Source: Guillardia theta CCMP2712 (taxonomy: Eukaryota; Protista; Cryptophyta). From it: a stretch of 64,000 bases of DNA. The position numbers and the translations under genes were made by a program. Below, in pieces: positions 1-64,000 of this stretch (position 1 is its first letter; every line of letters starts with the position of its first letter). The notes below the pieces were generated by a model. That model was given only the letters and a program-made list of their open reading frames with translations, had not been told where the DNA came from and did no database searches. Where the stretch lies: assembly GCF_000315625.1 (NCBI RefSeq), contig NW_005434633.1:1-64000 (forward strand), given 5' to 3'.

Positions 1-611
1 GATTCTCTCTCTCTCTCTCTCCCACCCCCTACTCTCCTTCTCTCCTCCTCTCCTTCCCTTCTCTTCCTCCATTCCAATAACCTGGTTCTTTGTCCAGTTT
101 ACCCGACAACCCCCACCCCCACCCCCATCTTGAGCCGCTCCCTGAAAAATTCCCCACCCCTACCGTAGCAATTCGCAGATATGATATTTCACCCCTAAAA
201 ATGACTATCAAAGTACCCGTACAAAGAACCATGATAGTCTTTTATAGTACCCCTACCCAGCAAATGGACCCACCCCCAAACTAAAGGTTTGTCCCCTCCA
301 GCTCTATGCAGACGCAAGGCATAGAGTGAAAATCGCTGGCTCCTCCTCCTCCTCCTCCTCCTCCCTCCCTCCCTCCCTCCCTCCCTCCCTCCTTCTCTTC
401 AACATCAAACTCTCCTCTCCTTGTTATCTATCTGTGAATACTCCAAGATTCGTCTGTGACCTCGACGTCCGTGCTGTATTCTAGTGTTGGCTGATGTTTG
501 CTCATGCCATGGCTCTCCTCCCTCCTTCCTCCTCCTCCTCCTTCATCTCCCTGATCCTATCTGCATCTACCTGATCGCTCTCTGACTACATCCCTTGCCC
601 CTTCTCTGATC

Positions 612-3600
612 ATGAAGGCTTGCGCGCCCTTCATATCCGCCCTCTGCCTCCTCCTAATCCAAGGAGTAAACTGCGGCTTTTGCCCTGCAACATCCTGTCT
701 GCGCACGGGAGCGTCGGGCCAGTGTCTCCTTCCCAACATCTCCTCCTCTTTCTGCCCAGCAAGCGAGTGGTCACCATACATCACGTCCTACCCTCCTTCA
801 TGGTGGACAAAGTCGAACATCAGTTCCATGAACGCTACCCCTGCGCTGGGGTATATCAAGGAGTACGCGCCATGCTGCCGCCATTGCGTGTGGAGCCTCG
901 GGTATCCCCTTGCAGTCCCCTTGGTCATCGTCATCTCCCCCAACCAAGACCTCTGCGCAGCGGAAGTCTCCAAATTCAGCCTCTGCTACCTCGACTGCAC
1001 AAAGTGGGCAGGTGACCTGTCGGTTCTCGACACAGACGGCAACGGGCGGCTGAGCTACCAGGAGTTTCTCCCCTACTTCACCGACTACCTCGTTGCTCCC
1101 TCCCAGAACTATCAGCTCTACACTGGAGGCAGGATGACGTTCGACGTCCAGTTCTCGCGCTTGAACCCGTTCTATGTGTTTGCCTTCATCGATTTCAACA
1201 ACGACTTCATGGTTTCCATGCAAGAGTGGGACATCTTCCGCCACTTCTGGACTCCTGTCCTGGTCTCTGGAGCAGGCCCCAGCCTCGTCCCCTCCGACGG
1301 CAGGTCGCTTGCTCAAGGGCCGTTCGGAGGGTTCTTCATGGACGAGGCCCTGTATGCGATTTGGAGCACGAATGCCATCAACCTGATGCTGGAGTACTAC
1401 GTCAACCACAGGAAGCAAGGCTTCCGCTCCTACGACGTGAGGGAGCCGGAGAGCGTCGAGAAGATGAGCAGCATGAGCAGCAGGGACCTGGACGGGTCGG
1501 GGAGGGTGTCCATGGAGGAGCATTACTTCTATCATTTCTCGGACAAGAACGGAGACGGGGTGCTGTCACCTGAAGAGTTCTACTCCTCCCTCTACAGGAC
1601 TGACTGCAAACCACTCTGTCCTGTCGTCGGATGCAACTGCTCTGAGTGCCCTGCCAGCGGGGTCGTGGCTGCCGACTGCCCGCCGTCGCCGCAGGGGGAC
1701 GTGGATGGGACGGATCTGAAGAGGAATTTCAATCTGCACGATATGGATAAGAACGGCGTCATCTCTTTCCTCGAGCGTAAGTTCGTCGCTGCCGACCTCA
1801 ACATGGACAGGATGATCGACTCAGAGGAGTGGAGGATCGCGGACTACCCGGAGGACTACGGGCCGTTCCTCGGTCACTGCGTCGTGGAGGGCAGTCGTTG
1901 CGTGATCAACTCGGCGACTTACAACTTCTACATGTCCTTTCACTACTGTGCGTCCCGGGGCTCCAAGACGTACAAGCGTCTTCTCTCGCAGTATCCATGG
2001 TCCTCTTCCTGCCTGCTCAAGGTGGAGGTCGAGCGGCTGCCGCCGTTCGTAGACGTCATCCAGTTCAACACAAGCGATCAGAAGGCGAAGCTGGAGTCGG
2101 AGGGCTGGCTCTGCTGGGATCCTGACCCAGCCGTCTCTAACGACAGCCTGTGCTTCACGGGATATGCCGTGCAGATGTTCCATGCTGCAGCTGAGCGACT
2201 GCTGTGGACGTACAGGTTCGTGCTGTCCCCCAGCTCGCTCACTGTTGCCCAACTCCGTCCTCCGGTGGTGGAGGGCGTCGGGGCAGGGAACGCAGAGTTC
2301 AAGCTTGCGCTGTTCAGCTCCTACAAGATGCCTTGGCGACCTCCCCAGTACAACACGAGCGACTTCTTCTGCTCCTCGACACTCTGGAAGCAGGTGCGCT
2401 AGAGGAGGAGGGAGGGGGCAGGGCTGACTTCGAGTGCAGGACGGTCTGGTGGTGGTGAAGAGGTCGGACGAGAAGGTAGTGTCGATAGAGTTTGCGATCC
2501 TCATGCTCCTCATCTCTCCTTCCTTCATCAACTTCATCGTCTTCTGCTACTTCGTCATGCTCGTCGTCGGGCACATCTTCTGGTGGGTGGAACGACGCCA
2601 GAACCCAGACCTCTTCAACAAGTCGTACGTGTACGGAGTGATGGACGGACTCTGGTTCTCCATCGTCACAGTCACCAGTGTGGGCTACGGCGACAAGGCA
2701 CCCAGGACGGGGCTGGGGAAGAACTTGACCGTGATCTGGATGTTCCTCGGAATGTTGTGCTACGGAGTCTTCAGCAGCGGCGTCTCTGAGCAGATCAACG
2801 TGGCAGCGAAGGAGAACAGCATCAAGAGCGTCTACGACCTCTCAACCTTCCAAGTCGGGGTCCTGGAGAGCATGTCGGAGCCGCTGGTGAAGGGTATCGA
2901 CCTTGGGTTGGACTACAGCTTCACCACAATCAAGTGCAAGGACCTGGCGGAATGTGAGAAATTCCTGCTGACGGATCAGACTATCAGTGCGTTCGTGGCT
3001 GCCCACAGCGATGTCATCGCATACTTCCAGTCCAGGGGCCTCAACGACCAGATGTGCGGGAACCCCATGAGGATCGTAGGAAGCAACTTCTCCTCCATCT
3101 CCTCCTCGCGCTGGACCAGCGACCTCATCAAGGCCTGCAGCTACTCCAACAGCGTCTATGCGGCCCACTACCTCGCCGATGCCCTCTCAGCAACCATGCA
3201 GGAGCTCTTCGACGACGGGACTTCCAGCCTTCTCGCCACCAAGTTCCTCACCCAAGACCAGCCCCTGCTCAACGCGGATGGCTGCAGCTCCGGCACTCGC
3301 TTCCAAGTCAAGCTCATCATCGCCACCATCGTCGCCCTGGTCGTCTACTTCGCGCTCATCGTTGCGGTCGGGATCAGACGCAAGGCGGAGCAGAACAAGA
3401 GGATCAGAGAGTTGCTCGAGCAAGCGATCGCCCGTAGACGAGGAGACCATGACGTGGACGCGAACGCGGCGGCGCTCAAGTATGGGAAGCGATGGGTCAA
3501 CAAAGTGCGAGAGAAGAAGAGGATGGTGAAGGAGGAGAAGCGACAGGAACTGATCAAGCAGTGCATGCACGATCAGATTATCAGCATCATCAAGCAGCTT

Positions 3601-4234
3601 CGAAATGAGGTTCGCCATTCCTCCCTCCCTCCTCCCTCCCCCCTTCCCTCTTGTTCCTCCTCCTCGTCATCGTCGTCATCCTCCTCGTCCCCATGCTGTC
3701 CTGAGGTCAACCAGTGATTCTCTGTCGCAGCTTCACCTGCAGATCGCTCTCACTGACTGCATCTACTGCAACTTCAAGCGCGTCCACACGTTTGTCTCCA
3801 GGTGCCATGCTGCGCCTTCGACCTCCTCCCTCTCTTTCTCTCCTGCTCCTCCTCCTCCTCCCTCCCCTCACTTGTTTCCCTCCTCCTCCTCCCTCCCCTC
3901 TCTTGTTTCCCTGCCCTTCTCCTCTCCGCATCGCTCTCCTCATCTGTCCGCAGGATCACTTCCATCTATCGCATCACCGTTGGAACTCTGGGAGCAATTC
4001 TCTTCGTCCTCACTGTTGTAAGTTTTGCCTCAACATGCTCCATCCCGTCCTCCTTCCCTCTCGCTTTCTTTTTCTCTCAACTCCTCCCTTCTATCCTCGC
4101 TCTCCCCTCCCCTCCCCTCCTTCCCCTCTCCCTCCCCTTCCTTTGTTGTTCTCTCCCTTATCTCTCTATCTCTCATGTTGTTGCAGGCGCTCCTCGTCCT
4201 CTGGAGCAAGACGGTTACCCTCAAGCATGTCTGA
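612..4234 (+). CDS. Ionotropic glutamate receptor-like channel with K+ selectivity filter and N-terminal six-EF-hand ectodomain (5 exons: 612-2393, 2440-3609, 3731-3801, 3954-4017, 4187-4234)
   Basis: Signal peptide MKACAPFISALCLLLIQGVNC. EF-hand loops DTDGNGRLSYQE, DFNNDFMVSMQE, DLDGSGRVSMEE, DKNGDGVLSPEE, DMDKNGVISFLE, DLNMDRMIDSEE. S1-like ERLPPFV...GYAVQMF...YRFV. M1, pore LWFSIVTVTSVGYGDKAPRT, M3, S2 IKSVYDL...VGV, M4. GT-AG phase-0 intron 2394-2439 joins the 596-aa and 427-aa ORFs in frame. Confidence 0.88.
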
Positions 4235-4291
4235 ACTTTGTTTGATTTAATTGAAAATTCAAATTGGCGAGCTAAAACCGCCACACGCTTC

Positions 4292-5735
4292 CTATCTTAC
4301 AGGACCGAAGGAGGGCGACACCATCGGCGATGCTGGCGACAAGCTCGGCGTGTCCATCTGACGAGACAGAACGTTTCCTTGCGAGTCCTCCCAAATCGTC
4401 TGCATACAAATTGAGGAGGAGAGGAGGGAGACAGCAGAAGGAGGGAGGGAGGAAGGAGGAAGACAGCAGGAGGAGTGAGGAAGAAGCAGCATTGGAATCT
4501 GCAGCTTGTCACCTTGACATTGGGCACGAGCTCAAGTGCGATGAACCAGGCGCGAACCTCGTTGAGAGTGTCGGCGCTCACCCGGTAGGTTCGGCTCTTG
4601 GACACTTCAGGGGAAGTCTGGGAGCAAGTCAGGGGAGGAGGAGGAGGAGGAGGAGGAGGAGGAGGAGGAGGAGGGGGAGGGGGGGGAGGTTGAAAATGAA
4701 GGCAAGGGAGCTCGAGGGCAGGAGAACAAGGCGGTGGGAAGAGAAGAGGAGAGGTGGAGAGAGGGGATGGTAAGAGGAAGGGGAGTGCAGTGGAAGAGGT
4801 GATGGGTGGGGAGCAGGTACAACCTTGACGGCGAAGACAGTGCCGGTAACGACCTTCACTTCAGCCCCGTTGAGGTTGATCTTCTCGATCCACCGGCCCA
4901 GGATCGCGTCCTCCTTGCTCTCCGCGTTCTGCAGCATGTAGGCGAAGTCCCCGTGCCCCGTCCCTTCCTTGTCATTGAGGAGCGGCACAATAGCATAGTA
5001 CTTGGGGAACCATTCCTTCTTCTTGGTATCCAGCAGGTGGAGAGTCCCCTCCTGCAACGCCCCCGGTACACGGTCCCCCAGCCGCTTCCTCTCTGCCGAG
5101 CCCGGCAGCCCCCCCGACGCCTCGCGCACCATCCCCGTCCCCTGCTCCTTCCCCTCCAGGTAGGTCGCCAGCGCCAGCGCCCCGTTGCTCCGAGCGATCT
5201 GCAACGCTGTCTCCCTGCGCTGTTGACGGCCCTCGGGTCGCATCCATGCAGGAGGAGAAGCTCGACCAGCCTCGGCCAGTCCTCGTGCATCCCTTCCTCC
5301 GACGAGCACGTCGACAAGAAGTGAAGCACGTCGTCCCCGAAGGCCGTCTTCGCCGTCACCAGCAGGCTCGCCTGCTCCTTCGCAGCGTCCAGCAGCATCT
5401 TGAGGATGGTAGCATACTCTCCCCCTTCCTCTCGCCCAGCCACCGTCACATGCAGCGAGTTCAGCCCCTGCCCGTCAGTGGCAGCGGGAGAAGCGCCTGC
5501 GTCCAGAAGGCACCGGACGATGTCCGAGCGGCCGAGGGAGCAGGAGATCATGAGGACGGTGAAATTGTCCTGATTTCTCTCGTCCAGATCTGCTCCCTCC
5601 GCAATCGCCTTCTTCATCACCTGCTTCCAGTCAGCACGACCCGCAGCGACAGCAATAGAAGAAGAAAAGTAGGACAGGAGGGAGAAGAGAAGCAGCAGCA
5701 GGAGAGGAGGAGGAGGAGGAGAGAAAGAGAAACAG

Positions 5736-5788
<53 letters not shown>

Positions 5789-8700
5789 ACAGCAGCAGCT
5801 CACCTCCACATCCCCAGCCTCCAGCGCATTGTGCAAGCTCGGCCTATTTCCCTTCGGTGGGGAGGCAGGAGGAGCTCCTGTTGGAGCAGCCGCAGCTGCC
5901 GGAGGCGAAGGAGGAAGAGGAGCAGCCGCCGATGGCGGAGATGCAGAAAGAGGAGCGGGAGGGAGGGGAGCCGACTCGACAACTGGATGCTGATGATGCG
6001 GAGGAGGGGATTGCGCCGAAGTCGCCGTGTGCGTGCTTTGCTGCACCTCCTCCTCCTCCCCGTACGTGACTTGACCCTCCAAGATCTGGTCGTAGTGAGT
6101 GATGAACAAGGTCAGCATGCGCTGGGCTGGCTCCAGGTGGGTGTTGGTCAGGAACGGCGTCATCCTATGGGCCAGCCAGGTAGCGTCGTACGCGCCGCCA
6201 CAGTAGCCCTGGATGAGGGAGAGAAGCCAGGCGACCTGAACGAAGAGCTCCAGGTACTCTCCCTCCTCCGTCAACAGGTTCTGCACCGCATCCGACAGGC
6301 TCTTGATCCTACCCTGCAGTGTCACTCCTCCTGCCGCGCCCTCGGACTGCGACAAGAATTCGGGGGAGATGAGCGGGCGAGGCAGACCGCGGAGGAGCCT
6401 GGCGAGGATGTGGACAAGCATGGAGGGCTCCCCCACGAGCGACGCGACGTCCTCCACCTCCCTCCTGCAGCAGAGCTCCAGCACCTCCCTGATCTTGTTT
6501 GCCTTGTGCGCCTCCAGTCTGCCCTCCATGTCCTTCATCACGGTGCTGCGCCACGTCAGCACCTGAGAAGTCAGCTGGACTCCGCCCTCGGCGTCCAGCT
6601 GCAGCTTCTCGTGGACCGCAGCGATGCACGAGCGGATGAGGTCGAACGAGTAGCTCTCCTCGAGTCTCCGCAGCTGCTGCACCATCTCCTCCTCCCTCTC
6701 ATCCAACACAGCACCACTCTGCGCTGCTGATGCACTCTTTCCTACAACGGTGCGAACAGAGGCTGGAGCAGGAGCAGGAGCTGGAACAGGGGTGAATGCA
6801 GAGCCAGACGCGGGGGAGTGAGCAACAGCTGGAGCTGCAGCTGGGGTGATCCCCACAGCAGGATCTTGAGCCCTAGAGCTATGTAGCGACATCATCGGAG
6901 TAGCATTGGAGGACACACGTTGCTCGATCTCCTCTTGCTCCTGCCGGCTCCACTGCGCTCCGACGCCTGCCATGATGGACTTGAACTCGCTTCCCATGGC
7001 CAGCAGGTCGACGGGGGAGCCGTCCTCGACCACCCTGCGCTGCTTCATCACCACGACGCGGTCAAACTGGGAGCAGCGCATAGGAGTTGAGCTGAGGTGA
7101 AGCACGGTAACGTTCCTCTGCCCGTCGAAGAGCGAGTCCAGTCGGTTCAGCTCCTCCATGGACAGCACGCAAGTCGCCTCCTCCAGCACCAGGACCTGTG
7201 GGCGGCGCAGGAGGACCCGAGCCAGGCCCATCAGGAAGCGCTGGCGGGAGTCGGAGGCCGTGAGATCGTTGTTGACGAAGCTGGGAGGCAGCTGCTGGTG
7301 CTCGCGGGGGACGACGCCGACGAACTTGAGGAGGGTGAGCAGGTTGTGCTGCCCGTCCTGGGTGCTCATCATCTCCTCCGTGGGGTCCACGTTGAAGGTC
7401 AGTGAGCCCTTGAACAGCAGCGGCTCCCTTGGCACCAGCCCTACGTGCTTCCGCACGGCCTCGATCGTGACTGAGATGCTGTCCGCTCCTCCGAGGAACA
7501 GAGACCCCTGGATGATGGGCGACGTCTTGAGCAGGCAGCGGGCAAGGGCCTTGAGGTCTTCGGACCTGCGGGAGAGGACGAGGGCGCGGCTGCCGGCCCG
7601 CACGTCCAGCGTCATGCCATCCAGCTCCTTCATGCCGTACTCGTCGATCGTCGTGACGTCCTGGAACAGGATGGAGCCAGCCTCTTGGGTGCTCCAGGAC
7701 TGCGGGAGGACTTGAAGGGCTCGGGAGAGCGGCTTCTCCTCGAGAGGGAAGAACTCGTCTGCCTCCAAGACCCGCCGGATGAAAAGGTGGAAGACAACGG
7801 CCGACTCGAGGAAGCAGAAAGTCATCCAGGGCACGTAGAGGACCAGCTGGACTGCAGACGCCAGCACGAGCCCAGCAAGAGAAAAGCCGTTGATGTCAGT
7901 CAGCGCCCCCATCTGCTTCAAGAGCAGGAGGACGATCAGGGCAGCGGAGAGGAGGAGGCAGCCGAACAAGCCGGAGCACAAGACAGTCCAGGACTGCAGG
8001 CATGCGGCAGCCTTCCTGCTGCTGGTGTACTTGTCAAGAGCGTCCTGCATCGAGAGCAGGGCCGAGCGGTGGCTTCGGCTGAGAGTGATCTGCGTGAGAG
8101 AATCTGCTGTGGAAGAGCACAAGGCCTCCAGATGTGTCCGATACTCCGTGGCTGCCGTGCAGACAGCGCGAAGTCCGTTCATGCCCCTCGTCGTGTTCCA
8201 GATCCATCCGCATGCGCTGATGAGAGGAGCGAAGAAGAAGAGGAAGACGAGCTTCGAGTCTCCCCATGAGGTGGCCTGAGCATGGCCCGTGAAGGAGCAG
8301 ATGGCGTAGGTGAGGAGGACGAGGGAGGAGAGGACGGATAGCATGGAGTGGAAGCTGTGGATCAGGAAGAAGGGGTACTCCTCCACTGATTCTTGAACGT
8401 TCCTGCACGTGAGTTGGAACGTCAGGACTTGCACGACGGCCTTGAGCTCCGTCGGGCCCTTTTGAAACCAACCCAGGAACCTGTTCTGCAAGCGAACGCT
8501 CGCGCTGCTCGCTACCAGGACGAACCAGATCATGTCGCCGGCGAAGAGAAGGATGTACGCAAAGCCGGAGCAAGCAATGAGCACGATAGCGATGTTTTCG
8601 GGCTTTGTGTTGAGAATGTTCAGCCCGCTGAAGTTGATGTCCATGTGCAGGAGGATCCAGTTCTGCAGACCGCACAGCAAGTGGCCAGCGAGGGAGACGA

Positions 8701-11700
8701 GGAAGAAGATGAAAAGAGAGATGTACTCCTGAGACAGCCAGCAGTAGACGGCCCACAGCCACTGAGACCCTGACTCGCTTATCACCAGCGGAGGATGCAG
8801 TACCCCAACGTCAGGAACCAACCAAGACGGAGTGCAAGCCATGTCGGCCAGGTCGACGATGTCAAGCCGCTGCTTCTCCTGCAACTCGTCCGCCCTCATG
8901 CGCAGCTCGGCAAGCGAGGCAAGCGCCTCGACGCTGCTGATGGTGTCCAGTCCCTGCTTGCTGGCCGAGACCAGGAGGAAGGAGTTACAGTGAGCCAGGT
9001 AGGGAGAGGACAGGCTCAGGGACACAACCACTGTCTTGGCCTTCAACTGCCCGAGAATGCAGCTGTGCCACACAAGGTCGCGAGTCTGATCGTCGAGCCT
9101 CTCCAGGATCTCGTCGAAGATGTACACGTCAGCATCCTTGTACACGGCACGCGCCAGCGCGATGCAGCTCGCAAACGTCTCGTCGAGAGCGACCGACGTG
9201 CTCTTGCCTATCACCGTCTCATCCCCCATCGGCAGCATCTGCAGGAAGCGAACGAGACCCGAGCAGGTCACGGCCTTGGTGTACATGTTGTGGTCCAACG
9301 GGAGCCCGAAGAGAACATTCTGCTTGATCGAGCCGGCCAGCAGCTGCGGCTGTCTGCCGCAGAAGATCACTTCCCCATACACGTGCATGTATCCGGTCTG
9401 CCCGTGCCGCGGCATCCACCCGACCATGGCACTGAGCACACTCGACTTGCCGCTCTTGGTGGTACCGGAGACTCCGACGAGGTGTCCTCGGCGAATGTCA
9501 AAGTTGATGGTGTCGGTCATGCAGCCGAGGTAGAAGTTGTGGTCTATGGAGCTCTTGTTGGGCCAGAAGAACATGCTCTGCTTGGCGCTGACTGCGAGGT
9601 CCTCCTGCCCCTTGTTCTTGTGGTCGTCTGCCTTAGGCCTCCCCTCGTGGTTGAGAAACTGAACTATGCGCGAGAGCGAGTTTTGGTAGTTGTGAGACGA
9701 TCGGGAGATGCTCGAGTAGACGTAGAGCGGTACTTGCATGCAGGCTGAGATACACAGGACCATGAAGACCTCGAAGTTTGACACCGACCGTTTCTCAGCG
9801 TACACTATGAAGAGCATCGACGTAGAGGTGACGAAGGCCGCGACGACAGGGAGGAAAGACGAGAAGAGAAACTCGATCGCGCTAGTGACGGAAGAGGAGA
9901 AGATGTCGTTTTCGATGTACGAGGTCAAGTTGGCGATGAACACGTTCTGCAGCTGTAGGACCTTGGCATCCATCCAGTCCTTGAGCACTCCCAGCATCTC
10001 GACAAGCCTGGGGGTCCTCAGCAAGTCCCTCTGCTGCTGCTTCCTGCTGTTGACGAGCAAGATCGAGAGCAAGTGGGCGAGCATGAGCAACGCAAGGGCC
10101 GCCAACCCGCCGATCGCTCCCACCTCTACCTCACGGGCAATCAGCGCTATGGCGATGGCGCAGATAATGATTGAGGCCTGAAGGAGGAAGCGAGCTCTGG
10201 TAGTGGCTGAAACAGTCGAGACGTCGTTGAGAAGCAGCTCAGCCAGGTTGCAGGCGTTAATCTTCTCGTGGTCTGACTGGCTGGCCCCGCAGAACTGCTT
10301 GGAGTGGAGGGCCTTGTTGTAGAGGAAGGACATGAGGCCGCTAGCAGCATCCGTCGACGAGTTGCTGACGCTGCACGAGTAGGAGTGAGCGACGAGGAGC
10401 TGCAGGATGAAGCACACAACACAGCCGACGAGGAGGAGAATCCCCTCCTCAAGGCCCCTCTTAGCCCGCGCCCCCTGGTTGAAGCAGAGCTCTGACGTCG
10501 ATCTGGACGCGAAAGCTTCGCAGTCGATCAACCACAGGTAGAACTCTCGGATGCACATCACGATGCCCACAAGCGTGAGCCCCATCCACAGGACCATCCG
10601 CGCTAAGACGCTCAAACTCCTTATGGTCCCTCCTGTCATGATGTACTTGACGTCCTCCTCCTCCACCTGTGCCCCTTGACTCGTCCTCCTGTTCCACAGG
10701 ATCTCGTGGACCCGCTCGTGAGCGACTGCCGAGCTGCTCCAGAAGTTGTTCCTCGACATGCACTCCTGCAACGACGCGCTGCCTCCCCTCAGCGAGCTGA
10801 GCGCGGCTCCAACCCACGTCCACGTCCACATGTCCATCCCCAACGAGTAGTCCACCTTCATGCTGGGCAGGAAGCTGGTGAATCTCTCAGAGGCCTTGAC
10901 GCTCCTGACCACCACATCGTCCAGCTGATCGACTCCCTCAGTGAAGATCCGACGGGGGGGGATGTCGTCTTGCAGCTGAGCAGAGGGAGAATGCACTGGC
11001 GCTGCCTGCCCCGCCCGCTCCACTTCCTCCACCTGGTCCGCAGGCATAGCTCGAGCAGGAGCAGGAGGAAGCTCTTCACCCTGCTCTGCCTCGAACGCAT
11101 CCACCTTCAAGATCTTCACCACCTTCTTCATTGAGAAAGTCTGCCAGATGCTGCTGTTTGAATCTTCGAGCATGCCGATCAAGATGTCAGCAAGCTCCTC
11201 GCACCCAACGCTGCTTCCTCCCCCCGGCACGAGGTTCACGTGAGTGATGATGCTTCCCCGGTGAACAGAGATCACTTCCACCCGCTCGATGGGGATGAAG
11301 AGAAGCGACGCCAGATCGCTGCGCAGGAGAGTCTTGAAGGCGTTGTACTCGTCCAGAGAGGTGATGACGTCATCATACTCCTCTCCCAGCACCATCTCAA
11401 TGCCCACAGGCTTGTCTTCTTGCCTTTGATCGGCTTCTTTCTCCGGCATCTCATCAGGTTCCCCAGCAACCGGTGCGGAACCTTGCTCCTCCTCTTCCAC
11501 TCGAGAGGTGAACGGTGAGAGGACGGTGAACCTGCTCTGAGGGATCTGGTCGGGCATGTTTTCAGCGCTGGCGTGCTCAAAGGACATGTCCATATTGGAC
11601 TCGTCGAGTGCTGTCTTGCTCAAGACGCTCTCTTCCAGCACGTTCGACTCGGAATCCATCACGTCTGGGTTCAAGTTCTCACCAAGCACGTCCTCCTCCT

Positions 11701-14048
11701 TCGTTCCAGGCTCGTCCCAACCCTCGTCGTTAAACTGTACAGCAAATCTTTCAGCTGCTTCGCCTCCCTCCTCCTTGCGCTCTTGGTGACTATCGATGAT
11801 TCCGCCGAGGTCGTAAGATTCCAGTTCAGGCTCCTCTTTCTTCGCTCCGGCCTCCTCCTCCTTCTCTTTCCTGGGTGAGTTAAAAAGCTCCAACATCTCC
11901 AAGACACTCTTCCCTTCAAGATCGGGAGGGAGTGCTGGCTCATCGTCATCCTGTTGGAGACTGTCGACGACCAAAGGCTGCCTCCCTCCCAAATCATCCT
12001 CTTCCATCTGGTCGAAGACTGGAGACGAAGTCTGCTTCTCCTCTCCGTGCACCACTCTATCCTGTCTCACTCCCTCCTCCTCCACTTCCTCCTCCTCTTT
12101 CTTCATCTCGACCTCGGGCTCCCGTTCATCATGCTCCCGCTCGATGGTCTCTGCAACGGGCTCGACGTCCTGCCTGTCGTGTCCCTTTGCATCAGGAAAG
12201 GCTCCCACATTCTCGCGACTCTCAGCAGCAGCCTCCTCATCATCACCAGCTCCTGTAGAGTTGCTCCTTACCCGCCGGAGGATGACTCCGAAGGGACTCT
12301 TCAGACGTTCCTCCAGCGCTGAGGAGGAAGATCAGGACGGACCAAAGGAGAGCAGAGACAAGGACTGAGGCAGGAAGGACAAACAAGCAGGAGAATCATA
12401 ACAAACACATGGAGACATGATCAGCAGCAAGAAATCACCTTTAGCCTCCTCAGCACTCTCGCTCCTGACAGGCGACAGCTGGTCCTCTGGTGGGCTCCTC
12501 TCCATCTTCGCCTCGTCAACCGCCATCGGAGATCTCTTCTCCATGCTAAAATTCTGCGAGTCGTCGGCCGACGAAGTCCTGTATGTCTCCTGTCTCATCT
12601 TCTCCTCTCTCTGCACGTGGGCTTGCAGAGCTGCCTTAGGAGCTGAGAAGTGCGGCCCTTGCGCTCGCGGCTGGACAGGCTGGGGAACCACCCCCTTCTG
12701 CTCCATCGCTCGGAACATGGCCATCCTGTCAGAGATACTGACCTGCTCCTCCCTCTTGGACTTCAAGACAGGCACAGGCTCAGCCTCCTCCTGCTCGTCC
12801 AAGTGGACCTCTTCAGCTGCTTCCGGCAACGGGCGGAGGCTGTGGAGGACGTTGGAGGAGGTGCCATCGAGAGAGAAGGCAGGGCACTTGCAAGCTTCCG
12901 ATGCCCTGCGGGTGCTCATGGCTCTGTGCAACCTGCTCATGGACTCTGAGACTTGTTGGATCAAGGAGTCAGCGAGGTCAGAGGGGAAGGGGCCGAACCC
13001 TTCCCTCTCGTGCGGCAGGATGTTCATCTGAGCCACGATGCTGAACTTCTTGTCAACACTCGACCTCCCCCGCTGCAGCTTCACGATCTGAATGCGAGTG
13101 AGAGGGACGCGGAGCGCAAACGCCACGTCCTCCTTGATCAGCTTCTCCATCTGCTGCCTCTTCGCAGGGCTCGAGAGCAAGCTGTCATGGTTCTCCTCCA
13201 GGGTCAGCAAGACCCCAACAGTCTCTGACTGGCTGCTGGGCAACAACACCGTTTGCTTCTCCGGCTGACTCGCAGGCTCTTTGACGTCAACCTTGAGGTC
13301 GTCCAGAGAGAGCTCATCGTGGCGATCGTGCTTGTGAGGGTGAAGAGATTCCTCGCTCTTGCTTGCCTGAACTGCATGTCAGCAAAGGAGGAAGACTGAA
13401 GGGGAGGGAAGAAGCGAACAGGGGCCAGGGAGGGACTTACACTCATCACTTTGGTGAACATCTCCGTCAGCTCCTTGACGTGAGACTCTGACTGGAGGTG
13501 CTCGAGCTCGGGGTCAACTTGAGACGAGCTGAGCTTTTGATCGAAGAATGCGGAGTCTTCGGCGTCATCCCCATTCTCCGACGGGTAAGTCCTCGCCGTC
13601 GCAGTGATCTCCATGTCCTCCACGCTCTGCTCTAGAACGCTGCAACAGAATGAGCAAGACAGCACATCATCTTCACAGCCTACCTGGGGTCCGCGGTGGG
13701 CTCCGTAGGTCTGTCGTCTCCTCCCTGTGGCTCGAGGGGCTCCTGGAGCTGTAGCGAGCTGGGAATGACCTCGTTGTGGGTATCAAGGGCAGAGTTCAAG
13801 GGGGAAGCCGAGGAAGGGATGGTGAGCTTGGGAACGGCTGAAGCTCCCCGGGGAGCAGCAAGGTGAGTTGTCACATGATCGTTCTGGCCGATTGGAGATG
13901 GCGAGCGGTGGCGCTCGACGAGTCCCAACGGGTCATGTGTCTTGCTGTGACCGTTCTGAAACGTGGTGACGAAAGGATCGACCGATGCGAAGATCGGAGA
14001 CTGAGAGTTCGCCCTCCTCTGTGAGTCGTCGTGCCTCCTAACTTCCGT
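4292..14048 (-). CDS. Giant multidomain protein: low-complexity N-terminus, 2 SEA-like repeats, degenerate ABCC/MRP-type transporter (TMD1-NBD1-TMD2-NBD2), RhoGAP-like domain, Pro-rich linker, ankyrin repeats, PH domain; 5' end probably further upstream
   Basis: 2450-aa ORF 4856-12208 plus spliced exons (introns 4400-4512, 4618-4823, 5621-5803, about 12319-12438, 14049-14094). ABCC motifs GTTKSGKSS, ALARAVYKDADVYIFDE, LARVLLRRPQVLVLEEAT. RhoGAP-like LARLLRGLPRPLI...LFITHYDQI. Ankyrin GADLDERNQDNFTVLMISC...GRSDIVRCLLDAGA. PH EGTLHLLDTKKKEW...RTYRVSADTLNEVRAWF. One-base frameshift at 5213-5215. Confidence 0.85.
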
Positions 14049-14094
14049 CTGAAGCGGATGACGTCAGCAGCAAGACAGCAAACATGTTCCTTAC

Positions 14095-15963
14095 CCCTTG
14101 CCGCTCTCTCTCTTTCGCCGACAACAAGATGTCAGGTTCCAACAAAGTGACCTGGAACGGTGAGTCAGAGAGAAAGCAATGCAAAAACAATCTCAAGTGT
14201 TACTTTGCTCGGTTTCTGGCCATGGATGGTGTCACTGTACAACAGAGGACCAAGTTAGCAGGCCTTCAAGAGGAGATTATCTCATCACATGGTGGGGGCA
14301 ACGTGGCTCGGCTCTGTCGGGATTGATTCCGCATTGAGGCGAGATTTTAGTGTAGATGGGGCGTTTCTGTTCGGCGCCAAACTTGATTCTCTAAGGGGCG
14401 ACGACGACATTAAAGAAAGATCATGCTTGATTTCCTGCAAGATCGTCATATGGCGCAGTCATGCCTAAGAGGCAATCTTCGAGACCTGTACAATTTGATA
14501 CAGGCTACTCAACTCTGCAATTCCAGCGTCCTTCGACTGACAGGAAATCGTTTCAGTCGCGCACCATCACGACTTCCTCCTTTCTCACATCTCCGGTAAG
14601 GTAACTGGAGGTCGACAAGGAGGATGTGTCGTTCCTCCTCGATGCCACGTCATTGCTACTGGAAGCAAACTGGTGAGACCTGCAATATAGGAGCAACTGC
14701 CGTCAGATTCTTCATAACGTGCAACCCGTTGCGCTCCAAACAATCGTTGCTGGGCACTCCATTTACCTGTTCAATCTTATCGACGACTCTCGAAGATCGT
14801 CAAGCAGATTTCCTTGTAAGATACTGGAAGAGACATCTCAGTCAGCCAGACACTGAAAACTCCTCAGAAAGCAGCTACTTAGAGTCCTTTGCACCAAACG
14901 GATTGGAACGGCTAGTGCTTAACCCATTCGTTTCTTTCCGTGCTGTCGCGCTCTGGGAGAAGGAACAAGAGGCATCACAACGAGCATCATGAAATCAAAG
15001 ACACACAAAGATTTCAGGGGGCCTTCTGATATTCACGGGCTCTACGATTCCCCTGTCAACTCGTCTCAGTCATTCAAATGCCTCAAGTGCCACAGACCTG
15101 TTAGAGTATTCTTTCGGTCTGTAACTTGACCCTGAAGTTTGCCGCTGAGCTGGTCCAGCGTCATGGATAGAAGTAGGTGGAGAATGCTTGGGTGGAGAAT
15201 CAAACTTGTCGAGCGCCTACGGGCTGATAAGAAGAAGGACGAGACAAGACTGGCAACATTTGACCTTCAGACGCTCTTCCAGTAATGAAAGGCGGGATTG
15301 GAGATCATCCACAGAGTGTTCGTACATGGCGGTGTATAGCTGAGCGCGCTCTCTGCTACTATCGGGAAAGCTCCAATGTCCTCATCAGCGTCTCTCGTAC
15401 AACTCAAAGTCGACTCTCCTTGGATCAGAATCGCCCAGGATTTCCCTTCTGCTTCATCTCCGCTTCACCTTGTGGGAGCTATGGCCCCTAGAAGGGCATG
15501 CCCAAGGACTGTCCCCTTGCTATCGAAGCAAGAGTTCGAATGTGCTGTTTTCTCAACCAGAGAATCTTGTTTCATACAGCATCCCCCCTGGCAACGTAGC
15601 TCAGTCAGCATGACAACCTGTGTGGACAAGGGGTTATATCCCCTGCGTTCAAAGCTTATGCTCTTTGATCAACATCATGCATGAAGCTACAACGTATGTA
15701 GCTGGTCAGGACATGTCCATCAGGCTCGCGGCCTCAAAGGGACAGTCACGCCAGTCTGATCGGCAATTGCATCAACCCCAGCGAGTAAACCGCTACCTTG
15801 TAACACTATCCACGATCTTCTCCAAGTCTGCATTTGCTTCTTTTATCTCCGTACCTCTTGCTATGGCTCTTAACTGTTTCTCCCTCACTCTCTCAACAAC
15901 CGATCTCCTAACTGTCCCTGATGTTTTACCATCCTCGCCTGCCTGCTCAGCCCGCATGAACAT
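14095..15963 (-). CDS. Series of short exons starting MFMRAEQAGEDG...; 5' extension of the ABCC fusion gene or a separate hypothetical gene
   Basis: Open, coiled-coil-like exon 15963-15797 (RVREKQLRAIARGTEIKEANADLEKIVDSVT) followed by a GT donor. Repeated CTGAC...AG intron signatures on the minus strand. Full splice path not resolved. Confidence 0.4.
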
Positions 15964-16129
15964 CTACTTGTCCTCCCATTCCATCACTTTGTGTCGGTTC
16001 AAGCATGCAAGTCAGACTATCTCCCCATGTCTTGCCGCTCCTTCCAGCACTTTCCCATCCTCCTCTCCCATCACGCGCTTCCCATTCCTCCTTCTTCGCC
16101 GCCCCCAGCATGTCGAGAAGAGCCCATCA

Positions 16130-16760
16130 TCCAGCAGTCTTACAACGACCACCCCTATACCTATTACTACCCTCCCCTGGATGGACTATCCATAGCTGAA
16201 GATACCCACCTTTTTGAAGGATTAAATACCCCTCCATCAATACCCCTACCCCTTATTCCAATTCATACTACCCCCTTGGAAGACCTTCGATCATTGCCCA
16301 CCCCCTTTTTTGTTCGGGGCCTTCGAATGTAAAACTCAAATTTACATGTTTAAAAGGTTTTTAGTTCTACGGTGTTTCCGTTCAGAACATAAAATAATTA
16401 TATTACTTTTAAAAGTCTACGGTGATAATTATCCATATAACATATTTTATATTGAAAGGTATAGAAATATTAAAACTGAATAATAATAAAGTACAAATTC
16501 ATATAACCATGTTAATCACATTCTGTAACGGACATGGGATCGCGTCCCACTAAAATAACCGTGCACGGAGGCTCACCGTCACAGTGTCCCGAAGTTCCGC
16601 CGCCGGGCCCGGCGGGCTGCCGGGGTAGCCCGGCCGCCGACCTGTCACTCACTGCTGAGTCACGCGGCGACCGGGTTCGCTGTTAGTGAGTCACGGTGGC
16701 CTGCGATCTTTCCGCCGGGACTCCAAGGACACTACTATTGCGAGTCAGTGAGTGACACAC
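16130..16760. promoter_or_regulatory. Divergent intergenic region: TACCC-rich block, AT-rich core, GC-rich CCGG/TGAGTCA block
   Basis: Composition shifts are visible: ATACCC/CCCCTACCCC motifs 16150-16300, AT-rich 16330-16530, palindrome CCGCCGGGCCCGGCGG and repeated TGAGTCAC 16600-16750. Confidence 0.45.
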
Positions 16761-16799
16761 TTACTGTTTACACTCTCCCCTCTGATCAGAACATTGCAG

Positions 16800-17620
16800 G
16801 CTTGAACTGAACACATACGAAGAGTTTCAGTTCTACGACATCTCAGCAAGAACTTGACGAATCTGCTCGATGGCTCAGCTCCAAGCAGTGGTTTCCAGTG
16901 CTTGATCACCAGCAGTGGAGATAGCCTTCCCGCGTTGGCTGCATATGGTGAGGCTTCATTCACCTTTACATTCGTGAGCAGATGTTGAACTTTACATGTA
17001 GATCTATCCTCTGCTGGTGTCAATCAGTCGGAATCTTGGGCTTGAACCTGTCCTCAATGATCTGGACAAACTACCCGAGAAGCTTCAAGGTTTCAAGCCT
17101 CCCAATGCTATTTACAGTTCGACGTTTGTCAGACGGCATGATGTTCGATGCGCTTATCGCCAACTTCGGTAGTCTTCTGTGTAGGTTTGACTTGAATCCC
17201 CTGCCCCGCATTCATATGTCATATGGCAGATGGTATCAATCTCAGGCTCAAGACTGTCAACGAGCTTCGAATCGACACGACAACATACGAGCTTGACGTT
17301 GTGCATTTCGCACTTGTGACCGTCAACATCTACATCGTTGTCTTCCCCCCGGTTCAAACAAGTAATGATGTCTTCAGCATCGCCTTCTTGCAATCTGCAG
17401 TTCGAATGAAGCAACTTGTCGGTAGGAAGCTGATACCCTCCATCCACGATTCTTTGTGGGGTTTCTTGAATCAGACTGAAGATCGAGAGAGTTCAAAAGC
17501 ATCAACGATGTGAGATTGCTTCAACTGGCCCCTATGGAAGTTTCACAGCATTCACGGCGATCCTGAAAGAATTTGGTGATTTTCCAGACGATGAAAGGTT
17601 TCTTCTCACATTGACAGCGG
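16800..17620 (+). CDS. Hypothetical multi-exon protein (boundaries approximate)
   Basis: Exon 17230-17421 (DGINLRLKTVNELRIDTTTYELDVVHFALVTVNIYIVVFPP...) has C-ending codons, an AG acceptor and a GTAGG donor. No recognised domain. Confidence 0.35.
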
Positions 17621-17669
17621 CATCCTTTCAACAACACAATCCTCACTCTGAGCAAGACCGGTTCAAACG

Positions 17670-18863
17670 TCAGAAACCAGCCAACCTCTGCATCTTGCGA
17701 TGGGTGACTCGCTGATTGCGGTTTATGCATGCGACGTTGCTCCAGTCTTTCTCCCTGTAGTAGCTGTCGTGCCAGCAACCCGTCAGCCTGCTCAATCCCC
17801 CGGTGTTGAGCGCCCAGAAGCAATCGTAGTTCATCTGATCCAACAAGTCGATCAGGTCCTGCAGGTCTGACCGTCTCCATCGCCCGACATAGTGGTACTC
17901 AAACTCCATGTACCTCACCATCTGCGCTCCCAATGCTCTGATGCCCCCAAGTACCGCTCGCATGTCGTTGCCTTCCGTATCGATGGACAGGAACTCGATG
18001 CTAGAGATGTTTTGTTGGCGGACAAGAGAGTCAAGGGTAGTCACATTCATAGCAACAGTCGGCACATCTACGGGATGTACCTCAAGCCCCAAAGTTTCTT
18101 CACCAACTTGCCCATGCGGAAAACGCTCGGTCCCAATTGAGGACGAGACGGCGACATTCACAAGGTTGACTTCACCGAGGAAACCTAACTTCCCCATGCA
18201 TGTCTGTAGCAGCCTGAAGTTGTTCGGCATCGGCTCAACGCATACCCCACGAACGCTCCTCTCAGCCATGCCTGCCTGCAGGAACCGACGTTGTCGTGCC
18301 TGTCCGCACTTCCTACGAACGTAAGTTGGAAACTCTTCCTGCTCGCACGTCCTGTACTTTGGCACCCAGAACTTGTCATTTCTCGACCAGGAATGCATCC
18401 AGTAGATCAAGTCCTCGCCCTTATTGCACCCAATGGACAGCAAGGTCGCCGATGGCAGATGGGCTGTTTCTTCCAACAGCGCATCGATCCATCGTTCATT
18501 GAGCGGGCAGAAGGAGTTCAGATGAGGCTTGGTCTTGGTGATCGCTCGGATCCTTTCCTCCGAACATCTTTCTCCAGGAATGCTGCCCTCGCCTCTCGGA
18601 TGCTCCTTGGAGAGCAAGGAGCTGTTGTGAATCGGAACGCAGCGTGCGGAAGAGGGAGAGTCTTGCCGCCAGCAACACCAGCAACACCAGGAGGAGGAGA
18701 GAGTCAAGAGCAGGAGGAGGGAATTCTTGCTACACAGACGAGCATGCAGCAGACTCTTCGCTCTCCTCAGCTCTGCCCATCGTCTGCTCGACCCCAACTC
18801 ACCCCTGTCCAGCTGCTGGCCTGCCATGCCCCGACCTAAAGAGACCCATTTATTAGTCAACAA
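17670..18863 (-). CDS. FkbM-family (Methyltransf_21) SAM-dependent methyltransferase with N-terminal membrane anchor
   Basis: LLSIGCNKG (motif I), CVEPMPNN, VNVAVSS, VTTLDSL, FLSIDTEGNDMRAVLG, MEFEYH. Intronless 397-aa ORF; hydrophobic LLLLLTL segment near the N-terminus. Confidence 0.88.
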   Translation of the reverse strand: MLTNKWVSLGRGMAGQQLDRGELGSSRRWAELRRAKSLLHARLCSKNSLLLLLTLSSSWCCWCCWRQDSPSSARCVPIHNSSLLSKEHPRGEGSIPGERCSEERIRAITKTKPHLNSFCPLNERWIDALLEETAHLPSATLLSIGCNKGEDLIYWMHSWSRNDKFWVPKYRTCEQEEFPTYVRRKCGQARQRRFLQAGMAERSVRGVCVEPMPNNFRLLQTCMGKLGFLGEVNLVNVAVSSSIGTERFPHGQVGEETLGLEVHPVDVPTVAMNVTTLDSLVRQQNISSIEFLSIDTEGNDMRAVLGGIRALGAQMVRYMEFEYHYVGRWRRSDLQDLIDLLDQMNYDCFWALNTGGLSRLTGCWHDSYYREKDWSNVACINRNQRVTHRKMQRLAGF

Positions 18864-18989
18864 TGCACATAGATCTTATAATCAGGCTAGCCTCGGATAA
18901 TAATTAAGAAATTTTGGAAAGGCAGAAGTATCATGTGGGTCTTATATTAGGATGTGTCCTTCGAATGAAATCTCACGACTAAGTCTGCC

Positions 18990-19437
18990 ATGGTAAAACA
19001 TCCCCTTCAATTCTTACTTCTTCCCCCCCCCCATCGGCAACTCCAGCTCGAGTCAGCTCAACAGCACGTCAAACTCGTCTCTTCCTTGTAACGAGACGCT
19101 GGAGAATTGCAGCTCCCCAACTGCGAGGAGGCTCCTGCAGTCAACCGTCATGGACTTGGTCAACTACACCAAGGAGCGGCTGGTAACGACCTGCTTCCGC
19201 TCCCTCCTTGTCCGCTCACGGCCTCCTCGCTTCAACCTGCCCTGTGGGACCATCCCTCCGCTCTCCGTTGTCCACGAGCTCGTGCCTCCCATCTGTCGCT
19301 CCTCCTCCTTTTCTGCCTCCTTCCTGGGTGATCAGAACGCCATCGCCACCAGCCCCCCAGCTATCGACAAGGACGGCAAGCTGTCCTTTAATGTGAAGTC
19401 CAGCTGGGGAGGGGAGCAGACGCTTGCGATCAGTTCA
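18990..19437 (+). other. Partial coding fragment truncated by an assembly gap; possible Ig/cadherin-like repeat
   Basis: Open frame ending PPAIDKDGKLSFNVKSSWGGEQTLAIS at the 100-N gap (19438-19537). Confidence 0.25.
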
Positions 19438-19707
19438 NNNNNNNNNNNNNNNNNNNNNNNNNNNNNNNNNNNNNNNNNNNNNNNNNNNNNNNNNNNNNNN
19501 NNNNNNNNNNNNNNNNNNNNNNNNNNNNNNNNNNNNNCCTCCCTACTACTTCTTACCTTTCCCCCTCCCCCCCCCCCTACCCCCCCCCCCCTCCCTCCCT
19601 CTTCATCAGACTCTCTCGCTCTCTGACCCATCATCCTCTCCTCCTGCTTCTCCTCGTCCTCTGCCTTCCCCCTTCCCACCCTTGACCTTGCATTCTTGAC
19701 AAATTGC

Positions 19708-22116
19708 ATGAAACAGAAATGGGTTTACTCTCCATTACGACTGTTGCGGGGTTGCCGCCTTCTATCTGTATCCGCAGCTCATCAGGCCCACCGAGAAATG
19801 CCTGGCCATGTCGTCAAGAGTCTTGAGGGGCTTCTGGGGTCGGACAGGTTGTCATTCGGAGCAGCCATAAGGGAGCAGCATGGGAGAGACGAGAGTTATC
19901 ATGCGGATGCTGATGGGATTTTCCCTCCTCAGGTCGTCATACTCCCGCGCAGCACCGCCGAAGTCTCAGAGATCGTGAAGATATGCAGCCATGCCAGGAT
20001 CCCCATCATTCCTTCCGGCGCCTGCACCTCGCTGGAGGGGCACATAGCCGCGCTCAGAGGAGGTGTCGCACTGAACATGCGGGAGATGAACAAGATCCTT
20101 GAGGTCAATCAGGAGGACATGGACGTCAGGGTCCAGGCAGGAGTCACACGAATACACCTGAACGAGTACCTCCGCGACACGGGTGCTTGTCCTACTAGCC
20201 GCATGCTGTCAGGTCTGACTGACGTCCCTCCCGTAGGGTTGTTCTTTCCTATCGATCCTGGTGCGGACGCATCGATCGGCGGCATGCTGAGCACACGAGC
20301 CTCAGGTCTCGATGAAGCTTAGTGGAAGCGAGTTGACGTCAGGTTCTGTGCAGGTACCAATGCAGTGCGGTACGGAACCATGCGGGACAACGCCCTGAGC
20401 CTGGAGGCAGTGATGGCTGACGGCAGCATCATTTCGACGGGTAAACATGGCGTTGCCGCACCTGCCTTCGTCTTGACATGTAGCGATAAGGGAGCAGGGC
20501 AAGGAAGAGCTCGACGGGCTACGATCTCACGAGGCTCTTGATAGGTTTCTTTGTTCCCTTGAATTCCATGTGATCACGCTGATTGCATCAAAACCTGGTC
20601 CGCTCCTGCTGCTGCTGGGCCTCCTCCACATCGACAGGATCTGAGGGAACTTTGGGCATCATAACAGAAGCTACCATCAAGCTCCACGGGCAGGTTCACG
20701 TCATGCAACAGACTCGCGATATCCCTTGATGTGTGGCTGCTCGCAGCCGGAAGCAATCTCAGCTGCCGTCTGCGAGTTCAACAAGCTTGAAGGAATTCAA
20801 CATTGACATAGCACCTTCAATCTGAGTTTCTTACAGATTCTGTCAATGCTACCATATGCATCATCCAGGTTTGAACTCAGTGCGAGGCGTCTCGTCCCCC
20901 TGTTCTCATATCAGAGTGCAGAGTGGAATACCCGTAGCGAGAATTGAACTGCTGGACGAGAAGACCTGTGCTGCTGTCAAGGCGCAAAGGTAAGCTCTTC
21001 CTCCTCCTCGTCTCGTCTCTTTCTCATCTGCAGCTGGCATCAGTAAACTAGAACTTGAAGCGAAACCGACATTGTTCTTCGAGTTTCATGGTGAATCATG
21101 GAACTTCCTGCAAGCCAGTCCTCACCAGCTTGTCAATGACAGGCTCCAAGAGTTCAGTGGAGGAGCAGGCAGTACGGGTCTGATTTGACTGTGTGTCTGC
21201 ATCTGCCAAGTGATTCATTGATTTGCAGGCAGGGGAAATCTGCAAGGACTTCGGGGGCAGTCGCTTCAAGTGGGCAGGATCGGCAGAGGAGCGAACAACA
21301 CTGTGCGACTTTCCTCTTGCTGCTAACACTACCTCATGTGCGAGCAGGTGGAAGGCAAGACACCAGGCCTACTACTCCATCATCGCCCAGAGGCCAGGAT
21401 GCAAAGTGAGAGGGAGGACGCTGCTGTCGGAGAGTCTGACGACTGTGACAGGGGATGCCCACTGACGCTTGCGTGCCCATCTCAAGACTGGCCGAATGCA
21501 TCGAGGAGACCGAGGGTGACATGGTTGCCTGTGGACTGGTGCTGTTTTTCCTCCATGCACATCATGACCCTTGACTGTTTGTTACTCACTTGACCAGGCT
21601 GGTTCCATCCTTGGGCACGTCGGGTACGATCTCAAGTAGCATAGGGAGTGAGGTCCGAGCTGAGGGCTGAGCAGGGACGGAAACTTCCACTGCATCCTCG
21701 TCCTCGATCCCAACAACCAGGACGAGATTCATGTGACTTGCTCAGCATCTTTTCCTGCCCCTCTTGGATGTCTGACGGACCGATGGAGCAGGCTGCTCAT
21801 CAGTTTGCTGAACGGCTAGCGCGCCGAGCGATCAGGATGGGCGGCACCTGCAGGAACGTTGCTGCCCTTTTCGAGTCCAGCCCATTTGGCTGAGTGTGTT
21901 GCTGTACAGTGGAGAGCATGGAGTTGGCTACGGGAAGCTGAAATTCATGGAGGAGGAATACGGGCCTGCTGCCATCGAAGTCATGCGGAGTATCAAGGTA
22001 AAGCCAACATTAGAACAGTCTCTCGTTCAAGTGGTTCTCACTGAAGATCTTGTTCGTTTCAACAGAAGGCGCTTGACCCGCTGGGGATCTTGAATCCTGG
22101 CAAGATGGGTTCGTAA
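19708..22116 (+). CDS. LDHD: FAD-linked D-lactate dehydrogenase (cytochrome), probably mitochondrial; many small exons
   Basis: [102 protein letters not shown]. Arg/Leu/Ser-rich N-terminal presequence. Confidence 0.93.
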
Positions 22117-23525
22117 TGAACCGTCTTCGATTGCCGGGCAGCTCGGCCGGCTGCTGACGGATCGCATCACTGAGTCACGGCCAGCCGTGCCAGTCAGATA
22201 GCGCCAAGTTAACAAAACTATCCTGTAAACCAAGACGACCCTTACGTGTTTCAAGTTCGAGGCGGCAATGTAGTACGTGTGATGAAGAGGAGGCCTTCCT
22301 AGCCGTCTTGCTAAGGTCCTCTCATGTCTGGATGCTTGGGTTTCAAATCCTAGCATCCAGTGTACTCCTCAATTCTGGTTTCGTGAGCTGCTCATCACTA
22401 CAGTACTCTAGGTATAAGGCATAGTATACCGGGCCGGGCCTGCCCGCCGAGGCCGCCGGCGGCACTGAAGCATGCAATGTAACTAGTAAGTAAACTTTGT
22501 ACCGGGATCATGGGCCTGTAAGCCACTTTCCGGGGGAGTGACCTCTTGACCTGATGGCGGTTATAACGGGTACGTACCAGTGAGTTTTTTGAGTGAGCCC
22601 ATATAGTGAAAAAGATTATTGTATGTTTCAAATATTGGAGAAATATTTGAGGTGAAATATCTGAAATCTGCCTAATGTTTTAAAAATTGTGCTACATATC
22701 CAGCGTCAACTTGCAGGACCCCTGTATCCCCTTTCGCTCGAGAACCCCATCAATTGATCTCAGAAAGTACCCTTCTCTCCCTATGATACAACCACCCCAC
22801 CCCGTACCTCACTTCAAGACGTAGAAAGGCTACGAATTGCAGTCTGTGAAACACGAAGAGACACTTTTTCGCGATGTTTTACTATTTCCTAATACTGGCT
22901 TTTATTGCCTTCTTGTCAACGGGTCATGCGCGACATGGGAGCGATCCGCTACCCGTTTTCTTCTCCACTGCTCTCTCACTTTCCCTTCATCTTATCCCCT
23001 CTCATCTCCTCTCCCCCTCCTGCACTCCTCTCCTTCTCTCTGAGCTTGAGCTTGCTTCATCATGATCTATGTGTCCCATTCTTCTCCTTTGGTGTTTGGG
23101 GTACCTCTCCCTTGCTTCCCTTGGTGCCTTGTCTTTCCTTTGTTCCTCGTTTTTTCATGTGAAATAGTCCAGCTTAGCCTCAGTGTCTTTTGACTTCAAG
23201 AAACTTTGTGTATAGCAACAAGGACTGTCTTGGAATTGCTCTGCTGCTCGATTCGTACAGTGATGTTTTGCATTCATAGTCTTCTACGTCCATTCCTCGT
23301 GACACAATCCCAGTATGCCATATGTTTCAACGACCTTCTATGAGATGCTCACTAAAGTTCATCGCGACGACCCTTCACATTCTTTTGATTTTGTGGTCTT
23401 CCTTGTATATGTATCCCTCATCTGAACATCTAAGAATTTATCCTTGCACGCTTTGCTCATGCTGAACTTTTTTTCACAGCCCTTAGTTCAATTGTCACGG
23501 TCAATAGGTTGGTGAGTCAGAGCTC

Positions 23526-25249
23526 ATGGGTTGTGGAGCATCGACAACATCAGCTCATGTTGGGCTACATCCAGGGGAATCCCGGAAGTCTGACAACGTG
23601 CTTGTTCTGCACGTGATTGCAAAACAGAATTTGGCCGGATGGGTCGGCAAATGGATTGTTCCGCCATTGTTTTGGGAGACGGGGAAGGAATGTTGTCATG
23701 AGGTTTCGAAGTATCTTCGTCCGATCATGTACAGGGACGGAGAGTTTGTTTTCCATACGGGCGATCAGGGAACTACCATGTACTTTGTAAACTCAGGCGC
23801 GGTGTCTGTACAAATACGCGGGCACGAAGTTGCACGATTGCTGCCTGGGAGCTACTTCGGCGAACTTGGCCTGATGCTTCAAGACGGAAGGAAGGCTGAT
23901 GCTGTTTGTGATGGAGACTCAGAGCTTCTGGAGCTTGATCGGCCGGATTTCTACCACGTTCTGGAGAAACATCCGATCCTGGCAGGGAAGATGTACGATA
24001 ACATGAGCGCTGAAGTCAAAGCTCACATCAAGAGAGCAGCAGAAGAGACTGCAGTGAGACATCACCAACATCTCGATCATGCAGGAGAAGTTTGACCTCG
24101 TGGTCTCCAGGCTCACCAGATGTCCAACGCTCTCAGCAACGTGTCCAAGGGAATCGCAGACGGGGAGCCCCCAGATGAGGCTGACGATGCGGAGCTTCTC
24201 GAAGCCAACGAGCGGTCAGAAGGGTTGCTCCATCAATGTGTGCTGGCTGACAAAACTCTCAAGGGCGTTCAAGGCGAAGAAACCCCAAAAGAGTTGGCTC
24301 ACGAGATCATTGAGCTCTAGCAGCCCCAAAGGGTATGAGAGGGATAGTTGAGGAGCAGCTTCGTCTGATGTGCTGAGCAGGAGCTTTCATAATGGCATGC
24401 AGCTTGCAATGACGTTCATGCAAGTGAGTGCTTGTCTCGTCTCGCAGTCTCTCTCCATCCTCACGGGATCTTGTGCAGGCGACAGTGAAGAGTGGTGTCC
24501 TGAACGACCGCAAGCAGAATGGTCCAGTGAATGTCGACAAAGAGAACGCTAAGTGCGGACCATGGCAACTCATGGGGGACTGAGAGCTCTGACAAACGTG
24601 ACAGGCCAGGACTGATGGTGTCTTTGAACGTCGAGTCTTATCTTCAGTCAGGAAATATCAGGTGGATCGGACGGACTGTTAAGACGGCATGCTGATAGAG
24701 AGAGGGACGCAGATTTCCGGGAGACGACGGTCCTGGGGCCCTTTTGGAAGATCACTTCGGGGACAAGTGAGCAGGAGAGGAAGTTCAAACTTGACGTTCT
24801 GACGGGCCGCCAGGACGATGTGGAGGGTGCGCTGGCTGCACACCAACTGCTGGGGAATCTACAAGACGGTACCTCCCTCCCCGCTACCTCCTCTCCGAAT
24901 GCTCATGCAAGCCGCAGGGTCATGGAGGAGAGTTCCACCTCTGGGTCGGCACCGATCAGGTCAAGGAGCCGTTCGACTCCGAATGCTTCTTCAGGTCCGT
25001 CCTTCCTCCTCCTCTTCCTCCTTCTTCCTTCTCGCCCTCTCCGTCCGCTCACTTGTCCCCATAGCAAGGGGAGGCTCCCCTCGTTCTTCTTCTGCACCCC
25101 CGCCGTCGAGTCGGCGAACGAACGGAAGGCAAGGATCCGACGATGCTCACCCTTTCTCACGTTGTGCTCAGGTGATCTATGACACCTCTTCTCCTCGTAG
25201 CAGAATCTTCCTCCCCGACCCAGCCAGCCCCATGGTCCCGGGCCAGTGA
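23526..25249 (+). CDS. N-acylated cyclic-nucleotide-binding protein with C-terminal MIB/HERC2-like domain
   Basis: MGCGAST acylation motif. cNMP domain GEFVFHTGDQGTTMYFVNSGAV...GSYFGELGL...RKADA...LDRPDF. Spliced downstream exons give DDGPG...WRVRWLHTNCWGIYKTGHGGEFHL. Confidence 0.8.
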
Positions 25250-25513
25250 AAACTGTGGTAGTGCTTTCTCCGACGTGTACATTATCTGATATTTGAACGA
25301 ATGAACTTGAATAAAATCTGCTATGATACTGCAAACTCTCCGTCGTCGCTTTCCTTTCTGCGAGGAAGAATTATCTTGATAGATCACAAACAACCTGACA
25401 AACATCAAACTCAAATTACTTGTCTCAACCTGCATTCTGTTCAGCTAGCAGTAATGTAATTATCTTCACTACTGAGACCATCTCAAAACCTGTAGTCAAT
25501 ATTTCGGAAGGCA

Positions 25514-28500
25514 ATGGCCCTGTGGAGCGGCGGGGCAGGGGGCAGGGGAGGAGGAGGAGCGAAGGAGAAGGGGAGGGGGACGAGCTTGATGGCTGAAGGG
25601 ATCAAGCATGTGTACAGGTGATTTTGTGTCTGAACGTGGCGAGTCAGCAGTCTGAAGCAAGCCTTGCTACAGAATAGACAAGCTGATGGTTGGGACTTTG
25701 AACTATCAGGCTGCGAGTTTCCCTTCCCATCAAGACGGTAGGTTGCGTCCTTCTGTGTCATGACAACCAACCTTGCCTCATTCATCAGGACCAGCCAAGA
25801 AAGCAAGATTTTCTTCTCCTCATGGCGTCGCATCGCGCCCTCGGGGGACTGGCTTGATTGTAGTTCATGTTCATAGCGAGAATGCACAAGTTGATCGCAG
25901 ATATTTGCAGGTGACTGATCCAGGAAACAACGCTGTTCGTCTTGTGGACTTCAACACTGGAGAGATTTCCTCCCTGAAGCAAGGCCTTTGGCGAAACCCA
26001 ACAGGGATATGCGCCGTGTCGGATGGTGTGCAGGGTGCTGGTGATCTGATGCCGATTCAAACTGAGCGCAGGATACGTCATCTGCGATACTGGCCATCAC
26101 CGCCTCGTGCATCTGTCACTTTGCGGGCAGAATGCGACAGTGTTAGCTGGGAGCGGAAGATCTGGTCACATGGATGGGGCTTCAGGGGTGGTACATGCCC
26201 AGCTGTGTGTGCTGTTCAGACTGAGACGACATGGCTTGATAGGCGATGTTCTGTAGCCCTCAGGGTGTGACCTGTCTTCGAGACGGGTCAGTGATCGTTG
26301 CAGACACGGCAAGACATGCTTCCTTGGGCTGGCTGGCTGCTGATGCTGTGCAGGGGAACCATGTTCTTCGGCACGTTGAGAGGATGAAAGTAGTGACGAT
26401 CGCTGGATCTGTTGGAGTGCCGGGGTGTGCGGACGGTCTTGCACATGAAGCAGAGTTTACGGTGAGGAGGGGAGGAAAGAGACGATGGGGAGATGAATGA
26501 AGGGATGAGGAGATGGAGAGATGAGGAGTGTGGGACGTAGAAGATGATTGTAAAACAGGAGCCAAGAGCTGTCTTGGCAACCAAGGACGGGAACATCTTG
26601 ATTGGAGATAGCAACAACGGGATCAGGATACTATCTGCTGACTTGAAGTTTGTTCGAACGCTTGTGAGGGGAGTCAAGAGGTGTTCTATTTCTGTTTGTG
26701 TCAGATCCTGTGTGGTTGACTGGAGAACACAGAGGAAAGAAAGACGGAGCCACAGACAAATCGTTGATGTCAAGTTGTCTTGGGATGTGCGAGGCCAATG
26801 ATGGATCGATCGTGGTGTCAGATGCGGGGAACCATTGCTTGAGGAGAGTAGAGCAATGATGGTTGCTACAACAAAGACGATAATGCAGATGATGATGATG
26901 ATGATGATGATAATGAAGTTGATGACGATGACTATGCTGATGGAGATGATGGAGATGATGATGTTGATGATTGTGGTGGTGATGGTGATTAGGATGATGC
27001 TGCAATGACAATTTATACAGGGTGGTCGATTCTGATCTGATGACAATGTCGACGTTAGCGGGGGATTGCGACAATGCCCACAAGGATGGCCTCGCGAATA
27101 AGAGTTCCTTCCATGTGATTGTGGTGGTCCTGTGGCTTCTGTGACGGTCATCAAGGAACCCTACGGTGTTACCTGCCTTAAAGATGGAACCATCTTCGTC
27201 GCTGATCGATGCAACCACGCGATCAGGTAACGTTCCTGATGTTTGCATGCTTGTCCTCACGCTTGAACTTGGTTCCTGCCCCTCCCTGCTAGCACGTTCC
27301 CTTCACTTCTTCACCTCCTCCTCCTCCTCCTCCTCCTCCCGCTGTACGCTGCTCGTCCTCTTCCTCCCACCTAACTCCTACTTCGTACCTCGTGACCCTA
27401 CCTCCTTCTCTCCCCTTCCTCCTTCTGTGCTTTGACATCACTTGCAGAGTCCTTCAGTATGCCAACGGGCATGAGTTGTTGATCTCAAACTCCTTGAAGA
27501 TTCCGCTCAGTAGGTCGATCCCAAGTGACCCACTCAAGCCGAACTCTCCTGGTACACCATGAGGAGTGGGGGACTTGACAAGGGTAGAAAGCAACGAGAC
27601 CTGACAATATGCTTTCCCTCAAGGAGAGTTCAATGGCTCCCACATCAACGTGCGAGTCTTGGATGCCTTCTTGAGCGAAGACAGCTCTTCCGACACCGAC
27701 ACTGCGCGGCCGGTGAAGGTAACTTGATCCGATGTAGTTCATGTTCTCGTTCATGACTTGTTACAGAAAACATCTGCTGTGGATCGCTCGCATGTAAAGG
27801 TTATGCCGGGTTGTTGCTTTCAACGTCGTCAACGTCTGAGACAGGATGATCAATCCCGAGAGCTGTCAAGATCATACCGCAGCAATCCTGCTTCTCCTCC
27901 TTCTCCTCCTCCTCCTCGTCCTCCTCGACCCCCTTCATCTCCCCTTTCTCCTCCTCCTCGTCCTCCTCAACCCTCTCAGGTCTCTGTCTCTTTGAATCGC
28001 TGTACAGGTAGTGACATTTTTGCAGAGTGTGGAGCATGACGACAGTGACGGCCATGATGCTGAGCATCTGACGGTAATGGCACATGAAGTGGAGTGATCC
28101 TGCCTTGACTGATTTGCAGATGTTCATTGCAAGGAAAGACAAGCTAAGATCTTCGAGAAGAGATGGATTGACAGTGAAGAAGAGAACTGTGAGATGGGAG
28201 AGTTCCGATGAATCGAACGATGAGATGGTGTGGGCGGGACATGACAAGGAGAACAAGAACGTGCATGCAGTGAGCGGGAGAGCAAGCAACGACGAGCATT
28301 TGAAGACTCTGAAAGCGAGAAATGATGGGGCTCGAGGCGACATCTTGGACCTTCTAGGTGATTTCTTTGTGTTGAGAATGTGATGCTTGACACATCACAT
28401 GCGATGAGGATGGAGTCGATGGTGACGATGATGATTGTTGTGATGTCAGTGATAATGATCGTGGTGTGATCACATCATTTTGTCAAAGAGCTTGCAAGAT

Positions 28501-31360
28501 GTGATCAGCATGCAGACGGAGTCGTGGAGGCGAAGGACGGAGGCTTCATGTTTCTTGCTCGAGATCGCCTGGAGGTGGCGCGAGCGTCGCTGCAGCTCGA
28601 GCTCAGCAAGAGGACGGGAGAGATAGAGAGGGGGGCAGGGAATAGGAGTGGAGAGATGTTCGAGGGAGCACCAGCACCTGCTGAGAGGAGGAAACAGGAG
28701 AAGGACGTGGAAGAGATCGTGAGGAGATTTGACAAGCTTGAACGCGACTTGTCCGGCAAGGGACTCCTGGAGATGGACGAGGACGAGGACGAGGGTGAAG
28801 ATGCATATCAAGATGTGAAGAGCAGCAAACAGCAGAAAAAGGGCCCGAAGGCAGGAGAAGTGAATGACGTGATTGGAAGCGATGTTACCAATGACAAAGA
28901 TGAGGAAAATCGCGTCAAGACAACTAGATCGAGTTCTCGTCGAGTTGAAAATGAGAGCGGGCGGACTGAGAACGCCAGTGACAGCAGCAGCAGGCATAGA
29001 GGGGAGACGGCAGGGAATGAAAGACAACAAACCTTGCCCACACCACAGAGGCTGCAGGCAAACTCATCAACAGTGTTTGAAGATTGTGTCGAGGTCATCT
29101 TTGATAGCACTTGTTCACTTTCATGGTAACAGACCTGCTGCTTTCAGATCTCGAGAAAGGTGCTTCAGAACAATATCGAGGCCTGGTCGACTCCCAAGAG
29201 AGTCCAGATTATCATCAGGAGGGACAAATCCATGTGAATCCACTGTTCTCCAGACCTGCATCTTACTGACATGCTTGTGACCAGGTCAAACGTGACGTAT
29301 TTCTTCTCCATCCTGGTAAGGCAGAGTCTCGCAGCTTTTGATCTCCTCCTCAAAATCATGAAGGACCACAAGACCAGAAATCCGCTTGAACGAGCAGATG
29401 GCAAGAGATTGGGTCTTGCTGCTCTCGTTGCGTTTGCCGGCTCTATTGACGCTGTTGTAGACGGAGGAACGAGATGCTGCAGAAATTCAGATTTGAACGT
29501 GATGGAAGTATCATGGAGAGATCACTGCGATGATGAACTCCTCACCTTCAAACTTGTCTTTGCAAACCCTGCTCGGTCAGGAGCTTTCCTCAGGTCTGTA
29601 CAACACTGACGTTGGTGATCTTGTCTCATCGCGTGAATACTCCATCTCCTCTGAAATCCAACTGAGTCTGACAAAACATCTACGATCACCCTGAAGTTTG
29701 CAACCTCATTGTATTTCTCTCCGTTTTGTCTCCTCTATTCATCACCACTACTTGTCATGATCTGTTCTGTGTTTTCTGCATTCTGCTCGGCATTTTCTAT
29801 TTCAGTCTCTTTTTGGCTCACTTTCACACTTCTCAGCACGATTGAGTTTACTTCAATTGACTTCCTCTCTCTTCCTTCTTCTTTTCTGTTGCTCTGCTCT
29901 CCTCCTCTGATCTCCTTGTTCCCCTCTGTACAGAGCATGCTCTATGGCCGGAGTCAATCTTTCTTCAGAGGGTGAGCTTTTCTTCAAAATCTGGCAAATG
30001 GCATCATGAAAATGTCAGGTACATGTGTACAACATCAACAGCAACATGCCATCTCAAGTCATGATCAACAACATCAACATGTCTTCCCAGAGCATCATCG
30101 AGGTCGAACACTCTGTCCGAATGTTGATCTGACATGCTGTGAAGCAGAGAAGGAGATGGAGAGCATGGAAATGGATCGCCTGTCCTTCTCTGATCTCAGG
30201 CAGACGCCAATGAAAGGTAGGGGGAGCGTGTAGGAGGCAGCAGATGCTGAACATTTGAAGGAGGAACGGACGTGTCAACAAGAGTAGAAGACTCTCCGTT
30301 TATCCCAAGGACGCCAACCAACACCAGATTCTTGGAGGAGAAGGAGGAGGAGGAGGAGGAGGAGGAGAAGAAAATCCCTGTCCAGAGAGTGACGGCAGAA
30401 GAGGCTGGATCGGGGGAACCCAGCATTGCGACGAGGTTGACGGCTTGATATTCACCTCCTCAATTCTCTCTGTTTGAAATTTGAATTCAGGCCCATGAGA
30501 GATGGAGACGGAGATGAAATCGTGAACCGATTGTTTGTCGACCAGCCCAGGACTTCTCCTGCGCCTGCCCCGTACGAGCTTCAAGTGCTCGCATCTGACT
30601 TGCCCGTTGACAAGCTCGACAGGCCTGAACCTGCTCCAGACGTCAAGGGAGGAAGGTACTGTGACTCTTGGAAAACCTCCTCGTCCTCGTGCTTGATCAT
30701 CTCCTTGTTGACACCCTCCTCCTCCTCCTCCTCCTCCTCCTCCTCCTCCTCCTCCTCCTCCTCCTCCTCCTCCTCCTCCTCCTCCTCCTCCTCCTCATCC
30801 TCCTCATCCTCCACCTCATCCTTGGCCTCCTCGTCCTCCTTCTCGTTTATCCTCGTCCTCGTCCTCCTCATTCTGCTCCGTCTCCTCTTCCTTGTCACTT
30901 CTGTCCTCGTCCTCGCCCGTTCGTCTGTCATGTGGAACTGTCGTTGAACCTACTGACAACAGGAGGGCCTTACTTGCCGATCCAGACTTCCTGCTTGACG
31001 GTGTGCAAAAATTAGAGAAGAGGAAGCAGTGGGAGAGGGAGAGGAACTGGAACAGGACAAGAACAGGCAGAGGCAGAGTCAGAGTCAGAGACAGAGTCAG
31101 AGGCAGAGACAGAGACAGAGACAGAGACAGAGACAGAGGATGCGAAGAAGGAGGAAGCAAGCAAGCAAGGAGTTTGAAATTTTGCTCCAAGATTCAATCG
31201 ACGGGGGCGATGCGCAGGAGGAGAGAGCAAGAGAGAAGCAACGCACATCAGGTTCAATTTCCTCTCGGATGTATGAGACCATCGTTCTCCTCTCCTCCCC
31301 TCCTCCTTCTCCGCTTCCCCTCCACCATCTCCTGCCCCTCACTTGCCACCTCCTGTAGTC
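25514..31360 (+). CDS. NHL-repeat beta-propeller protein with long low-complexity/coiled-coil C-terminal region (the part after about 27500 may be a separate gene)
   Basis: Repeats FSSPHGVA...VTDPGNNAVR, WRNPTGICA...ICDTGHHRL, SPQGVTC...VADTGNHVLR, EPRAVLA...IGDSNNGIR, VSDAGNHCLR, EPYGVTC...VADRCNHAIR between 25790 and 27226. Confidence 0.75.
30715..30815. repeat. (CCT)n microsatellite, intronic
   Basis: Direct reading: about 26 perfect CCT units followed by degenerate units. Confidence 0.9.
31065..31140. repeat. (CAGAGA/CAGAGT/CAGAGG)n hexanucleotide microsatellite
   Basis: Direct reading. Confidence 0.85.
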
Positions 31361-31944
31361 GTTTCTTTCCCTCCTCCCTTGGTGTTTCCTTCTCGTCCTC
31401 AACGAAATTACAGGTGTGGAGCAAGATCAAGATGTGAAGGTAACATCGTTGATATGACATCTTCGATCAAATCTCTTCCTTCCCCCTCACACTTAGTCCT
31501 CCTCACTCTGTCTTCAGGACATTGTGGTTGCGCTCGAGAAGAGTGTAGAATGGCACTTGTCACTCAAGCAGACCGGGACCAGCCTTCCTGGGTATCCCTT
31601 TCCTCTCTCCCTCCCTCCCTCCTNNNNNNNNNNNNNNNNNNNNNNNNNNNNNNNNNNNNNNNNNNNNNNNNNNNNNNNNNNNNNNNNNNNNNNNNNNNNN
31701 NNNNNNNNNNNNNNNNNNNNNNNNNNNNNNNNNNNNNNNNNNNNNNNNNNNNNNNNNNNNNNNNNNNNNNNNNNNNNNNNNNNNNNNNNNNNNNNNNNNN
31801 NNNNNNNNNNNNNNNNNNNNNNNNNNNNNNNNNNNNNNNNNNNNNNNNNNNNNNNNNNNNNNNNNNNNNNNNNNNNNNNNNNNNNNNNNNNNNNNNNNNN
31901 NNNNNNNNNNNNNNNNNNNNNNNNNNNNNNNNNNNNNNNNNNNN

Positions 31945-32275
31945 TACTTGGGACAACCTCGCATGCTAGAGATGACGGCCGGGCCGAAGGAGCGGGTGGG
32001 GTTGATAGGACACCATCTGGAGGAGCAGAATCAGATGCGTCACTGTCACGCAGATGAGACTCGCACCGATGGGCAGCAACACGACGTGCGCCAGGAAGAC
32101 GGCAAAACCGATAGGAATGCAGGCTGCCTGCCCGCAGCGAGAGTCACGGCAGTTTCCCAGACCACATAGCAGAGCAAGAAGGTCATGGCGACCTCCCCAG
32201 AAAAGGCTGCGCCGTAACCGAAAGCAGGGTTTACAACGTTGGTTCCCAGACTGTTGGTCATATCCATTTCGCAAG
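31945..32275 (-). pseudogene. Aquaporin (MIP) C-terminal half fragment with two frameshifts, running into an assembly gap
   Basis: AFSGEVAMTFLLCYVV, IPIGFAVFLAHVVLLPI, a GT-AG intron, then after a frameshift INPTRSFGPAVI. No N-terminal half is visible upstream. Confidence 0.8.
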
Positions 32276-32409
32276 GAAAAATCTAGGTCAGTACCTCCGT
32301 CCCCCCCTCCCTCTTCATATTCCTCCTCCCCCCTCCGTCTTTCCCTCACTTTCGTCTTCCATCCACTCCTCCCTCAACATTTCTCCTTCTTTACCGACTC
32401 GTATGTCAG

Positions 32410-34240
32410 GTATGAAAACTTCCTGCACGAGATGCTTGCTTCCTGCCGCTTGCACCTTTCCAAGGAGGAGGCAGCCAGGCGAGCAAGGACGGGAACAGCA
32501 CAGTCTGAGGAGGAGCAGGAGGAGGAGGAGGAGAAGCTGCAAAGTCGGTTGAATCATATCGACAGTCTGCTATCCCGATCTTCAGAGTCATCAAGAGATT
32601 TGCCAGCACATCTTGGACGGATAGTTCCTTCTGATCGACGTATCAATTCAGATTCCACAAATGTTACATCAGATTCTCATTCTGCTGTGTTTCAAGATGC
32701 CGATGTTGTTTCTCAACACGTTGCTGCTGCTCCCTCCCAAGAAATTTCTCAGCAGACGCATGCGCCAGCTGCTGATGAACAAGATGAATCGCAGTTGAGT
32801 GATCAGGCAGAGCTTGTTCGCAGTGAAATTCCGATCCCTTCTTCTCAACCCTCCTTCCCTCCTGCGCTAGAGCATCCACCCGTGCAAACAGCTTCAAGAC
32901 CGGACATAACTCTGGTCAGCTATCGACACGACGACGACAAGAAATCCAGTCGCTCTCCCCAGGACAAGGGCAAGGACAAAGGAGAATTGAATCATCGTAA
33001 GTGAAGAGATCCTTTGCCTCTTTGCATCAGCCCCATTCATCGTTTCTCGCAGGAACATCGGCAGACACTCTCGTTCCCCGACATCTCTCAACACTCGTCC
33101 AAGGGAGTGAGCCCGGGGACGGAGCTCCCGGTGCCTCATGTCAAAACATCCCCTGCCTCCTTTCCTTGACATCTCCTCTTCGCCCGACAGGTTCCGAGCC
33201 CCACCGTCTCCAACAAGACAAGGCGATCACGGATGTCTTTGACTGCAGATCTGACCTTTGCCGGGACGTGGCGTCATTGCGCCAATACTACTTCATGCTC
33301 ACTTCTCTGCTCGCCCCTTCCTATATGCTCTACGAGCTTCAGGTCTACTTTCTCCTCCCCTTGTTCTTGTGCGCTTCTCACTAGCCAGTTACCCGCCAAA
33401 AATCTCCTCCTCCCCCTCCTCCTCCTTACCTTCCCGCTAGGTCTGCCTCTCGGATGGCCGACCTTGCTTCAGAAATTCGGCCGGGCATTTCATCGCCCTA
33501 CGAGGAGCATTTGTGTGGGTCAAGCTACTCCTTTGGGGCTTTTTGTTCCAGGCAAGCACGAACCACAAGGATGAGGATGAGGAAAGAGATGAGAGGAGGG
33601 AGGAGAGGGAGAAGGAAGAATAAGTAGGAGCAAACGGAGCTGGAGGGGGAGTAGTAATAGGTGATGGCGGAATAAGAAGAAGCGAAGGAGGAGGAGGAAG
33701 CGGATTAGTAGTAGTGATGGGTGGAGGAGGAGGAGGAGGAGGAGGAGGAGTTCTGATTGTTACCCCGTAGGAGGTGTGGGTGAGGAGGGACAGATCACAG
33801 CTTCCGCTGAAGGTTCGATACGACGGAGACAAAGATGCATACTACGTCATGTTCAAAGTGAAACTACAGCGAGAGAAGGAGGAGGAGGAGGAGGAGGAGG
33901 AGGAGCGTGATAAGAATGCGCATGACCGCCTGCGGAGTTGGAGGGAGGAGGTGGATGTGGCGGCTCAGGTGAAGTCTCAAGACAACGATCGCTCTTCGAT
34001 CATTCGGGTGAGATCTTCCTTCCTCCTCCCTCCTTACCTGACAAGTGCCAAGCTCGAGCAGAAAGTCCAGCTGCACTTTGAGCTGGCAAGCTCAGCTGAC
34101 GGCATGGAGAAGGAAGTTCGTTTCCTGAAGCAGGAGAGGAAGAAGGAGCTTGAGAGCATGCCGCCCCTGCTGATCCCCCTTGCCATGCTCAGCTGTCGCT
34201 GGCTCAGCCGCGCCGTCCTCGATCAGAGGAGCGACTCTTG
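32410..34240 (+). CDS. Hypothetical multi-exon protein (start not resolved)
   Basis: Long open exon 32410-32997 and further exons (EVWVRRDRSQLPLKVRYDGDKDAYYVMFK; LEQKVQLHFELASS) flanked by GT/GC-AG introns. No recognised domain. Confidence 0.45.
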
Positions 34241-34286
34241 ATCTGAGCATGGGCGCTCCTGCTCCCGACAACGAGGCCGCAGCCAC

Positions 34287-36148
34287 TCATGCAGAGAGGA
34301 AGTTGAGAGGGACGGCAGAAACAGCACCGAGGGTGAGGCCCAGCGTCTGAAGGAGAAGAAACGAAGTCACGGGGTCACGAGGTCAGTCACGAGGTCCGTC
34401 ACCATGCACAGCGCCAGCAGCGTTGAAGCCGTATCCCGCTGAGGACCTAATGGTGGATGAGGACGGAGAGCAGGCAGGAGGAGGGAGAGGGAGAGGAAGG
34501 AATAAGCGGCAATAGGAAGGGAGAGCGGGAAGGAGGGGACTCGGAAGATAAAAGGATGCAGAGGAAAGGGTACGACAGGCATGGCAGGGAGAGGCCCGGG
34601 GAAAGAATCATGTTCACCTGTTGACACTCGCTCCTGCCCCTTGATCAAGAAGATGGTTGCCGCGAATCCATTCGATACTGCCTGCGAGGAAGCAGAATCA
34701 GAGGGACAAGAGGAGAAGAGGAAGAACAGACCAGGAGGCAGACGGCAAGGAAAGCTGACTCGTTGTGGAAAGGAGCGAGGACCAGGGGACTTCGCTGGAG
34801 GAGGAGGAACAAAGGGATGAGGGCAACACGAAGGACAGCGAAGCTGAGAAGGAAACGCTCGGAGAGGAGATAGCAGAGGTGCCCTCCAGCCACTCGGCCC
34901 GCCAAGTCTCCCACGTTGTACATGGCGATAAGGAGGATGGGCATCCAGTTGCGATCGTCCTGACCTGCGCATGGGATCTTGGTGGTGATGCCAGGAAAGA
35001 GGCTGATGGTGAGCCAAAAGACGAAGAGAACTCCGATGGCGGACGGGTGGACTTTGCGGAAGACATCAATGACGGATGCGTCTTGAGAAGCAGGAGGAGG
35101 AGGAGGAGGAAGGCCTTCCTCAGGTACTAAGATCTCTCTCTCCTCGTCATCCAGAGCGTCCTCCCTCAGATTCTGCGCATGGGATCGACTCTGCCGCACC
35201 ATCGGCATCCGCAGCAAGCTGAAGAACGACAGGGTGCACAGGAGAACAACAACGAGGGAGGAGATGAAGTAGATGATGGAGCTGGTGCGCAGGGCGTCGA
35301 AAGGAGGCAGATCGTCGAACCAAACCTTGGACAGGATGCTGGGAAAGCAGATGCGAGTCAGAGCTAGAAATCATGGGGAATGAAAGGGGAGCAACGAAAT
35401 GAATCGAGTGAGTGTAAGATGAGAGATTGAACGTGTAAGAAAACATGCCAACGAGCGCCTCTGTCCTGCCCTCCGTTCACTCATATCCGCTGCCACCCCA
35501 ACATGTCTCAACTCTCTCCATGTTCCTCTCCACTCTCCCTCAGGCTCTCTTCTTTCTTTCTCTCTCTCACTTTTCTTTCCCCTTTCCCTCTTCCCCCCCT
35601 CTTTCACTCCACCTCCTTCATCCTCCTCTCAGCAGAGCTCACCGGCATGTAGAAGTCAACAATCCCGCAACTGCCTGCCCGTTCATGAAGGCCCCGGTGT
35701 ACGTGCTACCTACCTGCCCGGAGAGGCTGAAGAACACTGTCTGCAGCCCTGCTCCTGCTCCTCCGGCCACGCCAACCAAACCTACCAATAGAGCGAACTG
35801 CAAAGCCTGGTCCACAGACGCTTCCTGGAAGGGCTCAGTGTATCGCCATGCCTGATACATCGGGAAAGACAGAACGGCAAAGTACAAGAACAGGCAGATG
35901 TAAGCCTTCGCCTGGAAGCATCGGAACCACTTGAGCTGTAGCAGGAAGAAGAAAAGACTGGCAGAAAAATTCGCAATGGCGAACGCATCCGCGACGTCAT
36001 ATTGAGAAAACAGAGTGCTGAAGAAATCGACGGCGGAGACGAGGGAGTTCCATGGCGTAAGTGCTCCGCATCCAAGGAGGAGGAAGTAGATGAAAGTAGC
36101 AAGACTGTTTTCAGCTTCCTGCCTCTCTAGAATCGAAACATCCACCAT
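34287..36148 (-). CDS. Equilibrative nucleoside transporter (ENT/SLC29 family)
   Basis: YFLLLGCGALTPWNSLVSAVDFF, AFMNGQAVAGLLTS, VFWLTISLFPG, YNVGDLAGR, VSNGFAAT, TLGLTLGA. Canonical introns. Confidence 0.92.
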
Positions 36149-36613
36149 CTCGTGAGCCGTCTGCTATTCTATTCTAAAAAGAGATCATGCACCATCTTTT
36201 CCGATACTACAACACCAGCTGCAATGACGGCGCTTCTCCTGCATAAGTCGAGAGTCAGCAACTACAAATTCTTCCAAATCCACATGCTCTTAAACAGGCA
36301 TTCTAAACAATTATGCCAGAAGACTCATCCTTCGTCAACAGCAGATTCCAAGAACTCTCTGAACCTGCATCCTTCCTTCCAAACTTGTCGGGTTATGATC
36401 AGATTCTTATCCTCCACTCTTCCTCTTGGCTATCTGGATTTCGTAATATCCGCTCTCGTCCTCCTCCTCCTCCTCCTCCTCCTCCTCCTCCTCAACCTCA
36501 ACCTCCGCAACAACAACCCCATGATTATACGGAGGCATGGGTATACCAACAAACCCGCCTCAACAGAAAACTAGGAAAAGGAAAAGGCAGACAAAACCTC
36601 TCCTGCAACCACG

Positions 36614-36706
36614 TTTACTCAAAGTTAAGTTAAAATTCAGTGAGAGGACAATCACGGGTGACTTCGCCCTTTACTCAAAGCTAAGTTAAAAAGAAGTACG
36701 GGTGAC
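36614..36706 (+). repeat. Bipartite direct repeat TTTACTCAAAG(T/C)TAAGTTAAAA ... ACGGGTGAC x2
   Basis: 22-mers at 36614-36635 and 36670-36691 (1 mismatch). 9-mers at 36654-36662 and 36698-36706. Confidence 0.85.
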
Positions 36707-36896
36707 AGTTGATGAGAGTCCTGAATGAAAAAAAAAAACATCAATCCTACCAGAGAGATGCTGCCTTTCCTCTTTTCTACTCTCTGACTCTGAGGTCAGC
36801 GCGATCTTCTATCAGACACCCCCCCCCCCGATAGGTCCCGCCTTGTTTCACTTCGGCCCAACGACCGCGGCTTCTTCCGCTGCGCCGGCAGCGACT

Positions 36897-37811
36897 ATGG
36901 CAGAGCAAGAACAGCTCTTCAGGCTGCGTGGCAGCGGTACCATAGCGCACTTGTCGACCACGCGCACCATGCCCCTCCAGGTCCTCGCTACGGTCTTCAA
37001 GGTAGGAGCGTATCAACGACATAGCCTCGAGCTCGGTTACAGCGACGTGGAGAAGCTTGAGCGAGGCAAGGCGTCTTCGCAGCGGTTCTGCATGAAGCTC
37101 AATGCTTGCTTCCAGTCCAAGGTCCCCCAGAGCCTGCCGCCAAGCATGCTCTTTGACGGAACCTCTGAGAGCAAGCGAGGCGATCCTCACGTCGGGATGG
37201 TTTGTCAAGCTGACATGACGGTCTGTTTGAAGCACGATGCGTATCTCTCTGTCTTGCTCCAGACCGTGATAGACAACCCAGCGAGCGACGTCATAGCAGT
37301 CATGCCGGGCCCGGCGGGGTCGGCGGATTACAAGCAAGTACATGTCAAACAGCACGAGTACATCTCGTTCGAGATGGCAGAGACGCCAGACAAGGTGTGC
37401 GAAAAGATCTACCAGCTCAGCCGGCTATGTCACGTTCTGAAGGAGGAGTTTATCGGAGAGCAAGCGAGGATTGCAGCTACGGGGATACTGGTGAATGGCA
37501 AGAGAGAAGACTTCGAGCTCGGGGCTGAGGTAGTGAGATCGTTCTTGTCAGAGGCCAAGGCTGATCCCGACCTTTGCGAGCTTTTCGACTGGCAAGTGCC
37601 CATGTTTGTGTGCTATGCTCCCATTCGAACAGATCTCGATGCCAGCAGGTCAGAAATCGAGCTCTTCATGTCGCAGATCCAGACGGAAGTCGCTGCGATC
37701 AGATCAAGAGACAAGACCCTCCTCAACGGACTAGCAGCATACATGTCGGACGACTACTTTCATTGCAAGGCTGACGCCATGAATGACCTTAACGCTAGAG
37801 AATCTTCTTGA
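36897..37811 (+). CDS. Intronless hypothetical protein, array copy 1 (possible PD-(D/E)xK nuclease-like fold plus coiled-coil tail)
   Basis: ATG at MAEQEQ; open 304 codons; motif pattern QAD...FEMAE...KIYQL. Confidence 0.65.
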   Translation: MAEQEQLFRLRGSGTIAHLSTTRTMPLQVLATVFKVGAYQRHSLELGYSDVEKLERGKASSQRFCMKLNACFQSKVPQSLPPSMLFDGTSESKRGDPHVGMVCQADMTVCLKHDAYLSVLLQTVIDNPASDVIAVMPGPAGSADYKQVHVKQHEYISFEMAETPDKVCEKIYQLSRLCHVLKEEFIGEQARIAATGILVNGKREDFELGAEVVRSFLSEAKADPDLCELFDWQVPMFVCYAPIRTDLDASRSEIELFMSQIQTEVAAIRSRDKTLLNGLAAYMSDDYFHCKADAMNDLNARESS

Positions 37812-38646
37812 CTATCTCAATCGACCAGAAACAGAAGATACCGAGTGATGTAGAAGCGCGATGCTGTTAGGCTGCCGTCAGCTTGCGCCGGGACCCAGTC
37901 CCTGGCACAGTGCGGGAGGAGAGACATAGTTTGCGAATAGCTTGAAGCCGCCTCCTGTTGCGATCGTAATACATCACAGCTGTCCCTGTCACAGCCTTGG
38001 TAATTAATGCTGCTTATGGTCGAGACGATGTGCGGCCTGCAGCCGCTTGACCAGACTGCTCGCGTCATGATCACAACCGACTCGAAATACTTTCAATGCG
38101 CTTGTTATTCGAGTATACACAGGTCCCTCCCAAACACCTCAATCCCCAACAACGCTCTGCTCCTCCTTCTGTCTCATCTCACGCGCCGCAGTCTCGATGT
38201 GAACCAGGAACCCGCCAAGCAAGCTTCAGCTCGCGCCTGCTGCATCCTTGCCACAGCTCACCTATCGAACTCCTCTTTGATGAGGTCATGGCTCTCTTCC
38301 AGCGTCGTCGAGACCACGTGCACCTGCGCTAGTGACTGGGGGATCGCGCTCCTACTCGACTTCACGTCCTGCGACTCGTGCCCCACTATGACCACTGAGC
38401 GAGCATGCCGGGCCCTCTGGCGCGGACTTGCTGTAGCTGAAGACGACTGTCGGATCTTGTCGTTGTCTGCTTCGAAACGAAAAAAAAAACATCAATCCTA
38501 CCAGAGAGATGCTGCCTTTCCTCTTTTCTACTCTCTGACTCTGAGGTCAGCGCGATCTTCTATCAGACACCCCCCCCCCCATAGGTCCCGCCTTGTTTCA
38601 CTTCGGCCCAACGACCGCGGCTTCTTCCGCTGCGCCGGCAGCGACT

Positions 38647-39582
38647 ATGGCAGAGCAAGAACAGCTCTTCAGGCTGCGTGGCAGCGGTACCATAGCGCAC
38701 TTGTCGACCACGCGCACCATGCCCCTCCAGGTCCTCGCTGCGGTCTTCAAGGTAGGAGCGTATCAACGACATAGCCTCAAGCTCGATTACAGCGACGTGG
38801 AGAAGCTTGAGCGAGGCAAGGCGTCTTTGCAGCGGTTCTGCATGAAGCTCAATGCTTGCTTCCAGTCCAAGGTCCCCCAGAGCCTGCCGCCAAGCATGCT
38901 CTTTGACGGAACCTCTGAGAGCAAGCGAGGCGATCCTCACGTCGGGATGGTTTGTCAAGCTGACATGACGGTCTGTTTGAAGCACGATGCGTATCTCTCT
39001 GTCTTGCTCCAGACCGTGATAGACAACCCAGCGAGCGACGTCATAGCAGTCATGCCGGGCCCGGCGGGGTCGGCGGATTACAAGCAAGTACATGTCAAAC
39101 AGCACGAGTACATCTCGTTCGAGATGGCAGAGACGCCAGACAAGGTGTGCGAAAAGATCTACCAGCTCAGCCGGCTATGTCACGTTCTGAAGGAGGAGTT
39201 TATCGGAGAGCAAGCGAGGATTGCAGCTACGGGGATACTGGTGAATGGCAAGAGAGAAGACTTCGAGCTCGGGGCTGAGGTAGTGAGATCGTTCTTGTCA
39301 GAGGCCAAGGCTGATCCCGACCTTTGCGAGCTTTTCGACTGGCAAGTGCCCATGTTTGTGTGCTATGCTCCCATTCGAACAGATCTCGATGCCAGCAGGT
39401 CAGAAATCGAGCTCCTCAGGATGGAAGTCGCTGACATGAGATCAAGAGACAAGGCCCTCAGAGCAGAGCTCCTCAACGGACTAGCAGCATACATGTCGGA
39501 CGACTACTTTCATTGCAAGGCTGACGCCATGAATGACCTTAACCATCTCTGTGACTACCTCGACGAAGATGAGACCGAGTGA
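38647..39582 (+). CDS. Intronless hypothetical protein, array copy 2
   Basis: As copy 1, 311 codons. Confidence 0.65.
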   Translation: MAEQEQLFRLRGSGTIAHLSTTRTMPLQVLAAVFKVGAYQRHSLKLDYSDVEKLERGKASLQRFCMKLNACFQSKVPQSLPPSMLFDGTSESKRGDPHVGMVCQADMTVCLKHDAYLSVLLQTVIDNPASDVIAVMPGPAGSADYKQVHVKQHEYISFEMAETPDKVCEKIYQLSRLCHVLKEEFIGEQARIAATGILVNGKREDFELGAEVVRSFLSEAKADPDLCELFDWQVPMFVCYAPIRTDLDASRSEIELLRMEVADMRSRDKALRAELLNGLAAYMSDDYFHCKADAMNDLNHLCDYLDEDETE

Positions 39583-40607
39583 TGTAGAAGCGCGATGCTG
39601 TAAGGCTGCCGTCAGCTTGCGCCGGGACCCAGTCCCTGGCACAGTGCGGGAGGAGAGACATAGTTTGCGAATAGCTTGAAGCCGCCTCCTGTTGCGATCG
39701 TAATACATCACAGCTGTCCCTGTCACAGCCTTGGTAATTAATGCTGCTTATGGTCGAGACGATGTGCGGCCTGCATTCACACCCGCCGTCGGGATGCCCA
39801 CCGATGTGTCCAGACCTCTCCCGACAGCCCGGCCGGCTGACAGCAGAGCACAGCCCGCATCTACCTCCCGACTAGTATCGCCACAGCCTGCATGGTCTCC
39901 TACCCACGTGGGATGTTACTGCAAGCCCGCTCCCGAGCGCCCATGAAGCGGACTACTCGGATCTCTGCTCTCCGCACTCTCCCAAGTGAGGCTCAAGTGC
40001 AGCACCTTGACCAGACTGCTCGCGTCACGATCACAACCGACTCGAAATACTTTCAATGCGCTTGTTATTCGAGTATACACAGGTCCCTCCCAAACACCTC
40101 AATCCCCAACAACGCTCTGCTCCTCCTTCTGTCTCATCTCACGCGCCGCAGTCTCGATGTGAACCAGGAACCCGCCAAGCAAGCTTCAGCTCGCGCCTGC
40201 TGCATCCTTGCCACAGCTCACCTATCGAACTCCTCTTTGATGAGGTCATGGCTCTCTTCCAGCGTCGTCGAGACCACGTGCACCTGCGCTAGTGACTGGG
40301 GGATCGCGCTCCTACTCGACTTCACGTCCTGCGACTCGTGCCCCACTATGACCACTGAGCGAGCATGCCGGGCCCTCTGGCGCGGACTTGCTGTAGCTGA
40401 AGACGACTGTCGGATCTTGTCGTTGTCTGCTTCGAAACGAAAAAAAAAACATCAATCCTACCAGAGAGATGCTGCCTTTCCTCTTTTCTACTCTCTGACT
40501 CTGAGGTCAGCGCGATCTTCTATCAGACACCCCCCCCCCCGATAGGTCCCGCCTTGTTTCACTTCGGCCCAACGACCGCGGCTTCTTCCGCTGCGCCGGC
40601 AGCGACT

Positions 40608-41543
40608 ATGGCAGAGCAAGAACAGCTCTTCAGGCTGCGTGGCAGCGGTACCATAGCGCACTTGTCGACCACGCGCACCATGCCCCTCCAGGTCCTCGCT
40701 GGGGTCTTCAAGGTAGGAGCGTATCAACGACATAGCCTCGAGCTCGGTTACAGCGACGTGAAGAAGCTCGAGCGAGCCGAGGCGTCTTTGCAGCGGTTCC
40801 GCATGAAGCTCAATGCTTGCTTCCAGTCCAAGGTCCCCCAGAGCCTGCCGCCAAGCATGCTCTTTGACGGAACCTCTGAGAGCAAGCGAGGCGATCCTCA
40901 CGTCGGGATGGTTTGTCAAGCTGATATGACGGTCTGTTTGAAGCACGATGCGTATCTCTCTGTCTTGCTCCAGACCGTGATAGACAACCCAGCGAGCGAC
41001 GTCATAGCAGTCATGCCGGGCCCGGCGGGGTCGGCGGATTACAAGCAAGTACATGTCAAACAGCACGAGTACATCTCGTTCGAGATGGCAGAGACGCCAG
41101 ACAAGGTGTGCGAAAAGATCTACCAGCTCAGCCGGCTATGTCACGTTCTGAAAGAGGAGTTTATCGGAGAGCAAGCGAGGATTGCAGCTACGGGGATACT
41201 GGTGAATGGCAAGAGAGAAGACTTCGAGCTCGGGGCTGAGGTAGTGAGATCGTTCTTGTCAGAGGCCAAGGCTGATCCCGACCTTTGCGAGCTTTTCGAC
41301 TGGCAAGTGCCCATGTTTGTGTGCTATGCTCCCATTCGAACAGATCTCGATGCCTGCAGGTCAGAAATCGAGCTCCTCAGGATGGAAGTCGCTGACATGA
41401 GATCAAGAGACAAGGCCCTCAGAGCAGAGCTCTTCAACGGACTAGAAGCATACATGTCGGACGACTACTTTCATTGCAAGGCTGACGCCATGAATGACCT
41501 TAACCATCTCTGTGACTACCTCGACGAAGATGAGACCGAGTGA
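40608..41543 (+). CDS. Intronless hypothetical protein, array copy 3
   Basis: As copy 2, 311 codons. Confidence 0.65.
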   Translation: MAEQEQLFRLRGSGTIAHLSTTRTMPLQVLAGVFKVGAYQRHSLELGYSDVKKLERAEASLQRFRMKLNACFQSKVPQSLPPSMLFDGTSESKRGDPHVGMVCQADMTVCLKHDAYLSVLLQTVIDNPASDVIAVMPGPAGSADYKQVHVKQHEYISFEMAETPDKVCEKIYQLSRLCHVLKEEFIGEQARIAATGILVNGKREDFELGAEVVRSFLSEAKADPDLCELFDWQVPMFVCYAPIRTDLDACRSEIELLRMEVADMRSRDKALRAELFNGLEAYMSDDYFHCKADAMNDLNHLCDYLDEDETE

Positions 41544-42059
41544 TGTAGAAGCGCGATGCTGTAAGGCTGCCGTCAGCTTGCGCCGGGACCCAGTCCCTGG
41601 CACAGTGCGGGAGGAGAGACATAGTTTGCGAATAGCTTGAAGCCGCCTCCTGTTGCGATCGTAATACATCACAGCTGTCCCTGTCACAGCCTTGGTAATT
41701 AATGCTGCTTATGGTCGAGACGATGTGCGGCCTGCATTCACACCCGCCGTCGGGATGCCCACCGATGCGTCAAGACCTCTCCCGACAGCCCGGCCGGCTG
41801 ACAGCAGAGCACAGCCCGCATCTACCTCCCGACTAGTATCGCCACAGCCTGCATGGTCTCCTACCCACGTGGGATGTTACTGCAAGCCCGCTCCCGAGCG
41901 CCCATGAAGCGGACTACTCGGATCTCTGCTCTCCGCACTCTCCCAAGTGAGGCTCAAGTGCAGCACCTTGACCAGACTGCTCGCGTCACGATCACAACCG
42001 ACTCGAAATACTTTCAATGCGCTTGTTATTCGAGTATACACAGGTCCCTCCCAAACACC

Positions 42060-42823
42060 TCAATCCCCAACAACGCTCTGCTCCTCCTTCTGTCTCATCT
42101 CACGCGCCGCAGTCTCGATGTGAACCAGGAACCTGCCAAGCAAGCTTCAGCTCGCGCCTGCTGCATCCTTGCCACAGCTCACCTATCGAACTCCTCTTTG
42201 ATGAGGTCATGGCTCTCTTCCAGCGTCGTCGAGACCACGTGCACCTGCGCTAGTGACTTGGGGATCGCGCTCCTACTCGGCTTGACGTCCTGCGACTTTC
42301 TGTGTGCCATGATCATACATTGACTGTCCTTGAAGCCCATGTTCTGCCCAAACCATCTGTGCCTGCTCACCAAGATCAGCCAGCACACAGCAGAAAAGGG
42401 TCTCACCATTGATCCAGATCCTTCTCCTCCCCAGCGTTCCCAGCGTCGTACACATAGATTGCTCCCATGGCTCCATGCATGATCGCCGGCCATGCTGCTT
42501 CGTAGGCCCTATCCCCTGACACATCCCACAGCTCCACAGAAACATTCACCTTCAAGGAACACAAAGTGAGTGAGCGATGGAGGGAGCAGGGGTGAGGGAG
42601 GGAAGGGACAGAAGCTTAAAGAGAGAGATCAAGGAAAGCACATCACCGATCCTGTCCCTTTCCTCACAGTTCGATCAAACTCCAGGATTCTAGTACCAAC
42701 CGTCGGCTTGGTGGGAGCCATGGACGGGTTTTCACAGTTCTGAACAGCATCTGCCAAGAAGTTTGCAAGAGAAGATTTGCCGCTCGACTTTGGTCCCACC
42801 ATTAGGATTTTGACCTCCGTCAT
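42060..42823 (-). CDS. IFT22: Intraflagellar transport protein 22 (RABL5-like small GTPase), 4 exons
   Basis: KILMVGPKSSGKSSLANFL, PTVGTRILEF, VELWDVSGDRAYEAAWPAI, no canonical G4 NKxD, C-terminus REMRQKEEQSVVGD. Canonical GT-AG introns. Confidence 0.9.
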
Positions 42824-43587
42824 TGTCGATTGTATTCCCAGGCTACCTGCAACGACATGTATCAGTTTGGCAACATCTTCATGATTCAAGTTTCGATTAA
42901 CACTCGATCCAATCAAAATGTTTTGATGTTTTTATGAACTTCATGTTTTTGGTATGTGCTCTTGATAATTCCTCTTACGACTCGAGCAGTCATGTCATTA
43001 GGATAGACGCATCAATCCATGCACTTGAGACTTGTCAGTACATTGTTGTCCTACTAAACCATTCCTTGTACCACGTGTCTTCACCTCCAAGTCCATCTCC
43101 TTCATCATCTTGCTTCTCCAGACTCTTCTATCTTCCTCTTTCCCTCGCTCCCGACCTCCCCTTGTCCATTTCAACCCCATGCTCTGTTCCTGCGGCAACC
43201 GCCATCGTTTGAACTCTCCACTGCAGGTTCCCCTCAGCTCACTTGCTAAAGATTCAGTCGGGCAGCAGATATTGACTAATTCATCGAATAGGTTCACAGA
43301 TTAGTACATTGGAAAGGGTAGGGGTACTCTCACAGCACCCCTGAGATTGTATATGGAAGGTAGGGGTTAGAGGCAAACATCTCCTTGTGAAGTGGGGTAG
43401 GGGTCCGTGATGCTGCCAGTAGAACCCGGAGGGACATGGCATGAAAGAGCGAACGGGCAAAATGGGCGAGACGCGAGAAATGGAGGAAGGCAGGTGAAGA
43501 ACGAGAAGCTGCTGAGGAGGATAGTGAGGCATCTGTGAGGAGCAAAGAGAAGTAGAGAGCAGGGAAGCAGGGAAGCAGAGCAGCAGG

Positions 43588-46011
43588 ATGTCGAAAGCAA
43601 AACTACTTTTCTACAAGATCGCGCAGAAGACCGTCAATTTCTTCAAAGAGGACGAAGAAACCTTGCGGAAGAAAGAGATCTCAGGACAGACGCCGGTATG
43701 CATGCTTCATCCTCTTCAAGGTTTTGCTGAGATCTTGACCATATCAAAGGTTCACGTGGCGATCAACATCATCCTCCAGATCGGGTTGATCGTGGTGTTC
43801 ATGCTGAATGTAGACCACCAGAAGTATCCTGCTCATCCGAACCCTCCGGCGTACCCTGGTGTTGGACAACCAGGTAGAGCATGCGGCTGTTAGGTATGAG
43901 TCGCTCACTCCTTGACCAAGGTGGTCCTACCTTGCCCCAGCCTGAGCCTGTCATCCCCTTCAAACGGTAAAGGAGGGATACAACAACCTTCCAGCACATT
44001 GTGATCGAATCTCAGGTATCCTGCTGGTTTTGATGTGTGGGGACCAAGACCAGACGGGAGTCTGACTTCTCGGCTCGCGGAGACCGTCATGCAGAACCAG
44101 TTCAAGTAGTTCAACTCTCTTCCGCCTCTCTGAAACCACACTCTGATGCTTCCTCAAAGGTTTTTCATCGAGATCACCACGTATGTTTACCTGGGATTTG
44201 CTCTCCAATACTCCTTCTTGAGGAAGTTCGGATACAGCACCATGTCTTTCGGTCTGCTTCAGGCTACGGTCGCTGCGCAGTGGGGGATCGTCTGGATGCA
44301 GCTGATAGACGTCATACACTGTCAGGTAGTCAACCAAGAGGGGAATATTAACTTGGAAGCTCAATGCTTGTCCAGTACCTCAAGTCAAACTTCATAAACA
44401 TAGATGCGCAATGCACACCGCCATTCACTGCCGAACAGATCTCCCCGACCTATAGTCAGAAGCAGCTCAGACAGGTTCCCTGCTTGTTTGGAAATACTGG
44501 GAGAGGTGCGCTGTTGACGATCGCATTTCGGTTGAACAGGCGTGCTCATGCCAACTGTGGGATGTCATCCATGGCAACAGAAGTATTGTGACAGAGCAGC
44601 CGAATTATGCCCACCATACCCTCATCACGATAGGGAAGATGAACTTTGACAACACGTTTGTCATCACTCTACCCTCTTTGATGGAAGGCCTGTTAGCAAC
44701 GATACCCGTGCAGGTATGTCGGCATTGTGGTCGTAGATGTTGGTGAAAGACTTTTCATCAGATCACGTACGGGATGCTGCTCGGTAAAGTCGGCCCCAGC
44801 CAGCTGATGCTCTGCGCTCTCACCTGCGTGACTTGCTACGGAATCAACTATTGGATCGTCATCTACGTGCTGGGGGCATGGGACCACGTGGGAGGCTCTT
44901 GTATCATACACGCATTCGGCGCTTTCTTTGGCATCGGGTAAGCCATGCGCTGCTCCTTTCATGAGCAACCTGAGAGAATGGTCTAGCTGCACTCTGTTTG
45001 CATCGCCAAAGGGAGTGGCTTCCAACCCGGACAACTCTCCAAGGTGCAGAACAACCTTTCCATGAATTCCAGGTGTGTGAGCGTGTACAGGTACAACGCA
45101 GACGTTCTCTGCACTGTAGGAGTGATCCTGAACTGGATCACCTTTCCATCCATCAATGCATACTTCGCCCCGGCTGCGGCGCAACAAGCAGTGGTCATCA
45201 ACACTTACCTGTCACTTTTCAGCAGTTGTGTAGCATCGATGCTGTTCTCAAGCTTGTACTCACAGCAGTTCAAGTTCGATCCTGCAGACATTCAGCGCTC
45301 TTGCATATCCGGAGGAGTAGCGATCTCTTCAGTGGCCTCCCTCTTCGTTCAACCCTACCAGGCCATGCTGATCGGGTTTGCCGGAGGCTTTGCCTGCAGC
45401 ACCTCCCACAACTTCCTCCGAAAGTTTCTCGAGAAGAAGCTGATGATAACTGACACCGTCGGTGTTGTCAGCCTGCATGCCATCCCCTCCGCCATCGCTT
45501 GGATCGCAGGTGAGCATGCTCGGGTCAGCTCTCAAGCTTGTTCATGTCGACACCTTGCAGGCGTCATCAGCGTGGCTCCTCTCAACACAGCCTACATGGG
45601 GAAATGGGCTGGTACTCAGTACATCTCCCAGCAGACTAAGACGCTGCCCTTCGGATTGGAGTACGGACAAATCTTTCAGCACACCGCTGGCAACGGCGAT
45701 ACAGCTCGTTACCAGGTAACCCCTCTTCAGCTGATAGCAATACCGCCCCCATGCTCCTTCTCCTCCTGACTTTCCTTAAGCTTATAATGTATCCTACCAC
45801 CGTCGCCTTTGCTCTTTCTTCAGGAGCGCTGTGCGGATTTCTAGCGAGGAATGTGAAGGGGCCGTCGGTAGCCCGCAGCTTCTCAGGTGCCTGCATGCTT
45901 GTTGGGTCACCTTGTGCTGAGCTGTGCCTTGAAGATTCTATCTTCTGGTTTGTTCCCGAGGATTTCAGAAAGACAGAGGACCTGATGAGAAAGGAAACGA
46001 CGGCCGTGTGA
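43588..46011 (+). CDS. Rhesus (Rh50)-type ammonia/gas channel of the Amt/Mep/Rh family, divergent
   Basis: YLGFALQYSFLRKFGYS...QWG, YGMLLGKVGPSQL, GGSCIIHAFGAFFG, NWITFPSINA, INTYLSL, GGVAI, DTVGVVSLHAIP, FSDSIFWFVP. Splice path resolved with GT-AG introns. Confidence 0.9.
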
Positions 46012-46076
46012 GAAGATGGAGGGAGACAGAAATCGCAATTACAATCGTACTTTACATCAAATACAAGGCAAAGAAA

Positions 46077-48100
46077 TCAAGCGAAATGTGAGATATGAAT
46101 GTTCCTAGACGGGGAAGGCTTGAAAGATTCCTTGACATCATCCTGACTGGTGAGTCTCTGTCCCAAGTAGAGGGAGGGATCGCGGTGTATGAATCGAGTC
46201 ACGATGATCTCTGCCTCCACAGAGCAGCCCGGCCTCCTGCCTCCCACCTTGCTAGTGAATGGCCAGGAGTCCACGTTGATAGGTTTCATCACGCAGCCGC
46301 AGCCGCACCATGGACGTCGGTGAGAGCAGAAGCTGTCGCAAGACTCCGCGCCTGGGGAGAAGGACTGTCGGGCCCTGCTGCCCGTTGGCTCCTGACTGCC
46401 AATCACGTCGCCGACTTCTTCGTGGGCAATTGGCTGGCAGGAGAGTTTGCAAGTAGAGGACGAGGAGCTTGCATCCTCGAGCGAGGCCTGGGAGTCACGC
46501 TTGAGGTCCATAGGGCAGGAGGAATCTGTCCAGAGGGGAGAGCTCTGCACGGGAAGAGAATCACATCGAGGAAATCGAGAGGGAGAGCACAAAGGTTACA
46601 TCATCGAATTCGTCGTTCAGCTCTGTGCTGATCATTGTCTTGTTCAAACATCGAGGAATCCAGGAAGGCGAAAAAGTTGACGTCTTCTTCTGCTTGTCAG
46701 TTGCCTTCCAATCCCTCGCTGCCAGCCGTCTGAGCTTCTTCCATATTTTGGATGAGCTGGCGAGTTTCAAAGGTCTGGCATCGGCACCCTCCTCTTTGCT
46801 CTCCTGCGCCCCAGATTTTGATTCAGACTCTTCGCCCTCGCTGCAAGTCTTGACGCTCTCTCCTGTTGCGGGCCGGTCAGCATCGGACTCGCTGTCGTCG
46901 CAGCGTCCACAGGCCGACGCATCATCAGCATTTGCAGGAAAATTCTGGATGTAGAATCTCTGCACCGGCGCTACTCCCCCGATCGAGCGACCTTGCTCTT
47001 TCGCGCTCAGTGGAGCAGGGGTGTAGTCCCGCTGCAATCCTTCGATGTTCATAGAGAAGCTGATCGAGTTGGTCTCACTGTCCCACCCTTGGGTAACATA
47101 GACGTAGGGGTTCTCCACCACCTCAGCGCAGTCTTCGTCGATCTCCTTCAGCATCAGGCTGGTCGTCCACGCGATGTTGCCTTGCTCCTGATCTTTGAAG
47201 ATGCAGTACGCCTCCGGTGATTTGTTCCGACGATTTTGATCTTTATCTGCAAGCTATCGAGTGAGTTCATCTCTCTACAGCACTCGGTTTTATTTCTCAC
47301 CTCCCAGGAACAGCTTCTGACTATCAGCACAAGAAACCTGATATGCCACATGTGAGGGAAGAGCTGTCATGGTCCTCGGAGTTCCTACCTCGGAAGGTTC
47401 AACAGAGGCGTCCCTGTTGCAGTACTTGCTGAGTGAACAAGTTTCTTCACACCCCTCTGTCACGGCCGAGCTCCTGTTTCAAGGTGAGATAGCATCTGCA
47501 CGCATGGCTAGATTCATACTTGAGGCTAGCACTTGCTTCGCCGTCATACTTGCCTGCCACTGTGTCTTCGCATTGATTTCTCCCTGCTTCCTGCTCTCGA
47601 TTTGACTTTTGGAGCCATTCATCGACAAAGCTCAAGTCTTTGCTCGGCTGAATCTCGCTTTCAGCCTTGCGTGAGAGCATTTGGTAGAACAGCAGCACTT
47701 TAGCCTTTTGCTTCAACAAGTCCTCGTTCCGAGAAGCTTGCCTTCCCAGGAACTACAAAGAGAGCGGCGCGTCAGGGCTCGGTCTGGCTATGATGCAGTT
47801 TCACTCACCATCGACGTGAATGGACTGTGCTTTGTCGCCACCTGACTCCGAAGATGGCTCCTACTCACCGACGTGATATCAGAATCTGCCACCGAAACAT
47901 CGTCCTCCGAGTCACAAGGTCCCTCCCGCGGGTCCACGCTAAGAGGGATATCATAGCTCTGCTGTTCATCATCGTCTTCCGTGGCGTCTCCCAAGCCAGG
48001 TCTGGGACTCCTCAATGATTCAAGCATGGTCTCACGAGAGCGTGTTCCGTTCCCCAATGGACTACCCCACAGTTATGGATTTCCGGCTGACATAAGGCTA
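46077..48100 (-). CDS. Hypothetical multi-exon, low-complexity protein
   Basis: Consecutive minus-strand ORFs 47788-48057, 47447-47719, 46561-47154 and 46077-46592 with intron-like separators. No recognised domain. Confidence 0.45.
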
Positions 48101-48399
48101 AAAACACGTCTGCAATGAAAGATGTCAGATACATCAGGTTGAAATCCTGCTTGATCATTGTTGAATCTCCACTCGGCATCTACTGTCTGACCTAGCTCTA
48201 CCAGTACCTTCCTGCTCACACATATGCAAAACCACCAAAACCACCAAAAGAAGATGTCTCCTCTTCTCTCAACGCCTTCAGAAGAAGAAAGTTTTCATCG
48301 GCAGGTTACATTGAATGCATCCTCCCTCCCTCCCTCCTGCATGCCTGCCTGCCTTGCTCCCTGGTCCCACACTGCCATGCGATCCTTCGCGTCCACAAA

Positions 48400-49930
48400 G
48401 CGCACCGTCCACCCCCACCCGTTCGTTTTAGTACCCCACCCGTATATTTCACCTCTAAATCACCCACCATTACACTCCTTGTTGACCCACCCATCTGTAC
48501 CTCAGGACTTTCCGTCATCGATCCCCGGGGACCACCCCACCCCCTATTGTACTGAGACTCCGGACTTCGGACAGTCACTTCTACCCCGATATCTTTCTTG
48601 TTTGAAGGGGGGTGGGTGGGTGTTCCGTGAAGAGGTAGAACAGGTGAGGCGCCTTTGACGGTGGGTAGGGGTACATCGATGGTAGGGTGGTCGTGACATA
48701 ACATCTATAAATACGGGTAGTTTTAATATCAATTGGTGGGGTGATAATGAAACAGCGAGGGTCACAAAAGATGAGGGGGGGTGTCGGAATTCGGAAAAGC
48801 CTTGAGCTAAAAAGCAATTGTTGACCACCCCACGGTGGAGCGCTGCCAACATTGGTACCACCACTACCACCATGAATCACAGTGTTTGACACCGGTCAGA
48901 GGCCACCGGGGTAATTATTGGGGTAGTCCTACGTACCCCTACCATCACTGTCTCATGTACTACCCTACCCGATTGCATCAGGTGTATAATGAACGAGGGT
49001 CTTCTTAGAGGACCCCGGATGCAGACCTTCCCCTGTCTTCCTAGTTCCAATGACCCCTACCCCTATCAATTATGACCCCTATGTTGACAAGAACTGGTCT
49101 TTGACTGCCACCAGTCCGAATTCCTTTACTCCAGTTGCACACCTCCACCCCCTGGACCATGTACCCCCTGTGTATTCAATCACTGCCCACCTATTCCGTT
49201 TCATTGTGAGACTACGTTTGTAGTACCCCTCCTTAATGATACGTTTAACCCCTATCTAGAGGAGCTCACAGTCACGACTTCTTTCTGTACCCCACCTAAA
49301 CATGACAACCCCTACCCCAGTAACAAATGGGCCTTCTCTCTCAGATACGTCCATACCCCCACCCCGACTGTGCAAGGACCCTTCAAACTATACCCTTCCA
49401 AGAAAACCCCACCCTCTTCAACCATTCCACCCCTACCCCCTAGTAAAGAAGTACCATCCGGGAGGTTGCAGGTGACGGCAAAGTGCTCTGCAGTCGAAGG
49501 GGTGGATCATTTCGGCAGGGGTGGGAGGGACTTGGCAAACAATATCAGCAGGGATCTAGGACGGGTACATTCTCCTGACATGGGTGGGTGGGGTAGTATC
49601 TTTTAGTCCGACATCAGCCCCAACGGACTTGTTTGTTCCAGCCACCCCTCGACAAGTGAAATATCCAATACCCCCACCCTCCAATACATCAAGATACCCC
49701 CTCTTACAAAGTGAAAATAATGTATATAAATACCCGTACTCTCGGGAAAATATTGCCATGGACCCCATATTTTTCATTGGTACCCCCACTTGGGGTAGGC
49801 ATGAACGAGTTCCAAAAAAAACCCCGTAAAATCTAGAAAGAAAGTAAAAAAAAAGTATCAAATAATGATTTTAAGATTCCTAGACTACTACTCTATTGTC
49901 CCGGTACTGATTTTTAATTTAAACTTTGAG
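48400..49930. other. About 1.5 kb non-coding tract saturated with GTACCC/ACCCCTACCC motifs on both strands, ending in an AT-rich block
   Basis: Direct reading; no credible ORF or intron pattern. Confidence 0.6.
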
Positions 49931-51257
49931 TCAACCAACTACCATTGGTCGGTTTGCCTTTCTTTTTCAGCCAATAACAAAAACTCCGATTCTCGTTTGC
50001 TATGCCGCACAGGAGTCAACGCTAGCGCTCGACGTGATGATGGAGACGTGGATCTTCAACTTCTTGGTTGTGATCCGAGGCATGAATTCTTGTTTGAACC
50101 TGGAGCTATGTCGACTGCAAGGGATACTTTGGTGAATTGGCTGGATCATTTGCAATTTACCATGTTCGGTCGTTGTAATCGACAGCATCGCATTGGTCAA
50201 GTAGTCAGACTATGATCCACCATTGCTTTCGCTTCACATTTGCTCAAACTATCTCGACAGTAAGATTAAGAATGACTGCACAGCCAGCCTGTGCCCGGAC
50301 ATTGTGACATCCAAGCTGAAGTCTAGATTTACGCTCGTGATACCGGGAGGCTAACGACAACTGTTTGTGCGAGTCGTGCGTGCCTTATTCAAGAGTCCAA
50401 CCTAAGATGTTTATACAATCCCAATCTTTCTTACCCATTGATAAACAGATTTCCTTCTTCACGTCGCAGCATTAAAAGCAATTTTCTTCAATGGGTAGTT
50501 TTCTCCTGTTATAGCGATGGGTTTCTTGCTTGTCAAGCAAGAAAATTTAAGTCAGAACAGCAAGGAGCATATCGAAAATGAAGGGAGGGAGGAAGTGAGA
50601 TCAGGGAGGAGAAAGCGAGCGAGCGAGCGAGCGAGCGAGTAGTAGGATGCGGTGCAATCAAAAAAAAGAGACTGAAGGGCCTACGGTTTTCTCCCACCGA
50701 AAGCAAAGTTACCGTCAGCGACGATGGTGAGGAGTGTGTCTCAAGCGCGGTTGTTGCGTGCCTCTTGTCTTTTGTAATGAGATGAAGGATGAAAACATGA
50801 AAGGGACGATAAGTTGGGGCAGCAGGGCCCGGATAGGAAGAGGAGACAGGAGCAAGAGGACGAGGTTGGAGCAAGAAGAGCACGTGGCAGGGGAACGGAC
50901 AGGGTCAGATAATAAGAGATTCAAGAGAAGAATGCTAGAGTTGCTAAGAATTTCAAGGAATATTGAGATGAGGAGGTTGGATCACGAGATTAGTGAGGAT
51001 GAAAGAAAGGCGGTAGGAAGAGGAGGGAGGTATCAGAGCTTTGCAGGGTGTGAGAGCGCAAGTGAAAGGGGAGCAGCCAGATTGAGTCTGCAGGATCAAC
51101 AAGAAACGCAAGAGGAGGTGCTACTGTTCGAACGTGGTTCGGAAAGAGCAGGACATGCAACCTGATGCAGAAACGTTGCGACCTTGAATGATTTTGCTGA
51201 CGAAACTGTGACAACTCTGTCTTCCGCGATGATTTACTTTCTGCACGCTGCTATGCC

Positions 51258-51983
51258 GTGACGGCTGACTTTTCGTTCCTCGAGGACAATGAGAGCGAGT
51301 TGTATGAAGATGTCCTGAAAGCAGAGAATATGCAATGTGAGCATGAAGAGACTTCAGTGCCACTCGAGCAAAGAAGAACGCAAGAAGTAGAATCAGGATC
51401 AGCGGCTGGATCGATACAACCGAGCCACAACTTCGTTTACCACGAGTCATTTCCTCGTGGCCGGGTGACTCAATCCCAAGTCCTTCCTTGGGAGAAGTGC
51501 ATAACGCTTCTGAATCATGATACGAAGGATAAGAAGATACAAGTCAGTTCGAGCATGGCTGACTCGAGAGTTCACATCATTTCTTCCTACGATGTAGATC
51601 TGAATGACCTGATGAAGAACCTATGGCTGTGGGAGGTGAAATTCGAGATTTTCTTTGTTGAGGAGGAAGCGGAGTGGTTGGATGTCTTCTCATGGAAGAA
51701 GGACCAGAGCTTATTCCACCTCCTTCCCCTCATCTTCCAAGCAGATTTTGTCTGGTGGAAAGTGAAGAACTACAACATGCTTGCGCACAGCTTTCACTTG
51801 AATCAGGAGCGCGTGAGAGTTGGAATGAAAGATTGCATGTCGGAGAAAGTCAACGTTGGACGTGATAGTGGGGCGGAGGACCCAGGAGTGAATCTTGAAA
51901 ATGTACTCGACGACGTTTTGAATCCTTTTCGGCGGCTAAAAGTTGGGTATTCAATGCTCAGCTCCGAGAAGGTCTCGAACTGA
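51258..51983 (+). CDS. Hypothetical protein (probably the last exon or a remnant of a gene starting near 50580-50780)
   Basis: 241-aa open frame with protein-like composition. No recognised motif. Confidence 0.4.
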   Translation: MTADFSFLEDNESELYEDVLKAENMQCEHEETSVPLEQRRTQEVESGSAAGSIQPSHNFVYHESFPRGRVTQSQVLPWEKCITLLNHDTKDKKIQVSSSMADSRVHIISSYDVDLNDLMKNLWLWEVKFEIFFVEEEAEWLDVFSWKKDQSLFHLLPLIFQADFVWWKVKNYNMLAHSFHLNQERVRVGMKDCMSEKVNVGRDSGAEDPGVNLENVLDDVLNPFRRLKVGYSMLSSEKVSN

Positions 51984-52379
51984 TTTCATTACCGTTCGGT
52001 GACTCGTTAGTTCTTCCGAAAACTCGTCGGATGTGAGGGACTTGATGGCAGCCTGTGAGTGGCCGCTGGGACCGTCAGCAGGAGGCCGGGCTGGCACCTC
52101 CGACGACTCAATGGCGCGGTGCTGCGCACAGGCTGGCGGCGGCGCGTCAAATGAGTCAACTTTCGGCCAGGCTGGCAGTGCCAGGGCATTCTAGCTGAAC
52201 TTTGATTTGTATGATCGTTAGCTACTTAACGACCAATTGCGGCAAGCGAGGACCATCCGTTTTTTAACATTGGTTCTGTCACTTGCACGGTGATCCAATA
52301 AACAAAGCACACGCTGCGAGTAAGAGACCCATCAAGCCTCGTTCTATCTGCTTACCCTGCATCCTGCATCGATTTCAAC

Positions 52380-52800
52380 ATGGTTTTGCAAGCTTCTTCT
52401 TGCTCCCCTTCATCATGGTGGGGCTGTGGCTGGTCATGTTCACGCTCTCCAGGATCCCGATATTCTACAGTGAGTACCAGTCGGAGGTGGCCAGGATGTC
52501 CGACGACGAGTGGCTAAGGGACCTCTGCGGCTACAAGAGCTGCGTGGAGTACATCAACGAGGCCGTGCAGTGGGTGCTGGGCTGGGCACCCGCTTCCTCA
52601 TCGCCATCCTCGCGGTCGTGCTGCTCTTCCCGACGCTCCTCTACCCGATCTACAGCGCCCAGCTCAACCGCATGGCGGACCGGCGCGTCATGTCGTTCTA
52701 CCACACCCCCTACGGGATGGACTACCACATGCAGTCGCACCGGTACCCGCTCATCACGGAGGTGCAGGACCCGCACGAGGACATCAAGAAGCTGGTCTGA
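52380..52800 (+). pseudogene. Frameshifted intronless small two-TM protein gene, possibly of viral origin
   Basis: TM FFLLPFIMVGLWLVMF, then EYQSEVARMSDDEWLRDLCGYKSCVEY, a frameshift near 52580, then TM FLIAILAVVLLFPTLLY. Very high C/G at third codon positions. Confidence 0.5.
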
Positions 52801-52819
52801 CCTTCTATTAGACGCCGGC

Positions 52820-53617
52820 TCACATCAGCACCCCCTCCGCCACGCCCAGGCAGCCCAGAGTGGTGACGACGGCGAAGTCCCTCCTCTTGGTGGAGATGGT
52901 CCTCACCTTGAGCAGGGGGCGGTCCTCAAGGGTGAAGCCGTGATCCTCTCCATCTCCCTCTGCATCAGCTCCAGCGCCTCGTCCTTGAACGGCATGCTGT
53001 GCACCTTGCAGTTGCTCCTGAACTCGGCGAGGGAGTGGGTCGCGATGTCCATGGCCGGGACGCTTCGCAGGTCCCCCCTGGCGGTGATGCTGTTGTAGGT
53101 CATGATGGGCTTGTCGAAGCCGAGGATGCGCGAGACGTAGTCGGGCGAGCCGACCGCCACGTGCCGCTGCAGCTGCTGGTTGATGTGGTGGTGCTGGAGG
53201 ATGTGCTCGTTGTCGTCCCCGATGGCGGTGACGACGGAGGTCAGGACGCGGAGGGGTGCGTCCTCCTTCTGCTTCATCGTCACCGTCACCTCCTCCGTCA
53301 TCACGGAGCCGTTGAAGCAGACTGAGGTGCGGCTCAGGCGGAGGCTGCCCAGCTCGGACTGCTCGATGCTCCAGTCCCCGCTGTAGAGCTGGATGTTGTG
53401 CAACGTGCTCGTCGATCCCACGGTGACGGTCTGCTTGAGCTGCATGGGGTTAATCACCTTCACCCCCGCCTCGTTGGCCTTGATGCTGCGGCAGGCGGCG
53501 CCCCAGGCCCGGCCGAGGTCGCCGAACTTCTGCAGCAGTCCCACCTCGTCCTTGTCCACCACGTGGCGACATGGGTTCCGTCCGGATGGTCAAGCCGAGC
53601 CCCTGCCTCATGATCAT
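52820..53617 (-). pseudogene. Frameshifted intronless hypothetical gene, possibly of viral origin
   Basis: 219-aa core ORF with strong codon bias, extendable at both ends by single frameshifts (MIMRQGLGLTIRTEPMS...; ...EDRPLLKVRTISTKRRDFAVVTTLGCLGVAEGVLM*). Confidence 0.5.
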
Positions 53618-54727
53618 CGAGTCCAGCTGCTTCTGCCTGCTGCAGCTCCTCGCAAGCTCGCTCCACTGCTGCGATTCACGGCGGTGGAGTCGTCAGTGGT
53701 CGATTCAGGATTTTATCCGATGATCACTGTCAAGCCGCAGTGAGTCGCCAAACTCGGAAGAACAACAAAGCTGAGTACGGAAGCTACTGTGACAGAGTCG
53801 GTCGGAGTCGCGGAACTCAGTTCAGCCTTGAAGGACTGACTCGGAGCAGTGTCGGACTAGTAACTTGAGAGATTAACATTTACACTTGCATCCTATTACA
53901 ATGTTTCTATGAGCAAAGATCTAGTATCTTAGACGAGAATATTATCAGTCTTTTAGCCTCGATGTTCATCATCATTACTAATCTACATCAAGGCAAGCAG
54001 ATCGACTGCCTACAAGCGCTACAAGCTCAGAACAACGTACACTAGATGTACATGAACCAACGCAATTTGCAGGAAATGTCGTACAAAAAAACGCTTCAAA
54101 CACAAAAATTCCACATAAAGACCATTGTACAGGTAAGAACTTTCTCCAAACGTGTGACAGAATGCCAACTTTAACCGTTTTCCTCTGCTTTGCACCGCTG
54201 GAGCAGCATGGCAATCGATTCGTAGGGGATCAACTAAAAGTTTCTCTTTACTCGAAGTAAAGTTTTAAAATTCATATCTAAATATCTAAAAAACAGACTT
54301 TTAAAAGGCCAAAAAAAACAAGTGGTCAATTGAACACCCCTACCCCCCACCCTGTGACCTTCTGCCATGGGCATGAGAGGGCTGGCTTGTTTACAATGCC
54401 GGAAGTTGGTGAGTAAGAGCGGTGAGAGAAGGGGAAAGGGAGGAAGGAGGTGAGGGAAGGAAGAAGACAAGAAGGTGAGCGAAGGAAGAAGAGGTTAACA
54501 CGATGTAGAAGAACAAAAAGTAGCAAAACAGAGCAAAACAGAGAAAACAGAAATGAGGAAGTCCAGTGAAGTAGGGAGGTCTGGAACAAAATGAGATCTG
54601 ATGCTCTAGACTACAAGACACAGACCAACGCATACCGCTATAAGATGAGGAGCGTTGTGAAAGAAGTCACACAGCACTTAGAGCAATGAAATAGCCTGCA
54701 AGACAGAGCAAGGTGGGAAGCAAAGGA

Positions 54728-57590
54728 ATGGGTTTGATGTGTGTGGCATCAACGAAGCTCAAAGAGGGGGCATCCAGTCCGCATGATGTGAAGTGGCCTT
54801 GTGAAACAGAAGAAAAAATGCGACGGAGAGATCCCCTGCCTCAACTGTACGAGCAGAGGTCTGTTGCTCGCACTGAATAGTTTGCAACCTAACCTTCATA
54901 TCTGTGCAGGACAAGCGCACGTATGCTCCCGGGCAGAGCTGAAAGTGCGGTGTTGATGTGCACCTCGAGGAGGCTGACAGTAGCTGATAGGAGGCGTGTG
55001 CATTTTGCAAGAAGAGGAAGATCAGATGCGACAAGATGCGGCCATGTCCGAGCAGAGGCACTCTTGTACGTACACTCACTTGTGTGCAGGCTCGCGGTGT
55101 GTATCGAGCGGACGGCAGACTGAATGCATGGGATCAGATGAGATAGAGATAGAGCGTGGTTGATGTATGAGCTGGTTGATGTATGAGCTGATACCCAACA
55201 TCAGGACACACTCTGGATCTCTCCGACGACCAAGATGTGAATCTCGGAGGCTGCAAGTGTCTTTGCATGTTGACATGAGCTTGATTGTGCAGCTCGCGGA
55301 TCCTCCTACAAGTGATTTCGTCGAAAGCTCGATTGCAGACGAGTACTCCCCGTAACGAGCGTCGACGGGTGTTGCACGGGGGATCTGATCTGCATGTACA
55401 GAATGGACGAAAGCCTGCAAAGCTCGTCGACGGACAGCACACTTCAGGTCAATGTGATCAGGCCTCTGCAGACTGCCATGCACTTGTACCTTCGGGATCC
55501 TGTTTCTGGGGAGGTGAGGCAATCAGAGGAAGACGTGCAGATTCTCTGATAGCGTGATGCGCACGTAACGTCTCTGCAGGTACGGGATGCTCACCTTGAA
55601 AGGTTGAGAATCCCGAGGCTGTTGATCAAGGCCTTCTTGCAAGTAGGATACAACTCAACACTGTATCCCTTCATTTTGTGTCTCCTACCGATACATCTGA
55701 AACATTGACAGGATGGTAAAGATGTTTCATGATATGCCATCAAACGTGCGATCGGCTTTCTTTCATGGATCGAATGCAATTGAGCTGATCGCCACAAGGT
55801 TATTACATTTGTTCTTATGCGTCAAGGAACTTTGACATCGCATCTTCCAGCTCTTTCATGGGAGAGTTTGCTATCATGAGACATCAGCAACAGGCTTCAG
55901 ACAGTCAGCGATGATGGAAGGATTTTTTTATGCTGAATTTTGCACCTTCCAGGTAAACATTTGTTCAACATCGACAGCTTGAGAGATGCAGTATCGACAG
56001 AAGCAGGTTTGGGGTGAGTATCTCACAATGGGAGCGATGATGGATATGGTGAATGATGGCGATGGCGATGGCGATGGCGATGATGAATCGTGATGGTAGT
56101 GATAGTGCTGACGATAATGATGATGATTGTGATGACGAGGAGAGTTGAATGTTGAATGTAGTCAGATCATCTTCATCATATGATGATCATACTGAATCTT
56201 CGACTAGTTACTGGATCATGGAGATGGATCCAAACACGATGGTTCGAACAAAGGTCGAGGTAACTGATGTTGGTTCAACAACTGGCAAGTGTTTGTTCAT
56301 ACTTCTTTCTTCCGCGTCTTCTTCCTCTTCTCTTATCCTGTCCTCGCTCCCATGCTGCTTTGCTCTGCAGATAAGCTCGGGAATCGCCTTCTTCCTAAAC
56401 ATGCACCCGGAAGAAATGCTCGCACGCCTGGGAAACTGCGACAACGCCCTTCCTAACTCGGAGCTCGAGTTCTTCGGCAACATGACATGTCGCCTTTCTC
56501 CTCTTATGCATTGTTTTTCCTCCTTGTACAGCCTGACCTTTTCTCTCCGTGTTTTTTCTTCCGCAGTTCCATTTTTATTCTCCATGTTTTCCCACTCCTC
56601 TCTCCGACGTGACGATGACGTCATCAGATGAGATTGCCAAGGTCCTAGACTCAAGAATAGTCCGCAACGTCCGCATGATCCGACGATGCCCACGGGTAAC
56701 GGGAGCGCGAAGGAGAAGCAGCATGACGTGGGATGGCAGAGCGGAAAACTCACAGATCCCTTGCTCGCCCGTCTGATCTCAATGAAGGAGCGAGATGCTC
56801 ACGGACGGTGAGACTTCACAGAGGGAGAGAAGAGGAGGAAAAGAAGAGCGAAGGGTAACATTATATCAGGGTAATCCGCGTCATGAACGTGCTGCAGCGT
56901 CTTAGCCCCGAGGAGTACGACTCAGCATGCAGGTCCTCGCTTTCCTCTGAAGAGCTCACATAGTGTGCTTGTCGCCTTTCCCCTTCCCATCTACTTGCTC
57001 CCAGTGCACATCTTGACCTATGTGCTTGTCCTCCTCGTCCTCTCCATCCGCATCTTCCTCCTGCCCGTCTAGACGTATCTCATGCTGTTGCCAGGAACGA
57101 GCCTGAGACTTGCCGCCCTCTCATGGATTGTCTCGGGGACGTGAGAGGGGGGGAAGAGCTGCTCGAGTCTGCGAACTACGACTCGCTCTTCACGCAGAGC
57201 TTCGCGTCTCTCAACGGGAGCGCGCAGGTGGGAAGAGGAGGGTGACGTGAAAGCCAAGTTGAGGGGGAAAGAATGCCGGGATGGGTTGGGGGGGAAGGAG
57301 GGAGGGGCGGGGAGGAGACTGAGAGGCTGACCGATGCTGGGGGTGCAGGGATTACAACAAGCGCAGAAGCTGACGGAGAAGGTGCAGCAGCTGTTTGCTC
57401 CGTTTGTCGAGTACGCGACTTCGAAGGGACTGTTAAGATAGAAGAGTATGAGAGTGTCAAGTGGGAGGAGGATCAGGGTTGTAAACAAGTGATAAGATGC
57501 GAGTGAGTCGCCTAGTTCGCTGGCTCAAAGCTTCTCCACCATCCATGCTCCTCACCTTGTCAGACTGCCAGCAACCTCCTCGTCCCGACC
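54728..57590 (+). CDS. Fungal-type Zn(II)2Cys6 binuclear cluster protein with two tandem clusters (putative transcription factor; may be partly decayed; 3' structure approximate)
   Basis: Spliced reading KKCDGEIPCLNCTSRGQAHVC-SRAELKE-ACAFCKKRKIRCDKMRPCSRCVSSGRQTEC. Intron 55046-55089 splits a Cys codon (T|GC). Downstream exons include MHPEEMLARLGNCDNALPNSELEFF. Confidence 0.7.
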
Positions 57591-57649
57591 AGTGACACAG
57601 CAAGGTTCAGGAGGAGATTACGGTACTAGCCTTTCAGATGTAGAGTGAG

Positions 57650-60230
57650 CTTCAGTTAGACGACTGTGATTTGCCTATAGACTCTGCAACAATCTCAACC
57701 CCCTTTACCATCTTACTGCTGCAATGATGCCGCTCGAAACCATGTAAAACATCCCAACCGCGTCGTGCTCGACAAGTGGAAAGAGACTTTGCGTTGCACC
57801 CATGTTGTTTTGCTCCCTGATAGTCGTTGCTGCTCCACCTGGAAGACCCGTAGGTTACCTTCGTGAAGCAAGCCCAGCAGAGACGGATCCAGCTCCAGCA
57901 CAAGTGGTTCCCTCACAGGTGGGGCTGTGGCCGGAGACTATATACAGCTGCTAGCTCACTTCAGGCGCGAAGGGGGAGTAGACAGCGATGGGCATAGCAA
58001 GGACTGCAGGACTGCTAGGAATACGTCTCAAACCGTCTACCGCTGATACTGCAATCACTGAGCAAATGTGGTAGAACACTACAACAATCGTGATCTGAAG
58101 GAAGCTCGACAACGTCTTGTTGGTAATGGTCACATGAAGGATTCCTTTGAGTCTATCCTTGTACAAACTCTTGACACGTTCCGAGGATGGAGGGGTGGAT
58201 GGAGAGATTCCCCGTTAGTTGTAGCCAGCGTCCGAGCGAGTCGAGGGATCCACAGCCTGTGACTTCACTGATCTGCTTAATGCGTTGGATTACGTAGTCT
58301 CGCTCCGCACTGTCCCCTGTCTCCATGAGGCTTGCGACGAAGTTCCATGCGTCTCGTCCGAGAATGACTTTAGGGTGTTCGAGCTGCATCCCCCCTGTGT
58401 ATTTGGGGGCCTGGAATATGATACTTGCCGTGGAGAGGGCCCGGGGCGCTTCCAAGCGGCTCGCATGGCTTGGGTTCACACGTTGTAAAGCTGGTCTAGT
58501 TCCTCGTCGTTCCTATGCATGATGGCGGCGGAGTACCGAAAGATCGTGACTATAGAGACAAGTCTGCCAGTGGGCGGAGCTGGAAATCAACGCAGGGAAA
58601 AGCGAAATATCGGGGTATGACTACCGCCTCCACTCGGAGATCCAGGAGGTGTGCACAGTTAAAATCAATCAAGTATCTGCCTGCCCATCAATCTTTCCGG
58701 TACCTTGGATTCCGGGTCGCGATTCACGCACAAACCTGCAGATATAAGAGGCATGCCGCTCTCTGATCTCCTGGGAGGACGTGCATACAACCTTCGAGAA
58801 GGAGTACATCCTCACAAAGACCAGAGAGCTTGGTAACAAACTTAAGGGCAAGCACTACCTACCAACACAGCTGCACTGGGTTGTAATTGTTCCACTAAGT
58901 CGATCGGTGAGCGCAGCTCTCGGACGCTGTCTGTCAAGAGCGCTACGTCGTCTGCGTACCAGCTCTGATGGTAGTCCTGCCCACCAAAGCTGACCGTCCC
59001 TGGGACCGTGTCCAGGAGTCTTGCCAGCGCCGATGTAATGCACAGAGCCAAGATAGGCGAGAGAGCGGAGCCTTGCAAGATTCCCTTGTGGAGCTGTATT
59101 TCTGCAAGTGGTCCCTGGTCATCTAGGATCCGAAAGGCCATCTCCTCCAGACATTTGCCTAGGATGATTGAGTCCTGATCTGAGAGCCCAAAGGTGCCCA
59201 GAAGATGCAGCACAACCTCGCGTCGTATGGTACCAAAGAAGTTGCTAAGATCGAGATACGCGACAATCAGACATTGTTTCCGGGCCCCGGATTGTCTGTA
59301 GCAGTTTCCACGCCTGTCTTTTGCAGCCTCTTCCTCCTCGGAAGCCCCGGGGTTGCGTCGGGTGGAGCACTTGGTGTTCCTCCAAGGCTGTCGTATGCAG
59401 GGCACCAAGAACTGGTTCGGCAGTTGTCTGCCCCTGATGAGATGTTCGAAAGGACAGGGCCGCAGTGGTCAATGTAGTCGCTGCCGTTTCCAGTGCTGAA
59501 GCTACTAACCGCGGGCATACCCCAGGCCTCCCTGTGCCACAACGCTGGCAGGGTCTCTGCTCTTCGGGGATAGCATTGATCGCATGAAAGAACTCCGTGT
59601 TGGCCTGCTTGTTCCTCTCTTGTGCTCGTTGGTGCGTTCAGTGCATCGCTGCAGGCCCTCCAGTTATGCGACGATAGCCCTCGTGAATCGAGAACAGCAG
59701 CCCGCTGTAGTATCGTGCGTATCCCACGAGGTGCAGGTTATTTCGACCTGCGCTGCGTCGTGTCGTCGCTGTATCCGAACCTGTATTACGTCTTGAGCCG
59801 CCCTCGCGTAAACAAAAATAAAAATAGCATTCATCATGGAGGACTGCAGTGCCACGTTTAGCGTCGTGCTGGTTCGCACTAGGGCCACTGATTCGCTACT
59901 ACACCATCCTGGTCCTCCATGACGGTCAGAAGGAGTGTCGCTATATCCTGCTCCGCTCCAGTGACTACAATCTGGTTAGGATGCTGTTGTCTTGGTGATC
60001 CCGTGGTTCGGATCTTAGCTGCGGCGAAGTTCCTCCATTTCCCCATGATTTGGTGAGTCTCCTCCGCTTGCATCCTCACCTGCTCTTGCTGCCCCTGTGC
60101 TTCCTCATCGGTCTGACCTTCAGGGTCTCCCTCTACACGCCCGACCGAGCAGACGCGCTGGAGGCAGACGGCGACCAGACGGCGAGCCGTGGACATGGCT
60201 GTTTGTATCGAGTCGGAGTAACGCACGGCA
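57650..60230 (-). mobile_element. Decayed non-LTR (LINE-type) retrotransposon, reverse transcriptase region, with internal inversion
   Basis: GFRGGRGC, YLDLSNFF, GILQGSALSP and YADD on the minus strand. WAELEINAGKS and FRYLG on the plus strand (58564-58884). APKYTGGM downstream. Stops and frameshifts present. Confidence 0.9.
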
Positions 60231-60797
60231 TGACGATCTGCTACATGCTTCCTCGAAGCGAAAGAAGCACTCAGCGCTCATCGCCCACGCGAGGAAGCAG
60301 CCCCCCTCTTCGGATTAGCCCAGTTGCCACTTAAATCGAATTGACCAGATAAGCCGAGCCACTTGCTTTAGGTAACTTCTTGACTAAATATCAGTCATCT
60401 TGATTGATTTAAAGACATTCTAGCTGTCTTCCAATCTGATTTAACTACTTTTCACTTAATTTGTTTCTTTGTTAAGTAAAATTTAAATGGAAAAAAATCT
60501 CCTTGCTGATGTGTCCAGTACCACCCCCAGAGAGCCTATACCCTAGTTCCTCCATTCAGTACCCCTACTTTTTCCTCTTAGTACCCCCTGTTTTGGCACT
60601 GCCATTCCAAGTTTTCACATGCCTACCGAACCTCGTGGTTCCACTCTCCCATCCAATTACCACCCCTTCAAAGAATGACCCTACCTATCAATTTAGAGCA
60701 AAAATGTTATGATATAACCCGTGCTTCCATCACCCCACCCCAGATCATCCACAAATTTGCTAAGGGGTTCCACCACTCCTTCCCCTCCTTTCACACC

Positions 60798-63700
60798 ATG
60801 GTAGCTCGCAAGGGCGATGGCGTGAGAGCGCGACCAGTGACGGAACAGATCCTTCTCGAAGCTGCCAGAATCTACGATGCGCGAGATGAGGGCATGGCCA
60901 AAGATCTCAAGTCCTATGCAGCATTCCTCTCGCGTCAGGATGCTTTCACAAAGGTGAGAGGAGAATGGGGGTTGCACGTGGTGAAAGGGCAGAAAAGTCG
61001 GCGAGAGCGAATGTGAGACGTCATGGTTGGCATGATGGATCTCGGATATAATGATGTGTACGAGCAGCTGACGAACTAGGGCTAGATTGTTTTGGGTTAG
61101 AACCAGAAGAATGTGGGGTTGTTGTCTTGAGAAAGACGGGTGCGTTGAGGGTTAGCGGCCGCCGGTGATGGTTGAGATGTAATGAGCCCATGAGTATCTT
61201 CGAGGATGGATCAAGTTTGTGATTCCACTTGACGAGAAATCTTGTAAACCACTCATGTGGTTCTACCTGTAATCTTGAATGTCAACTGGGGCATCATTTG
61301 CTTCTAGAATGTTCCGTAGATGACAGAAGCAAGCGTGCGTGCACAGTGTGTCTTGTGGTCTATCCTTGTGTCCTTGGAGATGTCCGACTTGTTAAATTAA
61401 GTCGTTCTGTTGTTCCAGCATCTTCCCAAGGACCTCCTTGAACGCGCCGTCAACATGCGGCCTCCCAGAGACAGGATCACCTGCCTGCTCATCGGTAACC
61501 ACTCCGCGGGAAAGTCCTCCTTCACCAACTGGTGGGATGAAGAAAGAATCTCTGCTGATCTTCGTGCTGAGCTGACAAGGTTGGCTGGTGCTTCAGGTAC
61601 ATCGGGGAGAAGATCCAGAAGGAGAGTGTTGCGATTGAAACCGCCGGCATCACGATGATCAGGCGTGGAAAGCAGCGCACGACATGGAGGGGGCCCCAGA
61701 CCATGAGCGCATTTCCTCATGTAGATCTCACTTGTTGTTTCTCCCTGATCCCTGAAGGATGTTGCTTCAGATCCAAGGCCTGAAGAAGATCGAGGGCGTG
61801 ACAGATTTCCTCAGTGAGTTTTCATAACACCTTGGATCTCCGAATAACTAGAAGTTGCTGCTGACCATCACATTCCCAGCCACGGAGTTCTCGACTTCGG
61901 AGGAGAAGAACTTTCCTCTCGTGGAGTTCATTGACACTCCTGGGCTCACAGACGGTGTTGTTGCAAAACTCCTACTGTTCCTGTGGTAATGGTGTCAGCA
62001 CAGGGACTCTCAAGTATCCTTTCGATGTTGAGTCGGTCATCTACGAGTTGGCCGAGCATGCGACTATGATCATGGTCTTCCTCGATCCGATCGGCAAGGC
62101 TCTTGTCAGTCGATGCATGAATGTGGTTGAGAAGCTGGCGGTCAACCATTCGGCAAAGATGTCGTATTACCTAACCAAGTTCGACACTGCCGGTAAACTT
62201 GCGGACATTGTGCAGAGGCGAGTGCGTCCGGACTGATGGGATGATGCAGGGGATGAGATCGATCGTACCAACGTCGTCTCACAGATTGTTCAAGAGCTTC
62301 AAGGACGCGTTCGCGCAACCCACGCGCTGAAGCTGCATACTATGTTTTTGCCAGGTTTGCTCGTAGAGTATGATAGAAGCCTTGTCACCTGACAGCTTTC
62401 TGCTGGAAATTTGCAGATCGTGCTGACGAGCAGACGAACCAGAAGGTTTGAAGAACTTGAATAGCAAACTTGGATGCTGACATTCTTCCTCATAGGTGCC
62501 GAACAAGATCGGAGAGTTGTGTCAGAATATTCGCATGGAGATAGACAGCAGAGTTCAAGATGTACGGAGAGCCGCACGACATGACTGCGCTGTGATTGAC
62601 GTCTCTGTTCCAAGGTGCTTGACGAGCTTAGCAAGGACTGCGAGGCGCTGAGCAAGATAGTCGATGAGAAGATCGAGCGCAACAAGAAGTGTGCCAGTCA
62701 CAACGCGGTAGATCGTGACATGAGGTTTCTGTTTCAACGATTTTGATTTGTTTCCTTGTTTTCATAGTTTGCAACCGTATGGAAAGGGGTTTTGTCGTCT
62801 GCTTTCATTGTGTTCCTTTCAATTTTCGTCATTTGGGCGCTTTTGAACTACGCGGACACCGATGTGATCGGAATCTGCGAGCAGCAGGTTTGATATTCTT
62901 CTGCGGGCCACGCTACTCACTCCCCTAGTGCTATTCCTCGTTTTTGTTTCTGTCTGTCTCTGTCTCGAGTGTGTTGACAAGATGTACAAAATGAAACTCC
63001 TGGCGTTGTCTAGGGAGAACATGTCACTGTTCACAAATTGCCTGGTTCTACCATCAAGGTATAGAGGACTCCATGAAAGGAATCTGTTGATATTGTTCAT
63101 TTGTGTATGCTCAACGTCTTTTTTTTTATTTTCTTGTGTTCATCTGATTGTTCCCTCCACGTGTTTCACAAGTCTCTTGTAATGGAACACAACAGGAAGT
63201 GAAGGATCGGCCAGTCAACAAGAACGTATATTGCACGATCTTGCGCTTCGCCGGAGGCGTACCAGCAGCGGTGAGGAGAAGAGATGGGATGAAGACTGAC
63301 AAGAAACTCACAGAGGTTGTCATACACAGGTTCTCCTGATCGTTGGGGTTGTGTGCACTGCTCTGTTGTGGTTGAAGAAGACAAAAGTTGTTGAGCAGGT
63401 GATTTGACGATGGACGACGTGAGGATTTCTGTTCTGAACGTTTTTCTGTCTTTGCAGCTATCCAGCGATGAGATGAGACGTCTGAAGGAGATTCAGGTTG
63501 CTCACGTTTATTCATCTCGTTTTCTTCATCTCGGTCCTGCTCCGCTCCTGCTCCTGCTCCTGCTGCTCTTCTCTGGTGCTCTTGCCTGCTGGTCTTACTC
63601 TCTCCCCCCCCCCCCCCTTCAGGATGACATCCACAACAACATCGAGAAGAGGCACAAGGAGCTCAAGGTGTGTTACTTGTCCCTCCTCATCTTCTCCACT

Positions 63701-63823
63701 GCCTGGTACTCTGTGCGGGGTAGACAATCTGCTTCCTATCCCAATCCCCTTTTCTCCTTCCATGGTAATCATCTGCTACAGAAACGCCTCACCGACGATG
63801 CTCTGGAAGATCATCTGGCCTAA
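60798..63823 (+). CDS. Dynamin-superfamily (EHD/sarcalumenin-like G domain) GTPase with C-terminal transmembrane segments
   Basis: G1 GNHSAGKSS, G2 VAIET, G3 FIDTPG, G4 LTKFD. Helical stalk; hydrophobic segments ILLRATLLTPLVLFL and VLLIVGVVCTALLW; tail ending DDALEDHLA*. Confidence 0.85.
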
Positions 63824-64000
63824 CTTGCCCTTGCCTTGGTGCAACGAAACAGACACTCTTGTTTCAAGTTTCTTGTCGTGTATGGTTTGTTGATATCGGT
63901 AGTTGAATTCCGTCGATCATATTGCTTTACACCGCCATGCTGCTGCATGCCCCTTGCTCTTGTCAAGTTTTGCCTGCATCGAAGTCTAAGACACAGAAAG

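What the first reader, a model, noticed from the sequence alone, without database searches (positions are those of the whole stretch)
612..4234. K+-filter glutamate-receptor-like channel whose N-terminal domain is six extracytoplasmic EF-hands
Seen: signal peptide, a Cys-rich region with six EF-hand loops, then S1-M1-P-M3-S2-M4 with the pore TVTSVGYGD (2674-2694) and no SYTANLAAF gate motif. Established: iGluRs with a TxVGYG filter are known (prokaryotic GluR0, rotifer AvGluR1), and eukaryotic iGluRs normally carry a LIVBP-like amino-terminal domain, not EF-hands. The signal peptide places the EF-hands on the same outer/luminal side as the ligand clamshell. The S1 Arg may be kept (LFSSYKMPWR vs IAPLTITLVR), but its context is highly diverged. 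Inference: a K+ channel gated or tuned by external or organellar Ca2+, with or without an amino-acid ligand. I do not recognise this architecture as described.
Basis: partly seen in the sequence, partly recalled or inferred. Interest (0 to 1): 0.88.

Follow-up and report, generated by a model that had tools for sequence, protein, structure and literature searches.

The report
EF-hand-capped glutamate-receptor-like potassium channel
A gene of the alga Guillardia theta encodes a glutamate-receptor-type channel with a potassium-channel pore whose outer cap is six calcium-binding EF-hands instead of the usual amino-terminal domain. The design is conserved across cryptophytes, I found no paper on it, and it may be a channel controlled by calcium outside the cytoplasm.

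Summary
The window is Guillardia theta; the gene is GUITHDRAFT_163588, annotated only as a hypothetical or EF-hand protein.

**Confirmed features**
- Exon 1 (612-2393) encodes a signal peptide, a Cys-rich stretch, six canonical EF-hand loops and S1.
- After a 46-nt GT..AG intron, exon 2 (2440-3609) encodes M1, a TSVGYGD pore, M3, S2, M4 and a basic tail.
- Transcript-derived cryptophyte orthologues run collinear across the junction, so this is one gene.

**Homology and fold**
- An AlphaFold model of an orthologue's core (pLDDT 88.7) matches iGluR LBD-TMD structures (Z 17-19).
- Profile comparison with bacterial GluR0-like channels gives E 7e-58.

**Family**
- All six EF loops, the signal peptide and 14 ectodomain cysteines are conserved.
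- Members come from Guillardia (3-4 loci), Hanusia, Rhodomonas and Goniomonas.
- Among the 130 next-best relatives, only a Goniomonas fragment carries EF-hands.

- The ligand-binding Arg and Asp/Glu are both replaced across the family, so canonical amino-acid binding is unlikely.
- The NCBI model is wrong after 3075.
- A conserved fifth C-terminal TM probably lies in three small 3' exons ending at 4234 (tentative).

Calcium gating and K+ selectivity remain inference. No RNA reads could be obtained. I rate it a new variant of a known kind.

The parts
612..674 (+). Start codon and signal peptide (aa 1-21)
   Evidence: First ATG after an upstream stop. Hydrophobic N-terminus, KD 1.8. SP-like N-termini in about 15 complete family members.
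675..1028 (+). Cys-rich N-terminal stretch including the conserved CCRHCVW motif (aa 22-139)
   Evidence: Conserved Cys at aa 38, 48, 88, 89, 92 and 129. Segment 92-110 is not hydrophobic in orthologues, so it is not a TM. AF2 pLDDT 27-73.
1029..1226 (+). EF-hand pair 1 (loops at 1029-1064 and 1191-1226)
   Evidence: Loops DTDGNGRLSYQE and DFNNDFMVSMQE. Canonical in 18 of 21 and 23 of 23 family members.
1485..1577 (+). EF-hand pair 2 (loops at 1485-1520 and 1542-1577)
   Evidence: Loops DLDGSGRVSMEE and DKNGDGVLSPEE. Canonical in 24 of 24 members for both.
1740..1829 (+). EF-hand pair 3 (loops at 1740-1775 and 1794-1829)
   Evidence: Loops DMDKNGVISFLE and DLNMDRMIDSEE. Canonical in 23 of 24 and 20 of 23 members.
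1974..2393 (+). S1 half of the clamshell (approx. aa 455-594), end of exon 1
   Evidence: hhalign of the family against GluR0-like channels covers S1. In the AF2 model of orthologue P0003, S1 and S2 form a bilobed domain matching iGluR LBDs; 4kcc gives Z 17.5, rmsd 4.5 over 247 aa.
2394..2439 (+). Intron 1 (46 nt, GT..AG, phase 0)
   Evidence: Sequence read directly. tblastn of four orthologues breaks exactly at 2393/2437 with no residues lost. The NCBI model P0001 uses the same junction. In Hanusia phi, P0002 reads through this point and P0010 starts at it.
2491..2577 (+). M1 transmembrane helix
   Evidence: KD 2.33. AF2 helix 170-194 in the orthologue model.
2635..2694 (+). Pore helix and selectivity filter TVTSVGYGD (filter 2668-2694)
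   Evidence: Pfam Ion_trans_2 E 1.8e-12. The family profile's best PDB sequence hits are K+ channel pores such as Lmo2059, KvAP and KcsA. Coordinates.
2719..2787 (+). M3 inner helix, lacking SYTANLAAF
   Evidence: KD 1.63. Motif absent. AF2 helix 233-268.
2788..3303 (+). S2 half of the clamshell
   Evidence: hhalign and fold matches. Conserved Cys at aa 760, 766 and 800, plus two more further along S2. The S2 Asp column is replaced by Ala here and Pro elsewhere. The NCBI model wrongly splices out 3076-3140.
3307..3375 (+). M4 transmembrane helix
   Evidence: KD 3.07. AF2 helix 428-469. The 15 residues after it hold 6 K/R.
3376..3609 (+). Basic, helical cytosolic segment; end of exon 2
   Evidence: Orthologues align up to 3606. 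AG|GT at 3609/3610.
3731..3789 (+). Candidate exon 3 (tentative)
   Evidence: GCAG| acceptor, compatible phase, and weak likeness to orthologue tails. The profile search was not significant.
3954..4017 (+). Candidate exon 4: start of the conserved C-terminal TM (tentative)
   Evidence...RITVGTLGAILFVLTV resembles ...SIVGTLLVVTLFSV of orthologues. Donor GTAAGT at 4018. The profile hit is only E about 28.
4187..4234 (+). Candidate exon 5: end of the C-terminal TM (ALLVLWSK...) and stop codon (tentative)
   Evidence: Family-conserved VW motif. Weak profile hit, E about 3. The total CDS is 3123 nt, or 1040 aa, in frame and similar to the 1014-1062 aa orthologues.

Best explanation
One five-exon gene (GUITHDRAFT_163588 of Guillardia theta) encodes a roughly 1040-aa subunit of a tetrameric iGluR/GluR0-superfamily channel.

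Order of parts: signal peptide, Cys-rich stretch, three EF-hand pairs, S1, M1, K+-type pore loop (TSVGYGD), M3, S2, M4, a basic cytosolic segment, and probably a fifth C-terminal TM.

The EF-hand module sits where animal and plant receptors carry the LIVBP-like amino-terminal domain. It lies on the extracytoplasmic (outside or lumenal) face, on top of the S1/S2 clamshell.

The clamshell keeps its fold but has lost the Arg and Asp/Glu that hold an alpha-amino acid. The most likely working principle is therefore that Ca2+ occupancy of the EF-hands, rather than an amino acid, sets the clamshell and linker conformation and so the open probability of a K+-preferring pore. That would make it a channel reporting extracellular or store Ca2+.

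Shown: architecture, homology, fold, conservation, and topology indicators.

Inferred: Ca2+ binding, coupling to the gate, K+ selectivity, and the membrane of residence.
For: - Identity and single gene: 100% match to P0001, and collinear transcript-derived orthologues of 955-1021 aa carrying both EF-hand and Ion_trans_2/Lig_chan domains.
- EF-hands: Pfam. Six loops, canonical in 18-24 of 21-24 relatives each.
- Channel: Pfam. K+-pore profile hits.
- Homology: hhalign to GluR0-like channels gives probability 100, E 7e-58 over 371 columns.
- Fold: AF2 core pLDDT 88.7. Foldseek to NMDA/AMPA LBD-TMD gives E 1e-13. VIA gives Z 17-19.
- Topology: signal peptide conserved; 14 conserved cysteines between the signal peptide and M4; segment 92-110 not hydrophobic in orthologues; 6 K/R in the 15 residues after M4.
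- Loss of amino-acid contacts: Arg column becomes P/L/T/V, Asp column becomes Pro in 21 of 23.
- EF-hand fusion confined to this family: 1 of 130 next-best relatives has EF-hands, and it is a Goniomonas family fragment; 90 of the 130 have SBP_bac_3.
Against: - No functional data of any kind.
- No G. theta RNA reads could be obtained, so the splice junctions rest on orthologue collinearity and consensus sites.
- G. theta is marine (my own knowledge). At the cell surface, roughly 10 mM Ca2+ would saturate ordinary EF-hands, which favours a structural role unless affinity is low or the protein sits in an internal store.
- A TxVGYG motif does not guarantee K+ selectivity: AvGluR1 is reported as Na+-permeable in PMC3483616, though called K+-selective in PMC11479355.
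- G. theta has Ser for the first Thr of TVGYG.
- The EF-domain model is only of moderate confidence (pLDDT 74.9) and matches nothing beyond generic EF-hand proteins.
- The clamshell pocket might bind some other, unknown ligand.
Confidence: 0.55

Rival explanations
1. The architecture and topology are the same, but the EF-hands are a constitutively Ca2+-loaded structural or assembly domain, doing the ATD's job of dimerisation and tetramer assembly. Gating comes from something else: an unidentified non-amino-acid ligand in the remodelled clamshell, a partner protein, or membrane voltage or tension.
For: - Seawater Ca2+ would saturate canonical loops (my own knowledge).
- Extracellular EF-hands such as SPARC's are largely structural (my own knowledge). 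One family member even gives a weak SPARC_Ca_bdg Pfam hit, E 1.8e-4.
- The clamshell fold and many of its residues are conserved, which could reflect a retained pocket.
Against: - All six loops keep the full set of liganding positions across deep cryptist divergence, including Goniomonas. That is more than stability alone usually needs.
- The family includes taxa that my own knowledge places in differing salinities.
- The canonical ligand contacts are gone.
Confidence: 0.25
2. The pore is not K+-selective. The protein is a non-selective cation channel, possibly Ca2+-permeable like plant GLRs, with EF-hand modulation.
For: - AvGluR1 carries TXVGYG yet is reported permeable to Na+ (PMC3483616).
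- G. theta has Ser in place of the first Thr of TVGYG.
Against: - The pore helix and filter are very close to bona fide K+ channels. The family profile's top PDB hits are K+ channel pores, E 3e-18 to 1e-11.
- T/S-V-G-Y-G-D is near invariant in the family and in the GluR0-like relatives. GluR0 is K+-selective according to PMC11479355.
Confidence: 0.15
3. Inverted topology: the hydrophobic stretch at aa 92-110 is a real TM. The EF-hands and the clamshell would then be cytosolic, the pore would sit in the orientation of classical K+ channels, and the protein would be an ordinary cytosolic-Ca2+-activated K+ channel.
For: - KD 1.71 for aa 92-110 in G. theta.
- Cytosolic EF-hand control of channels is the common case (my own knowledge).
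Against: - The same segment scores only 0.16-1.36 in orthologues and contains conserved Pro, Gly and charged residues.
- 14 conserved cysteines lie in the supposed cytosolic part.
- The stretch after M4 is strongly basic, 6 K/R in 15 aa, which by the positive-inside rule puts S2 outside.
Confidence: 0.04
4. Gene-model artefact: two adjacent genes, a secreted EF-hand protein and a separate channel, or a pseudogene.
For: - The two ORFs are in different frames, with a stop at 2400.
- In Hanusia phi, the database holds two separate products, P0002 and P0010.
Against: - S1 lies in ORF 1 and S2 in ORF 2, and both are needed for one clamshell.
- Complete MMETSP transcripts from other cryptophytes encode the fusion without interruption.
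- The Hanusia products end and begin exactly at the junction, with a low-complexity read-through tail. That pattern suggests an unspliced or unrecognised intron.
- Both exons have intact long ORFs.
Confidence: 0.02

Closest known systems
GluR0-type prokaryotic glutamate receptor K+ channels (SBP_bac_3 + Ion_trans_2; Synechocystis GluR0 and its many bacterial relatives)
   Same: - They are the nearest non-family sequence relatives, phmmer E 1e-27 to 1e-18. Named examples are from Planctomycetota MAGs, Mesostigma and Tetraselmis.
- hhalign E 7e-58 over S1, pore and S2.
- Same TVGYGD filter and surrounding motifs: W..ER..N..F, GxxDGxWW/F, GYGDKxP.
   Different: - GluR0 has no N-terminal domain beyond the signal peptide and no M4 (PMC11479355).
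- It keeps the Arg and Asp that bind amino acids, in 86% of the relatives sampled each.
- The cryptist protein adds roughly 430 aa of EF-hand module, M4, a long basic tail and probably a fifth TM, and has lost both ligand contacts.
Eukaryotic iGluRs / plant GLRs (AMPA, NMDA, AtGLR3.4) and rotifer AvGluR1
   Same: - Overall layer plan: N-terminal domain, then the S1/S2 clamshell, then M1-P-M3 plus M4.
- They are the best structural matches (Foldseek E 1e-13, VIA Z 17-19).
- AvGluR1 also combines the eukaryotic layout with a TXVGYG filter.
   Different: - The ATD is a LIVBP-type fold in these receptors and six EF-hands here.
- SYTANLAAF is absent here.
- Ligand-contact residues are absent here.
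- This protein has an extra C-terminal TM.
- Sequence similarity to their LBDs is too low for the family profile to find them among the top PDB sequence hits.
Lumenal or extracellular EF-hand proteins: the CREC family (reticulocalbin, calumenin, Cab45: signal peptide plus six EF-hands), STIM1's lumenal EF-SAM sensor, and SPARC's EC domain (all from my own knowledge)
   Same: - A signal peptide followed by multiple canonical EF-hands in an oxidising, high-Ca2+ compartment.
- STIM shows that a lumenal EF-hand can control a channel.
   Different: - No specific sequence or fold relation was found; there were only generic EF-hand matches.
- Here the EF-hands are covalently part of the channel subunit.
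Channels with built-in cytosolic EF-hands or Ca2+ sensors (TPC1, BK/Slo RCK, polycystin-2; from my own knowledge and PMC11085791 for TPC)
   Same: A Ca2+ sensor and a pore in one polypeptide.
   Different: Those sensors face the cytosol and belong to other channel superfamilies. Here the sensor is predicted to be extracytoplasmic and acts through an iGluR clamshell.

Membership tests
iGluR/GluR0 superfamily (Pfam Lig_chan PF00060) | Pfam Lig_chan score above the gathering threshold | tested here: met
   Exon 2 product scores 38.0 bits against a cut-off of 30.8, E 1.8e-9. 21 of 26 family members match.
iGluR/GluR0 superfamily (Pfam Lig_chan PF00060) | A bilobed S1/S2 clamshell (PBP type II) split by the channel insert | tested here: met
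   AF2 model of orthologue P0003:433-915 has pLDDT 88.7. Isolated GluN1 LBD 4kcc gives Z 17.5, rmsd 4.5 over 247 aa; full LBD-TMD chains give Z 17-19. hhalign to GluR0-like channels gives E 7e-58. The test was done on the orthologue, not on the joined G. theta protein.
iGluR/GluR0 superfamily (Pfam Lig_chan PF00060) | An alpha-carboxylate-binding Arg in S1 and an alpha-amino-binding Asp/Glu in S2 | tested here: not met
   The Arg column (86% R in 44 GluR0-like sequences) holds P/L/T/V in the family. The Asp column (86% D) holds Pro in 21 of 23 and Ala in 2 of 23, including G. theta. hhalign gives the same picture.
Eukaryotic iGluR/GLR | An M4 helix after S2 | tested here: met
   KD 3.07 segment at 3307-3375. 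AF2 helix 428-469. The alignment to GluA1/A2 extends to model residue 461 (row 19).
Eukaryotic iGluR/GLR | A LIVBP-like amino-terminal domain | tested here: not met
   Pfam finds only EF-hand families in aa 1-594. The fold search of the N-terminal model returns only EF-hand proteins, weakly.
Eukaryotic iGluR/GLR | The SYTANLAAF gate motif in M3 | tested here: not met
   The motif is absent. M3 reads ...WMFLGMLCYGVFSSGVSEQI.
K+ channels (Pfam Ion_trans_2 PF07885) | Pfam score above threshold and a T-x-V-G-Y-G-D signature after a pore helix | tested here: met
   47.4 bits against a cut-off of 22.5. TSVGYGD lies at 2674-2694. G. theta has Ser where most relatives have the first Thr of TVGYG. The family profile's best PDB hits are K+ channel pores.
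K+ channels (Pfam Ion_trans_2 PF07885) | Measured K+ selectivity | not testable with these tools
   This needs electrophysiology. AvGluR1 shows that the motif alone is not proof (PMC3483616).
EF-hand Ca2+-binding proteins | Paired helix-loop-helix units with 12-residue loops carrying liganding residues at positions 1, 3, 5 and 12 | tested here: met
   Six loops form three pairs. Pfam EF-hand_1 scores 52.6 bits against 25.4, and EF-hand_7 scores 47.4 against 30. The loops are conserved across the family. Flanking helices appear in the AF2 model.
EF-hand Ca2+-binding proteins | Demonstrated Ca2+ binding and its affinity | not testable with these tools
   This needs ITC, 45Ca or equivalent on the expressed ectodomain.

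The most novel reading that the evidence does not exclude
A previously undescribed class of ion channel in which an iGluR clamshell no longer binds a small-molecule ligand. Instead it serves as a mechanical transducer between a six-EF-hand extracytoplasmic Ca2+ sensor and a K+ pore. This would be a direct extracellular- or store-Ca2+-gated K+ channel, for example a lumenal-Ca2+-controlled counter-ion channel of the ER or another Ca2+ store. It would be ancestral to Cryptista, including plastid-lacking Goniomonas.
Probability: 0.35. Interest if true: 0.85.

Novelty: new variant of a known kind. Interest (0 to 1): 0.7.

Why it matters
iGluRs are the textbook case of modular channel evolution: a binding protein joined to an inverted K+ channel, with an added N-terminal domain. 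This family shows a different solution at the top layer. A Ca2+-binding EF-hand module replaces the LIVBP-type domain, while the amino-acid pocket has been dismantled and the ancestral K+ filter kept.

If Ca2+ on the outer or lumenal side gates it, it would be a new way for a eukaryotic cell to couple external or store Ca2+ directly to K+ conductance. It would also be a natural experiment on how iGluR upper layers drive the gate, and a potential genetically encoded Ca2+-to-K+ actuator.

In addition, it corrects the public gene model of GUITHDRAFT_163588.

Tried and rejected
- **RNA evidence.** No transcript evidence from G. theta itself was obtained.
- **EF-module/core docking.** There is no verdict, and this is no evidence either way.
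- **Hanusia DNA.** The look-up of encoding contigs for Hanusia P0010 found nothing on record, so the 3' exons could not be checked against Hanusia DNA.
- **3' exons by profile.** A profile of family C-terminal tails searched against the frames of 3500-4400 gave only non-significant hits (E 3-28). The three 3' exons therefore stay tentative.
- **EF-domain relatives.** The protein atlas search returned only generic EF-hand clusters below the trust level. Foldseek of the EF model found nothing with E <= 0.001.
- **Mixed profile.** The mixed profile A3 against PDB was dominated by its GluR0-like rows, so I did not use it as evidence for the family. The family-only profile A5 was used instead.
- **Rejected readings.**
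  - A TM at aa 92-110.
  - Plastid targeting: no transit-peptide-like stretch or Phe after the signal peptide in orthologues (my reading, which rests on known cryptophyte targeting rules).
  - The NCBI 3' model: its 65-nt 'intron' at 3076-3140 removes conserved S2 sequence that all orthologues retain.
- **Joined model.** The joined spliced protein of G. theta was never sent to any search or fold. Exons were searched by reference, and the junction-spanning fold used the natural orthologue P0003. In one search a script joined the three small candidate 3' exons in memory only, to check frame and length.


Full report
**What the window is.** The product of 612-2393 is 100% identical to the first 594 aa of GUITHDRAFT_163588 of Guillardia theta CCMP2712. 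NCBI annotates it as 'hypothetical protein' and UniRef as 'EF-hand domain-containing protein'. The window is contig C41 of the 87-Mb assembly.

**Checking the observation.**
- ORF 612-2402 (596 aa) and ORF 2434-3717 (427 aa) lie in different frames.
- GT at 2394 and AG at 2439 bound a 46-nt intron that joins ...TLWKQ to DGLVVVKR... in frame.
- Exon 1 begins with a hydrophobic signal-peptide-like segment and has 26 Cys.
- It has six EF-hand loops at aa 140, 194, 292, 311, 377 and 395. Three satisfy the strict PROSITE pattern, and all six have Asp1, Asp/Asn/Ser3 and Glu12.
- Pfam gives EF-hand_1 at E 1.8e-14 for exon 1. For exon 2 it gives Ion_trans_2 at E 1.8e-12 and Lig_chan at E 1.8e-9. All are above the curated cut-offs.
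- The filter TVTSVGYGD lies at 2668-2694, and SYTANLAAF is absent.
- Hydrophobic M1, M3 and M4 are in the expected places.

**One gene or two.** The evidence is therefore comparative.
- Transcript-derived proteins from other cryptophytes carry both the EF-hand and the channel domains in one ORF. These are MMETSP transcripts, including Rhodomonas abbreviata, of 929-1021 aa.
- Their tblastn alignments to the window break exactly at 2393/2437 without losing a residue.
- The NCBI model uses the same junction.
- In Hanusia phi, the database holds two products. P0002 ends in a low-complexity read-through right after ...LWKQ, and P0010 starts MVVQ-DGLVVV.... That is the pattern expected from an unrecognised intron at the same position.
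- S1 is in exon 1 and S2 in exon 2, and together they form one domain (see below).
- I put separate genes at about 2%.

**Gene model corrections.**
- The NCBI model (904 aa) leaves the conserved frame after GNPMRI (nt 3075) and resumes at 3141 in another frame.
- All orthologues align straight through to 3606. That 65-nt 'intron' is therefore coding, and the public model lacks the end of S2 and M4.
- Family members end with a conserved extra TM carrying a VW motif. The continuous ORF 2 instead ends in a Ser/Pro-rich tail.
- Three small exons would supply ...RITVGTLGAILFVLTV-ALLVLWSK...stop, giving a 3123-nt CDS (1040 aa). They are 3731-3789, 3954-4017 and 4187-4234.
- All three have GCAG| acceptors, and the last intron has a GTAAGT donor.
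- A tail profile does not reach significance on such short pieces, so this 3' model is tentative.
- The joined protein was not searched or folded. Exons were used by reference, and the natural orthologue P0003 was used where a junction-spanning sequence was needed.

**Homology and fold of the channel half.**
- An exhaustive phmmer search of exon 2 found 19 representatives at E < 1e-30, all of this family. Below them is a large tier of proteins of roughly 350-400 aa at E 1e-27 to 1e-18.
- That tier consists of SBP_bac_3/Lig_chan-Glu_bd plus Ion_trans_2 proteins, meaning GluR0-type channels.
- The ten I looked up by name include Planctomycetota (Phycisphaerales) MAGs, an unclassified bacterium and the green algae Mesostigma and Tetraselmis.
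- Profile-profile comparison of the family core (A5) with GluR0-like sequences (A6) gives probability 100 and E 7e-58 over 371 columns covering S1, pore and S2.
- The AlphaFold2 model of P0003:433-915 is confident, with pLDDT 88.7 and pTM 0.79.
- It aligns over nearly its whole length to NMDA and AMPA receptor LBD-TMD chains, at Foldseek E 1e-13 and VIA Z 17-19.
- Isolated LBD crystal structures match S1 and S2 with the TMD skipped. For example, 4kcc gives Z 17.5, rmsd 4.5 A over 247 aa.
- By sequence against the PDB, the family-only profile finds K+ channel pores first (Lmo2059, KvAP, KcsA, KCNQ, BK). So the pore is K+-channel-like in sequence, and the clamshell is recognisable by fold and by profile only.

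**The ligand pocket.**
- In 44 GluR0-like sequences, the S1 Arg is 86% conserved and the S2 Asp 86%.
- In the 23 family rows, the Arg column holds P/L/T/V. The Asp column holds Pro in 21 rows and Ala in 2, one of which is G. theta.
- hhalign places an aromatic residue opposite the Arg.
- The DFS motif becomes x-C-S with an invariant Cys.
- Canonical alpha-amino-acid binding is therefore unlikely. The clamshell may be ligand-free or bind something else.

**The EF-hand half.**
- Each of the six loops is canonical in 18-24 of the 21-24 relatives that cover it, including Goniomonas avonlea for loops 2-6. Loop 3 (DLDGSxR[IV]S[LM]EE) is almost invariant.
- The AF2 model of aa 22-452 has pLDDT 74.9 and pTM 0.80, with disordered N-terminal and Cys-rich linker stretches.
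- It resembles only generic EF-hand proteins (obelin, NCS-1, calmodulin) at E > 0.03. The atlas search adds nothing.
- It is not a LIVBP fold.

**Topology.**
- About 15 complete family members have a signal-peptide-like N-terminus.
- The only other hydrophobic stretch before M1 (aa 92-110, KD 1.71 in G. theta) scores 0.16-1.36 in orthologues and is a conserved CCRHCVWSLGYP... motif, not a TM.
- Fourteen cysteine positions are conserved between the signal peptide and M4, as expected for a disulfide-bonded ectodomain.
- The 15 residues after M4 hold six Lys/Arg, against one before it.
- With the iGluR arrangement of S1 and S2 on one side, the EF-hands fall on the extracytoplasmic face.
- No transit-peptide-like feature follows the signal peptide, so the secretory pathway is the likely route. 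The plasma membrane, ER/CER or another compartment are all possible, and the actual membrane is unknown.

**Distribution.**
- G. theta has at least three clear loci (C11, C41 and C49) and a fourth, intron-rich or broken one on C6. Two of these correspond to GUITHDRAFT_100940 and _134434.
- Named relatives come from Hanusia phi, Rhodomonas and Goniomonas avonlea. The rest are unnamed metagenome or metatranscriptome contigs.
- Among the 130 next-best representatives, only one carries EF-hands, and it is a Goniomonas family fragment.
- As far as these searches see, the fusion is confined to Cryptista. Because it includes Goniomonas, it is old within that group.

**Mechanism.**
- Best reading (0.55): a tetrameric channel with a K+-type pore. 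The EF-hand layer occupies the ATD position, and its Ca2+ occupancy biases the clamshell and linker conformation and thereby gating. It would sense Ca2+ outside the cytoplasm.
- Shown: parts, homology, fold, conservation, and the side of the membrane (by indirect indicators).
- Inferred: Ca2+ binding, coupling, selectivity and location.
- Main rival (0.25): the EF-hands are a permanently Ca2+-loaded structural or assembly domain, and another stimulus gates the pore. Marine Ca2+ of about 10 mM (my own knowledge) makes this a serious alternative if the protein is at the cell surface.
- Non-selective permeation is possible (0.15), given AvGluR1 (PMC3483616; but see PMC11479355) and the Thr-to-Ser change in G. 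theta.
- Inverted topology (0.04) and a two-gene artefact (0.02) are unlikely.

**Comparison with the known, and novelty.**
- It belongs to the iGluR/GluR0 superfamily by homology and fold. It fails three features that define eukaryotic iGluRs/GLRs: the LIVBP ATD, the SYTANLAAF motif and the amino-acid contact residues. It exceeds GluR0 by M4, the tail, the fifth TM and the EF module.
- Five literature searches found no description of an EF-hand/iGluR fusion or of this gene. They covered EF-hand plus glutamate receptor plus cryptophyte or algae, GluR0 with protists, Guillardia, and the locus tag.
- The library does not cover subscription journals, so this is absence in what I could search.
- The domain combination is visible in precomputed Pfam annotations, so it is not hidden, only undescribed.
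- I rate it a new variant of a known kind, with interest 0.7.

Noticed in passing
window 3076-3140: The public model GUITHDRAFT_163588 (904 aa) splices out 65 nt here (GT..AG) and shifts frame. It loses the end of S2, M4 and the tail. All orthologues align straight through, so the model is wrong from 3075 onwards.
   Followed up: yes
window 3610-4234: Family members end in a conserved extra TM (...VW G/A...) after a basic cytosolic stretch of about 100 aa. That makes a five-TM iGluR-like subunit, which is unusual in itself. In G. theta this TM seems to be split over small exons, with all acceptors reading GCAG.
   Followed up: partly
G000:C6:328994-330571 (-): A fourth family locus in the G. 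theta genome matches in five short pieces with TGA/TAA stops inside two of them. It is either intron-rich or a pseudogene.
   Followed up: no
Proteins P0035, P0052, P0072, P0086, P0097, P0124 (search hits, not in the window): Among the GluR0-like relatives, five of the 130 sampled carry an OpuAC (glycine-betaine binding) domain and eight a phosphonate-binding domain instead of SBP_bac_3, each fused to the same K+ pore. GluR0-like K+-pore proteins also occur in the green algae Mesostigma viride and Tetraselmis astigmatica.
   Followed up: no
window 4856-12208 (-): A 2450-aa uninterrupted ORF lies on the opposite strand, convergent with this gene. It looks ABC-transporter-like and has long poly-Cys and poly-Glu codon runs. 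Another finding of this scan already notes it.
   Followed up: no
window 3620-4180: The 3' region of the gene is strongly CT-rich on the + strand (GC skew down to -0.54). This gives many spurious Ser/Pro/Leu-rich ORFs in all frames, which should not be read as genes.
   Followed up: partly

Follow-up and report, generated by a model that had tools for sequence, protein, structure and literature searches.

Analysis of a 64,000-nucleotide stretch of Guillardia theta CCMP2712 DNA (contig NW_005434633.1, positions 1 to 64,000; referred to below as the window) revealed a spliced and expressed gene on the minus strand, running from about 14449 to 4292 and encoding a protein of about 3,088 residues from about nine exons. 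The best explanation of this protein, to which we give a probability of about 0.6, is that an ABCC body without ATP hydrolysis, joined to a pseudo-GAP of RhoGAP fold, ankyrin repeats and a PH-like domain, serves as a membrane-anchored scaffold or receptor. Loss of transport and this role are both inferred, and the role is plausible. All features described below lie on the minus strand.

The 5′ end of the gene was found to be further upstream than position 14048, where the sequence-only reading had placed it. Homology to the Hanusia protein P0001 can be followed to a point slightly upstream of an ATG at 14449, where the Guillardia frame has stops, and the first methionine after these stops (14447 to 14449; MTILQEIKHDL...) is the probable start codon. 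Five upstream exons covering the N-terminal region (12457 to 14449) were identified by tblastn of P0001, with approximate bounds of 14449-14289, 14191-14095, 14048-13684, 13639-13437 and 13371-12457. These bounds are predicted splice sites, for which GT..AG pairs were picked for frame retention and agreement with Hanusia; the second intron, of 46 nt, is the least certain. The next intron (approximately 12319 to 12456) is in frame and has a stop inside it in Guillardia; it is kept in the Hanusia transcript, and conserved sequence restarts at LEERLKSPFGV. The main exon (5804 to 12318) comprises about 2,171 codons and contains an acidic linker, the second copy of an N-terminal domain, the ABC core, the RhoGAP-fold domain, a Pro-rich linker and the first ankyrin half-repeat. 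The open frame of more than 2300 codons described earlier did not stand at that length, since the 2,450-codon frame (4856 to 12208) is partly read-through. The intronless passage from NBD2 into the RhoGAP-like domain was borne out, as both lie in this exon.

RNA contigs were contiguous across 5805 to 10249 in three runs, and spliced contigs from three independent studies, lacking three GT..AG introns, extended from NBD1 as far as the stop codon without a break. The first of these introns (5621 to 5803; 183 nt) is skipped in RNA contigs of runs X1, X2 and X4 and contains a (TGC)n repeat that reads as an in-frame poly-Cys run. The second (4618 to 4823; 206 nt), with a (CCT)n repeat, was placed by RNA contigs and splice ends, and the third (4400 to 4512; 113 nt) by a joint in X2 and X4 and by splice ends. 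The last coding exon (4292 to 4399), with the stop codon at 4292-4294, also follows from RNA contigs and splice ends. One RNA contig of 14.7 kb is long enough for the whole coding sequence. We took a 2,332-nt joint of run X1 to be spurious, its 20-letter side lying in a low-complexity stretch. Every RNA contig of the three runs carries, at full depth, one base (C on the plus strand) between 5212 and 5213 that is absent from the reference; with this base inserted, the apparent frameshift in the last ankyrin repeat vanishes and the frame reaches the stop at 4292-4294. Transcripts splitting the ABC part from the GAP-ankyrin-PH part, which would have told against the fusion, were not seen among the RNA contigs.

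The frameshift in the reference at 5212/5213, the degenerate catalytic motifs and the very low raw-read RNA depth in run X19 would suit a pseudogene in decay, or two genes wrongly joined during assembly or annotation. We rejected this explanation as highly improbable, because no RNA contig has the frameshift, the mRNA is continuous after splicing, one exon holds both the ABC and the GAP-like parts, the same order of domains is found in a Hanusia ORF and in a full-length ortholog on independent contigs, and, as given below, conservation is far higher in domains than in linkers and dN/dS is low. Hanusia phi has the same protein, with 77% identity over the ABC core and the same dead motifs; its transcript ORF is 2,870 aa, and the open frames of both species are at least 2,870 aa long. 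Folded domains are 74-85% identical between the two species and linkers 51-58%. Among the ABC modules NBD2 is the most conserved (84.5% identity), and the TMDs are conserved about as well as the NBDs (74-76%). The full-length ortholog P0122 (3,056 residues) has the ABC-GAP-ANK-PH order of the Guillardia protein and was recovered on independent contigs from two samples. Comparison of two variants of this ortholog gave a dN/dS of 0.147 (17 nonsynonymous and 38 synonymous differences), far from the value near 1 that the sequence-only reading had named as refuting. From this ratio and the higher conservation of domains than of linkers, selection on the family is purifying.

The family is small. 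A search of 1.84 billion proteins with the GAP-like domain found only eight relatives (representative clusters), and the named one is a cryptophyte. A word search with P0124 added only four fragments, one of them an annexin chimera, and a word search with the NBD2-to-GAP alignment was dominated by generic ABC ATPases and missed the known relatives. No synteny was found between the P0122 contig and the window. No ankyrin repeats or PH domain were detected within 6 kb downstream in the relative P0127; thus only the ABC-RhoGAP-like fusion is common to all.

The N-terminal region is long and acidic and holds two copies of a domain of about 100 residues whose fold was not recognised. Copy 1 (12890 to 13219; about 110 aa) is near-identical in Hanusia and similar to copy 2; it gave a weak Pfam match to FAZ1_cons (E 0.0097) and a SEA-domain lead at 0.83 in Atlas. 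Copy 2 (11093 to 11400) matches the Hanusia copy 1 with E 2e-11 (25% identity across 201 aligned columns) and is 82% identical between Guillardia and Hanusia.

The ABC core consists of an L0-like region with TMD1 (9629 to 10771; phmmer alignment to ABCC2 from residue 255, and hydropathy peaks), NBD1 (8939 to 9571; Pfam ABC_tran and motif alignment), TMD2 (7769 to 8776; hydropathy and alignment to ABCC structures) and NBD2 (6959 to 7711; sequence matches and motif alignment). Two ABC_tran stretches, two sets of six hydropathy peaks (twelve in all) and collinearity with ABCC structures identify the order TMD1-NBD1-TMD2-NBD2 with 6+6 TM helices. This order, preceded by L0, is that of the ABCC exporters ABCC2, MRP1 and YCF1. 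Top matches among solved structures (PDB, phmmer) were ABCC2, MRP1, YCF1 and ABCC4 (E 1e-46 to 1e-39), with CFTR (1e-30) and ABCB1 (1e-23) lower, and all named matches of a further search were ABCC; by sequence, the protein appears closer to ABCC than to other ABC subfamilies. NBD1 also shares with the exporters its ABCC type, the A-loop Trp and a Walker B ending in D-D or D-E. Identity to canonical ABCCs is only 19-22%, and compared with them the Guillardia protein carries about 1,100 additional aa at its N-terminal end and about 700 at its C-terminal end. The nearest ABC paralog in the Guillardia genome is 28% identical. The same genome encodes two canonical ABCC paralogs in which GxVGSGK[ST], LSGGQ and GRTGAGKS are intact; hence the decay of motifs is specific to the degenerate gene.

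Motifs of both NBDs were read from an alignment to eight canonical ABCCs, and every motif quoted in the sequence-only reading was present as claimed. NBD1 keeps the A-loop Trp, Walker A (GTTKSGKS, with its Lys) and Walker B (YIFDE, with its Asp), while the Q-loop Gln is replaced by Arg, LSGGQ by LDETF, and the H-loop His is absent. In NBD2, Walker A (SRRSEDLK) and the signature (ASDSR) are lost, the Q-loop Gln is Arg, the His is absent and Walker B reads VLVLEEAT. The consensus ATPase site, formed in ABCCs by Walker A, Walker B and the H-loop of NBD2 with LSGGQ of NBD1, is thus destroyed in the Guillardia protein (NBD2 Walker A and H-loop, NBD1 signature), unlike in ABCC exporters, and the degenerate site also lacks signature, Q and H. 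Hydrolysis of ATP would not be expected, as neither composite site has a signature, a Q-loop Gln or an H-loop His, and the normally catalytic site has in addition lost its Walker A. Since both composite sites are incomplete, an ATP-driven transport cycle would, judging from the motifs, be impossible. Because NBD1 retains the A-loop Trp, the Lys of the P-loop and the Asp of Walker B, ATP may still bind it and have a structural or regulatory role. The description of the transporter as doubly dead accordingly fits hydrolysis, as far as motifs tell, but does not extend to binding. The D-E of the Guillardia NBD1 Walker B provides a potential catalytic Glu, which is Asp in Hanusia.

The environmental orthologs P0122, P0127 and P0130 have motifs that are degenerate in differing ways. 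NBD2 Walker A and Walker B (D-E) are intact in P0122 and P0127, and at least one P-loop Lys is retained in all three lineages in which both NBDs could be read. The surviving P-loop varies between NBD1 and NBD2 among the relatives, so that the extent of decay is lineage-specific, and lineages with an intact NBD2 Walker A and B may have residual activity. Orthologs with a complete catalytic site, named beforehand as evidence against the claim, were not found.

If the protein were still an ATP-dependent ABCC, whether pump, CFTR-like gated channel or SUR-like regulator, with a non-canonical catalytic or gating site on NBD1, the C-terminal domains would only localise or regulate it. This would agree with the A-loop Trp, Walker A GKS and Walker B D-E of the Guillardia NBD1, with TMDs as well conserved as the NBDs and with the P-loop kept in at least one NBD of the relatives. 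This explanation is nevertheless unlikely: both signatures, the Q-loop Gln and the H-loop His are absent from both NBDs of every family member seen, Guillardia and Hanusia have lost the NBD2 Walker A, and the Glu following Walker B is not kept (Asp in Hanusia, Gly in P0122 and Asn in P0127). In ABC proteins, mutations of the signature and the H-loop abolish hydrolysis.

The domain following NBD2 (6050 to 6712) was identified as a RhoGAP fold by an AlphaFold2 model, Foldseek, VIA and profile comparisons. The model, built from nine sequences, had a pLDDT of 86.8 and a pTM of 0.86, and its top Foldseek matches were all RhoGAP/BH with a probability of 1.00. The best match in VIA was the RhoGAP domain of ARAP3 (Z 17.8, rmsd 2.9 Å over 177 residues); 44 RhoGAP/BH entries scored at Z 13.0-17.8 and the next unrelated fold at Z 5.0. 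The profile of the GAP-like family matched PDB RhoGAPs with E 1.2e-3 to 0.06 and aligned to RhoGAP in hhalign with P 6.4e-5 (control 0.31). The Guillardia domain had no Pfam match even at E 10 and so did not reach the gathering score, and the relative P0123 scored 22.3 bits for Pfam RhoGAP against a cut-off of 24.5. A two-sequence profile found nothing relevant among PDB sequences. An AlphaFold2 model from Guillardia and Hanusia only (pLDDT 55.7) was discarded; its Foldseek matches to 14-3-3 (TM about 0.25) are meaningless.

The catalytic Lys (LLK motif) and Asn (NLA motif) of RhoGAPs are Ala and Trp in Guillardia. Across the family, Ala, Val or Leu occur at the Lys position and Trp, Ser, Val, Ala or Glu at the Asn position, and an HMM alignment to DLC1 showed a mismatch at both. 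At the canonical Arg-finger position Ala would be present in all members, according to a sequence alignment made by hand, with the helix that follows the finger as its anchor. The earlier view of a RhoGAP-like domain without catalytic residues therefore stands for the fold, the Lys and the Asn; for the Arg finger, Ala at the position is suggested by sequence alignment. A conserved Arg after an aromatic residue (WRS, YRF or YRD; domain residue 55) occurs in five of the six family members, 13 residues upstream of the finger position in an enlarged finger loop, within a predicted helix of a 21-residue insertion. If this Arg were a relocated finger, the domain would be an active GAP, and the protein a membrane-anchored Rho-GAP under control of the ABC body. 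The position of the Arg in the canonical finger-bearing loop and the excellent fold match favour this explanation. We consider it improbable, as the Arg is displaced upstream and predicted to be helical, no member retains the stabilising Lys or the Asn that contacts the GTPase, and Pfam RhoGAP misses the Guillardia domain. No paralog of the GAP-like domain was found in the Guillardia genome. At least six of its genes encode canonical RhoGAPs, one of which has a GILRVAGS finger, and Rho-type signalling is therefore probably present.

The Pro-rich linker and ankyrins proposed to follow the GAP-like domain were both confirmed. The Pro/Ala-rich linker (5846 to 6049), seen in the translation, is 54% identical to Hanusia. 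Four to five ankyrin repeats, detected by Pfam, lie at 5150 to 5620, the first beginning in the main exon (5845-5804). Over 5213-5620, Ank (37.8 bits, cut-off 21.1; E 1.8e-9), Ank_2 (36.1 bits, cut-off 27.3) and Ank_5 were all above their cut-offs.

The PH-like domain is divided between exons. Its first part (4824 to 5057; strands beta1-6), placed by ortholog P0122 and hhalign, is 55% identical to P0122; the last strand and the C-terminal helix with a conserved Trp (4513 to 4617) were placed by RNA joints and hhalign. The C-terminus of P0122 matched Pfam PH at profile positions 4-101 of 105 with E 5.5e-4 and 20.9 bits (cut-off 25.1). The Guillardia exon pieces had no Pfam match in searches up to E 10, below the gathering score, and the Guillardia piece found nothing relevant among PDB sequences. 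In hhalign against ten Guillardia PH domains, the domain belonged with them by profile (P 2.4e-4 over 80 columns; control against the RhoGAP profile, P 0.55), with alignment of two Trp residues, one following beta1 and one in the helix. The earlier claim of a PH domain is thus supported by profile similarity but falls below the Pfam cut-off, and the identity of the domain as PH is probable. It has a basic beta1-beta2 loop. The last exon carries a tail motif, W-E-x-x-x-G-x-x-LS, common to P0122 and P0221.

Taken as a scaffold or receptor, the protein would work as follows. The ABCC body would position, or conformationally gate, a small-GTPase and lipid signalling module at the membrane. The GAP-like domain would be a binding module, most likely binding a Rho-type GTPase and not stimulating it, by analogy with the RhoGAP-like domains of OCRL and p85, and the ankyrin repeats and PH-like domain may make protein and acidic-lipid contacts. 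More tentatively, the protein may belong to a class of ABC-derived receptors not recognised before, in which a ligand, ATP at the one surviving P-loop, or both, switch the attached pseudo-GAP/ANK/PH part. If this is true, a membrane or metabolite signal would be coupled directly to small-GTPase and phosphoinositide signalling, and retention of the NBD1 or the NBD2 P-loop according to lineage would mean that binding of one ATP is a selected function.

No paper on such an ABCC-pseudo-RhoGAP-ankyrin-PH protein was found in a literature search. SUR1/SUR2 (ABCC8/9) and CFTR (ABCC7) resemble it as non-pumping ABCC scaffolds in which nucleotide occupancy may signal. In SUR and CFTR one hydrolytic consensus site remains, as do both Walker A motifs; the Guillardia protein, unlike them, has no complete site, and in place of a channel partner it has covalently fused signalling domains. 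The domains of OCRL/INPP5B and the BH domain of PI3K p85 share the fold of the pseudo-GAP (Z 13-14 to p85 BH and OCRL) and lack catalytic residues, whereas the Guillardia domain sits on a polytopic ABC protein, has the finger-loop insertion and is without sequence-level family assignment. ARAP-type GAPs likewise combine RhoGAP, ankyrin and PH in one polypeptide, and the RhoGAP domain of ARAP3 is the best structural match. The ArfGAP and RhoGAP domains of ARAPs are active, and the proteins themselves are soluble or peripheral; by contrast, the Guillardia module is on an integral ABC core and its GAP looks inactive. In apicomplexans and ciliates a P4-ATPase-like domain is fused to guanylate cyclase. 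That fusion also joins a protist transporter-like membrane body to a signalling domain and may serve as an analogy for how the Guillardia protein works, although the transporter superfamily is unrelated and the signalling output is another one.

The general view is that an ABC exporter cannot do without at least one competent ATPase site, and the known repurposed ABCCs, CFTR and SUR, keep one. An expressed, spliced and conserved full-length ABCC protein of about 3,090 residues without a complete site would therefore be a natural experiment on the ABC fold without hydrolysis. The fused pseudo-RhoGAP/ankyrin/PH module suggests a testable output, namely binding of a Rho-type GTPase and of acidic lipids. 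Because the family is rare and its named relative is a cryptophyte, it may mark cryptophyte-specific cell biology.

Comparison by phmmer with all solved structures placed the core of the protein in ABC subfamily C, with E-values of 1e-46 to 1e-39 for ABCC2, MRP1, YCF1 and ABCC4 and weaker values for CFTR (1e-30), SUR (1e-25) and ABCB1 (1e-23). The alignment begins within the L0 region of ABCC2, and hydropathy revealed transmembrane helices in two groups of six. The best database match of the protein is a Hanusia phi transcript protein (P0001). Motif states at the two ATP sites were read from an alignment of the core with eight canonical ABCCs. In NBD1 the A-loop tryptophan (an invariant column) and Walker A (G-x4-GKS) are kept and Walker B reads YIFDE; the Q-loop glutamine is arginine, LDETF stands in place of LSGGQ and the H-loop histidine is missing. 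In NBD2 Walker A is lost, the Q-loop glutamine is again arginine, ASDSR stands in place of LSVGQ, Walker B reads VLVLEEAT and the histidine is missing. In this alignment the signature, Q-loop glutamine and H-loop histidine are absent at both composite sites, and the P-loop is also absent at the site that is hydrolytic in ABCCs. Hanusia has the same motif states except that its NBD1 Walker B ends D-D, and two canonical ABCC paralogs in the Guillardia genome keep all these motifs.

Analysis of environmental relatives revealed P-loops that differ between lineages. In Guillardia and Hanusia the NBD1 P-loop is kept, the NBD2 P-loop (SRRSEDLK) is lost and the NBD2 Walker B acidic pair is E-E. The ortholog P0122 (3,056 aa), an uninterrupted gene present on contigs of two samples, has the complete architecture of N-terminal domain, ABC core, GAP-like domain, ankyrins and PH; its NBD1 P-loop reads GCS, with the lysine lost, its NBD2 P-loop is kept (GGANSGKT) and its NBD2 Walker B is D-E. 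P0127 (2,090 aa) contains the ABC core and GAP-like domain, and no ankyrin or PH domain was found in the 6 kb examined downstream; both of its P-loops are kept (GAGGAGKT in NBD2), with D-E at the NBD2 Walker B. P0121 and P0130 span NBD2 to the first ankyrin; in P0130, whose NBD1 lies outside the covered part, the NBD2 P-loop reads GRRGSGVE (lysine lost) and Walker B is E-D. P0124 and P0221-P0223 span the GAP-like to the PH domain. The NBD1 signature and both H-loop histidines were found in none of the family members seen. Residual ATP-dependent activity is one of two main rival readings, to be weighed with the kept P-loops on one side and these shared losses on the other; judging from the motifs, the family probably gave up hydrolysis at an early stage, followed by separate decay of the P-loops.

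The domain that follows the ABC core has a RhoGAP fold. AlphaFold2 with nine sequences gave a confident model (pLDDT 86.8, pTM 0.86), and the top Foldseek matches of this model were all RhoGAP or BH domains. VIA-align gave a best Z of 17.8 for ARAP3 (rmsd 2.9 Å over 177 residues) and Z >= 13 for 44 RhoGAP/BH entries; the next fold had Z 5.0. Sequence-level support is weaker but specific: the family profile matched four RhoGAP structures (E 1.2e-3 to 0.06), Pfam RhoGAP scored 22.3 bits on the relative P0123, and hhalign against six Guillardia RhoGAP domains gave P 6.4e-5 (PH control 0.31). No family member keeps the lysine of the LLK motif or the asparagine of the NLA motif, and a manual alignment that uses the helix following the finger as its anchor puts alanine at the Arg-finger position. 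A conserved arginine occurs 13 residues upstream of that position, inside a 21-residue insertion; the other main rival reading takes the domain as an active GAP whose finger has moved. A canonical Guillardia PH-RhoGAP gene (L006/L017, G000:C102:250774-251439) keeps the finger motif GILRVAGS intact. In a further gene with a RhoGAP domain (L007, on C17) the finger position reads IFLKYG, and this gene may be a second pseudo-GAP.

The GAP-like domain is single copy in the Guillardia genome, and its profile found eight matches among 1.84 billion representative proteins, all environmental sequences. P0123 (548 aa, Logan), the family member nearest canonical RhoGAP, is a fragment without the ABC part that has its own methionine and a coiled-coil-like N-terminus; the domain may therefore also occur on its own. 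P0132 (NCBI MGB1606594.1) belongs to the P0124 cluster, at the ankyrin-PH end of the family; its database record assigns it to the MAG of a Promethearchaeia archaeon, most likely because a eukaryotic contig was mis-binned. P0220, a 505-aa environmental protein joining annexin repeats to the family's last ankyrin and PH domain, is probably a chimeric assembly. The Hanusia ORF (P0001) reads through a retained in-frame intron, a Cys/Ser/Leu-rich stretch at about residues 675-712, and terminates within another that splits the first ankyrin repeat; because two introns are retained, its 2,870 aa are not the mature protein.

The ankyrin repeats score above Pfam cut-offs; the ankyrin-PH part was examined as separate exon pieces and through orthologs. 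The last domain is a probable PH domain: Pfam PH matched P0122 nearly full length (20.9 bits, E 5.5e-4), hhalign against ten Guillardia PH domains gave P 2.4e-4 (control 0.55), and Atlas feature matches were to PH families (0.82-0.88). The cytosolic N-terminal extension contains two copies of a conserved, roughly 100-aa domain (minus strand, 12890-13219 and 11093-11400) that is also present in P0122; the only leads on its fold are a weak FAZ1_cons match and an Atlas SEA-domain neighbour (0.83).

The longest open frame of the gene region, on the minus strand at 4856-12208, has 2,450 codons and contains two Pfam ABC_tran stretches and the ankyrin repeats. Four RNA runs were compared with window 4250-10249, and assembled contigs from three different studies match 10249-5805, 5621-4824, 4617-4513 and 4399-4250. 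Since these segments are contiguous in record coordinates, the stretches between them are spliced out, giving three minus-strand GT..AG introns absent from the RNA contigs (5621-5803, 4618-4823 and 4400-4512). The poly-Cys run that reads in frame comes from a (TGC)n repeat within intron 5621-5803. The interrupted ankyrin consensus (...AVNSAG / ETALQIA...) had already pointed to a 1-nt frameshift at 5212/5213, and all three RNA assemblies carry an extra base there (C on the plus strand, between 5212 and 5213). Its absence from the reference is an assembly error or strain difference, and gene models derived from the reference would be disrupted at this point. With the base added, local translation of the joined C-terminus stays open beyond the main exon, across the ankyrin repeats and the PH-like domain, and reaches a stop at 4292-4294. 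Upstream exons were placed from Hanusia homology and GT..AG pairs only, and the predicted model has nine exons and about 3,088 residues. In 6% of the raw-read run only nine reads matched, and expression is therefore low. One 14.7-kb contig reaches 4,082 letters 5' of 10249, about the length needed for a 5' UTR above ATG 14449 with five upstream introns removed; it is not counted as proof of a single transcript because it crosses a convergent neighbour. This neighbour, an EF-hand/glutamate-receptor-like channel gene, ends about 58 nt from the stop (window 4234-4294 and beyond), and the shared contig suggests overlapping 3' UTRs.

Identity between Guillardia and Hanusia is 74-85% in folded modules (NBD2 84.5%, GAP-like domain 81%, NBD1 78%) and 51-58% in linkers. 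A comparison of two P0122 gene variants gave 38 synonymous and 17 nonsynonymous differences (dN/dS 0.147, from small counts), with zero nonsynonymous changes, again on small counts, in either NBD, the GAP-like domain, ankyrins or PH. The continuous spliced RNA contigs, the dN/dS value and the greater conservation of domains than linkers speak against a pseudogene and against an artefact. No description of such a protein turned up in the literature that was searched. Because one P-loop and the A-loop tryptophan are retained, the sequence suggests that ATP binding still matters. Overall, the results fit an ABCC that would no longer pump and would be retained as a membrane body carrying a module that binds a GTPase and lipids.
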